A DNA stretch of 64,000 nucleotides from Obrimoposthia wandeli (lineage: Eukaryota), in NCBI GenBank assembly GCA_977020255.1, contig CDROCS010000253.1, positions 1,054,001 through 1,118,000 on the forward strand, in the 5' to 3' direction. Shown piece after piece: positions 1 through 64,000 of the stretch. Position 1 is the stretch's first letter. Every line of letters starts with the position of its first letter. The translations under genes and the position numbers were made by a program. A model generated the notes under the pieces. The model worked only from the letters and a program-made list of their open reading frames with translations. It searched no databases and was not told the origin of the DNA.

Positions 1-508
1 ATCCTTCACTTACCCAACGCTCACCATTAATTTGTGAAGCATCATAAAAGTCATACCAATTAGCTAAATTGTCACGCCATGCGCTGCGGCTCTTTTGGGC
101 TAAATGTACTAGATGAACATATTCGTGCAGTACCAGTAATTGTTGCCAGCTAGATGAATTAGCAATTATGCTGTCTGATTGAGGAGGCGTAGCAAAAAAG
201 GCCATATAAGGTCGGTGACTTAGCGGGAAGGCAAAGCCATTTGCTGCATTATATGGATCAACGATATAAGCGTCGACTTTTTCTGTTATGACACGGCCTT
301 GTTGATCTTTAATGAGTTGGCGAACAACCTCCATTTCTCGTGCACTTGATAAAGCCCATTGGCGATATTCAGGGGTGAAATGGACACGAAAATTTTCAGT
401 TTCAAAAGTTTGCCAGTTTTGGGTATTATCAACGAACTCTGCTTGACTAGTAAAAGTTATGCTACTTAGTGCTAGCGTGATAGCCGTGAGTACCTTAGAT
501 ACTTTCAT
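1..508 (-). CDS. Secreted putative Zn-metallopeptidase-domain protein (HEXXH), 3' end outside window
   Basis: Hand translation from ATG at 508 (AAGGA RBS upstream): MKVSKVLTAITLALSSITFTSQA signal peptide, ...LLVLHEYVHLVH...WVSEG; open to window edge. Confidence 0.75.
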   Translation of the reverse strand, partial: MKVSKVLTAITLALSSITFTSQAEFVDNTQNWQTFETENFRVHFTPEYRQWALSSAREMEVVRQLIKDQQGRVITEKVDAYIVDPYNAANGFAFPLSHRPYMAFFATPPQSDSIIANSSSWQQLLVLHEYVHLVHLAQKSRSAWRDNLANWYDFYDASQINGERWVSEG

Positions 509-666
509 AAAAATCCTTGTAAATTATGGGCTTAATTTAATATGTTCTTAACGGGTGAGAATGGTAACGGGTATAGACGTGAACAGGGGGATTATTACAG
601 CTAATCACTGGTAGGATAAGTAATTAGCTGTAAATATTTATGTCAAAGGCAGAAAGTAGAGATAGG

Positions 667-2043
667 CTAGAAGTAAATAGCACTGACTTGGAATAGTTTT
701 TCTATATCACTAATGTAGCGTTTATTAACTAAAAATAAAATAACGTGATCTTCTTCGTGAATTAAGGTGTTTGAGTGAGCAATCAATACTTCGCTACCAC
801 GGACAATCGCACCAATAGTAGCACCCGGCGGTAGTTTAATATTTTTGATTGCACGACCAACGACTTTCGACGATTTTTCATCACCTTTGGCAACAATTTC
901 AATGGCTTCAGCTGCACCGCCGCGTAAGCTATAAACATTATCGATAGCACCACGTCTAACATGCGTTAATAGTGCCGAGATAGTGGCTTGTTGTGGCGAT
1001 ATGGCAATATCAATCGTACTACCATGCACTAAATCAATGTAGGCATCACGTTGAATAAGCACCATGGTTTTACGAACACCAAGCTTTTTAGCAAGCAGTG
1101 ACGACATGATATTCGCTTCATCATCATTGGTCACGGCGATAAAAATATCAAATTGATCAATATTTTCTTCCGTGAGTAATTCCTGATCGGAAGAGTCACC
1201 AGCAAAAACTAAGGTATCATTGAGCTCAGATGTTAATTGCTCAGCACGTTTTGGTGAACGCTCAATGAGTTTTACTTGATGATTTTTTTCTAAAATTCGT
1301 GCTAAACCCGCGCCAATGTTACCACCACCGGCAATCATTATACGTTTATAAGCGGATTCGAGTTTTTGTAATTCATTCATCACCGCTCGAATATGTATAC
1401 TCGCAGCTATAAAGAATACTTCATCATCTGCTTCAATTACTGTGGTGCCAAGAGGACGTATTGGCTTACCGTTTCGGTATATCGCAGCTACACGCGTATC
1501 GACATTAGGAATGTGATCTCTTAATGTTGACAGCGCATGGCCAACAAGTAAGCCTCCATAATAGGCTTTTACTGCTACTAAGCTTACTTTTCCATTCGCA
1601 AACTCTAATACTTGTAGTGCACCAGGGTAATCAATTAGGCGCGCAATATCTCGCGTTACTAATTCTTCGGGAGCGATAATATGATCGACAGGAATGTGCT
1701 TTTTATGAAAAAGTTGCTCAGAATATTTTAATATTTGATTTGAGCGAATACGAGCAATCTTTTTCGGTGTGTTAAATAATGAAGAACATATTTGGCAGGT
1801 GATCATATTGGTGGCGTCGTCACTGGTAACCGCAATAACCATATCAGCATCTTCAGCGCCAGCAGCTTTTAAAACATCAGGATGACCGCCTTGGCCAGTA
1901 ACGACTTGTAAATCCATTTTATCTTGCAGTTCACGTAGCTTTTCACCATCTATGTCTACTACCGAAATGTCGTTATTTTCACCAACAAGGTTTTCAGCTA
2001 ATGTACCGCCAACTTGTCCTGCACCGACTATGATTATTTTCAT
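667..2043 (-). CDS. trkA: Trk K+ transporter NAD-binding subunit
   Basis: 458 aa, two RCK Rossmann motifs (GAGQVG, GGGNIG). Confidence 0.97.
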
Positions 2044-2081
2044 GTGTTACTTTTCTGCTCTTGTTATTTATATTATTTATA

Positions 2082-3404
2082 TTATTTGAGCTTTAACAAT
2101 TTGGCGTAATAAAAGCCGTCCATGTTTTCAGCATCAGGTAATAACTGCCAACCGATCGCATTCTCATCAGTATCAGGGGTATTAGTGGTAATGGCAATTA
2201 ATTGTGCGTCTTGATTTTGCTCAATAAAGCGAGAGACTTGCTGACAGTTTTCTTCAGGTAAAATACTACAGGTTGCATAAAGTAAGGTACCGCCTGGTTT
2301 GAGTAATGACCAAATATTGTCAAGAATCTGCTGCTGCAAGACTACTAACTTATCAATATCATCAGCTTTACGTAACCACTTTATATCTGGGTGGCGACGA
2401 ATTACGCCAGTTCCAGAGCAGGGCGCATCAAGTAATATGCGATCAAATTGTTCACCAGACCACCAATTTTTAGTCGCTGCATCGGCAGTAATTACGTTAG
2501 CCGTTAGCTTTAAGCGCTCTAAATTTTCATGAACTCGAGTGAGGCGACCTTCTTCAATATCGATTGCTGTCATTGAGGCAATATCAGGCGTTTGTTCAAG
2601 TAGGTGGCAAGTTTTACCGCCTGGTGCTGCACAACAATCTAATACCACATCATTGGGTTGGCAGTCGAGTAAACGTGCTGCTTGTTGTGCTGCGCCATCT
2701 TGTACTGAAACCCAACCGTCATCAAAACCTGGTAAATTAGCGACATCGAGTGGTTTAGCAAGTTCAATTGCTTGAGTATTAGGCTCAACATTAGCAAATT
2801 CAATGTCTGCCTCAATGAGGAGCGCTTGATATTGTTCACTAGTGTGGTGCAGTTGATTAGCACGTAACCACATAGGGGGCTTTTGTTGATTGGCGTCTAA
2901 TATCGCTTGCCACTGTTCAGGGTAGGCTTGTTGTACTTTTTTAATAAACCAACCAGGGTGATTGTACTTTATTGGATCAGGTATCTTTTTAGTTGTTTTG
3001 TTTTCTTGTTTACTTTCTGCTTCTAATGTACGTAAAAAGCCTCTCAGCACAGCATTAACCAATCCTTTCATATGGTCATTTTTTAACGTTTTTGTTGCTG
3101 CAACCGTTTCACTCACCGCGGCGTGGTCAGGTATACGCATATATCTTATTTGATAAACCCCCACTAAAAGTAAAAAATGAAAGACTCTCTGCTTACCCTT
3201 TATTGGCTTTTGTACTAATTGACTGACATCATTTTCTAATTCTGGTAAGTAGCGCAACACACCGTAGCAAATTTCCTGCAGCAAGCCTTTATCTTTACCT
3301 AGTAGTTTATCTTGTTGTTTTGGTAGTTCGTCACTTAAGCTGCGCCCTTGATCTATAACGGCGTAACAACATTTTGCTGCAAGCGCTCTAATATTAATTA
3401 TCAT
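2082..3404 (-). CDS. rsmB: 16S rRNA m5C967 methyltransferase
   Basis: NusB-like N-terminus, DCCAAPGGKT, LLDAPCSGTG, YATCS; start moved to ATG 3404 (MIINIRA), downstream of fmt stop. Confidence 0.96.
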   Translation of the reverse strand: MIINIRALAAKCCYAVIDQGRSLSDELPKQQDKLLGKDKGLLQEICYGVLRYLPELENDVSQLVQKPIKGKQRVFHFLLLVGVYQIRYMRIPDHAAVSETVAATKTLKNDHMKGLVNAVLRGFLRTLEAESKQENKTTKKIPDPIKYNHPGWFIKKVQQAYPEQWQAILDANQQKPPMWLRANQLHHTSEQYQALLIEADIEFANVEPNTQAIELAKPLDVANLPGFDDGWVSVQDGAAQQAARLLDCQPNDVVLDCCAAPGGKTCHLLEQTPDIASMTAIDIEEGRLTRVHENLERLKLTANVITADAATKNWWSGEQFDRILLDAPCSGTGVIRRHPDIKWLRKADDIDKLVVLQQQILDNIWSLLKPGGTLLYATCSILPEENCQQVSRFIEQNQDAQLIAITTNTPDTDENAIGWQLLPDAENMDGFYYAKLLKLK

Positions 3405-3412
3405 TGTTTCTC

Positions 3413-4408
3413 TTAACCAAGCTTGTTTATAGGGCTGCCAACAACGAACCAATCGCTGCGACCATTAAGGATATCTTTCACTGCCAATGCTTTTTTTCCA
3501 GGAAATTGAATGATTTCTAGGCGTAATGAACCATCGGTTGTTGCTACTTCTATCCCTTCTTTGTCTGCTTTTATTATCGTGCCCGGCTCAGCACTGCCTT
3601 GATATTCTTGTACAGATGCTTGCCATACTCGTAACCTGTGCTGCTTCTCTTCCTGATCAGCTTCGGATTCAGTGAAGGTAAATTGAGCTACTGGCCAGGG
3701 GATATAAGCACGAGTTTTTCGATGAAGTTCGCTAGCAGTGAGCTGCCAGTTAAGTTCAGCTTCAGCTTTATCAAGTTTCTTAGCGTAAGTGGCTAGTTCA
3801 TTGTCTTGAACAATGTTGTGAGCACTTGCTTGATAATTAGGCTGCGCCATAAGTGCTAATGTTTCTACTAACGCTGTTGGCCCTAAGTTGGCAAGTTTTT
3901 CATAAAGACTTGAACTTGTATCTGTATTTTCTATTTCGCACTCGGCCTTTAATATCATGTCTCCGGTATCTAAACCTTTATCCATTTGCATTATGGTGAC
4001 ACCCGTTTTCTTATCTCCTGCTTCAAGTGAGCGTTGAATGGGTGCAGCACCACGCCACTTAGGGAGAATAGAACCGTGTACATTAATACAACCTAAGCGT
4101 GGCGATCTTAAAATCACTTCAGGTAATAATAAGCCATAAGCAACAACAACCATGATATCAGCATCATATTGCGCTAATTGTTGTTGGTCTTCTTCACTTT
4201 TAAAGTTAACTGGCTGCTCAACAATAATGTTGTGTTCTAATGCGAGTAGTTTTGTTGCACAAGCTGTTAGTTTTTTACCGCGACCCGCAGGTTTATCTGG
4301 TGGGCAATAAACGGCGACAACATTATGTTCCGAGTTAATTAATGCTGCTAAATGTTGCGCAGCGAAATCAGGGGTACCGGCAAAAATGATATTTAGTGGA
4401 GTAACCAA
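3413..4408 (-). CDS. fmt: Methionyl-tRNA formyltransferase
   Basis: [28 protein letters not shown]. Confidence 0.98.
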
Positions 4409-4440
4409 AGGAATTCCTATTATTGTAAGTGAGTAGTTAC

Positions 4441-4956
4441 TTACTTGTTGTTTTTGTCAATTTTTGCTTCTTTTTCAAGCTTTTTTTGAATACGTTGACG
4501 CTTTAGTGGCGATAGGTAATCAACAAATAAAATACCTTTTAAGTGGTCAAGTTCATGTTGTATACAAATACTTTGTAATTCAGTGGCATTTAAAGTGAAT
4601 TCTTTACCATGGCGGTCAAGTGCTCTTACAGTACATGCATCATGGCGGTCTACTTTGGCATAAGTGCCAGGAACGGATAAGCAGCCTTCTTCATTTATTG
4701 ATGTTTCATTACTGGTAGCAATAATTTCTGGGTTGATAAAGATAATGGGTTGGTCATTATCTTCAGAGGTATCCATCACAACAATACGTTGATGAACATC
4801 AACTTGAGTCGCAGCAAGACCTACGCCATTTTCTTCGTACATGGTTGCCAGCATATCGTCTATAATTGTCGCCGTAGCATCAGTAATATCAGTAACGGGC
4901 TGCGCTTTTGTTCTCAAACGCGGATCAGGAAAACGTAAAACAGTTAAAATAGTCAT
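4441..4956 (-). CDS. def: Peptide deformylase
   Basis: GVGLAA, EGCLS, HELDH. Confidence 0.98.
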
Positions 4957-5096
4957 ATTTTTTTTAAAAATTAGCGATAATTAATCTAGAATGTTATGTT
5001 TTAATTATATACTCAAGTAACTGTAACTGAAACCTGCATTTTTAGGTCACTCGATATAAGTGCGTTATAGCAGTATGCACAAAAGGAACGAGCTCT

Positions 5097-6185
5097 ATGC
5101 TTAAAAAAATAATACTCTCACTATCTTTAATATCTTGTTCATTGGTAGCACTTGCCGATCAGATAACACTTAATGATGATGCACCTAAAACACATGTAGT
5201 GGTGAAAGGTGATACGTTATGGGATATTTCAGCACTGTTTCTAGAGCAACCTTGGTTATGGCCAAAGCTTTGGCGCTTAAATCCAGAAATCAATAACCCC
5301 CATTTAATTTATCCCGGAGATATTTTAAAACTCGTTTTTGATGAAAATGGTGAACCAATGCTGGTGGTCGAGCCGATAAAACCAAGCTATAAATGGTCAC
5401 CAAAAATTCGTCAAGAAAAAACTAAAGACTCAGCGATTACCTTATTACCGCTAGAAGTGATTGCACCCTTTATTAGATATGACCATTTATTTAGTGAAGA
5501 TGAGCTAGCAGCATTACCTTATATTATTGGTAGTGATGAAGGCTATAGAATGACAACGAAAGATTTTAAAGTCTACGTTAATGCAGATTTAGACGTTGCA
5601 CAAAGTTATGCAATCTATGATAAAGGTGAAGAGATTTTTGACCCTGAAACGGATGATTCTTTAGGTTTTTATGTCAACTTAGTCGGTACAGGGCAAGTAG
5701 TAAAGCGTGGTGATATCGAAAATGATGTGCCTTCTACTATGAATGTTGGCTCTGCAAAAAGAGAGATTCATGCAGGGAACTATGTAGTACCAGTTAATAA
5801 AGGGCAATTATTTCCAGGCGTTTTCTCTATGAAAGCAGCTAAGTCATCACTTCGTGGTGCTATTGTTAAAGCAACGAGTAATGGCCGTGAGTTTGCGAAG
5901 CTTGAAGTGGTAATGATTAACCGCGGCCTTGAACATGACGTCACTATTGGTGATGTTATGGCGATAAAGCGCACAAGTCCTGCCGTTGTTGATACGGGTA
6001 GTGGTCCTGCTTATAGTGCCGAGACTTCACGTTGGAATAAGATGATAGGTAGTGATTATAAAATGCCAGAAGAGCCGTTAGGTGAGTTAATGGTTTTTAA
6101 AGTTTACCAAAAAGCAAGTATGGCACTTATTCTACATACCGATAAGCCAGCGAGAATAAATGATTTAATTACTGCACCAGAATAG
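5097..6185 (+). CDS. LysM peptidoglycan-binding protein (TsaP-like)
   Basis: Signal peptide then VVKGDTLWDIS...NPHLIYPGD LysM; usual position between def and dprA. Confidence 0.9.
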   Translation: MLKKIILSLSLISCSLVALADQITLNDDAPKTHVVVKGDTLWDISALFLEQPWLWPKLWRLNPEINNPHLIYPGDILKLVFDENGEPMLVVEPIKPSYKWSPKIRQEKTKDSAITLLPLEVIAPFIRYDHLFSEDELAALPYIIGSDEGYRMTTKDFKVYVNADLDVAQSYAIYDKGEEIFDPETDDSLGFYVNLVGTGQVVKRGDIENDVPSTMNVGSAKREIHAGNYVVPVNKGQLFPGVFSMKAAKSSLRGAIVKATSNGREFAKLEVVMINRGLEHDVTIGDVMAIKRTSPAVVDTGSGPAYSAETSRWNKMIGSDYKMPEEPLGELMVFKVYQKASMALILHTDKPARINDLITAPE

Positions 6186-6236
6186 CCAATTGTTAAATAT
6201 TTAATTTTTCCGGTAATTTAGAGGGAAAATAAAACC

Positions 6237-6298
6237 TATACCCGCTCTACCTGAAGGAGCTTATCATTCCAGCTGAATCTTCAGGTGGAGCGGGCATA
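6237..6298. repeat. Short TA-flanked inverted-repeat element (MITE/REP-like)
   Basis: tatacccgctctacctgaag ... cttcaggtggagcgggcata: 20-bp inverted repeat, 2 mismatches, intergenic. Confidence 0.7.
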
Positions 6299-6326
6299 TG
6301 ACTTGTTCTTAAGGAGAAGACAAGTA

Positions 6327-7484
6327 ATGATTAGTAACAGTAACAGTAACAGTAAAATTGAATGTTGGTTAGCCTTAAAGCTTGTTCCTCGGTTAGCTAT
6401 CCACAAAAAAATAGCACTGGTTGAAACCTTTGGTTTAACTGCGTTATTTTCTTTAAACAACAAACCCTCAGTACTTAGCTCAGCCAATAACTTAAGTGTC
6501 AAACAGCTTTGTGCTTTTCATCAGCCAGATTGGCAACAAATAACTCAAATTATCCAAGCAAGTGCCGCCTGCAATAGTGCCATCATTTGTTATGACGAAC
6601 CTTGCTACCCTCAACTGCTCAAGCAAATTTATGATCCACCCTTAGTGATGTTTGTTCAGGGAAATATATTATTACTTAATGCTCCGCAGGTAGCCGTGGT
6701 CGGGAGCCGATCTGCTAGCGCAGGAGGTAGAGATATCGCCTTCAGATTCTGTCAACAACTGGCGCAGCAAAATTTTGTTATCACCAGTGGATTAGCCCTT
6801 GGTATTGATGCTTCAGCTCATCGTGGTGCTCTTAGTGAACCCGCTAGCACAATCGCGGTAGTTGCTACTGGATTAGATCAAGTCTATCCCGCCAGACATC
6901 GCGCTTTAGCGCAGCAAATAATTATGTCAAACGGGGCTATTATTAGTGAGTTTTTACCTGGTACGCAAGCTAGAGCAGGGCATTTTCCAAAAAGAAATCG
7001 CCTTATTAGTGGTTTAAGCTTAGGTGTATTAGTGGTTGAGGCTGAATTAAAAAGTGGCTCTTTGATTACAGCACGTTGTGCACTAGAGCAAAATAGAGAC
7101 GTTTTTGCTATTCCGAGTTCTATTGAAAATAAGCAGGCTAAAGGTTGTCATTGGTTAATTAAGCAAGGCGCTAAACTTGTTGAGCAATGTGCCGATATAA
7201 TAGATGAATTCGCTTTTGCAGATAAACCTAGTCTACAATTAAAGAGTGATGTAAAACCTTTGAAGTCAGCTGAAGACGTTACTCACAAAGGAGGCGATGA
7301 AATAAATCAAAAAGTCTTGTGTAACGATGCATTGTTGGATAGTGTGGGATTTGAAATTACTCCCGTAGATAAAGTAGTTTTACGGAGCGAACTTCCCGTA
7401 GAGGAAGTGTTAACTAGATTAACAATGCTTGAGCTAAGTGGCTTGGTATCTGCGGTACCTGGTGGCTACATTAGAACGCAATAA
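6327..7484 (+). CDS. dprA: DNA-processing protein DprA
   Basis: [37 protein letters not shown]; AAGGAG RBS before ATG 6327. Confidence 0.96.
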
Positions 7485-7495
7485 AGGGGCTAATT

Positions 7496-7969
7496 ATGTT
7501 CGATATCTTAATGTATCTTTTTGAAACGTATATCCAAAATGAAGCTGAGCCTATGGTTGACCATGATCTGTTAACAGACGAGTTAACACGAGCGGGCTTT
7601 CATCAGGATGAAATATATAAAGCATTAAATTGGCTAGAAAAACTTACCGCATTACAAGACACGGATGCATACCCGTATCTTACGCGAGTAGGCAGTAAGT
7701 CTGTACGTATTTATACTAGCGAAGAAATGCAGTTACTTGATACTCCAAGCCGTGGCTTTATCTTATTTTTAGAGCAGGTAAATGTACTTGATTTTACTAC
7801 ACGCGAAATGGTTATTGACCGAGTGATGGAGCTGGATACTAAGTATTTCTCTATGGATGATCTTAAGTGGGTAATTCTAATGGTGCTATTTAATGTACCA
7901 GGCAAAGAGTCTGCTTATTCGCAATTAGAAGACTTAATATTTGAAGAACAAGAAGGTCCTCTCCACTAG
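7496..7969 (+). CDS. smg: Smg / DUF494 protein
   Basis: [13 protein letters not shown]-terminus, LMVLFN motif, follows dprA. Confidence 0.95.
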
Positions 7970-8093
7970 TAACTTTCTTCAATCTGGCTAAAGTTACTAT
8001 ACAGTATATTTAGCCAGCAGTTACTGAGCGTATTGCTCAAGAAAATTTTGTGGCATAATAACGCCATACTTATTTTAAGCGCAATTCTCAATA

Positions 8094-8657
8094 ATGTCTG
8101 AATCTGATAAACCTCTCTTTACTCATCACGAACATGCTTTAGAGAAAGAGTATCAAGTGTGCCCAGATTGTGGCTCAGAGTTATCCATTAAACAGGGTAA
8201 GTCTGGGGCTTTTTTAGGTTGTGTCAATTATCCTAATTGTCAATATACCCGCGCAGTGGTAGAACATGAACGTGTTGAAGATAAAATATTACTAGGTAGT
8301 GAGTGCCCATTATGCTCCCATGTATTAGCGGTTAAACAAGGTCGCTACGGTATGTTTATTGGTTGTAGTAATTTTCCACAATGCCATCATATTGAACACG
8401 AGGCGCAAGAGCTCATACAGGATGTGGTGTGCCCAAGCTGCAAAAAAGGCTCACTGCAAGAAAAGACCAGTCGATTTGGCAAGAAGTTTTACTCTTGCGA
8501 TGCTTATCCAAAGTGTAAGTTTGTCGTTAATCATGAGCCGGTTGAAGGTCGCTGTGAAAAGTGTCAATACCCTCTCTTATTAAAAAGAAATATGGCTGCC
8601 GGACTTAAATACCAGTGTGCAGATAAAAAATGTTCTCAAATGCAGAAATTATTATAA
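8094..8657 (+). CDS. Topoisomerase C4 zinc-finger domain protein (YrdD-like)
   Basis: Repeated CPxC...GxFxGCxNYPxC zinc ribbons. Confidence 0.9.
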   Translation: MSESDKPLFTHHEHALEKEYQVCPDCGSELSIKQGKSGAFLGCVNYPNCQYTRAVVEHERVEDKILLGSECPLCSHVLAVKQGRYGMFIGCSNFPQCHHIEHEAQELIQDVVCPSCKKGSLQEKTSRFGKKFYSCDAYPKCKFVVNHEPVEGRCEKCQYPLLLKRNMAAGLKYQCADKKCSQMQKLL

Positions 8658-8677
8658 ATATCCATAATGCTATTCAT

Positions 8678-8706
8678 AAAAAAAGACGCTAAATAGCGTC
8701 TTTTTT
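8678..8706. terminator. Bidirectional intrinsic terminator
   Basis: aaaaaaagacgct-aaat-agcgtctttttt between convergent genes. Confidence 0.85.
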
Positions 8707-8765
8707 ATTAACTAATTTAATAAATGAAAGTATTTATTAGCGTTGCTTTTCTAAGTAGTTTTGTG

Positions 8766-9268
8766 ATAACGGATCAGGTTATAAGATAATATCCCCCACA
8801 GGAAATGTATTTATTGTCCAATAACGACTGTTTCATAAATCAGTTCTAATGGGCACACTGTGGAAAACGCATGGGATCTGTCATCGAGTGAGGATTTGCA
8901 AGTTATTAGTCTGTAAGTCGTGCGCATTATTCGGTAATTCTGGAAACCACAATTGATCTTGTCTTCCATTAATATATTGAGCATTAACCAATGTCTCGCT
9001 TTACCTGCTTTGCCAGCGATGTAATAAACCTAACGACCACGGTCGAACAGCGTTAAACAGGTGTTTTTATCAGGTGTTGTTCATTCAGCACAACACTATC
9101 GAAAACACTGTTAGTCAGGCTCGTAAGCTCATCTGACACACCATCCGTACTTGGTAACTGCCAGTTGCGTCCCGGTCTTCGCAAACTCATGATTATTTTC
9201 ATCTGTATCTGGCGGGTAGCACTGTTCCACACCAATACCAATGACAGCCCAGACCATATTTTCCATAG
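8766..9268 (-). mobile_element. Fragmented IS4-family (InsG-like) transposase relic
   Basis: Collinear frameshifted motifs: MENMVWAVIG 9266-9237, PDTDENNHEF 9212-9183, RMVCQM 9147-9130, LTLFDRG 9056-9036, GLLHRWQ 9030-9010, MTDPMRFP 8884-8861, MKQSLL 8836-8819, LWGILSYNLIRY 8801-8766; these match the recalled IS4 InsG motif order. Confidence 0.85.
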
Positions 9269-10191
9269 ACCATTGCTGTTGGACGAACCAGTGCGGTACT
9301 GCCTAAAGGTAAATCACAGATGGCTCTTAAGTGATTTTCAAACTGACAGGTATCAGCACCTTGTTGGGTCCAATGTCCTGAATTATGAACCCTTGGTGCA
9401 ATTTCATTGACTAATAGTTGATTACCAACTTGGAAAAACTCAATAGCCATAACACCAACATAATCGAGTTTATCTGATAAGGCCTTAAATACCGTGCCGG
9501 CTTGTTCTTGTAATGCTTTATTAACAGGAGCAGCAACGGAGACACTTAAAATACCATTAGTATGATGATTTTCAGTTAAAGGATATACCGCAACGTCACC
9601 ATTAACACGACGAACACCAACAAGGGACACTTCGCGATCAAAAGGCACCATTTTCTCAGCAACAATACCTTGCTTAACAGTGGTTTTTGAAGCGGCAAGA
9701 AAGTCCGCCATATCTTGCCAGATTGCATCGGCATCAACAGCTGATTTTAATCGCCATTGCCCTTTTCCATCATACCCTTCAAGTGCAGTCTTAAAGATAA
9801 TAGGTAAAGATAAGTGTTCAATTGCTTTATCAAAATCTATTTTAGCGTTAACAAAGTAATGCTTGGCATTATTAGCATTGCAAGATTCAAGCAATGCTTT
9901 TTCTAACCGTCTATCACCGCCAATTTTAATCGCGTTACTTGTCGGGTATAACTTCCCTGATTGCTCACACTCAGCAAGAATGTCATGGGCAACATGCTCA
10001 AATTCTGCAGTAATGACATCAGCATCCTTAATGCCTGCTGCTAAATCGCCACAAATGTATTCAGGAGAAAGAGGGTGTACAACCTTATTACTGGTTACAT
10101 CGAGTGCTTTAACATCCAAGTTTAAAGGTGTGCCCGCTAATTGCATCATTCGAGCTAATTGACCTGCGCCAAGTATGAGAATTTTATTCAT
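9199..10191 (-). pseudogene. purK: N5-CAIR synthase PurK, C-terminal domain lost (homology ends at about 9269, RPTAMV)
   Basis: ATP-grasp motifs GYDGKGQ, NEIAPRVHNSGHWT, QFENHLRA; no RKMGH C-domain; reads into IS4 sequence. Confidence 0.88.
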
Positions 10192-10199
10192 GAGAGGTT

Positions 10200-10682
10200 T
10201 TATTCTGCCGGATTTGGGTTAGCGAGTATGGTTTCAGTCTGCTTCCGACGAAACTCTTCGATATTTTGTTGGATTTCAGCGTTATAAGTGCCGATAATTT
10301 GTGCGGCCAGTAAACCTGCGTTAGCTGCACCGGCATTGCCAATGGCTAATGTGCCTACTGCGATACCTTTTGGCATTTGCACAATAGATAATAACGAATC
10401 TTGCCCATTAAGCGCTTTAGATTGCACGGGAACACCTAAAACAGGTAAAGCAGTATAAGCTGCTGCCATACCTGGTAAATGAGCTGCACCACCAGCGCCT
10501 GCGACAATGACCTTAATGCCTCTATCTTTTGCACTTTCAGCATACTCGGCAAGTAAGTGAGGAGTACGGTGTGCAGAAACTACTTTGGTTTCGTACTGTA
10601 CACCTAAAGAATCAAGCATTTCTGCTGTATGTTGCATTGTTGGCCAATCTGATTTTGATCCCATGATGATACCGACTGTCAT
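10200..10682 (-). CDS. purE: N5-CAIR mutase
   Basis: [23 protein letters not shown]. Confidence 0.98.
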
Positions 10683-10876
10683 GAATTTATGCCCTTTAAG
10701 AAAATAGAATGTTCTTCGTAGATGAAGAAAGTAAAAATAGAGCTGTAATTATAACCTTGTTTAACGAAATACGGAATATAGAACTTTTCTATCGATAAAT
10801 TAATCCATCATTAGGCGTTTATGAGCAGTGTTTGGTAATATTGTTATGGAAATTATTATTAATCGAAGGGTTGTCT

Positions 10877-11428
10877 GTGAACGATAAAAATGTAGTTGAG
10901 GCTTTTAAAAATGGCGGTATTATTGCTTATCCAACAGAAGCTGTATTTGGTCTCGGTTGTGATCCTGACAATGAACAATCACTTAAGTGCTTGTTGCAGT
11001 TAAAAGGAAGGTCTGCTGAAAAGGGACTTATCTTACTTGCGGGTAGCTATTCTCAATTACTTCCTTATATCGATGACAGTCAAATTCCGCAAGATAAGCG
11101 TGTTACTGTGTTATCAAGGTGGCCTGATGGCATCACTCAGCTGGTGCCAAAAAGTAAGAATACCTCATCGCTTTTATCAGGACGCTTCGACACTATTGCA
11201 GTGAGAATAACCAGCCAACCAGATGTAGTTGCCCTGTGCAAACAAACTAATAAACCTATAGTATCGACTAGTGCTAATTTATCAGGACAAGAACCAGCTA
11301 AAACATGGCAATCATTAGATCCCGTACTAGCTAACCAAGTGGATTTTATTATTGAAGGCGTTACTTTAGGCCATACCTCACCATCAAAAATTATTGATGC
11401 CTTAACAGGTAAAGTTGTCAGAAATTAA
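10877..11428 (+). CDS. tsaC: Threonylcarbamoyl-AMP synthase (YrdC/TsaC)
   Basis: [29 protein letters not shown]; probable GTG start at 10877. Confidence 0.93.
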
Positions 11429-11527
11429 ATAAATCCTTAGGTACGGTAAAGTTAAGCGAATATCATCGCTAGTTTATTCATAACTAAGGCTATTTAACAC
11501 TATTTTCTTTTTGATTTTTATAAGAAG

Positions 11528-11541
11528 ATGATCGAGATCAA
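11528..11541. promoter_or_regulatory. FNR-like box upstream of ompW
   Basis: ATGAT-cgag-ATCAA, 9/10 match to TTGAT-N4-ATCAA; weaker TTGAT-N4-ATAAG at 11511-11524. Confidence 0.55.
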
Positions 11542-11647
11542 AGTATCGATTAGCTCCATATTTAGCGGTCAAAACCTTGCGCTAAATCAATTTTTATTAA
11601 ACCAACATGATTATTATATCCTTAATTATTTTAAGGATAAAAAAATC

Positions 11648-12388
11648 ATGAAAAAAACATTATTAACCATCGCTTTATTATCAAGTCTTTCAACGGCAGC
11701 TTTTGCAAACCAAGCGGGTGACTTCCTCATTCGTGGCGGTGCTACTATGGTTTCTCCAGATAGCCAACAAGCAACTATTTATGCTGCTGGTAATCAAACC
11801 GTTAATTTAGGCGCGGGTGCGATTACTGCTTCTGTTGACGATAATACACAGCTTGGTTTAAATTTTGTCTATTTCTACGACAGTAACTGGGCTGTAGAGT
11901 TATTAGCAGCTACTCCATTTAAACACGATATTATGGTCGATACTGGTGCTGGCGTAGCTAAGTTAGGTGAAACTAAGCACTTACCACCAACGTTAAGTGT
12001 ATTATATTATTTCGATACGGGTTCTGCATTTAAACCGTATGTGGGTGTTGGTATAAATTATACTATTTTCTTTGATGATAGTTTTGACCCAGCATTAACA
12101 GGACCTGATAGTCCTACTATAGTTAGTATTAGTGATGGCACTACTACAACACCAGTAGGTGCTGCGTTAGATGCTGACGATCTTGATTTAGATAGCTCTT
12201 GGGGATTAAGTGCACAAATAGGTGTTGATTACCAACTTAATGACAAATGGTCAATTAATGCTTCTGCACGTTATATCGATATTGATACTAAAGCCACTTT
12301 TACCGCAGTGGGTGGCGCAGTGCCAGGTAATGTAAGTGTTGATGTTGATCCAATGGTTTATTCAGTTATGCTTGGTTATACATTCTAG
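11648..12388 (+). CDS. ompW: OmpW-family outer-membrane beta-barrel
   Basis: Signal peptide, VELLAATPFKH, LPPTL, PYVGVGINYTIFF, terminal YTF. Confidence 0.93.
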   Translation: MKKTLLTIALLSSLSTAAFANQAGDFLIRGGATMVSPDSQQATIYAAGNQTVNLGAGAITASVDDNTQLGLNFVYFYDSNWAVELLAATPFKHDIMVDTGAGVAKLGETKHLPPTLSVLYYFDTGSAFKPYVGVGINYTIFFDDSFDPALTGPDSPTIVSISDGTTTTPVGAALDADDLDLDSSWGLSAQIGVDYQLNDKWSINASARYIDIDTKATFTAVGGAVPGNVSVDVDPMVYSVMLGYTF

Positions 12389-12413
12389 ATTGAGTTAATT
12401 ACCAATAATGGAT

Positions 12414-12452
12414 AAAAGCAGTAACTTTTTTGAAAGGGTTACTGCTTTTTTG
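12414..12452 (+). terminator. Intrinsic terminator after ompW
   Basis: aaaagcagtaac...gttactgcttttttg. Confidence 0.85.
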
Positions 12453-12506
12453 TTTTCATTAATTGTTGATTAAGTTAGGCTGTAGCCATTAGTTTCTTTG
12501 ATTGCA

Positions 12507-13340
12507 ATGACAATGACACAACAGACCCCAGATCAATATCGCGTTTTTGGAAATCCTATTGAACACTCTCGCTCTCCTGATATTCATCATATATTTGCGA
12601 ATAAGGGCCAACAAAATATTAATTATCAAAAGCAGTTAGTTGAAACTGATGATTTCTCCAATGCCGTTGCAGACTTTATTCAGCAAGGTGGAAAAGGCGT
12701 AAATGTAACGGTACCTTTTAAAGAGGAAGCATTAACGTTAGCTGATGAGCTTACCGAGCGTGCGAGACTAGCTGGCGCAGTTAATACACTTACCTTTAAA
12801 AATGGTAAAATATTCGGTGATAACACCGATGGTGAAGGCTTAGTTCAAGATCTAATAGTCAACCAAGTCACCTTAAAGGAAAGTAGAGTCTTACTATTGG
12901 GTGCTGGTGGAGCGGCAAGAGGTGTTTTATTACCTTTGCTTGCGCAAAACCCTCGCTCCATTGTTATAGCCAATAGAACGGTAAGTAAAGCTGATAAGAT
13001 ATGTCAGCATTTTGCCGATCATCGAATTAATGCTTCTAGTTATAATGATTTAGTAAAGCAGGATTTTGATATAATTATCAATGCTACCTCTGCCAGTCTC
13101 TCTGGAGATTTACCACCAATTCCATCGACAATAATAAATCATAAAGTCGTGTGTTACGACATGGTATATGGTAAAGGTAATACGCCATTTCTTCAATGGG
13201 CGAAAGAGAAAGGAGCGTTAAAGCTCATCGATGGTTTAGGTATGTTAGTAGGACAGGCGGCTGTAAGCTTTTCTATTTGGCGAGGTATTACCCCCCAAGT
13301 TCAACCGGTAATTGAAAAATTACGAGCTTCTTTAAAATAA
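12507..13340 (+). CDS. aroE: Shikimate dehydrogenase
   Basis: GNPIEHSRSP, NVTVPFK, GDNTDG, GAGGAA, NATS, MLVGQA. Confidence 0.97.
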   Translation: MTMTQQTPDQYRVFGNPIEHSRSPDIHHIFANKGQQNINYQKQLVETDDFSNAVADFIQQGGKGVNVTVPFKEEALTLADELTERARLAGAVNTLTFKNGKIFGDNTDGEGLVQDLIVNQVTLKESRVLLLGAGGAARGVLLPLLAQNPRSIVIANRTVSKADKICQHFADHRINASSYNDLVKQDFDIIINATSASLSGDLPPIPSTIINHKVVCYDMVYGKGNTPFLQWAKEKGALKLIDGLGMLVGQAAVSFSIWRGITPQVQPVIEKLRASLK

Positions 13341-13354
13341 AGGTAGAAATCTGT

Positions 13355-13588
13355 ATGAATCAAGCCATTTTGTTCAATGATGATTTAGCGTTTGATAAAG
13401 AGCAGAATGCTTGGTGCTTTACAGCGTTATTATCGGCTCAAGTTATAACTGTTTATTTTCACTCAATACAACTAAACAAGTTAGTAGAAATAGCTACCGG
13501 TACAAAGTTTGACTTAGAAGAAACAGTTGAACTCTGGCTCGAAAAAAATGAGCCAGAGGGAAATACTATTCACATACAAATGCGCTAG
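13355..13588 (+). CDS. DUF1488 (YrdB-like) protein
   Basis: MNQAILFND N-terminus, follows aroE. Confidence 0.8.
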   Translation: MNQAILFNDDLAFDKEQNAWCFTALLSAQVITVYFHSIQLNKLVEIATGTKFDLEETVELWLEKNEPEGNTIHIQMR

Positions 13589-13609
13589 TTATTATATTTA
13601 CTAAAATAA

Positions 13610-14149
13610 TCAATCACTTAAGTAATTATTTTTTAACTCGACATAGTTTATGGCTGACTGCTTAAGAAAGGCTGCTTCACTTTCTTTTAGCGGTCTAGCT
13701 TGTTTTACTGGGTTTCCGACATATAAATAGCCGCTAAGCAGCGTTTTATTTGGGGGCACTAAGCTGCCCGCACCAATAAAAACATCGTCCTCTATAACCG
13801 CGCCATCCATAATTATTGCTCCCATACCAACGAGTATACGATTGCCAAGCTGACAACCGTGTAGCATACATTTATGGCCAATCGTCACATCACTGCCAAT
13901 AATTAAGGGATTTCCTTGTGGGTTCTCTGGACTTTTCCGAGTCACGTGCAAAACAGTACCATCTTGTATGTTTGTGCGAGTACCGATAGTAATGGTGTTT
14001 ACATCTCCACGCGCGGCAACAAGTGGCCAAATACTGACATCATCAGATAAAGTAATATCTCCAACGAGAATTGCTGATTTATCAATGTAATTATCTAATC
14101 CTATAGAAGGGAGAACACCTTTATAAGGACGTATGTTAGTTGTACTCAT
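13610..14149 (-). CDS. yrdA: Gamma carbonic anhydrase family protein (YrdA)
   Basis: RGDVN, NIQDGTVLHV, GHKCMLHGC hexapeptide repeats. Confidence 0.93.
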   Translation of the reverse strand: MSTTNIRPYKGVLPSIGLDNYIDKSAILVGDITLSDDVSIWPLVAARGDVNTITIGTRTNIQDGTVLHVTRKSPENPQGNPLIIGSDVTIGHKCMLHGCQLGNRILVGMGAIIMDGAVIEDDVFIGAGSLVPPNKTLLSGYLYVGNPVKQARPLKESEAAFLKQSAINYVELKNNYLSD

Positions 14150-14393
14150 ATAGCACCTATTGCAATGCTGCAATTTAATTGAATGGCAAGTAGCAATAAA
14201 AATAACATAGCTAGCTAATAAAACCAGTATTCGAAGGGCTTAGTCATTAAAAAATATATGTAAGATAAATCTAAGTAATTGACATGAGATTAACTAACAT
14301 GAGTAACTATTGCACGTATTGAGGTAAACACACACAAGGGCTGTATGAAAGTTGAACGAACTGGTTTTTATCATGATTTTAGGTAAAAAAGAG

Positions 14394-14428
14394 TTGACCT
14401 AATTATAAAAATCTTTACAATGCGCTCC
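14394..14428 (+). promoter_or_regulatory. rrn copy 1 P1 promoter
   Basis: TTGACC-16bp-TACAAT plus GC-rich discriminator gcgctcc, AT-rich upstream. Confidence 0.8.
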
Positions 14429-14558
14429 AGTTCCAAGGGGTTCACGCAAAATGAATCATCAAGGAACTGTTTTGATAGGTTATCTTATTGCTTTAGCGAT
14501 AAATAACGTAAGTTAACATGTTGTTTTAAATGTTTCTTGAAATACTTTAAAATAAAGA

Positions 14559-14593
14559 TTGACATCAAAACTCGGAAGCGTATTATACGCATC
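14559..14593 (+). promoter_or_regulatory. rrn copy 1 P2 promoter
   Basis: TTGACA-16bp-TATTAT. Confidence 0.8.
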
Positions 14594-14961
14594 CTGCTTC
14601 GGGGCAATAGCAGCGAGCAACACTGATTAACCACACGGTTTTCAGTTCAGGTGAAGAGCGAATGCGAGCTCATCGTTTCAATGAAACGTTTTTCTTTAAC
14701 AATTAGTTATCATGCAATTTGTGTGAATACTCACATTAACTTGTTTTTACATAGTTTTTCTCTTTCGAGAGAGAAACAAAAATAAAACGCTTAATGAATG
14801 ATGTTCATGCAAATAAATACAGTTACTTATCTTTAGTTAGGTAGGTAACGACTATGTAATGCGTTATTTATCTTCGGATAGATAACACGACAGAATTCAT
14901 TGAGCAGTAACACATCGCCTTTTATTTCGGTAGAAAGTGGTGAGGTTACACAAACGATTTT

Positions 14962-15276
14962 TAATTGAAAGGGGATTTACGATCATGGCTCAAGATTGAA
15001 CACTTTGGCAGCCAGGCTTAACACATGCAAGTCAGGCGGTAACAGAGAAGGGAATGGCTTGCTATGCTGACGAAGGAAGCGGCGGACGGGTGAGTAATGC
15101 TTGGGAATATGCCTTATGGTGAAGGGGGACTAACAAGGAAAACGATGCTAATACCGCATAACGTCTACGGACCAAGGGGGGATCTTCTGGACCTCTCGCC
15201 ATTTGATTAGCCCAAAGTGAGATTAGCTGGTTGGGTGAGTAATGGCTCACCAAGGCGACGATCTCTAGCTGTGGTT

Positions 15277-15312
<36 letters not shown>

Positions 15313-16449
15313 AAGCCCAGACTCCTACAGGAGGCAGCAGTGGGGGTATTGCACAATGGGCGAGAAGCCTGATGCAACCATGCCGCCATTGTGAAGAAGG
15401 CCTTCGGGTTGTAAAGCACTTTCAGTTGTGAGGAAAGAATTGTAGTTAATAGCTGCATTTCTGTGACGTTAACAGCAGAAGAAGCATAAACTACTTCCGT
15501 GCCGGCAGCCGCGGTAATACGAGGGGTGCAAGCGTTAATCGGAATTACTGGGCGTAAAGCGTTCGTGACGGTCTATTAAGCAAGATGAAAGCCAGAAGAC
15601 TCAGCCTTGGAACACCAGACTGGTAGACTGAAGTACTGTAGAGGGTGGTGGAATTTCCGGTGTAGCGGTGAGGAAATGCGTAGGGTGGAAGGAACATCAG
15701 TGGCGAGAGGCATGCCTGGACGAATACTGACGCTGAGGAACTAAGCGATGAGGGAGCGAACAAGGATTAGATACCCTGTGGAAGTCCGCCGTAAACGATG
15801 TCTTTAGCCGTTTGTGGACGATCATGATGCGCAGCTAACGCACTAAGTTGACCGCCTGGGGAGTACGGCCGCAAGGTTAAACTCAAGCTAAGATGAGCAA
15901 AGGGGCTGCACAGCGGTGGGCATGGTTTAATTCGATGCAACGCAGAAGAGCCCTTACCATCCCTTATTCAGAAAGACTAAAAGATAGACTTGTGCCTTCA
16001 AGGGAACTCTGTGACAGGTGCTGCATGGCTGTCGTCATCGTGTTGTGAAATGTTGAGTTCGAATCCACAACGGAAGCACCAACCTATCATATTTGCCAGC
16101 GCGATTTACTGGCAGGAGCTCAAAGGGAGACTGGGGTGATAAACTGGAGGAAAATTAAAGGGACGACGTCAGTCATCTGTAACCCATACGGGATGGGCTA
16201 CACACGTGCTACATTAGCGTATAGAGAGTGCTGCAATACGGCGAGGTGGGGCGAAGGACACAGAGTACGGCGTAGTCCGGATTTGGGTCGGCAACGCGAC
16301 GTCATGAAGTCGGAATCGCGCTAGTAATCGTAGATCAGGGAATGCTACATTGAAATACGGACCGGGCGCGTACACCATAAAATGGGAGTGGGATGCAAGA
16401 AGTGGCTAGTTTAAGCCCTTTCAGGAGGACGGTCACCACTTTGTGTTTT

Positions 16450-16480
<31 letters not shown>

Positions 16481-16513
16481 CCTAGGGGAACCTGGGGTTG
16501 GATCACCTCCTTA
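14962..16513 (+). rRNA. rrs: 16S rRNA copy 1 (indel-ridden as given)
   Basis: Collinear with copies 2-4 but with dense small indels; anti-SD cacctcctta intact. Confidence 0.9.
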
Positions 16514-16607
16514 TCTTGAAGTAAAATTGCTTAATGGAAATCAGTTTTCGGATTGTATTTCACGAGTGTTCACACAAATTACATGATAACAAATTAGAAG
16601 AAACAAT

Positions 16608-16623
16608 AGGTCTGTAGCTCAGC

Positions 16624-16656
<33 letters not shown>

Positions 16657-16684
16657 GGCAGTTCAAGTCTGCCCAGACCTACCA
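16608..16684 (+). tRNA. tRNA-Ile(GAT)
   Basis: 77-nt cloverleaf, anticodon loop ctGATaa, CCA end. Confidence 0.97.
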
Positions 16685-17224
16685 GTACCCCGATTTTACC
16701 GCGTTGCTTGAGGCCTACCTTATAAAGAATACCTATGCGTCGCATTCAAAAGCCTTGTAAAAAAGCAAATGGGGATTTTACTTCTTCTCTAAAGAAAGAG
16801 ACCAAACTTAAAACATCATTTGATGATGAGTTAAGTTTGGTTTTTTAAACCACTTTTTTAACCGAATGCGTGTTAAGAATGAGTTCTTTAACAATCTGGA
16901 AAGCTGATATAAATATCGGTATTTATAAGGTAAACACGGTGTCGCGCTGTTGTTTACATGATTATAAATACCAAGCTGTTATGACATTCTCTTATCACAT
17001 TGGGGTGTTTAGGAGTAGTGGAAATGGTGCATCCCCCAAGGATGTATTATCGAATTCATACTGTTCGAAAGAACATGATGTCTTATCAAGTAACTCATCT
17101 TATTTAGTTGTTTTTAAATAATTAAATATTGAGTACGTGAAAATGTCAGACTTTACAATTGCCTTGGATTAGTCTCCGGGGCGCACTTCGTTTTCAAATC
17201 TTTGGATGAGACTACTTGGGTTAA

Positions 17225-19475
17225 TGTTGAGAGAGTGACTAAGCGTATGTGGTGGATGCCTTGGCAGTTAGAGCGATGAAGGACGTTAATCTGCGAAAAG
17301 CGTTGGTAAGGTGATAAAAAGCCGTTATGGCCAACGATGTCGAATGGAAACCCACTTAGCATAAGCTAGGTATCTGGTTACGTGAATACATAGCGTAACG
17401 AAGCGAACCGGGAGAACTGGGGAAACATCTAAGTACCCCGAGGGAAGAAATCAGCCGAGATTTCGTTATTGGCGGCGAGCGAACGCGAATCAGCCCTTAA
17501 GCTTATTAGGCGCTAGTAAATGTTCTGGAAGGACAACGATACAGGGTGATAGTCCGTATACTAAACTTAAACCTTCAGAGGTAAAGAAATCGAGTAGGAC
17601 CCGGAGCACGTGAAACTTTATTCGAATATGGGGGACCGTCTCAGGCTAATACTGCAACTGACCCGTATCAGTGAACCAGTACCAAAATAGAAAGGCGAAA
17701 AAGAACCCCTGTGAGGGAGTGAAATAGAACCTGAAACCGCATACGTACAAGCAGTGGGAGCCCGATTTAGTCAGTGGCTGCGTATAATTGGTCAGCGACT
17801 TATATTCTGTAGCGGTTAACCGATTTAGGGAGCCGTGAAAGCGAGTGTTAATCCGTGCGCTTAGTTGCAGGGGTATAGACCTGAAACCCGGCGATGCGCT
17901 CACCATGGCAGGTTGAAGGTTGAGAACATCGCTGGAACTGAGACCGAACACGTATGCTGAAAAAATGCGGTGATGACTTGTGTGGTCGGAGTGAAAGGCT
18001 AATCCAAGCCGGGAATAGCTGGTTCTCCCTGAAATCTATTGATGAGGCCTCGCACGAACACCATTGGGGGTAGCACTGTTAAGGCTAGGTCATCCTGACT
18101 TACCAACTCCTTTGCAAACTCCAGATCACCAATGAGTGATATGCGGTACACTGCGGGTGTAACGTCCGTTGTGAAGAGGGAAACAACCCAGACCGCCAGC
18201 TTACGTCCCAAAGTACTAGTTATGGGAACGATGTGAAGCAAGTACAGACAGCTAGGAGGTTGGCTTAGAAGCAGCCATCCTTAAAGAAAGCGTAATAGCT
18301 CACTAGTCGAGTCGATTCGCGGAAGATGTAACGGGGCTAAACCAGTCACCGAGCTGCGGATTTGCAATTATTCAAGTGGTAGGGGAGCGTTCTGTAAGCC
18401 GTTGAAGGTGAATTGAGAGAGTTTGCTGAGGTATCAGAAGTGCAATTACTGACATGAAATGTAACGATAAGGGGGAGGTGAAAAACTCCCTGCCGAAAGA
18501 CCAAGGTTTCCTGTCCCATGTTAATCAGGGCAGTGGTAAGTCAGAAGCGGCCCTTAAGGCGAGGCGGAAACGCGTAGTCGATGTAGGAAACAGATTAATA
18601 TTTCTGTACTTCTATATATTGCGAAGGAGGGACGGTAGGCTAGATAGCGGCACGGCGTTGGTAGTCCGTGTGAAAGATGTAGGTAGGGGCGGTTGACTTA
18701 GGTAAATCCGGGTCTTCACATTCAACACTGAGAGTCGAGACGAGTCACTACGGTGACATGAAGTCATTTGATGCCATGCTTCCAGGGAAAGCTTCTAAGC
18801 TTCAGATATATAGGAACCGTACCCCAAACCGACACAGGTGGTTAAGGGTAGAGAATACTAAGGCGCTTGAGAGAACTCGGGTGAAGGAACTAGGCAAGAA
18901 TAGTACCGTAATCTTCGGGAGAAGGTACGCTGCTCAACGTTAAACCCTTGCGGTGTAAGCCGAAGAGTAGTCGAAGTAACCAGGTGGCTGGAACTGTTTA
19001 TTAAAAACACAGCACTGTTGCAAAAATCGAAAGATGACGTATACGGTGTGACGCCCGGTGCCCAGTGCCGGAAGGTTAGGTGATTCGGTTAGTCCTCTCG
19101 GACGAAGCTGATGATCGAAGCCTCGGTAAACGGCGGCCGTAACTACTAACGGTCTTTCAGTCCCTAAGGTAGCGAAATTCCTTGTCGGGTAAAGTTCCGA
19201 CCTGCACGAATGGCGTAATCACTGTAGCCACACTGTCTCACCCGAGACTCAGTGAGATGAATTTGCGGTTAAGATGCCGCATAATACCCAGCGGCTAGAC
19301 AGGAAGAGACCCCGTGAACCTTTACTATGCTTCGACAGGTGAACATTGCTCCTACATGTGTAGGATAGGTGGAGGCGTTGAAACTGTCGCTAGATGAAGT
19401 GGAGCCAATCTTGAAATACCACCCTTGTATGCGTGATGTTCTAACCTAGGGCCCTTATCGGGCTTGGGACAATGT

Positions 19476-19527
<52 letters not shown>

Positions 19528-19664
19528 TCAAAGGTTGGCTAAGTACGGTCGGACATCGTACGGTTAGTGCAATGGCATAAGCCAGCTTGATTGCGAGACA
19601 TACAGGTCGAGCAAGTACGAAAGTAGGACTTAGTGATCCGGCGGTACCGAATGGAAGGGCCGTC

Positions 19665-19717
<53 letters not shown>

Positions 19718-19733
19718 CCACATCGACGGCGGT

Positions 19734-19776
<43 letters not shown>

Positions 19777-19778
19777 TC

Positions 19779-19811
<33 letters not shown>

Positions 19812-19980
19812 TGGTACGCGAGCTGGGTTTAGAACGTCGTGAGACAGTTCGGTCCCTATCTGCCGTGGGCGTTTGAGAATTGAAGAGGGCTGCTCCTAGT
19901 ACGAGAGGACCGGAGTGGACGAACCACTGGTGTTCGGGTTGTCATGCCAATGGCATTGCCCGGTAGCTACGTTCGGAACT

Positions 19981-20011
<31 letters not shown>

Positions 20012-20147
20012 AGGCTTTGAGATGAGTTCTCACTGGGACTTTAAGTCCCCTAAAGGGTCGTTGGAGACTACAACGTTGATAGGTCAGGTGTGTAAGTGCT
20101 GCGAGGCATTGAGCTAACTGATACTAATTACCCGTGAGGCTTAACCA
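17225..20147 (+). rRNA. rrl: 23S rRNA copy 1 (indel-ridden to about 19470, foreign-type patches 19471-19721; start approximate)
   Basis: Collinear with copies 2-4. Confidence 0.9.
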
Positions 20148-20297
20148 TACAACACCCAAGTAGTTTTGCTGAAAAGTGAACGCTGAGTGATTTGTATAAA
20201 GACTGACACAGAAAACATCACGTACTTACGTGTTACTTGAAACTAAAAAACGATATTTATAGCTCATTGAGCAAGCTTTCTAAGATTGTACCTTTTT

Positions 20298-20414
20298 TGT
20301 TTAGCGACAATAGCGCTGTGGTCCCACCTGATCCCTTTCCGAACTCAGAAGTGAAACGCAGTTGCGCCGATGGTAGTGTGGGAGTTCCCATGTGAGAGTA
20401 GGACATTGCTAGAC
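20298..20414 (+). rRNA. rrf: 5S rRNA (copy 1a)
   Basis: tgtttagcg...ccgaac...gatggtagtgtggg...gctagac. Confidence 0.95.
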
Positions 20415-20426
20415 TTCTAATTAGAG

Positions 20427-20455
20427 AAGCCCGATTCATAAGAGTCGGGCTTTTT
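20427..20455 (+). terminator. Intrinsic terminator between the two 5S genes
   Basis: aagcccga-ttcataagag-tcgggctttt followed by further T. Confidence 0.75.
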
Positions 20456-20520
20456 GCTAAAGTTTTTATTTATTAAATTACTTATTAAGATTATTGAGTA
20501 ACATAATAAATAAAAGTTTT

Positions 20521-20637
20521 TGTTTAGCGACAATAGCGCTGTGGTCCCACCTGATCCCTTTCCGAACTCAGAAGTGAAACGCAGTTGCGCCGATGGTAGT
20601 GTGGGAGTTCCCATGTGAGAGTAGGACATTGCTAGAC
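20521..20637 (+). rRNA. rrf: 5S rRNA (copy 1b)
   Basis: Duplicate of 20298-20414. Confidence 0.95.
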
Positions 20638-20675
20638 TCCTAATTCCATCAGTATTTCTGATGAAATGGCCCCGT

Positions 20676-20760
20676 GGAGGGGTTCCCGAGTGGCCAAAGG
20701 GATCAGACTGTAAATCTGACGGCTCAGCCTTCGGTGGTTCGAATCCACCTCCCTCCACCA
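20676..20760 (+). tRNA. tRNA-Tyr(GTA)
   Basis: 85 nt, long variable arm, anticodon loop ctGTAaa, CCA end. Confidence 0.96.
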
Positions 20761-20776
20761 TATTCTTATAGAATGA

Positions 20777-22384
20777 TTAAATACCAGCAATTAGCTGGTA
20801 TTTTTTTTGCATTTTTTTCAGTCTTTCCAACTCATTGTTACTTAAATCTAATCGAGCTAGTTCCTGTAATAAGGTTTTAGCTTTATGTAGATCTTCCACT
20901 GATTGTTTATCGTGGTCATATGAAACTAACAAAACCTGCGTTAGATTTAACTTTATACCTATATGCTTTGGAAATACTGTAGAAGCACTTTGTAATTTGA
21001 GAGTTGCCTCTCGATATTTTTTTTGAGTATATAAAGTTAAACCAAGCTCTATATCCGCTTGAGCCTTATCTTTTATATTAATATTTTTTCCATTCATTTC
21101 ACTTGATAATTGAGGAACATTAGACTCTTCTCTGGCGACGAGTATTTTGCTAACAAGGTCTTCTCTTTTCAATTTCTTTAATGTTAGTGAGATATCAATT
21201 AATTTAGTCTTTTCAATATTACCATGTTCGATAGTGAGTAACCTTTCCGCTCTAACAATTTCGTCATTGGCTAATTGACGTTCTTTTGTGATTTCTAATA
21301 AACATGCTCCAAGTAAATGCGACTGGACTTTTATATCACTATCATTAAAGTCTCTTGCCATTTGCTTTAAATAGGAGAAGGCTTTGTTGTTTATTTTCTT
21401 TGCATCGACTAATGGTAGTGACGGTGTATACTCAATCAAAGCTTGTACATACTTGATTGCATTATCAGCACAATGATGAATTGAATTCTGTGCCAAGTTA
21501 TAATTTCTTTCGTAGGCTACGGTAGCTTTATCAAAATGCTCATTATGAATGCAAAGCTGAGCATATTTCTTTAATCGCGTTAAAGAACGTGGTGATAAAA
21601 ATAAAGCTTGCTCTAATATTTCTTCAGCGAGTAAATAATGAAATTGTTCTTCATAAGTTACCGCCAGCCAATCGTAGCTTGATAAATAAAGTGGGCTGTT
21701 CCTAATTAAAAGCTTAAATAATTTTTCGGCTTGATTTAACTTCTTTTCATGTAAGGCAACTTTGCCTAAACCAATCATTGCCCATTGACAATTTGAAGTG
21801 TGTTGATAGGCTAAATATATAGTTTTGGCTTCATCAAACCTTTGTAATTCAAAATATTGTCTGGCTATGATGCCTAAGCATTCAGTTTTATATGGCGTAT
21901 TTATTGATAAGGCATGCTGACAACGATTAATGACAAGTTCTGAATTATTTTCATCGAGAGCTTGATAGATAGGTGCCATCGACTTTTTCTTATGTAAACA
22001 AAAGTTTAAACGTTTATCTAATTCACTTAATGTATAAGGTTTACATAAATAGTGATCTGGCTTGTGTTCAAGCGCAGCTAACACCATTGATTGTGAAACT
22101 TCGGCAGTGATTAATATGACGATACAGTGACGATTAATAAAACCATTGACTCGTAATTCTTCGAGGATCTGTTGGCCATTCTTTTGGTTATCTCCTAGAT
22201 CATAACCCAATAAAATAACATCATAGGATTTTTGCTGACAAATTGAAGCGACATCTTGTGCGTAATGAGTACTATCTACTTGCTTTGTTGTTAAACTCAT
22301 AACAAATTGTTTGAGGATATCTTGCGATGGCTTGATGTTATCAACAATCAAGAATCGCATATTTTGATAATTGTACTTTGCCAT
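20777..22384 (-). CDS. Receiver-domain plus TPR-repeat protein (atypical receiver)
   Basis: N-terminal REC fold (FLIVDN, ILLGYDLG, ILITAE, YLCKP) followed by TPR-like helices. Confidence 0.85.
   Translation of the reverse strand: MAKYNYQNMRFLIVDNIKPSQDILKQFVMSLTTKQVDSTHYAQDVASICQQKSYDVILLGYDLGDNQKNGQQILEELRVNGFINRHCIVILITAEVSQSMVLAALEHKPDHYLCKPYTLSELDKRLNFCLHKKKSMAPIYQALDENNSELVINRCQHALSINTPYKTECLGIIARQYFELQRFDEAKTIYLAYQHTSNCQWAMIGLGKVALHEKKLNQAEKLFKLLIRNSPLYLSSYDWLAVTYEEQFHYLLAEEILEQALFLSPRSLTRLKKYAQLCIHNEHFDKATVAYERNYNLAQNSIHHCADNAIKYVQALIEYTPSLPLVDAKKINNKAFSYLKQMARDFNDSDIKVQSHLLGACLLEITKERQLANDEIVRAERLLTIEHGNIEKTKLIDISLTLKKLKREDLVSKILVAREESNVPQLSSEMNGKNINIKDKAQADIELGLTLYTQKKYREATLKLQSASTVFPKHIGIKLNLTQVLLVSYDHDKQSVEDLHKAKTLLQELARLDLSNNELERLKKMQKKYQLIAGI
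20779..20808. terminator. Terminator after tRNA-Tyr, shared with convergent gene
   Basis: aaataccagc-aatta-gctggtatttttttt. Confidence 0.85.
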
Positions 22385-22464
22385 AACATCCTTAATGTCA
22401 AATACACTAATAACTGGGATAGTCATATACGACTTCTGCTACAATTAACCAACTTAAAAATATA

Positions 22465-23727
22465 TTGGCTAAACGAATGACCTTTTCTTCCTTTTCTTTG
22501 GACTCAACATTGCTTAAAGCAATAACCGAATCTGCTTATGATGAACCAACAGAAATACAAAAGCAAAGTATCCCTCTAATTCTAGCTAAACATGATGTTA
22601 TGGCAAGAGCACAAACCGGTACGGGGAAAACGGCAGCATTTGCATTACCAATACTGCAACAACTTGTCTCAACACACTCCTGTAATCAGGAGTTGAAAGC
22701 ATTAGTTTTAACGCCTACTCGAGAACTTGCTCAACAAGTATATAAAAGCTTTTGCCATTACGGTCAATTTACCAGGTTAAATATGGGGATTGCCTATGGT
22801 GGTGTTAGTACAAAGGCACAGATTAAAGAATTAAAAGCGGGTGTTGATATCTTAATTGCAACGCCAGGCAGATTGTTAGATCTTCTTCGAACTGAGTCTG
22901 TAAGCTTAGCTAAAATAGAAACGCTAGTATTTGATGAAGCTGACCGTATGTTAGATATGGGCTTTAAAGAAGAAATAGACCAAATTACTCAATATCTACC
23001 AAAAGCCAAGCAAACGTTGCTTTTCTCTGCAACATTCGCTGATGATATTTACAAGATGAGTAAAAACATTTTAGTTGACCCTAAAATTGTAGAGATTGAT
23101 GAAACAAATAAAGCTGCGGATGATGTAGAGCAAATTATCTATGGTGTTGATGCTGATCGTAAAAGAGAACTTACTTCTTTTTTAATCGGCTCAAGAAATT
23201 GGAAGCAAGTTTTAGTTTTCACTCGGACAAAACAGTGTGCTGATGAATTAGCTAAAGAAATGAGTAAAGATGGCGTCAAGTCATTAGCGATACATGGTGA
23301 TAAATCTCAAGGTGCTCGTGAAAAAGCATTACATGAATTTAAAGAAGGGAAGGTTCGTGCATTAATCGCAACTGATGTCGCTGCACGCGGTATTGATATA
23401 AAAGGTCTATCACATGTTATTAATTATGAACTTCCCTACAATGCTGAAGATTATATTCACCGTATAGGGCGAACAGCAAGAGCAGGAAACTCAGGTTTAG
23501 CTGTGTCTTTAGTGAGTCCCGGAGAAGAATGGTTACTAACAGCTATAGAAGAATTACTTGATATCCAGCTATTACAGCAATGGTTACCAGGTTATGAGCT
23601 GGATTTAACGAAAAGTATTGGTTTAAACAAAAAACCAATAAATAAAAAAAATGCACGTAAGGACGCACTGTCCGTAGGTGATAAATCTAAAAAGCACAGA
23701 CCAAATACTAGAAATAGAAGGCGATAG
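22465..23727 (+). CDS. DEAD-box RNA helicase (RhlE-like)
   Basis: PTEIQ, AQTGTGKT, PTRELA, DEAD, SAT, ARGID, HRIGRTAR; basic C-tail; ATG alternative at 22477. Confidence 0.95.
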   Translation: MAKRMTFSSFSLDSTLLKAITESAYDEPTEIQKQSIPLILAKHDVMARAQTGTGKTAAFALPILQQLVSTHSCNQELKALVLTPTRELAQQVYKSFCHYGQFTRLNMGIAYGGVSTKAQIKELKAGVDILIATPGRLLDLLRTESVSLAKIETLVFDEADRMLDMGFKEEIDQITQYLPKAKQTLLFSATFADDIYKMSKNILVDPKIVEIDETNKAADDVEQIIYGVDADRKRELTSFLIGSRNWKQVLVFTRTKQCADELAKEMSKDGVKSLAIHGDKSQGAREKALHEFKEGKVRALIATDVAARGIDIKGLSHVINYELPYNAEDYIHRIGRTARAGNSGLAVSLVSPGEEWLLTAIEELLDIQLLQQWLPGYELDLTKSIGLNKKPINKKNARKDALSVGDKSKKHRPNTRNRRR

Positions 23728-23833
23728 CACATACTAAGAATAGCAGGGTGGTTCCTTTGTGAGCTACTTTGTTATGCTTAGTAGTCGAATAGCGGCATTT
23801 ATAATCGAACAAACAAAAAGCTTACATTAGTAC

Positions 23834-23868
23834 TTGTACTAAAGCTAACTCTCTCTATAATGCGCTCC
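23834..23868 (+). promoter_or_regulatory. rrn copy 2 P1 promoter
   Basis: TTGTAC-16bp-TATAAT plus gcgctcc. Confidence 0.8.
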
Positions 23869-23997
23869 AGTTCCAAGGTGTTCACGCAAAATGAATCATC
23901 AAAGGACTGTTTTGATATGTTATCTAACCAATTAGATGGTAAATAACATAAGTTAACGTGTTTTTTAAATGTTTCTTGAAATACTTTAAAATAAAGG

Positions 23998-24032
23998 TTG
24001 ACATCAAAACTCGGAAGCGTATTATACGCATC
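23998..24032 (+). promoter_or_regulatory. rrn copy 2 P2 promoter
   Basis: TTGACA-16bp-TATTAT, same core as copy 1 P2. Confidence 0.8.
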
Positions 24033-24388
24033 CTGCTTCGGGGCAACAGCAACGAGCAACACTGATTAACCACACGGTTTTCAGTTCAGGTGAAGAGCGA
24101 ATGCGACTCTCATCTACGTTTACTTACTATATGTAACAAACGTTTTCTTTAACAATTAGTTATCATGCAATTTGTGTGAGCACTCACATTATGTTGTTTT
24201 ACATAGTTTTCCTTTCGGGGAGAACAAAAAAACGCTTAATGAATGATGTTCATGCAAATAAATATAGTTACGTATCTTTAGTTAGATAGGTAGCGACTAT
24301 GTAATGCGCTATTTACTTCGGTAGATAGCACGACAGAATTCATTGAGCAGTAACACATCGCTTGCGATGAGGTTACACAAACGATTTT

Positions 24389-24681
24389 TAATTGAAGAGT
24401 TTGATCATGGCTCAGATTGAACGCTGGCGGCAGGCTTAACACATGCAAGTCGAGCGGTAACAGAGATAGCTTGCTATCTGCTGACGAGCGGCGGACGGGT
24501 GAGTAATGCTTGGGAATATGCCTTATGGTGGGGGACAACAGTTGGAAACGACTGCTAATACCGCATAACGTCTACGGACCAAAGGGGGGGATCTTCGGAC
24601 CTCTCGCCATTTGATTAGCCCAAGTGAGATTAGCTAGTTGGTGAGGTAATGGCTCACCAAGGCGACGATCTCTAGCTGGTT

Positions 24682-24755
<74 letters not shown>

Positions 24756-25166
24756 CACAATGGGCGAAAGCCTGATGCAGCCATGCCGCGTGTGTGAAGA
24801 AGGCCTTCGGGTTGTAAAGCACTTTCAGTTGTGAGGAAAGGGATGTAGTTAATAGCTGCATTCTGTGACGTTAACAACAGAAGAAGCACCGGCTAACTTC
24901 GTGCCAGCAGCCGCGGTAATACGAGGGGTGCAAGCGTTAATCGGAATTACTGGGCGTAAAGCGTTCGTAGGCGGTCTATTAAGCAAGATGTGAAAGCCCA
25001 GGGCTCAACCTTGGAACTGCATTTTGAACTGGTAGACTAGAGTACTGTAGAGGGTGGTGGAATTTCCAGTGTAGCGGTGAAATGCGTAGAGATTAGGAGG
25101 AACATCAGTGGCGAAGGCGGCCACCTGGACAGATACTGACGCTGAGGAACGAAAGCGTGGGGAGCG

Positions 25167-25207
<41 letters not shown>

Positions 25208-25302
25208 TCAACTAGCCGTTTGTGGACTTGATCCGTGAGTGGCGCAGCTAACGCACTAAGTTGACCGCCTGGGGAGTACGGCCGCAAGGTTAAAACTCAA
25301 AT

Positions 25303-25352
<50 letters not shown>

Positions 25353-25429
25353 CAACGCGAAGAACCTTACCATCCCTTGACATCCACAGAAGAGACCAGA
25401 GATGGACTTGTGCCTTCGGGAACTGTGTG

Positions 25430-25461
<32 letters not shown>

Positions 25462-25467
25462 TGTGAA

Positions 25468-25502
<35 letters not shown>

Positions 25503-25543
25503 ATCCTTATTTGCCAGCGCGTTATGGCGGGAACTCTAAGGAG

Positions 25544-25596
<53 letters not shown>

Positions 25597-25687
25597 CTTA
25601 CGGGATGGGCTACACGTGCTACAATGGCGTATACAGAGTGCTGCAATACCGCGAGGTGGAGCGAATCACACAAAGTACGTCGTAGTC

Positions 25688-25738
<51 letters not shown>

Positions 25739-25749
25739 TAGATCAGAAT

Positions 25750-25806
<57 letters not shown>

Positions 25807-25865
25807 GGATGCAAAAGAAGTGGCTAGTTTAACCTTTCGGGGAGGACGGTCACCACTTTGTGTTT

Positions 25866-25896
<31 letters not shown>

Positions 25897-25929
25897 CCTA
25901 GGGGAACCTGGGGTTGGATCACCTCCTTA
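24389..25929 (+). rRNA. rrs: 16S rRNA copy 2
   Basis: agagtttgatcatggctcag to gatcacctcctta. Confidence 0.99.
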
Positions 25930-26026
25930 TCTTGAAGTAAAATTGCTTAATGGAAATCAGTTTTCGGATTGTATTTCACGAGTGTTCACACAAATTACAT
26001 GATAACAAATTGAAAGATACCCTGAT

Positions 26027-26102
26027 GGGGCTATAGCTCAGCTGGGAGAGCGCCTGCCTTGCACGCAGGAGGTCAGCAGTTCGATCCTGCTTAGCTCCAC
26101 CA
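26027..26102 (+). tRNA. tRNA-Ala(TGC)
   Basis: 76 nt, G3-U70, anticodon TGC, CCA. Confidence 0.97.
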
Positions 26103-26602
26103 TCTTGATTTTTATCTTTAAGAGAATCTACACGTCGCATTCAAAAGCCTTGTAAAACACAAGATAGCCACTTGATATCTTTTAACTAAAGAAAGAGACC
26201 AAACTTAAAACATCATTTGATGATGAGTTAAGTTTGGTTTTTTAAACCACAAAATAGCCGAATGTGTGCTGATTTGAAGTTCTTTAACAATCTGGAAAGC
26301 TGATATAAATATCGGTATTTATATGACAAACACGGTGTCGCGCTGTTGTTTGTTACAGTATAAATACCAAGCTGTTATGACATTCTCTTATCGTGAATGT
26401 AGTAATGGTGATAGTGCATCCCCCCAAGGATGTATTATCGAATTCATACTGTTCGCAAGAACATGATGTCTTATCAAGTAACTCATCGTATATCTTCGGA
26501 TATACTGAGTACGTGAAAATGTCAGACTTTACAATTACCTTGGATTAGTCTCCAGGGTGTACTTCGTGTTGATTCTTTTGAAGAGACTACTTAGGGTTGT
26601 AT

Positions 26603-27567
26603 GGTTAAGTGACTAAGCGTATGTGGTGGATGCCTTGGCAGTTAGAGGCGATGAAGGACGTGTTAATCTGCGAAAAGCTCAGATAAGGTGATAAAAACCG
26701 TTATAGTCTGAGATGTCCGAATGGGGAAACCCACTTACCATAAGGTAGGTATCGTTACGTGAATACATAGCGTAACGAAGCGAACCGGGAGAACTGAAAC
26801 ATCTAAGTACCCCGAGGAAAAGAAATCAACCGAGATTTCGTTAGTAGCGGCGAGCGAACGCGAATCAGCCCTTAAGCTTATTGGGCGCTAGTAGAATGTT
26901 CTGGAAAGGACAACGATACAGGGTGATAGTCCCGTATACTAAAGCAACCTTTAAGTGAAATCGAGTAGGACGGAGCACGTGAAACTTTGTCTGAATATGG
27001 GGGGACCATCCTCCAAGGCTAAATACTACTAACTGACCGATAGTGAACCAGTACCGTGAGGGAAAGGCGAAAAGAACCCCTGTGAGGGGAGTGAAATAGA
27101 ACCTGAAACCGCATACGTACAAGCAGTGGGAGCCCGATTTAGTCGGGTGACTGCGTACCTTTTGTATAATGGGTCAGCGACTTATATTCTGTAGCAAGGT
27201 TAACCGATTAGGGGAGCCGTAGCGAAAGCGAGTGTTAACTGCGCGTTTAGTTGCAGGGTATAGACCCGAAACCCGGCGATCTACCCATGGGCAGGTTGAA
27301 GGTTGAGTAACATCAACTGGAGGACCGAACACACGTATGTTGAAAAATGCGGTGATGACTTGTGGGTCGGAGTGAAAGGCTAATCAAGCCGGGAGATAGC
27401 TGGTTCTCCCCGAAATCTATTTAGGTAGAGCCTCGCACGAACACCATTGGGGGTAGAGCACTGTTAAGGCTAGGGGGTCATCCCGACTTACCAACCCTTT
27501 GCAAACTCCGAATACCAATGAGTGATATGCGGGAGACACACTGCGGGTGCTAACGTCCGTTGTGAAG

Positions 27568-27600
<33 letters not shown>

Positions 27601-28474
27601 AAAGTACTAGTTAAGTGGGAAACGATGTGGAAAGGCATAGACAGCTAGGAGGTTGGCTTAGAAGCAGCCATCCTTTAAAGAAAGCGTAATAGCTCACTAG
27701 TCGAGTCGGTCTGCGCGGAAGATGTAACGGGGCTAAACTAGTCACCGAAGCTGCGGATTTGCAATTTATTGCAAGTGGTAGGGGAGCGTTCTGTAAGCCG
27801 TTGAAGGTGAATTGAGAAGTTTGCTGGAGGTATCAGAAGTGCGAATGCTGACATGAGTAACGATAAGGGAGTGAAAAACTCCCCGCCGAAAGACCAAGGT
27901 TTCTGTCCCATGTTAATCAGGGCAGGGTAAGTCGGCCCCTAAGGCGAGGCGGAAACGCGTAGTCGATGGGAAACAGATTAATATTTCTGTACTTCTATAT
28001 ATTGCGAAGGAGGGACGGAGTAGGCTAGATGAGCACGGCGTTGGTAGTCCGTGTGAAAGATAGTAGGTGGTTGACTTAGGTAAATCCGGGTCTTCATTCA
28101 ACACTGAGAGTCGAGACGAGTCACTACGGTGATGAAGTCATTGATGCCATGCTTCCAGGAAAAGCTTCTAAGCTTCAGATATATAGGAACCGTACCCCAA
28201 ACCGACACAGGTGGTTAGGTAGAGAATACTAAGGCGCTTGAGAGAACTCGGGTGAAGGAACTAGGCAAAATAGTACCGTAACTTCGGGAGAAGGTACGCT
28301 GCTCAACGTTAAACCCTTGCGGTGTAAGCGAAGAGTAGTCGAAGTAACCAGGTGGCTGGAACTGTTTATTAAAAACACAGCACTGTGCAAAATCGAAAGA
28401 TGACGTATACGGTGTGACGCCTGCCCGGTGCCGGAAGGTTAATTGATTCGGTTAGTCCTCGGACGAAGCTGATG

Positions 28475-28569
<95 letters not shown>

Positions 28570-28829
28570 CATGGCCACACTGTCTCCACCCGAGACTCAG
28601 TGAAATTGAATTTGCGGTTAAGATGCCGTATACCCGCGGCTAGACGGAAAGACCCGTGAACCTTTACTATAGCTTGACAGTGAACATTGCTCCTACATGT
28701 GTAGGATAGGTGGGAGGCGTTGAAACTTTGTCGCTAGATGAAGTGGAGCCAATCTTGAAATACCACCCTTGTATGCGTGATGTTCTAACCTAGGGCCCTT
28801 ATCGGGCTTGGGGACACTGTCTGGTGGGT

Positions 28830-28872
<43 letters not shown>

Positions 28873-28950
28873 ACGAAGGTTGGCTAAGTACGGTCGGACA
28901 TCGTACGGTTAGTGCAATGGCATAAGCCAGCTTAACTGCGAGACAGACAC

Positions 28951-29049
<99 letters not shown>

Positions 29050-29078
29050 ACCGCCCAAGAGTTCATATCGACGGCGGT

Positions 29079-29121
<43 letters not shown>

Positions 29122-29123
29122 TC

Positions 29124-29156
<33 letters not shown>

Positions 29157-29325
29157 TGGTACGCGAGCTGGGTTTAGAACGTCGTGAGACAGTTCGGTCC
29201 CTATCTGCCGTGGGCGTTTGAGAATTGAAGAGGGCTGCTCCTAGTACGAGAGGACCGGAGTGGACGAACCACTGGTGTTCGGGTTGTCATGCCAATGGCA
29301 TTGCCCGGTAGCTACGTTCGGAACT

Positions 29326-29356
<31 letters not shown>

Positions 29357-29492
29357 AGGCTTTGAGATGAGTTCTCACTGGAGCTTTAAGCTCCCTAAAG
29401 GGTCGTTGGAGACTACAACGTTGATAGGTCAGGTGTGTAAGTGCTGCGAGGCATTGAGCTAACTGATACTAATTGCCCGTGAGGCTTAACCA
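26603..29492 (+). rRNA. rrl: 23S rRNA copy 2
   Basis: ggttaagtgactaag to ggcttaacca. Confidence 0.99.
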
Positions 29493-29656
29493 TACAACAC
29501 CCAAGTAGTTTTGCTGAGAAGTGAACTGCGAAGCGTTTGTATAAAGACTGACAACTACATAAATGTAAAATCACGTACTTACGTGTTACTTGAATCCAGA
29601 AAACCAAACGATATTTATAGCTCAATGAGCAAAGCTTTCTAAGATTGTCCCCTTTT

Positions 29657-29773
29657 TGTTTAGCGACAATAGCGCTGTGGCCCCACCTGATCCCATTCCG
29701 AACTCAGAAGTGAAACGCAGTTGCGCCGATGGTAGTGTGGGAGTTCCCATGTGAGAGTAGGACATTGCTAGAC
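29657..29773 (+). rRNA. rrf: 5S rRNA copy 2
   Basis: 117 nt 5S. Confidence 0.97.
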
Positions 29774-30299
29774 TTCTAATTTGTGCTGCGGCACACGAGC
29801 AGCCCGTTACATTGGTAACGGGCTACTTGAGAAACACTATTTGTTAACTTAATTGCCTGATAAATGAGCGATTAATGTAAAAAATACTGTTTTATAAAAT
29901 ACTTACTTTCTTTATGAAACTAAGTGTTGACAATAAAACTGAGAGGCGTATTATGCGCACCTCGCTCAGGCAAGGCCTGAGGTAAAGACGCTAACGAATG
30001 CGATTAGCGTCTGTCTTTCATAGCAATATGAACAGACATTTTTCTTTAACAATTAGTTATCATGCAATTTGTGTGAGCACTCACATTATGTTGTTTTACA
30101 TAGTTTTCCTTTCGGGGAGAACAAAAAAACGCTTAATGAATGCTGTTCATGCAAATAAATAGTGTTATTTATCTTTAGTTAGGTAGATAGCGACTATGTA
30201 ATGCGCTATTTATTTCCTTTTTATTAAGGGCGTAGATAGCACGACAGAATTCATTGAGCAGTAACACATCGCTTGCGATGAGGTTACACAAACGATTTT
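29774..30299 (+). repeat. Inter-operon spacer/leader, duplicated at 35701-36226
   Basis: No difference seen by eye; period 5927 bp. Confidence 0.9.
29927..29961 (+). promoter_or_regulatory. rrn copy 3 promoter
   Basis: TTGACA-16bp-TATTAT-gcgcacc, AT-rich UP-like region. Confidence 0.8.
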
Positions 30300-30592
30300 T
30301 AATTGAAGAGTTTGATCATGGCTCAGATTGAACGCTGGCGGCAGGCTTAACACATGCAAGTCGAGCGGTAACAGAGATAGCTTGCTATCTGCTGACGAGC
30401 GGCGGACGGGTGAGTAATGCTTGGGAATATGCCTTATGGTGGGGGACAACAGTTGGAAACGACTGCTAATACCGCATAACGTCTACGGACCAAAGGGGGG
30501 GATCTTCGGACCTCTCGCCATTTGATTAGCCCAAGTGAGATTAGCTAGTTGGTGAGGTAATGGCTCACCAAGGCGACGATCTCTAGCTGGTT

Positions 30593-30666
<74 letters not shown>

Positions 30667-31077
30667 CACAATGGGCGAAAGCCTGATGCAGCCATGCCGC
30701 GTGTGTGAAGAAGGCCTTCGGGTTGTAAAGCACTTTCAGTTGTGAGGAAAGGAGTGTAGTTAATAGCTGCATTCTGTGACGTTAACAACAGAAGAAGCAC
30801 CGGCTAACTTCGTGCCAGCAGCCGCGGTAATACGAGGGGTGCAAGCGTTAATCGGAATTACTGGGCGTAAAGCGTTCGTAGGCGGTCTATTAAGCAAGAT
30901 GTGAAAGCCCAGGGCTCAACCTTGGAACTGCATTTTGAACTGGTAGACTAGAGTACTGTAGAGGGTGGTGGAATTTCCAGTGTAGCGGTGAAATGCGTAG
31001 AGATTGGAAGGAACATCAGTGGCGAAGGCGGCCACCTGGACAGATACTGACGCTGAGGAACGAAAGCGTGGGGAGCG

Positions 31078-31118
<41 letters not shown>

Positions 31119-31213
31119 TCAACTAGCCGTTTGTGGACTTGATCCGTGAGTGGCGCAGCTAACGCACTAAGTTGACCGCCTGGGGAGTACGGCCGCAAGG
31201 TTAAAACTCAAAT

Positions 31214-31263
<50 letters not shown>

Positions 31264-31340
31264 CAACGCGAAGAACCTTACCATCCCTTGACATCCACAG
31301 AAGAGACCAGAGATGGACTTGTGCCTTCGGGAACTGTGTG

Positions 31341-31372
<32 letters not shown>

Positions 31373-31378
31373 TGTGAA

Positions 31379-31413
<35 letters not shown>

Positions 31414-31454
31414 ATCCTTATTTGCCAGCGCGTTATGGCGGGAACTCTAAGGAG

Positions 31455-31507
<53 letters not shown>

Positions 31508-31600
31508 CTTACGGGATGGGCTACACACGTGCTACAATGGCGTATACAGAGTGCTGCAATACCGCGAGGTGGAGCGAATCACACAAAGTACGTCGTAGTC

Positions 31601-31651
<51 letters not shown>

Positions 31652-31662
31652 TAGATCAGAAT

Positions 31663-31719
<57 letters not shown>

Positions 31720-31778
31720 GGATGCAAAAGAAGTGGCTAGTTTAACCTTTCGGGGAGGACGGTCACCACTTTGTGTTT

Positions 31779-31809
<31 letters not shown>

Positions 31810-31842
31810 CCTAGGGGAACCTGGGGTTGGATCACCTCCTTA
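30300..31842 (+). rRNA. rrs: 16S rRNA copy 3
   Basis: Full length, all universal motifs present. Confidence 0.99.
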
Positions 31843-31930
31843 TCTTGAAGTAAAATTGCTTAATGGAAGTCTTCGGATTTCACGAGTGTTCACACAAATT
31901 ACATGATAACAAATTGAAAGATACCCTGAT

Positions 31931-32006
31931 GGGGCTATAGCTCAGCTGGGAGAGCGCCTGCCTTGCACGCAGGAGGTCAGCAGTTCGATCCTGCTTAGCT
32001 CCACCA
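31931..32006 (+). tRNA. tRNA-Ala(TGC)
   Basis: Same sequence as 26027-26102. Confidence 0.97.
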
Positions 32007-32524
32007 TCTTGATTTTTACTTCGTTACTTGAATACTCGTGTAAGAGAAACTACACGTCGCATTCAAAAGCCTTGTAAAACACAAGATAGCCACTTGATAT
32101 CTTTTAACTAAAGAAAGAGACCAAACTTAAAACATCATTTGATGATGAGTTAAGTTTGGTTTTTTAAACCACAAAATAGCCGAATGTGAGCTACTTTGAA
32201 GTTCTTTAACAATCTGGAAAGCTGATATAAATATCGGTGTTTATATGCTGAACACGGTGTCGCGCTGTTGTTCAGGTGATTATAAATACCAAGCTGTTAT
32301 CTCATTCTCTTATCGTGAATGAGCTAATGGTGATAGTGCATCCCCCCAAGGATGTATTATCGAATTCATACTGTTCGCAAGAACATGATGTCTTATCAAG
32401 TAACTCATCGTATATCTTCGGATATACTGAGTACGTGAAAATGTCAGACTTTACAATTACCCCGGATTAGTCTCCGAGGTGTACTTCGTGTCAATTCTTC
32501 GGAAGAGACTACTTAGGGTTGTAT

Positions 32525-33489
32525 GGTTAAGTGACTAAGCGTATGTGGTGGATGCCTTGGCAGTTAGAGGCGATGAAGGACGTGTTAATCTGCGAAAAGC
32601 TCAGATAAGGTGATAAAAACCGTTATAGTCTGAGATGTCCGAATGGGGAAACCCACTTACCATAAGGTAGGTATCGTTACGTGAATACATAGCGTAACGA
32701 AGCGAACCGGGAGAACTGAAACATCTAAGTACCCCGAGGAAAAGAAATCAACCGAGATTTCGTTAGTAGCGGCGAGCGAACGCGAATCAGCCCTTAAGCT
32801 TATTGGGCGCTAGTAGAATGTTCTGGAAAGGACAACGATACAGGGTGATAGTCCCGTATACTAAAGCAACCTTTAAGTGAAATCGAGTAGGACGGAGCAC
32901 GTGAAACTTTGTCTGAATATGGGGGGACCATCCTCCAAGGCTAAATACTACTAACTGACCGATAGTGAACCAGTACCGTGAGGGAAAGGCGAAAAGAACC
33001 CCTGTGAGGGGAGTGAAATAGAACCTGAAACCGCATACGTACAAGCAGTGGGAGCCCGATTTAGTCGGGTGACTGCGTACCTTTTGTATAATGGGTCAGC
33101 GACTTATATTCTGTAGCAAGGTTAACCGATTAGGGGAGCCGTAGCGAAAGCGAGTGTTAACTGCGCGTTTAGTTGCAGGGTATAGACCCGAAACCCGGCG
33201 ATCTACCCATGGGCAGGTTGAAGGTTGAGTAACATCAACTGGAGGACCGAACACACGTATGTTGAAAAATGCGGTGATGACTTGTGGGTCGGAGTGAAAG
33301 GCTAATCAAGCCGGGAGATAGCTGGTTCTCCCCGAAATCTATTTAGGTAGAGCCTCGCACGAACACCATTGGGGGTAGAGCACTGTTAAGGCTAGGGGGT
33401 CATCCCGACTTACCAACCCTTTGCAAACTCCGAATACCAATGAGTGATATGCGGGAGACACACTGCGGGTGCTAACGTCCGTTGTGAAG

Positions 33490-33522
<33 letters not shown>

Positions 33523-34399
33523 AAAGTACTAGTTAAGTGGGAAACGATGTGGAAAGGCATAGACAGCTAGGAGGTTGGCTTAGAAGCAGCCATCCTTTAA
33601 AGAAAGCGTAATAGCTCACTAGTCGAGTCGGTCTGCGCGGAAGATGTAACGGGGCTAAACTAGTCACCGAAGCTGCGGATTTGCAATTTATTGCAAGTGG
33701 TAGGGGAGCGTTCTGTAAGCCGTTGAAGGTGAATTGAGAAGTTTGCTGGAGGTATCAGAAGTGCGAATGCTGACATGAGTAACGATAAGGGGAGTGAAAA
33801 ACTCCCCCGCCGAAAGACCAAGGTTTCCTGTCCCATGTTAATCAGGGCAGGGTAAGTCGGCCCCTAAGGCGAGGCGGAAACGCGTAGTCGATGGGAAACA
33901 GATTAATATTTCTGTACTTCTATATATTGCGAAGGAGGGACGGAGTAGGCTAGATGAGCACGGCGTTGGTAGTCCGTGTGAAAGATAGTAGGCGGTTGAC
34001 TTAGGTAAATCCGGGTCTTCATTCAACGCTGAGAGTCGAGACGAGTCACTACGGTGATGAAGTCATTGATGCCATGCTTCCAGGAAAAGCTTCTAAGCTT
34101 CAGATATATAGGAACCGTACCCCAAACCGACACAGGTGGTTAGGTAGAGAATACTAAGGCGCTTGAGAGAACTCGGGTGAAGGAACTAGGCAAAATAGTA
34201 CCGTAACTTCGGGAGAAGGTACGCTGCTCAACGTTAAACCCTTGCGGTGTAAGCGAAGAGTAGTCGAAGTAACCAGGTGGCTGGAACTGTTTATTAAAAA
34301 CACAGCACTGTGCAAAATCGAAAGATGACGTATACGGTGTGACGCCTGCCCGGTGCCGGAAGGTTAATTGATTCGGTTAGTCCTCGGACGAAGCTGATG

Positions 34400-34494
<95 letters not shown>

Positions 34495-34755
34495 CATGGC
34501 CACACTGTCTCCACCCGAGACTCAGTGAAATTGAATTTGCGGTTAAGATGCCGTATACCCGCGGCTAGACGGAAAGACCCCGTGAACCTTTACTATAGCT
34601 TGACAGTGAACATTGCTCCTACATGTGTAGGATAGGTGGGAGGCGTTGAAACTTTGTCGCTAGATGAAGTGGAGCCAATCTTGAAATACCACCCTTGTAT
34701 GCGTGATGTTCTAACCTAGGGCCCTTATCGGGCTTGGGGACACTGTCTGGTGGGT

Positions 34756-34798
<43 letters not shown>

Positions 34799-34876
34799 AC
34801 GAAGGTTGGCTAAGTACGGTCGGACATCGTACGGTTAGTGCAATGGCATAAGCCAGCTTAACTGCGAGACAGACAC

Positions 34877-34975
<99 letters not shown>

Positions 34976-35004
34976 ACCGCCCAAGAGTTCATATCGACGG
35001 CGGT

Positions 35005-35047
<43 letters not shown>

Positions 35048-35049
35048 TC

Positions 35050-35082
<33 letters not shown>

Positions 35083-35251
35083 TGGTACGCGAGCTGGGTT
35101 TAGAACGTCGTGAGACAGTTCGGTCCCTATCTGCCGTGGGCGTTTGAGAATTGAAGAGGGCTGCTCCTAGTACGAGAGGACCGGAGTGGACGAACCACTG
35201 GTGTTCGGGTTGTCATGCCAATGGCATTGCCCGGTAGCTACGTTCGGAACT

Positions 35252-35282
<31 letters not shown>

Positions 35283-35418
35283 AGGCTTTGAGATGAGTTC
35301 TCACTGGGACTTTAAGTCCCCTAAAGGGTCGTTGGAGACTACAACGTTGATAGGTCAGGTGTGTAAGTGCTGCGAGGCATTGAGCTAACTGATACTAATT
35401 GCCCGTGAGGCTTAACCA
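32525..35418 (+). rRNA. rrl: 23S rRNA copy 3
   Basis: Full length. Confidence 0.99.
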
Positions 35419-35583
35419 TACAACACCCAAGTAGTTTTGCTGAAAAGTGAACTGATAAGTGATTTGTATAAAGACTGACAACTACATAAAATGTAAAATC
35501 ACGTACTTACGTGTTACTTGAATCCAGAAAACAAAACGATATTTATAGCTCATTGAGCAAGCTTTCTAAGATTGTCCCTTTTT

Positions 35584-35700
35584 TGTTTAGCGACAATAGC
35601 GCTGTGGCCCCACCTGATCCCTTTCCGAACTCAGAAGTGAAACGCAGTTGCGCCGATGGTAGTGTGGGAGTTCCCATGTGAGAGTAGGACATTGCTAGAC
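35584..35700 (+). rRNA. rrf: 5S rRNA copy 3
   Basis: 117 nt 5S. Confidence 0.97.
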
Positions 35701-35853
35701 TTCTAATTTGTGCTGCGGCACACGAGCAGCCCGTTACATTGGTAACGGGCTACTTGAGAAACACTATTTGTTAACTTAATTGCCTGATAAATGAGCGATT
35801 AATGTAAAAAATACTGTTTTATAAAATACTTACTTTCTTTATGAAACTAAGTG

Positions 35854-35888
35854 TTGACAATAAAACTGAGAGGCGTATTATGCGCACC
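35854..35888 (+). promoter_or_regulatory. rrn copy 4 promoter
   Basis: Same as copy 3 promoter. Confidence 0.8.
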
Positions 35889-36226
35889 TCGCTCAGGCAA
35901 GGCCTGAGGTAAAGACGCTAACGAATGCGATTAGCGTCTGTCTTTCATAGCAATATGAACAGACATTTTTCTTTAACAATTAGTTATCATGCAATTTGTG
36001 TGAGCACTCACATTATGTTGTTTTACATAGTTTTCCTTTCGGGGAGAACAAAAAAACGCTTAATGAATGCTGTTCATGCAAATAAATAGTGTTATTTATC
36101 TTTAGTTAGGTAGATAGCGACTATGTAATGCGCTATTTATTTCCTTTTTATTAAGGGCGTAGATAGCACGACAGAATTCATTGAGCAGTAACACATCGCT
36201 TGCGATGAGGTTACACAAACGATTTT

Positions 36227-36521
36227 TAATTGAAGAGTTTGATCATGGCTCAGATTGAACGCTGGCGGCAGGCTTAACACATGCAAGTCGAGCGGTAACA
36301 GAGATAGCTTGCTATCTGCTGACGAGCGGCGGACGGGTGAGTAATGCTTGGGAATATGCCTTATGGTGGGGGACAACAGTTGGAAACGACTGCTAATACC
36401 GCATAACGTCTACGGACCAAAGGGGGGGATTCTTCGGAACCTCTCGCCATTTGATTAGCCCAAGTGAGATTAGCTAGTTGGTGAGGTAATGGCTCACCAA
36501 GGCGACGATCTCTAGCTGGTT

Positions 36522-36595
<74 letters not shown>

Positions 36596-37006
36596 CACAA
36601 TGGGCGAAAGCCTGATGCAGCCATGCCGCGTGTGTGAAGAAGGCCTTCGGGTTGTAAAGCACTTTCAGTTGTGAGGAAAGGAGTGTAGTTAATAGCTGCA
36701 TTCTGTGACGTTAACAACAGAAGAAGCACCGGCTAACTTCGTGCCAGCAGCCGCGGTAATACGAGGGGTGCAAGCGTTAATCGGAATTACTGGGCGTAAA
36801 GCGTTCGTAGGCGGTCTATTAAGCAAGATGTGAAAGCCCAGGGCTCAACCTTGGAACTGCATTTTGAACTGGTAGACTAGAGTACTGTAGAGGGTGGTGG
36901 AATTTCCAGTGTAGCGGTGAAATGCGTAGAGATTGGAAGGAACATCAGTGGCGAAGGCGGCCACCTGGACAGATACTGACGCTGAGGAACGAAAGCGTGG
37001 GGAGCG

Positions 37007-37047
<41 letters not shown>

Positions 37048-37142
37048 TCAACTAGCCGTTTGTGGACTTGATCCGTGAGTGGCGCAGCTAACGCACTAAG
37101 TTGACCGCCTGGGGAGTACGGCCGCAAGGTTAAAACTCAAAT

Positions 37143-37192
<50 letters not shown>

Positions 37193-37269
37193 CAACGCGA
37201 AGAACCTTACCATCCCTTGACATCCACAGAAGAGACCAGAGATGGACTTGTGCCTTCGGGAACTGTGTG

Positions 37270-37301
<32 letters not shown>

Positions 37302-37307
37302 TGTGAA

Positions 37308-37342
<35 letters not shown>

Positions 37343-37383
37343 ATCCTTATTTGCCAGCGCGTTATGGCGGGAACTCTAAGGAG

Positions 37384-37436
<53 letters not shown>

Positions 37437-37529
37437 CTTACGGGATGGGCTACACACGTGCTACAATGGCGTATACAGAGTGCTGCAATACCGCGAGGTG
37501 GAGCGAATCACACAAAGTACGTCGTAGTC

Positions 37530-37580
<51 letters not shown>

Positions 37581-37591
37581 TAGATCAGAAT

Positions 37592-37648
<57 letters not shown>

Positions 37649-37707
37649 GGATGCAAAAGAAGTGGCTAGTTTAACCTTTCGGGGAGGACGGTCACCACTT
37701 TGTGTTT

Positions 37708-37738
<31 letters not shown>

Positions 37739-37771
37739 CCTAGGGGAACCTGGGGTTGGATCACCTCCTTA
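36227..37771 (+). rRNA. rrs: 16S rRNA copy 4
   Basis: Full length. Confidence 0.99.
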
Positions 37772-37868
37772 TCTTGAAGTAAAATTGCTTAATGGAAATC
37801 AGTTTTCGGATTGTATTTCACGAGTGTTCACACAAATTACATGATAACAAATTGAAAGATACCCTGAT

Positions 37869-37944
37869 GGGGCTATAGCTCAGCTGGGAGAGCGCCTGCC
37901 TTGCACGCAGGAGGTCAGCAGTTCGATCCTGCTTAGCTCCACCA
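37869..37944 (+). tRNA. tRNA-Ala(TGC)
   Basis: Same sequence as other Ala copies. Confidence 0.97.
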
Positions 37945-38443
37945 TCTTGATTTTTACTTAAGAGAAACTACACGTCGCATTCAAAAGCCTTGTAAAACAC
38001 AAGATAGCCACTTGATATCTTTTAACTAAAGAAAGAGACCAAACTTAAAACATCATTTGATGATGAGTTAAGTTTGGTTTTTTAAACCACAAAATAGCCG
38101 AATGTGAGCTACTTTGAAGTTCTTTAACAATCTGGAAAGCTGATATAAATATCGGTGTTTATATGCTGAACACGGTGTCGCGCTGTTGTTCATACGATTA
38201 TAAATACCAAGCTGTTATCTCATTCTCTTATCGTGAATGAGCTAATGGTGATAGTGCGTTCTCCCAAGAACGTATTATCGAATTCATACTGTTCGCAAGA
38301 ACATGATGTCTTATCAAGTAACTCATCGTATATCTTCGGATATACTGAGTACGTGAAAATGTCAGACTTTACAATTACCCCGGATTAGTCTCCAGGGTGT
38401 ACTTCGTTTTCAAATCTTCGGATGAGACTACTTAGGGTTGTAT

Positions 38444-39408
38444 GGTTAAGTGACTAAGCGTATGTGGTGGATGCCTTGGCAGTTAGAGGCGATGAAGGAC
38501 GTGTTAATCTGCGAAAAGCTCAGATAAGGTGATAAAAACCGTTATAGTCTGAGATGTCCGAATGGGGAAACCCACTTACCATAAGGTAGGTATCGTTACG
38601 TGAATACATAGCGTAACGAAGCGAACCGGGAGAACTGAAACATCTAAGTACCCCGAGGAAAAGAAATCAACCGAGATTTCGTTAGTAGCGGCGAGCGAAC
38701 GCGAATCAGCCCTTAAGCTTATTGGGCGCTAGTAGAATGTTCTGGAAAGGACAACGATACAGGGTGATAGTCCCGTATACTAAAGCAACCTTTAAGTGAA
38801 ATCGAGTAGGACGGAGCACGTGAAACTTTGTCTGAATATGGGGGGACCATCCTCCAAGGCTAAATACTACTAACTGACCGATAGTGAACCAGTACCGTGA
38901 GGGAAAGGCGAAAAGAACCCCTGTGAGGGGAGTGAAATAGAACCTGAAACCGCATACGTACAAGCAGTGGGAGCCCGATTTAGTCGGGTGACTGCGTACC
39001 TTTTGTATAATGGGTCAGCGACTTATATTCTGTAGCAAGGTTAACCGATTAGGGGAGCCGTAGCGAAAGCGAGTGTTAACTGCGCGTTTAGTTGCAGGGT
39101 ATAGACCCGAAACCCGGCGATCTACCCATGGGCAGGTTGAAGGTTGAGTAACATCAACTGGAGGACCGAACACACGTATGTTGAAAAATGCGGTGATGAC
39201 TTGTGGGTCGGAGTGAAAGGCTAATCAAGCCGGGAGATAGCTGGTTCTCCCCGAAATCTATTTAGGTAGAGCCTCGCACGAACACCATTGGGGGTAGAGC
39301 ACTGTTAAGGCTAGGGGGTCATCCCGACTTACCAACCCTTTGCAAACTCCGAATACCAATGAGTGATATGCGGGAGACACACTGCGGGTGCTAACGTCCG
39401 TTGTGAAG

Positions 39409-39441
<33 letters not shown>

Positions 39442-40318
39442 AAAGTACTAGTTAAGTGGGAAACGATGTGGAAAGGCATAGACAGCTAGGAGGTTGGCTT
39501 AGAAGCAGCCATCCTTTAAAGAAAGCGTAATAGCTCACTAGTCGAGTCGGTCTGCGCGGAAGATGTAACGGGGCTAAACTAGTCACCGAAGCTGCGGATT
39601 TGCAATTTATTGCAAGTGGTAGGGGAGCGTTCTGTAAGCCGTTGAAGGTGAATTGAGAAGTTTGCTGGAGGTATCAGAAGTGCGAATGCTGACATGAGTA
39701 ACGATAAGGGGAGTGAAAAACTCCCCCGCCGAAAGACCAAGGTTTCCTGTCCCATGTTAATCAGGGCAGGGTAAGTCGGCCCCTAAGGCGAGGCGGAAAC
39801 GCGTAGTCGATGGGAAACAGATTAATATTTCTGTACTTCTATATATTGCGAAGGAGGGACGGAGTAGGCTAGATGAGCACGGCGTTGGTAGTCCGTGTGA
39901 AAGATAGTAGGTGGTTGACTTAGGTAAATCCGGGTCTTCATTCAACACTGAGAGTCGAGACGAGTCACTACGGTGATGAAGTCATTGATGCCATGCTTCC
40001 AGGAAAAGCTTCTAAGCTTCAGATATATAGGAACCGTACCCCAAACCGACACAGGTGGTTAGGTAGAGAATACTAAGGCGCTTGAGAGAACTCGGGTGAA
40101 GGAACTAGGCAAAATAGTACCGTAACTTCGGGAGAAGGTACGCTGCTCAACGTTAAACCCTTGCGGTGTAAGCGAAGAGTAGTCGAAGTAACCAGGTGGC
40201 TGGAACTGTTTATTAAAAACACAGCACTGTGCAAAATCGAAAGATGACGTATACGGTGTGACGCCTGCCCGGTGCCGGAAGGTTAATTGATTCGGTTAGT
40301 CCTCGGACGAAGCTGATG

Positions 40319-40413
<95 letters not shown>

Positions 40414-40674
40414 CATGGCCACACTGTCTCCACCCGAGACTCAGTGAAATTGAATTTGCGGTTAAGATGCCGTATACCCGCGGCTAGACGGAAAGACCCC
40501 GTGAACCTTTACTATAGCTTGACAGTGAACATTGCTCCTACATGTGTAGGATAGGTGGGAGGCGTTGAAACTTTGTCGCTAGATGAAGTGGAGCCAATCT
40601 TGAAATACCACCCTTGTATGCGTGATGTTCTAACCTAGGGCCCTTATCGGGCTTGGGGACACTGTCTGGTGGGT

Positions 40675-40717
<43 letters not shown>

Positions 40718-40795
40718 ACGAAGGTTGGCTAAGTACGGTCGGACATCGTACGGTTAGTGCAATGGCATAAGCCAGCTTAACTGCGAGACAGACAC

Positions 40796-40894
<99 letters not shown>

Positions 40895-40923
40895 ACCGCC
40901 CAAGAGTTCATATCGACGGCGGT

Positions 40924-40966
<43 letters not shown>

Positions 40967-40968
40967 TC

Positions 40969-41001
<33 letters not shown>

Positions 41002-41170
41002 TGGTACGCGAGCTGGGTTTAGAACGTCGTGAGACAGTTCGGTCCCTATCTGCCGTGGGCGTTTGAGAATTGAAGAGGGCTGCTCCTAGTACGAGAGGAC
41101 CGGAGTGGACGAACCACTGGTGTTCGGGTTGTCATGCCAATGGCATTGCCCGGTAGCTACGTTCGGAACT

Positions 41171-41201
<31 letters not shown>

Positions 41202-41337
41202 AGGCTTTGAGATGAGTTCTCACTGGAGCTTTAAGCTCCCTAAAGGGTCGTTGGAGACTACAACGTTGATAGGTCAGGTGTGTAAGTGCTGCGAGGCATT
41301 GAGCTAACTGATACTAATTGCCCGTGAGGCTTAACCA
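38444..41337 (+). rRNA. rrl: 23S rRNA copy 4
   Basis: Full length. Confidence 0.99.
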
Positions 41338-41502
41338 TACAACACCCAAGTAGTTTTGCTGAAAAGTGAACTGATAAGTGATTTGTATAAAGACTGACAA
41401 CTACATAAAATGTAAAATCACGTACTTACGTGTTACTTGAATCCAGAAAACAAAACGATATTTATAGCTCATTGAGCAAGCTTTCTAAGATTGTCCCTTT
41501 TT

Positions 41503-41619
41503 TGTTTAGCGACAATAGCGCTGTGGCCCCACCTGATCCCTTTCCGAACTCAGAAGTGAAACGCAGTTGCGCCGATGGTAGTGTGGGAGTTCCCATGTGA
41601 GAGTAGGACATTGCTAGAC
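41503..41619 (+). rRNA. rrf: 5S rRNA copy 4
   Basis: 117 nt 5S. Confidence 0.97.
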
Positions 41620-41628
41620 TTCTATTTA

Positions 41629-41661
41629 AAGAAACCCGTAGCTAACGCTACGGGTTTTTTG
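41629..41661 (+). terminator. Intrinsic terminator ending the rrn triplet
   Basis: aaacccgtagc-taac-gctacgggtttttt. Confidence 0.88.
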
Positions 41662-42330
41662 CTTTCTGGTATTTGAAAAAGTTCTGTCGATTGATAGTGT
41701 GACGTGTATAAAGGTAAACCCTTGTGAGTCTAGGATATACTCCATTTTTTAGATAAGTTTGATCCAGAAGAGTCAGTAATTTTTATTATTAGACTATAAA
41801 TATATTAATATTAAGTCTCATCTTCATTGAAACATATAGTTATTCTCTAATGAATATTAGTTTGTATTTAGATTTGATGATTCCTACAGTAATTGATATT
41901 TAAAAATAGAATCGGCTAATTACTAATAGGCATTTCTAGTAGATAACTAAAATACGATTGAAAGATCAACAAAACTAGTTGGTTGCCATTTTATTGGATT
42001 TAGCTTAGAAGCAAAATGAGTATCCGAACAATTATCGTGAGGTTCTTATTATTGTGAAATGTAAGAGTTAGTCAGCTTGACCTTGCTTCATCACTTGAAA
42101 CCACAGCGTAAACTTATTATTTTCGTAATTAGCTCCTAGCTTGCTGTAAGAGCATTCTAAAGCTAAAAAATAATAAGGAATACCAGCCGCTATGTTAAAC
42201 ATGTTTGCAGTCATCCTTGTTAGTTAAGAGCCTTATTTTAATCATCTTAAATTCTAATTATGTAAAGCAGTATTTCTTTTGTGAATATATAATATTCGCA
42301 CAAATATAGTGCATGTATTGCCCTTATATC

Positions 42331-42365
42331 TTGCAAAAAAAGACAAGTTAAGTATACTTGCGCAA
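42331..42365 (+). promoter_or_regulatory. Probable atp operon sigma70 promoter
   Basis: TTGCAA-16bp-TATACT then tgcgc, about 80 bp before atpI. Confidence 0.55.
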
Positions 42366-42444
42366 ACTTTTTGAAGTTAAAGCTTTTACTTTAAAAAAAT
42401 CAGTGTGTAATACGAATTATATCGTATAAAAAAACTTAAAAAAT

Positions 42445-43660
<1,216 letters not shown>

Positions 43661-43728
43661 ATTTGTCGAAGAAAGTTATAACACCCAAATGGGTACATAA
43701 CTTTCTTCATCAAAAAAGAAATTTTTAA

Positions 43729-43995
<267 letters not shown>

Positions 43996-44042
43996 TTTCA
44001 CCACTTTTTTTTTAAACGAATAATTGATAGGAGGTACGCACA

Positions 44043-44513
44043 ATGGATATTAATATGACCCTAGTTGGCCAATTAATTGCGTTTGTCGTATTTGTAATAT
44101 TCTGTATGAAGTATGTATGGCCACCAATTATTGGTGCCATCGAAGATCGTCAAGCAACTATTGCTGACGGACTTGCTGCTTCTGACCGTGCTGCGAAAGA
44201 TCTTGAGCTTGCTCAAGAGAAAGCTACAGCTCAATTAAAAGAAGCTAAAGTTCAAGCTGCATCTATCGTTGATGCTGCTAAAAAACATGAAGCTAAAATT
44301 GTTGAGGAAACTGCCGGTAAAGCACAAGCTGAGAAAGAAAGAATCTTAGCCACTGGTCATGCGGAAATTGAAACTGAACGTAACCGAGCTAGAGAAGAAT
44401 TGCGCAAAGAAGTTGCAATCCTTGCTGTTGCCGGTGCCGAGAAAATTCTTGAGCGTTCAATTGATGGCGCTGCACACAGCGACATCTTAGATAAACTCGT
44501 CGCTGAACTTTAA
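44043..44513 (+). CDS. atpF: Fo subunit b
   Basis: [19 protein letters not shown]. Confidence 0.98.
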
Positions 44514-44525
44514 GAGGAAAGAGCT

Positions 44526-45059
44526 ATGTCTGAATTGACAACTGTCGCTCGTCCTTACGCTAAAGCAGCGTTCGATTTTGCTGTTGAAGCTAAAGCAATT
44601 GATAGCTGGTTAACCCAGTTAACATTTGCAGCTGAAGTAGCCAAAGATACAACCATTAAAGGTTATATCTCTGGCGGCGCTTCAGCAGAGCAAGCACAAA
44701 TATTATTTTTAAATGTTTGTGGTGAACAAGTAGACAGCAAATGCCAAAACTTTTTAAAAGTAATGGCAAGTAACGAACGTTTGTTGGTGCTACCACAGGT
44801 TCTTGAACAATTTATAGCGTTAAAAGCTGATTTTGATCAAGAAGTTTCTGTGGATGTAACCTCTGCTGTAGAAGTAACTGCAGAGCAAAAAACAACATTA
44901 AGCGCCGCGCTTGAAAAGCGCTTGGCACGTAAAGTAAAGCTTAATTGTTTTGTTGATGCGAGTATCGTTTCCGGTTTAGTAATTAAAGCTGGTGACATGG
45001 TAATAGATGGTTCAATCAAAGGTAAACTGAACCGCTTAGCAACAACACTACAATCTTAG
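44526..45059 (+). CDS. atpH: F1 delta
   Basis: TTVARPYAKAAF. Confidence 0.98.
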   Translation: MSELTTVARPYAKAAFDFAVEAKAIDSWLTQLTFAAEVAKDTTIKGYISGGASAEQAQILFLNVCGEQVDSKCQNFLKVMASNERLLVLPQVLEQFIALKADFDQEVSVDVTSAVEVTAEQKTTLSAALEKRLARKVKLNCFVDASIVSGLVIKAGDMVIDGSIKGKLNRLATTLQS

Positions 45060-45074
45060 ATAAGGGAACAGAGC

Positions 45075-46616
45075 ATGCAACTGAATTCCACTGAAATCGC
45101 TGAACTGATCAAGAATAGAATTGAACAGTTTAACGTTGTCAGCGAAGCTCGTAACGAAGGTACTATCGTTTCTGTAACAGATGGTATTATTCGTATCAAT
45201 GGCCTTGCCGATGTAATGCAAGGTGAAATGATCGAACTTCCTGGTAGCCGTTTTGCTATCGCGTTAAACCTAGACCGTGATTCGGTAGGTGCGGTAGTAA
45301 TGGGTCCTTACGCTGATTTAGCGGAAGGCCAAAAAGTTAAAGGTACTGGTCGTATTTTAGAAGTACCAGTAGGCCGTGGTTTATTAGGCCGCGTAGTAAA
45401 CACTCTTGGTGAACCAATTGATGGCAAAGGCCCAGTTGAAAATGATGGCTTCTCTCCTGTAGAAGTTGTTGCACCGGGTGTTATCGAACGTAAATCAGTA
45501 GACCAACCAGTTCAAACTGGTATCAAGTCTATCGATTCTATGATTCCAATTGGTCGTGGCCAACGTGAATTAATCATTGGTGACCGTCAAATCGGTAAAT
45601 CAGCGATTGCAATTGACGCTATCATCAACCAAAAAGACACTGGTATTAAGTGTGTTTACGTTGCTATCGGTCAGAAAGCTTCTACTGTAGCGAACCTTGT
45701 TCGTAACTTAGAAGAGCATGGCGCGTTATCAAATACAATCGTAGTTGTTGCATCAGCTTCTGAAGCTGCAGCATTACAATACCTAGCACCATACGCTGGT
45801 TGTTCTATGGGTGAATACTTCCGTGACCGCGGTGAAGATGCACTAATCGTATATGATGATTTGTCTAAGCAAGCAGTTGCTTACCGTCAAATTTCATTAC
45901 TTTTACGTCGTCCGCCAGGTCGTGAAGCCTATCCAGGTGATGTTTTCTATCTTCATAGTCGTTTATTAGAACGTGCTGCTCGTGTAAACGAAGCATACGT
46001 TGAAAAATTCACGAAAGGTGAAGTTAAAGGTAAAACAGGTTCTTTAACTGCATTACCAATTATTGAAACGCAAGCGGGTGATGTATCTGCTTTCGTACCA
46101 ACAAACGTAATCTCAATTACCGATGGTCAGATTTTCTTAGAATCTAACCTGTTTAACTCGGGCATTCGCCCTGCAGTTAACGCTGGTATTTCAGTATCTC
46201 GTGTTGGTGGTGCTGCGCAAACGAAGATCATCAAGAAACTTGGTGGCGGTATTCGTTTAGCTTTAGCCCAATATGCTGAATTAGCAGCATTTGCTCAATT
46301 TGCATCAGATTTAGATGACGCGACTCGCGCTCAATTAGAGCATGGTCAACGCGTAACTGAATTGATGAAGCAAAAGCAATACAGCCCATTGTCAATCGCT
46401 GAAACAGCTGTGTCATTATTTGCCGCAGAAAAAGGCTATTTAACTGACGTTGCAATTAACAAAATTGTTGATTGTGAAGCAGCGTTACATGCCTATGTAA
46501 ACAATGAGCATGCTGAGTTGATGGCTACTATCAACGAAAAGGGTGACTACAATAAAGATATCGAAGCAAGTTTGAATAAAACACTTGAGTTATTCAAGTC
46601 TACGCAAACTTGGTAA
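45075..46616 (+). CDS. atpA: F1 alpha
   Basis: [30 protein letters not shown]. Confidence 0.99.
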
Positions 46617-46653
46617 TCTGTCTTTAATTAAGTAACGTTTTCGGAGAAGAGTC

Positions 46654-47517
46654 ATGGCCGTTGGTAAAGAAATAAAAACCAAGATTGCGAGTGTTAAAGG
46701 CACTCAAAAGATCACAAGCGCTATGGAAATGGTTGCCGCTAGTAAAATGCGCAAAGCGCAAGATGGCATGGCAGCCTCTCGTCCATATGCGACAAATATA
46801 CGAAATGTGATCGGTCATATCGCGCTTGGTAACTTAGAATATCGTCATCCTTATATGGAAGAACGTGAAGCTAAGCGTGTTGGCTACATTGTCGTCTCAA
46901 GTGACCGTGGTTTGTGTGGTGGCTTAAATATTAATTTATTTAAGAAAGTACTTGCTGATGCTTCTGAAAAGCAAGCATCAGGTGCTGAAGTTGAATTTTG
47001 TGTAATTGGCTCAAAAGCTACTACCTTTTTCAACAATATGGGCGCTAAAGTATCTGCACAAATATCGGGCTTAGGTGATACCCCTTCACTAACTGACTTA
47101 GTTGGTAGTGTAGCGGTAATGCTTAAAGCTTATGATAACGGTGAAATTGATAGGCTACACGTTGTGTATAACAAATTTGTTAATACTATGACGCAAGAAC
47201 CGACAATTGATCAATTGTTACCTTTACCTAAATCAGATGACGAAGCAATTAGTCATCGTTGGGATTATATCTACGAACCTGATGCTAACTCTTTGTTAGA
47301 TCAATTATTAGTTCGTTATATTGAATCTCAAGTATACCAAGGTGTTGTTGAAAACATTGCTTGTGAACAAGCATCTCGTATGGTTTCGATGAAAGCCGCA
47401 ACAGATAATGCGGGTGATTTAATCGACGACCTACAATTGGTATACAACAAAGCGCGTCAAGCGGCAATCACTCAAGAATTGGGTGAGATTGTTGCTGGTG
47501 CAGCTGCGGTAGGGTAA
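46654..47517 (+). CDS. atpG: F1 gamma
   Basis: [19 protein letters not shown]. Confidence 0.99.
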
Positions 47518-47597
47518 ACAGAATAATTCGGTAACGAATTAATCTGATAACAATTTTCGTAATTTAACGAAAAGTTAGCTGAGCGAAGCTTAGCTAA

Positions 47598-49004
<1,407 letters not shown>

Positions 49005-49062
49005 TCATCTAGTAAGTACTTATACTTAGTGTAAGTACTTACAGTAAAAGAGGTCGAGTCAA

Positions 49063-49485
49063 ATGGCATTATTAACTGTAAATCTGAATGTAGTAAGTGC
49101 AGAAGAAAGTTTATTTTCTGGTAGCATTAAATCATTACAGATCACAGGTAGTGAAGGTGAGTTAGGCATTATGCCTGGTCACGCACCTTTACTGACCTCA
49201 CTAAAACCTGGTATGGCACTAATCACCAAGCAAGATGGTAGCGAAGAAGTTATCTATCTTTCAGGTGGTATGTTAGAAGTTCAACCAAATAACGTTACCG
49301 TATTAGCTGATATTGCTATACGTGCTTCGGATTTGGATGAGCAAGCAGCTCTTGAAGCTAAGCAACGAGCAGAAGATAACATGAACGCCCATGGCGCTGA
49401 TGTTGACTTTGCCGCAGTTGCCGCTGAACTAGCTCGTGCAGTAGCGCAATTACGCGTTATTCAAGCGACTAGCAAACATAGCTAA
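49063..49485 (+). CDS. atpC: F1 epsilon
   Basis: [14 protein letters not shown]. Confidence 0.98.
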
Positions 49486-49588
49486 TATCTAATTTAACTA
49501 GCCAGTTAAATTAGATAAGTACCTTCAGGTTTAGTGACTTCTTATTCTTAAAAGTAAGAGTTAAGAAGTAAATACAGATACTGATTAT

Positions 49589-49625
49589 AAAAGCCACTTT
49601 ACTATTTTAGTAAAGTGGCTTTTTT
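49589..49625. terminator. Bidirectional terminator after atpC
   Basis: aaaagccactttact-atttt-agtaaagtggcttttt. Confidence 0.88.
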
Positions 49626-49685
49626 GTATCTGTAATACTATCCATAGGTCAGGTGATAAACTGTATTGGAAAAGCTAGAGAGGTA

Positions 49686-50591
49686 TTAAGTAGTTAACGG
49701 CATCAATTTAGGTATATCTATGGCGTGTTTAATAGCTAAACTATCGAAAGCGGTCCACTGTGCTATGGCAAGTGGCTCAAAAAGACTGTTAGATTGTTTG
49801 TCGTCTATGTGATCAAAATACCATAAACCATTGATAAAGAAGCTATAGAGAATATAGTAAGTCAGTAATGTGTTATTAGGTCTGTAGCTTGGTACTAACA
49901 TTCTATAGTTATCGACTATTTTACTTATATGGAAGGGGGGAATGTTGTTAACAGCGATAAACATCGCTAAGTCAAATTCTATGGGTGCTAAATGTGCACA
50001 TTCGAAATCTATTAACCAAGTTTTTTGAGCTTGATCAATCATAATATTGCTGTAATTAATATCACCATGGCAAAGAACGATATCAGTGTCAGAGAGGCTT
50101 TGCAGTGACTCAATGTTAAAAGTCAGTATCTTGGTGACATCTTTTAAGATATGTCCTTGTCGTGCTGGTATAGAGCCTGGATTAGTGAATAAGCTCTGTA
50201 CAGACTTTGAAGTCTCTAGATAGGGGATAGTATGCTGTAGTGGTTTTAACTGATGTAACTTAGCCATAAGACTTAAGCCAATAGAAATGCATTTACTACT
50301 GTGGCGTTCAGTTTTATCTAAGGTAATACCCTCAATAAACTCAGTAACTAACCAAGTGTTATCATGATAAATAACGCGAGGGCTTAGCCTATTTTTTGCT
50401 GCATATTGGCTAGATAAAACCTCATCTCTTGCCGTTTCACTATTGAGTCTTTTTACAAAAAAAGTCTGTGAAGGTGTGGTAACTGTAATACAGGTATGGC
50501 TCATACCATCAATCAATAATGAAATATCTATAACCTCTTCAAAACAAGGTAGAGATTTTAGCGCATTAAGTTGTGAAGAGGTAAGCGACAT
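49686..50591 (-). CDS. APH/choline-kinase-family phosphotransferase, probable thiamine kinase (ThiK-like)
   Basis: CHGDINYSNI (Brenner motif), LIDFE; operon context. Confidence 0.75.
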   Translation of the reverse strand: MSLTSSQLNALKSLPCFEEVIDISLLIDGMSHTCITVTTPSQTFFVKRLNSETARDEVLSSQYAAKNRLSPRVIYHDNTWLVTEFIEGITLDKTERHSSKCISIGLSLMAKLHQLKPLQHTIPYLETSKSVQSLFTNPGSIPARQGHILKDVTKILTFNIESLQSLSDTDIVLCHGDINYSNIMIDQAQKTWLIDFECAHLAPIEFDLAMFIAVNNIPPFHISKIVDNYRMLVPSYRPNNTLLTYYILYSFFINGLWYFDHIDDKQSNSLFEPLAIAQWTAFDSLAIKHAIDIPKLMPLTT

Positions 50592-50605
50592 TAGGCAATC
50601 AAGGG

Positions 50606-51250
50606 TTAGTTAATGGTAGAAGGTTGTAAATTAATTGAAGACTTTTGGTAAAGTTTCAACCATTTGATATAACCGTAACAGGCAACAATAACGAATATAA
50701 CGAATAAAATCGTGGTTGGAATTAAACCTTTCTCGACATATAAATAAATAGACGTCAGATCAATAATTATCCAATAAAGCCAATTTTCTAGCACTTTTTT
50801 GGCAACTAGATAAGTAGCAAATACCGCATAAACACTAGTGAAAGTATCTAAATAAGGAAAATGTGCTGGAGTATAGTTAGCCATAAGGTAACCTAAGCCA
50901 GTGGCAAGCAGCGCTAAGCCAAAACAAACTTTAATATGCCAACTCAGCTGCCAGCTAACTATGGTTAGCTCAGGAGTACTCGTCTGACTCTTGTTTGTTG
51001 CTTTAGACCATTGCCAGTAACCATAAATAGCCATAAACAGGTAATAAGCGTTCAACGCACTGTCCATTAACAGTAAAACATCATAAAAAATAACAGTGTA
51101 TAAGGCTGTACTAATAAATGCCGCAGGCCAGCACCATAGTGAACCTTTAGCGGCTAAAATTACGTAAGCAATTGAGAGCAGCATAGCAATAAGCTCAAAC
51201 CAGGGTAGCTGTTGGAAGTAGACTAATACACTGTTTAAAATTTCAGACAT
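50606..51250 (-). CDS. pnuC: PnuC-family transporter (PnuT-like, thiamine)
   Basis: LWCWPAA, YGYWQW, DTFTS, ENWLYW. Confidence 0.9.
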   Translation of the reverse strand: MSEILNSVLVYFQQLPWFELIAMLLSIAYVILAAKGSLWCWPAAFISTALYTVIFYDVLLLMDSALNAYYLFMAIYGYWQWSKATNKSQTSTPELTIVSWQLSWHIKVCFGLALLATGLGYLMANYTPAHFPYLDTFTSVYAVFATYLVAKKVLENWLYWIIIDLTSIYLYVEKGLIPTTILFVIFVIVACYGYIKWLKLYQKSSINLQPSTIN

Positions 51251-51516
51251 TAACTTTCTGCTTCAACTTGTGAACGATCACCATTAATAAATTTACAGAC
51301 AAAAACTGCAGCGCCTGTCGTTTTATGTACATGCTTAATTTCAGCCATTACATGGCTAACAGCAAGATCATAGTCACCAAATACTTGTGTACTCATACCG
51401 TTGGTGACTACATTCAGGCCCTCAACAGCTCTTAAGCGTTTAATGAATGCCCATATTTCAGTTTTATACTGTTCTTCGGCTAACGGGTAGAAGCTCAGTT
51501 CAATAGATATTTTCAT
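51250..51516 (-). CDS. YkoF-like thiamine-binding protein
   Basis: ISIELSFYPL, TNGMSTQVFG; 1-bp overlap with pnuC start. Confidence 0.8.
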   Translation of the reverse strand: MKISIELSFYPLAEEQYKTEIWAFIKRLRAVEGLNVVTNGMSTQVFGDYDLAVSHVMAEIKHVHKTTGAAVFVCKFINGDRSQVEAES

Positions 51517-51530
51517 AACTAACCTTTTAA

Positions 51531-51564
51531 ATGGATAAGGGGAGTTAAACTCTCCTTAATCCAT
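51531..51564 (-). other. Intercistronic stem-loop between TBDR and ykoF-like gene
   Basis: atggataaggggag-ttaaa-ctctccttaatccat. Confidence 0.65.
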
Positions 51565-51602
51565 AGTAATAAATCGGTCACCATAAGTAACCAGTGATAA
51601 TT

Positions 51603-53789
51603 CTAAAATTGATAATTTAAAGTTGCGCCAAATACTAGTGGCTCAGATAACTGAGTATGTGCCTTGGGGGTATAGCCGTCACGAGGGTCATTATCAAAAT
51701 AAAAACCACGGTTAGCATACACTTCATCCGTTAAGTTACGACCCCAAAGTTTAACTTGCCAGTTATCTTGAATATAAGAAACCGATGCATTGAGCAATAT
51801 AATTGATTCAGACTTGAGATCTTCATCAGAAATCGGTGCGAAACTACCATCATAGCCATAATCAAAATAACGAGTGTCAGAAAAATAGAATTCATCTTTA
51901 CCGTCAACTGAGATATTAAATAACCATTCATCTGTTGGTTGATAGTTAACACCGACATTAAACTGATAACTAGGCGCATGTGACTGTTCAGCACCTGTAA
52001 GTGAATTTTGCTTTGCATCAATGAATTCATTAAATTCAGTTTCAAGTAAACCCAATGAACCATAAACATTAACATGGTCATTGATAGTCCAAGCAGATTC
52101 GATTTCAGCGCCATAATTACTACCTGAAGTAGCATTACCTAGATAACTAACAAACTCAGTGCCATTACCTTCCTTAATGATTCTTGAGCTCTTAACTTGC
52201 ATATCATCACGATCCATATAGAAAAGAGCAGTACGTATATAAGCACTGTTGTCTAATAAGGTGACTTTATAGCCAAGTTCATAGTTCATCAAATATTCAG
52301 GATCAAAACTGCGTAAGTCTTCAGGCAAAGTACCATCAGTATTATGTCCACCGGCTTTATAACCACGGTTAACAGAAGCGTACCATAGGTTATCTTCTGT
52401 TTGTTGGAAACTAAGTACTAACTTACCACCAACCATAGTATCGTCAATACTGTCATCAAACTGATCTGAATTGTTATAACTAGCTTGGTAGTCTTCAATA
52501 CGTAAACCAGAAACTAAAGACCAACGTTCACTCAGTTGTGTGTCTAATTGACCATATATTGCAAGATTGGTACGTTCATTAGTTGAGGTGAAATCAAAGT
52601 TTTTAGTAGCATTATCATTCCTAGTATATTGACGCAATAAATCTTCATCATCTTGCTTATAGAAAATACCAGCAACCCAGCTAGTGCTGCCATTAAAGAT
52701 TTCTGCACCATCCTTAGACATCGCGCGTAACTCAGCGGTGGTAACTGCTTTTTCACGGAAGTAATGGTCGGTAGAGCTAAATTCCCAGTATGCAAAGTCA
52801 GGATGAATATCAGGGTTGATAGTCGGATCTGATATACCAACATACGCCCAGTCTTCATCGAAACCATAAGCTAAGTCAGAATCAGCATTACTCACAATAG
52901 CGATAACCGTTGCACTGTCAAAGCCTTGGTAAGTAAATTTAGCCGACAAGGCCGTGGTTTCTTGTTGATCAAAGCCTGGTTGGTCGGAGTATGTCTCTCT
53001 AGTATTATCTAAAGAAAATGTATCGTAACCATTATCAAAATCAAAATAATAGCCAGCAAGCTCTATAGTAAGGTCGTTACTCGCTTCAATAGCTAACTTG
53101 CCGCGAATGCTTAGTTCATCACGATTGTTGGTATCATCACGTTGTAAATAGACATTTTCTATATAGCCATCACTGTTACTTTGATTAACTGCTAAACGGT
53201 AATTTACCGAATCACTGGCAGGACCAGATAAGGCTACACCCATATCATAGGTATTATAATTTCCAACGCCAAGTTGAACGGCACCTTCAAAGTCTTCGGT
53301 CGGCTCGTTGGTGGTAATATTGATCATACCGGCAATCGCATTGGCACCAAAACGGGTACCTTGCGGACCTCGAAAAATTTCGGCTTGTTTAACGTCAAAT
53401 AAAGAAGCAACACTACCTATACCAGTGAAATCTACCTCATCAATGATCACGCCAACAGATGGATTGATAGGTTCTTGGAACTGACTACGTTCGCCAATAC
53501 CACGGATTTGGTAATAACGTGCCCGTTGTGAGCCACTGGCAAAGTTAACATTGGGGCTGACAGCAATTAATTCTTCAAGATGTTTGGCATTGCGTTGTTT
53601 AATTTCAATATCCGTTAATACTGACATTGAAGTTGGGGAGTTTTGCAGACTTTGCTGGCGAAAATCACTAGTAACGGTGATGGTTTCAATGCTGCTGGTG
53701 TCATTACTCACTTGTTCTTCAGCTAAAGCGGTAAAGTGAAAGATACTTGTAGTGATAGCTAAACAAATAGCTGATTTGCGGAACGTCAT
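51603..53789 (-). CDS. TonB-dependent receptor (probable thiamine-related)
   Basis: Signal peptide, TonB box ETITVT, plug IFRGPQGTRFGANAIAGMIN, terminal YQF. Confidence 0.93.
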   Translation of the reverse strand: MTFRKSAICLAITTSIFHFTALAEEQVSNDTSSIETITVTSDFRQQSLQNSPTSMSVLTDIEIKQRNAKHLEELIAVSPNVNFASGSQRARYYQIRGIGERSQFQEPINPSVGVIIDEVDFTGIGSVASLFDVKQAEIFRGPQGTRFGANAIAGMINITTNEPTEDFEGAVQLGVGNYNTYDMGVALSGPASDSVNYRLAVNQSNSDGYIENVYLQRDDTNNRDELSIRGKLAIEASNDLTIELAGYYFDFDNGYDTFSLDNTRETYSDQPGFDQQETTALSAKFTYQGFDSATVIAIVSNADSDLAYGFDEDWAYVGISDPTINPDIHPDFAYWEFSSTDHYFREKAVTTAELRAMSKDGAEIFNGSTSWVAGIFYKQDDEDLLRQYTRNDNATKNFDFTSTNERTNLAIYGQLDTQLSERWSLVSGLRIEDYQASYNNSDQFDDSIDDTMVGGKLVLSFQQTEDNLWYASVNRGYKAGGHNTDGTLPEDLRSFDPEYLMNYELGYKVTLLDNSAYIRTALFYMDRDDMQVKSSRIIKEGNGTEFVSYLGNATSGSNYGAEIESAWTINDHVNVYGSLGLLETEFNEFIDAKQNSLTGAEQSHAPSYQFNVGVNYQPTDEWLFNISVDGKDEFYFSDTRYFDYGYDGSFAPISDEDLKSESIILLNASVSYIQDNWQVKLWGRNLTDEVYANRGFYFDNDPRDGYTPKAHTQLSEPLVFGATLNYQF

Positions 53790-53852
53790 AAAATCTCATC
53801 AAAAAAATAAAAAGTAGGAGCGTGTGCAAACAGGATAATTTTTGATGAATGT

Positions 53853-53907
53853 TATACCAATGGCACTAATTTATTGCTAAGTGGTCAATTAATTAATGTA
53901 CTTGATA
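53853..53907. repeat. Mini inverted-repeat element related to the 54119 MITE
   Basis: tataccaatggcactaatttattg-ctaagtggt-caattaattaatgtacttgata; left arm resembles the TIR at 54118. Confidence 0.6.
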
Positions 53908-53921
53908 TCAATTTTATCTAT

Positions 53922-54035
53922 AACCATCCCTATGCCAGAAAATTATTCAAAATAATTTTCTGCCCAGGTTCAAAGAGTATATATCTCAGCGACAAATCAG
54001 TTAAAAAAGATTAAATGACAGCGCACCCCTTGGTT
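53922..54035 (-). ncRNA. TPP-riboswitch-like aptamer with variant P4/P5 arm
   Basis: P1 ACCA/UGGU, P2 AGGGGU/ACUCUU, GCUGAGA, GAACCUG...UAGGGA; P5 region atypical. Confidence 0.8.
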
Positions 54036-54117
54036 TCATTCTATTCTAGCAAATAATTTCACTATAATCTTACTATTGTTGAGTAGCTTAGGTATATTGT
54101 TTAATCAACATTGTGAT

Positions 54118-54430
54118 TATACCAATCGGACTAATTTATTGATCACTTAGCGAGAATTAAAAGGCTTAGAGGCAAGGCATTGATTGAAGAGAATGGTTAT
54201 TAAGGAGAATCTCCTGCATTCACTAAGAAGCTACATCCATGTAGCGTCCTTGTCAAAATTAATAACGCTGCATGTCAGCCTTTTAAAATCGCCTTTCAGG
54301 AGCTCATTAGCAAACTGATAACATCACAAAATGAATAAAATATAGACTAACTATGTTTAACTCATTTTGCTTGTTTTAAGCTCGCTAATGCAGCTCTAAG
54401 CTGACCAATAAATTAATCCGTTTGGTATTA
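54118..54430. mobile_element. MITE-like non-autonomous element (about 310 bp)
   Basis: TIRs ataccaatcggactaatttattgatca-cttag vs rc ataccaaacggattaatttattggtcagcttag; TA at ends; internal ttaaaaggct/agccttttaa stem; no ORF. Confidence 0.75.
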
Positions 54431-54461
54431 CTTCTTATAAGAATTAAAGTAGCGAGAATTT

Positions 54462-57400
54462 ATGTTTCCTAATTGGCAATTAGTGCTGTTAAGTTTGGCT
54501 TATATTGGCTTATTATTTTTAATTGCTTTTCTGGGTGACAAATACCGACATCAGTTGGCGAAAAAAGGGCAGAGTATTATTTATGCTCTGACCCTAGGTG
54601 TTTATTGCACCTCTTGGAGTTTTTTAGGCACTACAGGGCAGGCATCAACCAGTTTGCTGTCCCACTTACCTATTTATTTAGGGCCTATTCTACTCTTTGT
54701 TTTTGCTTGGCCTTTTATTCAACGTATTATTCGCGTTAGCTTAAAGCTTCATTTAACTTCTATTGCTGATCTATTGGCCGCTAGGTTTGGTAAGTCACAT
54801 AACCTAGCCATCATGGTCACCATCGTTGCGCTAGTAGGTACCATGCCTTATATCGCATTACAGCTTAAAGCTATGGTGTATTCCTTTCAGCAACTTCAAA
54901 TAGATCAAAGCTTAAATAGTTGGCACATTGGCTTAGTAGTCAGTCTAGTTTTAGCTGTGTTTACCGTTTTATTTGGTATTAGACATATTGATGTTACTGA
55001 GCGTCACCCGGGCGTTATGCTGGCAATTGCTTTTGAATCTTTAGTGAAACTCTCTGCCTTTTTAGCGGTAGGTATCTTTGTTTGTTTCGTGTTGTATGAT
55101 TCGCCAGCAGATATTTGGCAACAAGCCAATGGTAATGAATTACTAGAACAGCAATTAACCCTAGACAATGTAACGTCAATGTTTGCCATGTTAGTGATTG
55201 TTATGGCAGCTTTTTTGTCTTTGCCGAGGCAATTCCAAGTCATGGTTGTTGAACTTAAGGATCAAAAAGATACTTGGTTAAGTCGTCGGGTTTTTCCGTT
55301 GTACATATTGATTTTTGCCTTTTTTGCTGTGCCACTAGGGTTGGCAGGTCAGATGTTACTGGGTAACACCGTACCTTCAGATACTTATGTACTCTTTCTC
55401 CCTGATGTTACCCAACAAACGTGGTTGAGCCTATTCGCCTTTTTAGGTGCGGTCTCCGCAGCAAGCTCTATGGTTATTATTTCTGCGATTGCATTAAGTA
55501 CCATGCTGAGTAATGAGATTGTTTTCCCACTACTTTATCGTCGTCAAAAAGTAGCACAAACGGATTATGATAATTTTCGCAGGCGATTATTAAATATTAG
55601 AAAATTTCTAGCCTTGTTCGTTATTTTGTTGGGGTATGGTGTATTTATAATGGCCTCGCCAGATACACTGTCTTCATTAGGCGAAGTGGCCTTTGGCGCT
55701 TTCGCACAATTAACACCCGCCCTAATAGCCGCTTTTTATTGGCGTCGTGCTAGTTTAATGGGCGTATATGCGGGAATATTAATTGGCTTTATTCTGTGGC
55801 TTAGTCTTAATTTTTTACCGCAGTTCGGTTTATATGCCTCACCATTTGCAGAAGGCTTTTTACCGGTTAAAACCACCGCGACTTTATTTAGTTTAGGCGC
55901 TAACATCATTGTAATGTGGGCCTTGTCTCAAATCAGTAGGCAAAGCGTACAAGAGCGGGTACAAGCGTCATTATTTTTAGAATGGAAGTCACCTAAATTA
56001 TTAAAAGTGGAGAAGAAAAGGCAGCTTGATGTACGAGAGTTAGAATTATTAGCTTCGCGTTTTGTTGGTTTGGAAAAAGCGCACACTAATTTTAATCTCT
56101 TTTTATCGTCTCATGACAAAAAGGAGTTAGGTAATGTCATTTATAATCAACAGCTTATTCAACATACCGAAAACACCTTAGCAACGGTTATGGGCTCATC
56201 TTCCGCACGATTAGTGCTCTCTTCGGCATTGGATGGTCGTGATATTGCACTTGAGGAACTGGCGGTACTTGTTGAAGATGCCTCTAGTCAACGGCAAGAG
56301 TTTTCTCAACACTTACTTCAAAGTGCTATTGAAAATGCCAGTGAGGGCATTTCTATTGTTGATGATGAGTTGCGCTTAGTTGCCTGGAATAAAAAATACT
56401 TAGACTTATTCGAGTACCCCGCTGAGTTGATCTATATGGGCAGCCCGATATCTGCACTCATTCGTCATAATGTGCAACGAGGTTTGTGCGGCTCTGGTGA
56501 TATAGAGTCACAGGTAGACCGTCGTTTAGACTTTTTACGTAAAGGCAGTCCACATAGTTCAGAACGTCAACAAGTGAGTGGTCAAACTATTCGCATTGAA
56601 GGTAATCCGCTTCCCGGCGGTGGTTTTGTTATGTTATTTTCTGATATCACTGCCTATCGACAAGCCGAGCAAGTACTCAAAGAAGCAAACCTTGATCTTG
56701 AAACTCGCGTTTATGAACGTACGCTAACCTTAGCTAAAACTAATGAAGCGCTAGCCAAGGCACATGAAAAAGCAGAGCAAGCGCATTTGAAAAAAAGTCA
56801 GTATTTAAATGCCTGTAGTCATGATTTAATGCAGCCACTTGAAGCTGCGAGGTTATTTACTTCGGCATTGTCAGAGCAAAGTAATTTAACTACTGTTCAG
56901 CAAAAACAAGTAGAGAATATCGATCGTTCTCTTAAAGCCGCCAATGATTTATTAGCGGATTTAGCTGAAATTGCCCGATTAGAAAGTGGCAACATCAAAG
57001 CAAATATTAAAGTATTCGCACTGAATGACTTATTTCAAGATTTGGCACAAGAATTTGCGGCTCTTGCTATAGAGCAGTCAGTAGAGTTTCGCTTGGTGGC
57101 GAGTAAAATTTGGGTCAAATCAGATAGACAGTTACTAAGACGTATCATTCAAAACCTCGTTGGCAATGCATTTAGGTATGCCAGCCCCGGCAAGGTGTTA
57201 TTGGGTGCCCGAGTTTTTAATAACCAAGTAATCATTCAAATTTTAGATAATGGTCCAGGCATTCCTGTTGAGAAGCAGATGCTGGTATTTGAGCAGTTTA
57301 CTCAACTTAATACGCCAAATAACCATACTGGTAGGGGATTAGGTTTAGGACTAAACATCACGCAAAGTTTGGCGCAGTTATTGGGACACACCTTAAGCCT

Positions 57401-57944
57401 GCAATCAAAAGCGATGCAAGGTTGTAAATTCTCTGTGCAAGTAGAACAAGCAGAAGCGCAAGTGCAAAGTCGTATTGTGAATAATCCAAGCTTTATTGTT
57501 GCCTTAAAAGATATTACCGTCTTATGCATTGATAATGACCCGGATGTACTCAGCGGTATGGTTGAGCTACTCTCGGCATGGCAATGTAATATTCTTGCGG
57601 CGGACTCTAGAGAAACAGCTTTGGTAGAGTTTGCTAATCACAGTAATGAAATTGATATCTTATTAGTAGATTATCAATTGGGTTACCGAATAGATAGCCA
57701 AGCGGAGGATCATCAAAGCAATCAAGTTGATGGTTTAACATTAATTAAAGATTTGCGTAGCCAATGTCACCATTCGTTACCCGCAATATTAATAACAGCG
57801 ACCACTGAGCCAGGGATTGAAGATAAGGCTAGAAGTTTTGATGTGGGTTATATGCGTAAACTCGTTAAACCGGCAGCGTTAAGGGCGATGATGAGTGCCA
57901 TGCTTGCTAAGAAATTACAGGCGGATTATGTTGGTTATAGCTAG
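54462..57944 (+). CDS. SLC5-STAC-PAS hybrid histidine kinase (CrbS-like)
   Basis: Na+/solute symporter-like N-terminus (YCTSWSFLG, PYIALQLKA), PAS, SHDLMQPL, NLVGNA, DNGPGI, REC LLVDY. Confidence 0.9.
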   Translation: MFPNWQLVLLSLAYIGLLFLIAFLGDKYRHQLAKKGQSIIYALTLGVYCTSWSFLGTTGQASTSLLSHLPIYLGPILLFVFAWPFIQRIIRVSLKLHLTSIADLLAARFGKSHNLAIMVTIVALVGTMPYIALQLKAMVYSFQQLQIDQSLNSWHIGLVVSLVLAVFTVLFGIRHIDVTERHPGVMLAIAFESLVKLSAFLAVGIFVCFVLYDSPADIWQQANGNELLEQQLTLDNVTSMFAMLVIVMAAFLSLPRQFQVMVVELKDQKDTWLSRRVFPLYILIFAFFAVPLGLAGQMLLGNTVPSDTYVLFLPDVTQQTWLSLFAFLGAVSAASSMVIISAIALSTMLSNEIVFPLLYRRQKVAQTDYDNFRRRLLNIRKFLALFVILLGYGVFIMASPDTLSSLGEVAFGAFAQLTPALIAAFYWRRASLMGVYAGILIGFILWLSLNFLPQFGLYASPFAEGFLPVKTTATLFSLGANIIVMWALSQISRQSVQERVQASLFLEWKSPKLLKVEKKRQLDVRELELLASRFVGLEKAHTNFNLFLSSHDKKELGNVIYNQQLIQHTENTLATVMGSSSARLVLSSALDGRDIALEELAVLVEDASSQRQEFSQHLLQSAIENASEGISIVDDELRLVAWNKKYLDLFEYPAELIYMGSPISALIRHNVQRGLCGSGDIESQVDRRLDFLRKGSPHSSERQQVSGQTIRIEGNPLPGGGFVMLFSDITAYRQAEQVLKEANLDLETRVYERTLTLAKTNEALAKAHEKAEQAHLKKSQYLNACSHDLMQPLEAARLFTSALSEQSNLTTVQQKQVENIDRSLKAANDLLADLAEIARLESGNIKANIKVFALNDLFQDLAQEFAALAIEQSVEFRLVASKIWVKSDRQLLRRIIQNLVGNAFRYASPGKVLLGARVFNNQVIIQILDNGPGIPVEKQMLVFEQFTQLNTPNNHTGRGLGLGLNITQSLAQLLGHTLSLQSKAMQGCKFSVQVEQAEAQVQSRIVNNPSFIVALKDITVLCIDNDPDVLSGMVELLSAWQCNILAADSRETALVEFANHSNEIDILLVDYQLGYRIDSQAEDHQSNQVDGLTLIKDLRSQCHHSLPAILITATTEPGIEDKARSFDVGYMRKLVKPAALRAMMSAMLAKKLQADYVGYS

Positions 57945-58091
57945 GTTTACATAGGAGAAGACTCACCGTTTTTCATTGTCCTTGCACTCGACTATGTTAT
58001 ACATGCTAAAGACCGTTAGTGAACTCTACTTGTTTTTAGTGTTCTACATTTATCAGAAGATAATTATTACTCAAGATATGAACCTCACACT

Positions 58092-59636
58092 ATGAAGAAA
58101 GCTTTACTGTTGAACAATAAAACCTTGTTTCCGTTACTTGTTATGCTCAGCTGTGTAACCTCTCTAGCGACGTTCGCGAGCAAGTCGAGTGCCATCGAGT
58201 TTAGTGAAGTTGTTATTAATGCTCCATATAAGCTCACCCAAGAAATTATTGCTGCAGATTTACTACCGAATAAAGGTAAAGAGCTAGTCACTTTTTCTGT
58301 TGATGAGCAAAGTAATCGTTGGTTAATTATTTATCAGTTAGACCATCGCGCTAATCAATATGTTGTTGCGGAAAAAACTATAATTCCTAAAGCGTTTTAT
58401 CGCTTTGATCTAAGCAATCGAGAAGATCAGCACGACGGTAAAAAGCAAAGTCTCTATTTCCTTTCTACTGATTCTTTAACCCTTTATCAAAATAATAAAT
58501 TTAAGTCGTTGGCAAAAATAGAGTCACTTTATATTCAAGAAAAAGCTGATTTCCTTAGCCGAGGCGATTTTATTCAAGACCTAAACAATGATGCTTTTGA
58601 TGATGTCATTATTGCTGGTTTTAATAAGGCTCATGTTTTTATAGGGCAGGGATTAAACACCTTTGCTAAGCAAACACTGCCAATAAAACCCAACGTACGC
58701 GCTTTACCAGCAGGCGCCAGTTACATCGAAACCAAATTATATTTTAGTGATGTTAATTTTGATGACAAAACGGATATTCTATTAATGGGTGATGGTGAAA
58801 TGGTTATTTATCCACAATACGGCAATAGTCATTTTACTAAAAAAGCAACACGGCTAGCGATTAATGAAGCGATCAGTGGTACTGATTGGTGGAATAAACG
58901 TGATGAAAGTGGTGAACAATTAGATCAAAGTGATTTGGAATATCGGAAATTAGAAGAGCTACGAGATGTTAATGCTGATGGTATTACCGATATGGTAGTA
59001 CGCTATACCAAGGCTTCAGGTGTGCTTGACCGTGTTAACGATTATGAAATATTCCTAGGTAAAAAAAACCAAGGGGTGTTGAGTTATGCACCGCAGGCTG
59101 ACAGTGTTATTCATGCCGAAGGTACGTTAACAGGTTTAGAGTTTGTGGATATTGATAATGATGACAAACTTGAGGTTTTACTGGCAGGCTTTGATATTGG
59201 CCTGTCACAAATTATCGGTGCTCTAGTTACCGGAGGTATTGACCAAGATGTTTATGTCTTCAAAATGAATGAAAAAGATAAATTTCCAACCAAGCCAGCG
59301 ATTAAAAAAGACGTAGAACTTACCTTTAGCTTAAGTTCGGGACAAAGTGGTAGTGCAATTGTTAAATTAGCAGATTTAAATGGAGATGGCTTAAAAGAAC
59401 TTGTTTTGTCTGATGACGATGGTGAATTGAAAATATACCTCGGTAAAAAACCTGGCAAGAAGAATAAGTCGTTTAAAAAACGTAGTGTTCGCTACAGTAC
59501 CCAGTTACCAAAAAATGGCAATCTGGTCATGGTTGAAGATTTAAATGGTGACGGTAAAGATGATTTACTGATGAAGTTTTCTCGTCTTGACGGTGAAGAT
59601 AAAACTAAACAGTTTAAAGTGCTCTTTTCTCAGTAA
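58092..59636 (+). CDS. Secreted FG-GAP/VCBS-repeat protein
   Basis: Signal peptide; six DxN/DxDG-type repeats (DLNNDA, DVNFDD, DVNADG, DIDNDD, DLNGDG x2). Confidence 0.85.
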   Translation: MKKALLLNNKTLFPLLVMLSCVTSLATFASKSSAIEFSEVVINAPYKLTQEIIAADLLPNKGKELVTFSVDEQSNRWLIIYQLDHRANQYVVAEKTIIPKAFYRFDLSNREDQHDGKKQSLYFLSTDSLTLYQNNKFKSLAKIESLYIQEKADFLSRGDFIQDLNNDAFDDVIIAGFNKAHVFIGQGLNTFAKQTLPIKPNVRALPAGASYIETKLYFSDVNFDDKTDILLMGDGEMVIYPQYGNSHFTKKATRLAINEAISGTDWWNKRDESGEQLDQSDLEYRKLEELRDVNADGITDMVVRYTKASGVLDRVNDYEIFLGKKNQGVLSYAPQADSVIHAEGTLTGLEFVDIDNDDKLEVLLAGFDIGLSQIIGALVTGGIDQDVYVFKMNEKDKFPTKPAIKKDVELTFSLSSGQSGSAIVKLADLNGDGLKELVLSDDDGELKIYLGKKPGKKNKSFKKRSVRYSTQLPKNGNLVMVEDLNGDGKDDLLMKFSRLDGEDKTKQFKVLFSQ

Positions 59637-59699
59637 AACCAAATGAGTAAAACCAAACGGGCGATACTGAATTAGAAATACATAGTTAACGAGTTAATA

Positions 59700-59906
59700 A
59701 TGAAACAAGCGATTTGTGGTTATCATCAAGATGAAGAACACCATTGGGTGGCAGAATTGGTCTGTGGTCACTTTCAGCATGTTAGACACAAACCCCCTTT
59801 TATTAATCGACCTTGGGTGATTTCACTGCGTGGGCGTCAAGGTATGATAGGTCAGCTGTTAAAATGCAAAAAATGTGATGAGAGTGCACCAAAAGATAAG
59901 TGCTAG
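59700..59906 (+). CDS. DUF3565 family protein
   Basis: GYHQDEEHHWVAELVCGHFQHVRHKPP...CKKC. Confidence 0.85.
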   Translation: MKQAICGYHQDEEHHWVAELVCGHFQHVRHKPPFINRPWVISLRGRQGMIGQLLKCKKCDESAPKDKC

Positions 59907-59957
59907 GCCGAGAGGATTATTGTTTTATTCGACCCTGTAACAATAATCCCCTTTACT

Positions 59958-61169
59958 CTATAAAGTATTTGCTTTTGACCAGATAGAATCAGCCGCTTGA
60001 TATTGCCCTTGTTTACTATGGGCTTGTGCTAATGCTTGTAAGTCTTGACGATCATATTGCTTACCATACTCTTCATCTTCTAGCTTTATTAAGCTACCGA
60101 AGGCTTTCTCTGCCATAGAATATTGCTTACTCCTCAAAGCTAAATGGCCTAAACAACTAAGCCATTTACCACTATGGACATTCTTATGAAGTTGTTTCTG
60201 TACTATCGCAATTAACTCATCGGCGTTTTTAATAGGTAAATCACGAATTTGTTTTAAAAATTTGCTGCTTGGCTCTTTTTTAAATAGCGGTATCAATAAC
60301 TTATTTAACGGCTCGATTATTTCGTTTTCGGCTAATACTTTGCAGTAAGCAAATAATACGGCTTCTCGTTGTTTAATTTTACGGCTTAGACCGTTCCAAT
60401 TATCGTGTAATACTTTACTATCATGCTGTTTGATACTTTCATTAAAGCTACCGTAATAGGCTAATCGTTCCCAAGCTTGAACGATTTCATCGGTAATTGT
60501 TTTTTCTTTACGCGCAGCTGTTAAGTATTGTACTGCTTGGGCAAAGCGTTGCTCAATGATGCATAAATCAATTTCAAGCGTCAATAAGCGGGCATCATGG
60601 CCAATTTGTTTGTGATTTTCATCAATAAGTACACGTGCTTTAGTGTAGGTTTCAGCCTTATTTTGATTCATTAACAGTTTAATATTAACAATGACACTTT
60701 CTAAACCAACGTCTTTGAGTTTAATGGTTTCTTTTTCAAGTAATGCTAAATAGTGATTGGTATTACTGTTTAGGTCTAACTTCGCCGATGCAGATGCCGC
60801 AAGCAGGTATGCGCTTTGTTTTCTTTTTGAGGGAATAGCACTCTTGGCAAATAACTCTTCCGCTTGGCTATAATCCTCTAGCATATAAGCAGCAAGGCCT
60901 TTGTTGAAGTTGGCAATACCGCGACGTTGTCCGGCAAAAGCGATCTTATTCCAAGTACCAAAGCTAAAATTTAAACCACCACGTAATAGTTTTAGGCTAA
61001 TAACGAGCGCAATGAAGAGCAGCGTTAACATAATGCCAGCTGATAATACGGTTAATTCAATGGTGGTATTACCCATTGCAATAAGTATGTAGCCTTTTTC
61101 ATCGATTAAAAATGGGCTTATTGCCATAGCGCTAAGAAAGATGATTAAGGCAATGATAATCCGGATCAT
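59958..61169 (-). CDS. hemY: HemY heme-biosynthesis-associated TPR protein
   Basis: KGYILIAMGNTTIE N-terminal motif, hemCDXY context. Confidence 0.88.
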   Translation of the reverse strand: MIRIIIALIIFLSAMAISPFLIDEKGYILIAMGNTTIELTVLSAGIMLTLLFIALVISLKLLRGGLNFSFGTWNKIAFAGQRRGIANFNKGLAAYMLEDYSQAEELFAKSAIPSKRKQSAYLLAASASAKLDLNSNTNHYLALLEKETIKLKDVGLESVIVNIKLLMNQNKAETYTKARVLIDENHKQIGHDARLLTLEIDLCIIEQRFAQAVQYLTAARKEKTITDEIVQAWERLAYYGSFNESIKQHDSKVLHDNWNGLSRKIKQREAVLFAYCKVLAENEIIEPLNKLLIPLFKKEPSSKFLKQIRDLPIKNADELIAIVQKQLHKNVHSGKWLSCLGHLALRSKQYSMAEKAFGSLIKLEDEEYGKQYDRQDLQALAQAHSKQGQYQAADSIWSKANTL

Positions 61170-62575
61170 AACTGACCTCCACTCGCTTCTTCAGTATTAC
61201 TTTCAGCTGCAGAGCTATTTTCTGGTACTGGTGTTTGCTCAGTATTTTTTTCAGTCTGCTCTGTTTTTATTTCTTCTGGTTTAGAGCGTTTCAATGGTAC
61301 GCCTTGCTTCGTATCTTGAAGCAAACGTTTTATTGCCGCTAATGAACGCAAATCACTTGGATAGTCATAATGAATGGTCTGTTGCTTGAGCTGCTCTATC
61401 GATTGATAGAAGCTTTTGTTTACTGGTAAGCTCATATCAAAGAATTCATTTAGCCATTGCTGAATATCAAGCAAGGTTTGTTGATAAACGTCTTCTTTTT
61501 GCTCGCTAGCCGCCCATTGAACAAGCTGTACTTTTAGGCTTAAATTTTGCTTTAAATGTTGTTGCTGATCAGGGGCCATTAAGGGCTCAACCATACCTGT
61601 TCTTCGGCGAACAGTGATAAAGTCGTTGAGGAATTTATGCCAGGTTTTGGCTAAGTTTTCTTGCCAGTCACCGATATTATCAGACAGAGCAAAATCTTCT
61701 TTTGTCTGATCAAGCGCTTTAGTTAAATTAACACCGGCTAGTGTTAAGGTTGATACTTGTTTGTTAAGTGCCATTAAGGTCAAAATAGCTTCTTGATTTT
61801 GCAAGGTAGGCATTAACGCTAAGCTTTCTATATCTTCATTAATTAATGCGCGTACCGGTAAAAATTTAGGTTGGCCTAATTCTTTAAGGCGATTATCTGC
61901 GTCACGTAGTAAGTTGATAGCCGCTTTAGTATCTCGCTCTAACCACATGGTACGTGCGGCTACGCGGACTAGGTATTCGGCTTCATGTATCAGCCAATCA
62001 TTAGGTTGGCGCTGGCTTACTTGCTGTTCTAACTGGCTTATTTGCGTCGTTAACTGCTGCAGTTGAGTATCACTATCAATATGTGCCTGTTTGGCGCTTT
62101 GTTGCGATTGACTAGTTGTTCTATGCTGCTGTTGTAACTGTCGGTTAAATTCAGCGGTTAAGTTACTCTTTAGCTGTGCTTGGCTTTGTTGTATTGTCTG
62201 CTGGTTTTGTTGACTCAGAGTTAAAAGTTGCGCGCTATTTTGTTGCTGTTGCCAAACATAATGGCCAATAGAAGCGAAAATACTCACTGTGGCAATCACC
62301 AGTGCAATAGTCGCCGTTTTATTAGTAGGCTTTTCAGCAGCTACACGAGTGTTTGAGGGGGAAGGTTTCCTCGTTACGGTACTTTCCACAGATTTTTTCG
62401 GATCAGATTTTGCAAGCGTCGCTTTTGTAGTCTCAGCGTTATTACTTGCTGTTGCTGAGCTTTTATTGGCATTAGTACCCGATGAGAGTGTAGCGGCCTC
62501 TTTTTTCTCGGTGTCGCTATTATCCGATAGGTTGTTTTTAGAGACTTCGTTATCCGACATAATTCTATATTCCAT
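61166..62575 (-). CDS. hemX: HemX
   Basis: WLIHEAEYL, ADNRL, VRALINED, DFITVRRR; true start may be 62560. Confidence 0.92.
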   Translation of the reverse strand: MEYRIMSDNEVSKNNLSDNSDTEKKEAATLSSGTNANKSSATASNNAETTKATLAKSDPKKSVESTVTRKPSPSNTRVAAEKPTNKTATIALVIATVSIFASIGHYVWQQQQNSAQLLTLSQQNQQTIQQSQAQLKSNLTAEFNRQLQQQHRTTSQSQQSAKQAHIDSDTQLQQLTTQISQLEQQVSQRQPNDWLIHEAEYLVRVAARTMWLERDTKAAINLLRDADNRLKELGQPKFLPVRALINEDIESLALMPTLQNQEAILTLMALNKQVSTLTLAGVNLTKALDQTKEDFALSDNIGDWQENLAKTWHKFLNDFITVRRRTGMVEPLMAPDQQQHLKQNLSLKVQLVQWAASEQKEDVYQQTLLDIQQWLNEFFDMSLPVNKSFYQSIEQLKQQTIHYDYPSDLRSLAAIKRLLQDTKQGVPLKRSKPEEIKTEQTEKNTEQTPVPENSSAAESNTEEASGGQL

Positions 62576-62588
62576 CTTATAAATAGGC

Positions 62589-63431
62589 TTACGAACAAGA
62601 GAATGCTTGCAACGTATTACAGAGTATTTGTGAGCTAGCGCTATGGGTATTTATTACCCGTGTTAGGCCTAAGGCCTTGGCATTTTTTTCAATACGGTCA
62701 CTGACCACGATCCACAGACATTGTGATTGCCAATAATTATCTGTGTTATCAGTTGCACTGGCTAGGTATTTTACTAATGTTACTAATATATCGTTACTAG
62801 TAACGACAATACAGTTAATTTGTTGTACTCGCCATTGCTCAGCAATATTTATCGCTAATGTTCGCCATACACGTTGGTAACTTTCGACATAACTTACTTT
62901 AGCACCGCGTTGCATTAAACTCTCGGCAATATATTCTCGTCCACCATTACCACGAAATATTACTATTTTTTTACCCGTTACTGTCGCCAATTGTGGCAGT
63001 TTAAGTAAACCTTCACTGTGCTCTTGTCGAGGAGGAGGCGATATAGTGGTAGTAATGCCTATTGTTTGTAATGCTTGTTTGGTGGCATTACCGACAGCAA
63101 AAATGGTTTGAGCTGAATTGTTAGGTAGTGGATAGTTGGCGTGGGTAAATTCAACGGCAGCAACACTAACAAAGATAAGAATATCGGCGTGTTCTAGCGC
63201 TATGGCTATATTGTCAGCGCTGGCGTTACTTTGGTAATCGAATAGGGTTTGGCTGGTATTGACTATGCCTTGTTGATCAAGTAACAAGGCAAGTTGCTGA
63301 GCTTTAGCTTTGGGTCGGGTAATTAAGACCCTAAGTGGTTTACCTGGCATAAGTAAAGCCGACTCATTTGTAGGTGTCTCAAGTGCAGTCACTTGAGACG
63401 TATGTTCGACAGATTTAGTTACTTTCGGCAT
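62589..63431 (-). CDS. hemD: Uroporphyrinogen-III synthase
   Basis: [29 protein letters not shown]; start 63431 or 63350. Confidence 0.92.
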
Positions 63432-64000
63432 TATCTGAATAAACTTGCTGTAAAATTTTATCTGCACCTCGGCTAAGTAACTCTTGCGCGAGTTTATTTC
63501 CGAGCGCTTCACCTTCCTCTACGGGGCCGGTGATTTCACTTTCGATCATCTCACTACCGTCGACAGCGCCAACTAATCCACGTAAGTGAATATTTTTTCC
63601 ATCAGCAGAGATAACGCCGTAGCTACCAATAGGTACCTGACAACCACCTTCAAGCGCTTTATTCATTGCGCGTTCTGCAAGCACACGAATACGGGTAGTA
63701 GCACATTCTAAGGGTGCTAATAATGCTTTCATTTTATCATCACCATTACGACACTCAATGCCAACAGCGCCTTGGCCATTTGCAGGAAGCATTTCTTCTG
63801 GTTCAATGAATTGTGCAATACGGTCACTCATTTCTAAGCGAATTAGGCCCGCAGCAGCTAAGATGATGGCGTCGTATTGACCTTCATCTAATTTTCTTAA
63901 ACGGGTGTTTACATTGCCACGTAAAACACGAATATCTAAATCAGGACGGTTTGCTTTTAACTGGCACTGACGACGTAAGCTTGACGTGCCAACAATAGCG
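63415..64000 (-). CDS. hemC: Porphobilinogen deaminase, 5' end outside window
   Basis: [34 protein letters not shown]. Confidence 0.97.

What the first reader, a model, noticed from the sequence alone, without database searches (positions are those of the whole stretch)
53922..54035. TPP-riboswitch variant with intact pyrimidine sensor but rebuilt pyrophosphate sensor: candidate new ligand specificity
Seen: the minus-strand leader reads ACCAAGGGGUGC...GCUGAGAUAUAUACUCUUUGAACCUG-GG-CAGAAAAUUAUU-UUG-AAUAAUUUUCUG-GCA-UAGGGAUGGU. P1, P2, the UGAGA loop and P4 are canonical. Established: in E. coli thiM, CCUGAUC-P5-AUAAUG loop-CGUAGGGA supplies the Mg2+/pyrophosphate pocket (G60, A61, C77, G78) and the L5-P3 docking. 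Here GAUC becomes GGGC, the CG junction becomes CA, and the short L5 is replaced by a perfect 12-bp AU-rich stem with a 3-nt loop (53936-53962). Inference: the aptamer may sense unphosphorylated thiamine, TMP or a pyrimidine vitamer, which would fit the importer plus kinase operon it leads. Alternatively it is decayed.
Basis: partly seen in the sequence, partly recalled or inferred. Interest (0 to 1): 0.8.

Follow-up and report, generated by a model that had tools for sequence, protein, structure and literature searches.

The report
Colwellia variant thiamine (TPP-type) riboswitch
The leader of a thiamine-uptake operon in this Colwellia genome carries a conserved offshoot of the TPP (vitamin B1) riboswitch that keeps the pocket for the vitamin's pyrimidine ring but has a rebuilt phosphate-sensing side, so it is a real switch whose exact ligand preference needs a bench test.

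Summary
Window 53922-54035 (minus strand) matches the whole Rfam TPP model, but at only 36.9 bits against a threshold of 54.3. P1, P2, CUGAGA and P4 are intact. J4-5 is GG and J5-4 is GCA, so the pyrophosphate-contacting G78 is A. P5 is a 12-bp hairpin and the optional P3a hairpin is missing.

It is neither an error nor a private change.
- The same "type A" leader occurs once per genome in 27 of 55 Colwellia species.
- All core nucleotides are invariant, while P3 and P5 covary.
- P5 length ranges from 6 to 12 bp.

Most other Colwellia species (about 23 of the 55) carry a sister "type B", with a long P5 but C77/G78 kept. Sister genera carry a canonical TPP riboswitch on the same operon (TonB-dependent receptor (TBDR), MTH1187/YkoF-like protein, PnuC-like carrier, ThiK-like kinase). 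A receptor tree places the canonical form as ancestral.

A conserved expression platform offers two exclusive pairings, which fits a translational OFF switch. The same chromosome keeps a canonical TPP riboswitch on thiC.

Decay is therefore unlikely. A new ligand is possible but unsupported by gene context. My best guess is a thiamine-family sensor, probably still TPP with altered affinity. No earlier scan note or paper was found describing it.

The parts
54043..54051 (-). Inferred promoter, an extended -10 (TGCTAGAAT). The predicted transcript start is about 7 nt downstream, at the foot of P1.
   Evidence: Sequence. The same motif sits directly upstream of P1 in other type A, B and C leaders, and in L010, which lacks the aptamer. 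The simple sigma-70 scan did not list it because there is no -35. Inferred, not shown.
53922..54035 (-). Type A aptamer, a TPP-riboswitch derivative running from P1 5' to P1 3'.
   Evidence: RF00059 at 36.9 bits over the full model. My own covariance model R1 scores it at 138 bits. The structure is 95% paired across 25 distinct sequences, with 13 covarying pairs.
53974..54030 (-). Pyrimidine-sensor arm. P2 is 54025-54030 paired with 53974-53980. P3 is 53989-54024. J3-2 CUGAGA is 53984-53989. There is no P3a hairpin.
   Evidence: alignment. CUGAGA and the P2 nucleotides are invariant in 25 sequences, and P3 has 4 pairs with compensatory changes.
53965..53973 (-). J2-4 (UUGAA, 53969-53973) and the P4 5' strand (CCUG, 53965-53968).
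   Evidence: Invariant in all type A sequences and identical to the Rfam consensus.
53963..53964 (-). J4-5 'GG', where the canonical sequence is AU or AA.
   Evidence: G in 24 of 25 and G in 25 of 25 sequences.
53936..53962 (-). Extended P5 hairpin: 12 bp plus a UUG loop in this strain.
   Evidence: In relatives it is 6-12 bp with other sequences, and 9 of 12 pairs show changes on both sides.
53929..53935 (-). J5-4 'GCA' (53933-53935, where the canonical sequence is CG, so position 78 is A) and the P4 3' strand UAGG (53929-53932).
   Evidence: G in 25 of 25, C in 24 of 25 and A in 24 of 25 sequences. The exception is L039, with GUG.
53850..53909 (-). Hairpin fragment of about 60 nt from a dispersed MITE-like repeat, inserted between the aptamer and the expression platform.
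   Evidence: It is absent from the short-form leaders (L009, L013, L020, L023 and others) and present in others. It folds as its own hairpin inside the loop of the anti-sequestor helix. The repeat motif is matched.
53823..53848 (-). Switching strand UCAUCAAAAAUUAUCCUGUUUGCACA. It pairs either with the aptamer's 3' strand (anti-sequestor) or, through UCAUCAAAAA, with the ribosome-binding region (sequestor).
   Evidence: RNAfold on the window and on 11 relatives. Each pairing is 88% kept across 13 leaders, against 34-67% for slid controls. Inferred.
53787..53804 (-). Ribosome-binding region UUUUGAUGAGAUUUU plus the start codon ATG (53787-53789) of the receptor gene.
   Evidence: In the aptamer-closed fold this region is paired.
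51603..53789 (-). TonB-dependent outer-membrane receptor (TBDR), 728 aa, the first gene of the operon.
   Evidence: Pfam Plug and TonB_dep_Rec_b-barrel domains. Orthologues were found in 57 loci.
51250..51516 (-). 88-aa protein with an MTH1187/YkoF-like (thiamine-binding family) fold.
   Evidence: Pfam PF01910 and PF07615 match only at E about 0.02. The AlphaFold model has pLDDT 87. Top Foldseek hits are 2eky, 1vk8 (TM0486), 2ibo and 1lxn, with TM 0.65-0.72.
50606..51250 (-). PnuC-family inner-membrane carrier (PnuT-like).
   Evidence: PF04973 at 3.4e-51. TIGR01528 match.
49686..50591 (-). APH-family small-molecule kinase. The best named relative is thiamine kinase ThiK, but only distantly.
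   Evidence: PF01636 and PF01633. TIGR02721 at 51.6 bits, far below its cut-off of 299.

Best explanation
This is a working, lineage-specific descendant of the TPP riboswitch that turns off translation of a thiamine-uptake and trapping operon. The operon encodes a TonB-dependent receptor (TBDR), an MTH1187/YkoF-like binding protein, a PnuC-type carrier and a ThiK-like kinase.

The aptamer keeps the three-way junction and the CUGAGA pocket that grips the aminopyrimidine ring. The P4/P5 arm is remodelled into a 2x3 internal loop (GG opposite GCA, with A at the pyrophosphate-contacting position 78). The stem above that loop varies freely in length and has lost the L5 consensus that normally docks on P3.

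Proposed mechanism:
- Without ligand, the 3' strand of the aptamer (UGGCA..GGGAUGGUU) pairs with AAUUAUCCU..UUGCACA downstream. This ties up the anti-Shine-Dalgarno stretch UCAUCAAAAA and leaves the ribosome site open.
- With ligand, P1 and P4 close, and UCAUCAAAAA pairs with UUUUGAUGA at the ribosome site and start codon.

The ligand is a thiamine-family compound. Most likely it is still TPP, read with a different (probably weaker) affinity than the canonical thiC riboswitch of the same cell, so that uptake is shut off later than synthesis.

Shown: the sequence, its conservation, the covariation, its phylogenetic origin and the alternative pairings. Inferred: ligand binding, the ligand's identity and the direction of regulation.
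For: - The full-length match to RF00059 has an intact core.
- 27 of 55 Colwellia species genomes carry exactly one copy, at 82-141 bits with model R1. Only 3 of 151 sampled family genomes do.
- All 21 metagenome contigs matching the type A motif (16 distinct aptamer sequences) are type A. Wherever a downstream ORF could be read it begins with the receptor's signal peptide (MTF/MKF..KS). Two contigs, L091 and L110, gave no usable ORF.
- In 25 distinct sequences every unpaired core nucleotide is invariant or nearly so. 13 of 34 pairs show compensatory changes, and 0 of 500 shuffles reach this.
- Receptor proteins in these genomes are only 72-92% identical, so the invariance reflects selection.
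- The receptor tree shows type A (support 100/100) as sister to type B, with both nested among canonical leaders.
- The platform's two exclusive helices are predicted in the window and in relatives. They are 88% kept across 13 leaders. In L039, GGUGU in J5-4 is matched by ACACC in the platform.
- MITE insertions sit in the loop of the anti-sequestor hairpin, where they would not break it.
- The same chromosome has a canonical TPP riboswitch (70.6 bits) upstream of thiC-thiO.
- The orthologous operon is under a canonical TPP riboswitch in Cognaticolwellia, Thalassotalea and Pseudocolwellia at 68.7 bits, which argues for the same physiological signal.
- A61G in thiM did not impair TPP switching (bioRxiv 10.1101/2025.01.21.634073).
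Against: - G78 is among the most conserved TPP-riboswitch nucleotides and makes the direct pyrophosphate contact (PMC3764141).
- Engineered changes at the pyrophosphate site of thiM reduce the TPP response while ligands that use the pyrimidine pocket still bind.
- L5-P3 docking, reported to add stability and specificity (PMC4775224), has no conserved counterpart here.
- Covariation in the expression platform is statistically weak, because there is little variation.
- One species lost the aptamer altogether (L010). Two lack U79 and two carry a 330-nt insertion in the leader, so constraint is not absolute.
- No binding or expression data exist.
Confidence: 0.55

Rival explanations
1. Altered specificity. 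The rebuilt P4/P5 junction no longer reads the pyrophosphate, and the switch responds mainly to another thiamine vitamer that carries the aminopyrimidine ring. Candidates are free thiamine, TMP, HMP-P/HMP-PP, HMP or AmMP. This would give the uptake operon direct feedback from what it imports.
For: - Position 78 is A in 24 of 25 type A sequences. The one exception changes C77 to U instead.
- G78 and C77 are the bases that hydrogen-bond the beta-phosphate.
- J5-4 has gained a nucleotide and J4-5 is GG, so the pocket geometry must differ.
- The L5 consensus is lost.
- In a 401-genome sample of Gammaproteobacteria, no other real TPP-like element had A at this position.
- The cell keeps a canonical TPP sensor on thiC, so two differently built sensors coexist.
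- There is precedent: rare variants of the FMN and guanine classes have new ligands (PMC6298564 and PMC9295807, listed).
Against: - The gene association is unchanged from canonical relatives, and the kinase shows no type A-specific shift. It is 31-33% identical in all three pairwise comparisons.
- Conservation of GCA is partly explained by its pairing with the expression platform.
- Type B shows that the long P5 and the GR/GCR loop arose while C77/G78 were kept.
- No ligand data exist.
Confidence: 0.28
2. No longer ligand-responsive. The element is a structured leader kept for mRNA stability, translation efficiency or another factor, or it is slowly decaying.
For: - The score is far below the Rfam threshold.
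- C. asteriadis lost the aptamer.
- L021 and L057 have a one-base deletion at U79.
- Mobile-element insertions lie between the aptamer and the platform in many species.
- Predicted diatom TPP aptamers are reported not to regulate (PMC9544697, listed).
Against: - The ligand-pocket nucleotides (CUGAGA, UUGAA, CCUG, UAGGGA) are invariant across species whose flanking receptor proteins differ by up to 28%. A mere structural leader would not need them.
- Helices are preserved by compensatory changes.
- There is a matched pair of alternative platform helices.
Confidence: 0.1
3. Assembly or sequencing artefact, or a strain-private mutation.
For: None found. The window lies in a 1.35-Gb multi-organism assembly.
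Against: A contig of another study is identical over 53830-54060. The same architecture occurs in 27 species genomes and 21 metagenome contigs.
Confidence: 0.01

Closest known systems
TPP riboswitch / THI element (Rfam RF00059; for example E. coli thiM and thiC)
   Same: It has the P1-P5 three-way junction, the CUGAGA pyrimidine-sensor loop, UUGAA, P4 CCUG/UAGG, a GGGA-type closing segment and G60. It is placed on thiamine genes and has an OFF-switch platform that sequesters the ribosome-binding site.
   Different: The score is 31-37 bits against a threshold of 54.3. J4-5 is GG instead of AU/AA. J5-4 is GCA, with one extra nucleotide and A in place of G78. P5 is a variable 6-12-bp stem without the L5 consensus. 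P3a is absent.
Colwellia 'type B' leader (this work: L027, L028, L031, L047, L066-L079)
   Same: It sits on the same operon and locus in the sister clade of the genus. It also has a long variable P5, a G at position 61 and an unpaired G76. It also falls below the Rfam threshold (39.6 bits).
   Different: It keeps C77 and G78 (GCG), has A rather than G at the second J4-5 position, keeps the P3a hairpin, ends in UAGGAAUGG, and has a different platform (GCCGGAUCC pairing with GAGAUC).
Bacteroides OMthi-pnuT-tnr3 thiamine uptake operons under TPP riboswitches (PMC5613172)
   Same: It has the same logic: an outer-membrane TonB-dependent receptor plus a PnuT carrier plus a thiamine-phosphorylating enzyme, all behind a thiamine-family riboswitch.
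   Different: The Bacteroides leaders are reported there as TPP riboswitches. The trapping enzyme is a pyrophosphokinase, not an APH-type kinase. There is no MTH1187-like gene.
Engineered thiM pyrophosphate-site mutants (bioRxiv 10.1101/2025.01.21.634073)
   Same: The changes are at positions 61, 63, 77 and 78. A61G is tolerated. Other changes weaken the TPP response while the pyrimidine pocket still binds ligands.
   Different: They are laboratory mutants in a canonical scaffold with L5 intact. G78A itself was not reported there.
HMP-PP riboswitch (thiS motif; PMC6478431)
   Same: It is a second natural riboswitch class for a thiamine-pathway compound that shares the aminopyrimidine ring.
   Different: It has an unrelated small terminator-embedded fold. 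There was no Rfam match to it here.

Membership tests
TPP riboswitch (RF00059) | Covariance-model score at or above the curated gathering score (54.3 bits) | tested here: not met
   The window scores 36.9 bits. Two other type A leaders score 31.7 and 35.3 bits, and canonical orthologous leaders score 68.7 bits.
TPP riboswitch (RF00059) | P1-P5 secondary structure with two arms on a three-way junction, supported by covariation | tested here: met
   95.4% of cells are paired. 13 pairs have changes on both sides, and 0 of 500 shuffles reach this. Slid controls are 36-56% paired. P1, P2 and P4 never vary, so their support comes from conservation only.
TPP riboswitch (RF00059) | Pyrimidine-sensor loop J3-2 (C)UGAGA | tested here: met
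   Invariant in 25 distinct type A sequences and aligned to the model's UGAGA.
TPP riboswitch (RF00059) | Pyrophosphate-sensor nucleotides G60, C77 and G78 in a 2x2 J4-5/J5-4 loop | tested here: not met
   G60 and C77 are present. Position 78 is A in 24 of 25 sequences. The loop is GG opposite GCA, which is 2x3. The roles of these bases are taken from PMC3764141 and bioRxiv 10.1101/2025.01.21.634073.
TPP riboswitch (RF00059) | Short P5 with a conserved L5 (about AUAAUR) that docks on P3 | tested here: not met
   P5 is 6-12 bp with unrelated loop sequences. Canonical relatives have GGAUAAUACC. Docking itself cannot be tested here.
TPP riboswitch (RF00059) | Location in the leader of thiamine synthesis or transport genes | tested here: met
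   The operon is a TBDR, an MTH1187/YkoF-like protein, a PnuC-like carrier and a ThiK-like kinase. Downstream genes were examined in four loci: the window, L013, L027 and L034. The 88-aa ORF was recovered downstream in 39 distinct versions across the related loci. Metagenome copies with a readable downstream ORF start with the receptor's signal peptide.
TPP riboswitch (RF00059) | Selective binding of thiamine pyrophosphate | not testable with these tools
   This needs in-line probing, ITC or reporter assays.
MTH1187/YkoF-like thiamine-binding proteins (PF01910/PF07615), for the 88-aa ORF | Profile match above the Pfam cut-off | tested here: not met
   E is 0.017 and 0.021, with 15.5 and 15.8 bits against cut-offs of 24.9 and 21.
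MTH1187/YkoF-like thiamine-binding proteins (PF01910/PF07615), for the 88-aa ORF | Ferredoxin-like beta-alpha-beta-beta-alpha-beta fold of the family | tested here: met
   The model has pLDDT 87. The best PDB matches are family members 2eky, 1vk8, 2ibo, 1lxj, 1lxn and 1yqh, with TM 0.55-0.72.

The most novel reading that the evidence does not exclude
Colwellia type A leaders, and perhaps type B as well, are a natural specificity variant of the TPP riboswitch class. The pyrimidine pocket is retained, but the rebuilt GG/GCA junction no longer selects for the pyrophosphate. The switch would then report free thiamine, TMP or a pyrimidine vitamer. If so, one cell would hold two related sensors for two different thiamine species, one on synthesis and one on uptake.
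Probability: 0.28. Interest if true: 0.85.

Novelty: new variant of a known kind. Interest (0 to 1): 0.6.

Why it matters
The TPP riboswitch is the most widespread riboswitch class and a drug target. I know of no validated natural variant with a changed pyrophosphate pocket, and none turned up in the paper library, though that search was limited.

This system offers a clean evolutionary series on one orthologous operon: canonical, then type B (P5 freed, loop enlarged, G78 kept), then type A (G78 to A, P3a lost). A canonical control on thiC sits in the same cell.

That makes two questions directly testable. How much of TPP recognition depends on G78 and on L5-P3 docking in nature? Do marine bacteria tune, or retarget, vitamin B1 sensing for salvage versus synthesis?

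There is also a practical point. Both types fall below Rfam's threshold, so this regulation is probably missing from threshold-based annotations of Colwellia genomes.

Tried and rejected
- **Whole-window Rfam scan at gathering threshold.** No TPP hit. The element appears only with the permissive scan.
- **RNAalifold and RNAfold on the aptamer alone.** They extend P2 into UUUG instead of forming P1. I used the TPP-model structure and tested it by pair counts instead.
- **Intrinsic terminator in the leader.** None was found between the aptamer and the start codon. The U-rich tract has no G+C stem before it, so transcription attenuation by an intrinsic terminator was dropped. Rho-dependent effects cannot be judged.
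- **Second promoter in the leader.** The repeated TGGTATAA(T/C) motif turned out to be the end of a dispersed MITE-like repeat. The leader copy has TATAAC, a poor -10. Bypass transcription is not excluded.
- **Gene-content signal for a ligand shift.** The kinase is about equally diverged between all three leader types and the 88-aa protein is 83% identical, so there is no signal.
- **Independent lineages with A at position 78.** The three other pattern hits in 401 Gammaproteobacteria were not TPP-like.
- **Literature.** No paper was found on a Colwellia TPP variant or on a G78A mutant. Weinberg et al. 2017 (PNAS) on variant riboswitches is not held.
- **RNA-seq.** Only metatranscriptome contigs with tiny shares were found, which cannot show transcript ends.
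- **Sequence-level PDB searches.** The 88-aa protein and the kinase gave nothing useful.

Full report
**What is in the sequence**

Rfam's TPP model (RF00059) does not reach its gathering score in a scan of the whole window. A permissive scan of 53600-54300 aligns the entire model (positions 1-105) to 53910-54040(-) at 36.9 bits, against a gathering score of 54.3.

That alignment shows what is kept and what is changed:
- **Kept:** P1 (AACCA/UGGUU), P2, P3, the UGAGA loop, UUGAA and P4 (CCUG/UAGG) all align to the model.
- **Changed:** the optional hairpin after UGAGA is deleted. J4-5 'AU' is 'G(G)'. J5-4 'CG' is 'CA'. Seventeen extra bases sit in L5.

The best base-pairing register gives P5 as CAG.../...CUG, with J4-5 = GG and J5-4 = GCA. 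This is a 2x3 internal loop in place of the canonical 2x2 loop. RNAfold gives the perfect 12-bp stem with a UUG loop at 53936-53962.

**Genomic setting**

The window lies on a 4.68-Mb contig inside a 1.35-Gb mixed assembly. Protein relatives identify the organism as a Colwellia. A contig of an unrelated study is identical over 53830-54060, so the sequence is not an assembly slip.

**Genes behind the leader**

The leader precedes four genes on the minus strand:
- A TonB-dependent receptor (TBDR, 51603-53789).
- An 88-aa protein (51250-51516). It misses the Pfam cut-offs (PF01910 and PF07615, E about 0.02). It models confidently (pLDDT 87) as an MTH1187/YkoF-like fold. The best PDB matches are 2eky, 1vk8 (a putative thiamine salvage protein), 2ibo and 1lxn.
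- A PnuC-family carrier (50606-51250).
- An APH-family kinase (49686-50591). Its best named relative is thiamine kinase, at a low score.

This is the uptake-and-trap layout known from Bacteroides OMthi-pnuT-tnr3 operons under TPP riboswitches (PMC5613172).

**Relatives show three leader types**

Fetching 57 loci with receptor orthologues showed three leader types on the same operon.

| Type | Where | P4/P5 region | RF00059 score |
|---|---|---|---|
| C (canonical) | Cognaticolwellia, Thalassotalea, Pseudocolwellia and others | CCUGAACCGGAUAAUACCGGCGUAGGRAUGG | 68.7 bits |
| B | Part of Colwellia | CCUG-GA-CGG...long variable stem...CCG-GCG-UAGGAAUGG; C77/G78 and P3a kept | 39.6 bits |
| A (window) | Rest of Colwellia | CCUG-GG-CAG...variable stem...CUG-GCA-UAGGGAUGG; no P3a | 31.7 and 35.3 bits; window 36.9 |

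I built a covariance model from 20 type A aptamers (R1).
- It finds one copy at 82-141 bits in 27 of 55 species genomes of the genus.
- About 23 further genomes give a type-B-like hit of 31-54 bits, and four give none.
- Only 3 of 151 sampled genomes of the family give a strong hit.
- A metagenome scan added 21 contigs (16 distinct aptamer sequences). Where a downstream ORF could be read, it starts with the same receptor signal peptide. Two contigs gave no usable ORF.

A maximum-likelihood tree of the receptors puts type A (support 100/100) as sister to type B (89/97), and both are nested among canonical leaders. The canonical riboswitch is therefore ancestral. The freed P5 and enlarged loop arose in the Colwellia stem lineage, and G78-to-A plus the loss of P3a arose later, in the type A branch. 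Within type A, C. asteriadis (L010) has lost the aptamer but kept the promoter.

**Selection**

In 25 distinct type A sequences aligned to the model:
- 95.4% of pair cells are standard pairs.
- 13 of 34 pairs show changes on both sides (9 of 12 in P5 and 4 of 8 in P3).
- No shuffle out of 500 reaches these values, and slid controls pair at 36-56%. The alignment was fitted to the model, which favours it. The MAFFT alignment gave the same direction, with 6 such pairs.

Every unpaired core position is invariant or nearly so. This covers CCAAGGGGUGC, GCUGAGA, CUUUGAACCUG and AGGGAUGGU. J4-5 is G (24 of 25) and G (25 of 25). J5-4 is G (25), C (24) and A (24). The receptor proteins next door are only 72-92% identical, so this is purifying selection, not recent common descent.

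P5 varies widely. It is CAGUGA/UCACUG with a 6-nt loop in L081, CAGUCCAUC.../...GAUGAACUG in L085, and AU-rich 10-12 bp in most others. P5 has therefore become a free-length stem, and no L5 sequence is conserved. The exceptions are informative. L083 has J4-5 AG. L039 has J5-4 GUG, which keeps G78 but changes C77. L021 and L057 lack U79.

**Expression platform**

After the aptamer, type A leaders share ...AUUCAUCAAAAUUAUCCUnCUUGCACACGCCCCUACUUUUUAUUUUUUUGAUGAGAUUUUAUG.

Two exclusive pairings are predicted in the window and in 10-11 relatives:
- **Anti-sequestor:** the aptamer's 3' strand UGGCA..GGGAUGGUU..GAU pairs with AUC..AAUUAUCCU..UGC(A)CA.
- **Sequestor:** when that strand is taken by P1/P4, UCAUCAAAAA pairs with UUUUGAUGA at the ribosome site. 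In the window, AUAAAAUU also pairs with GAUUUUAU across the start codon.

Each pairing is kept in 88% of cells across 13 leaders, against 34-67% when slid. There is too little variation for significant covariation. One telling case is L039, where J5-4 GGUGU faces ACACC in the platform in place of UGC(A)CA. No intrinsic terminator is present.

I read this as a translational OFF switch. That step is inferred. It also means the J5-4 bases are constrained twice, by the pocket and by the platform.

**Mobile-element insertions**

In the window, a fragment of about 60 nt from a dispersed MITE-like repeat lies at 53850-53909. A full copy is at 54105-54300, and there are at least 40 copies on the chromosome. 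The fragment sits exactly in the loop of the anti-sequestor hairpin and folds on its own. Other species have none, a similar one, or a 330-nt copy there.

**What it senses**

The arguments point two ways.

For the same signal as the parent class:
- The orthologous four-gene operon is under a canonical TPP riboswitch in sister genera.
- The operon's proteins show no type A-specific shift. The kinase is 31-33% identical in all three pairwise comparisons, and the 88-aa protein is 83% identical.
- The whole pyrimidine pocket is untouched.
- A61G is tolerated in thiM.
- Type B shows that the long P5 and larger loop coexist with C77/G78.

For a changed read-out:
- G78 is one of the most conserved bases and the direct pyrophosphate contact (PMC3764141).
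- Pyrophosphate-site mutants of thiM lose TPP response while pyrimidine-pocket ligands still bind.
- L5-P3 docking, said to add specificity (PMC4775224), has no counterpart here.
- A sample of 401 Gammaproteobacteria held no other real TPP-like element with A at that position.
- The same cell keeps a canonical TPP riboswitch (70.6 bits) on thiC-thiO.

My estimates:
- About 0.9 that this is a working thiamine-family riboswitch.
- About 0.55 that TPP remains the physiological ligand, probably at a different set-point, so that uptake is repressed later than synthesis.
- About 0.28 that specificity has moved to thiamine, TMP or a pyrimidine vitamer.
- About 0.1 that it no longer binds a ligand.

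**Comparison with known systems, and novelty**

It works like a TPP riboswitch and descends from one. It fails three membership features that I could test: the Rfam score, G78 with the 2x2 pocket, and the L5 consensus. I therefore file it as a new variant of a known kind rather than a plain member.

I found no paper describing it, but the library is partial. The key 2017 survey of variant riboswitches could not be read.

**Verdict**

The 'decayed' alternative is rejected. The 'new ligand' idea is neither supported nor excluded, and it is cheap to test because nature supplies the canonical, type B and type A forms on one operon.

Noticed in passing
window 54105-54300 (-), 53850-53909 (-), 54406-54430 (+): A MITE-like dispersed repeat ending in CAAUAAAUUAGUsCsAUUGGUAUAA has at least 40 copies (81-99% identical) on this chromosome. 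One full copy lies just upstream of the riboswitch promoter. A 60-nt hairpin fragment sits inside the leader, and a third partial copy is nearby. Two other Colwellia (L012, L022) carry a roughly 330-nt copy at almost the same leader position.
   Followed up: partly
window 14966-20148 (+): One of the four rRNA operons in the window scores far below the others (16S 671 against about 1567 bits; 23S 1910 against about 2830 bits). Many small insertions and deletions show in the Rfam alignment. It is either a degenerate copy or a local assembly or consensus problem.
   Followed up: no
L010:4552-5001 (Colwellia asteriadis): The orthologous receptor operon keeps the extended -10 promoter but has no aptamer at all, a secondary loss inside the type A clade.
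   Followed up: partly
L027, L028, L031, L047, L066-L079 (about 4720-4925 in the 12-kb loci): 'Type B' Colwellia leaders are TPP-like aptamers of 140-165 nt. They have a very long, variable P5, a GA/GCG junction and C77/G78 kept. They score 31-54 bits with R1 and 39.6 bits with RF00059. They too are missed at Rfam's threshold and would deserve their own test.
   Followed up: partly
L029:4700-5003 and L030:4650-5003: Two assemblies that also hold a type A locus carry a second receptor copy in another genomic context. Its type B aptamer has lost its 5' half (P1/P2, and in L029 also CUGAGA). This is either a paralogue with a broken switch or a mixed bin.
   Followed up: no
window 51250-51516 (-): The 88-aa MTH1187/YkoF-like protein is 83% identical between genera, where the receptor is 57-59% and the kinase 31% identical. 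It is unusually constrained for a small protein that Pfam does not recognise.
   Followed up: partly
G000 contigs C4398:82950-83040, C6659:41738-41853, C3865:22797-22888, C3971:163381-163471, C4653:133398-133498, C4455:33536-33653: Other sub-threshold RF00059 matches (37-45 bits) occur in other organisms of the same mixed assembly. They may be further diverged TPP-type leaders.
   Followed up: no
L086:150-250 (G000:C253:1255758-1255855): A canonical TPP riboswitch (70.6 bits; CCUGAUCAGAUUAAUAUCUGCGUAGGAA) lies upstream of thiC and a DAO-family (ThiO-like) gene on the same chromosome.
   Followed up: yes
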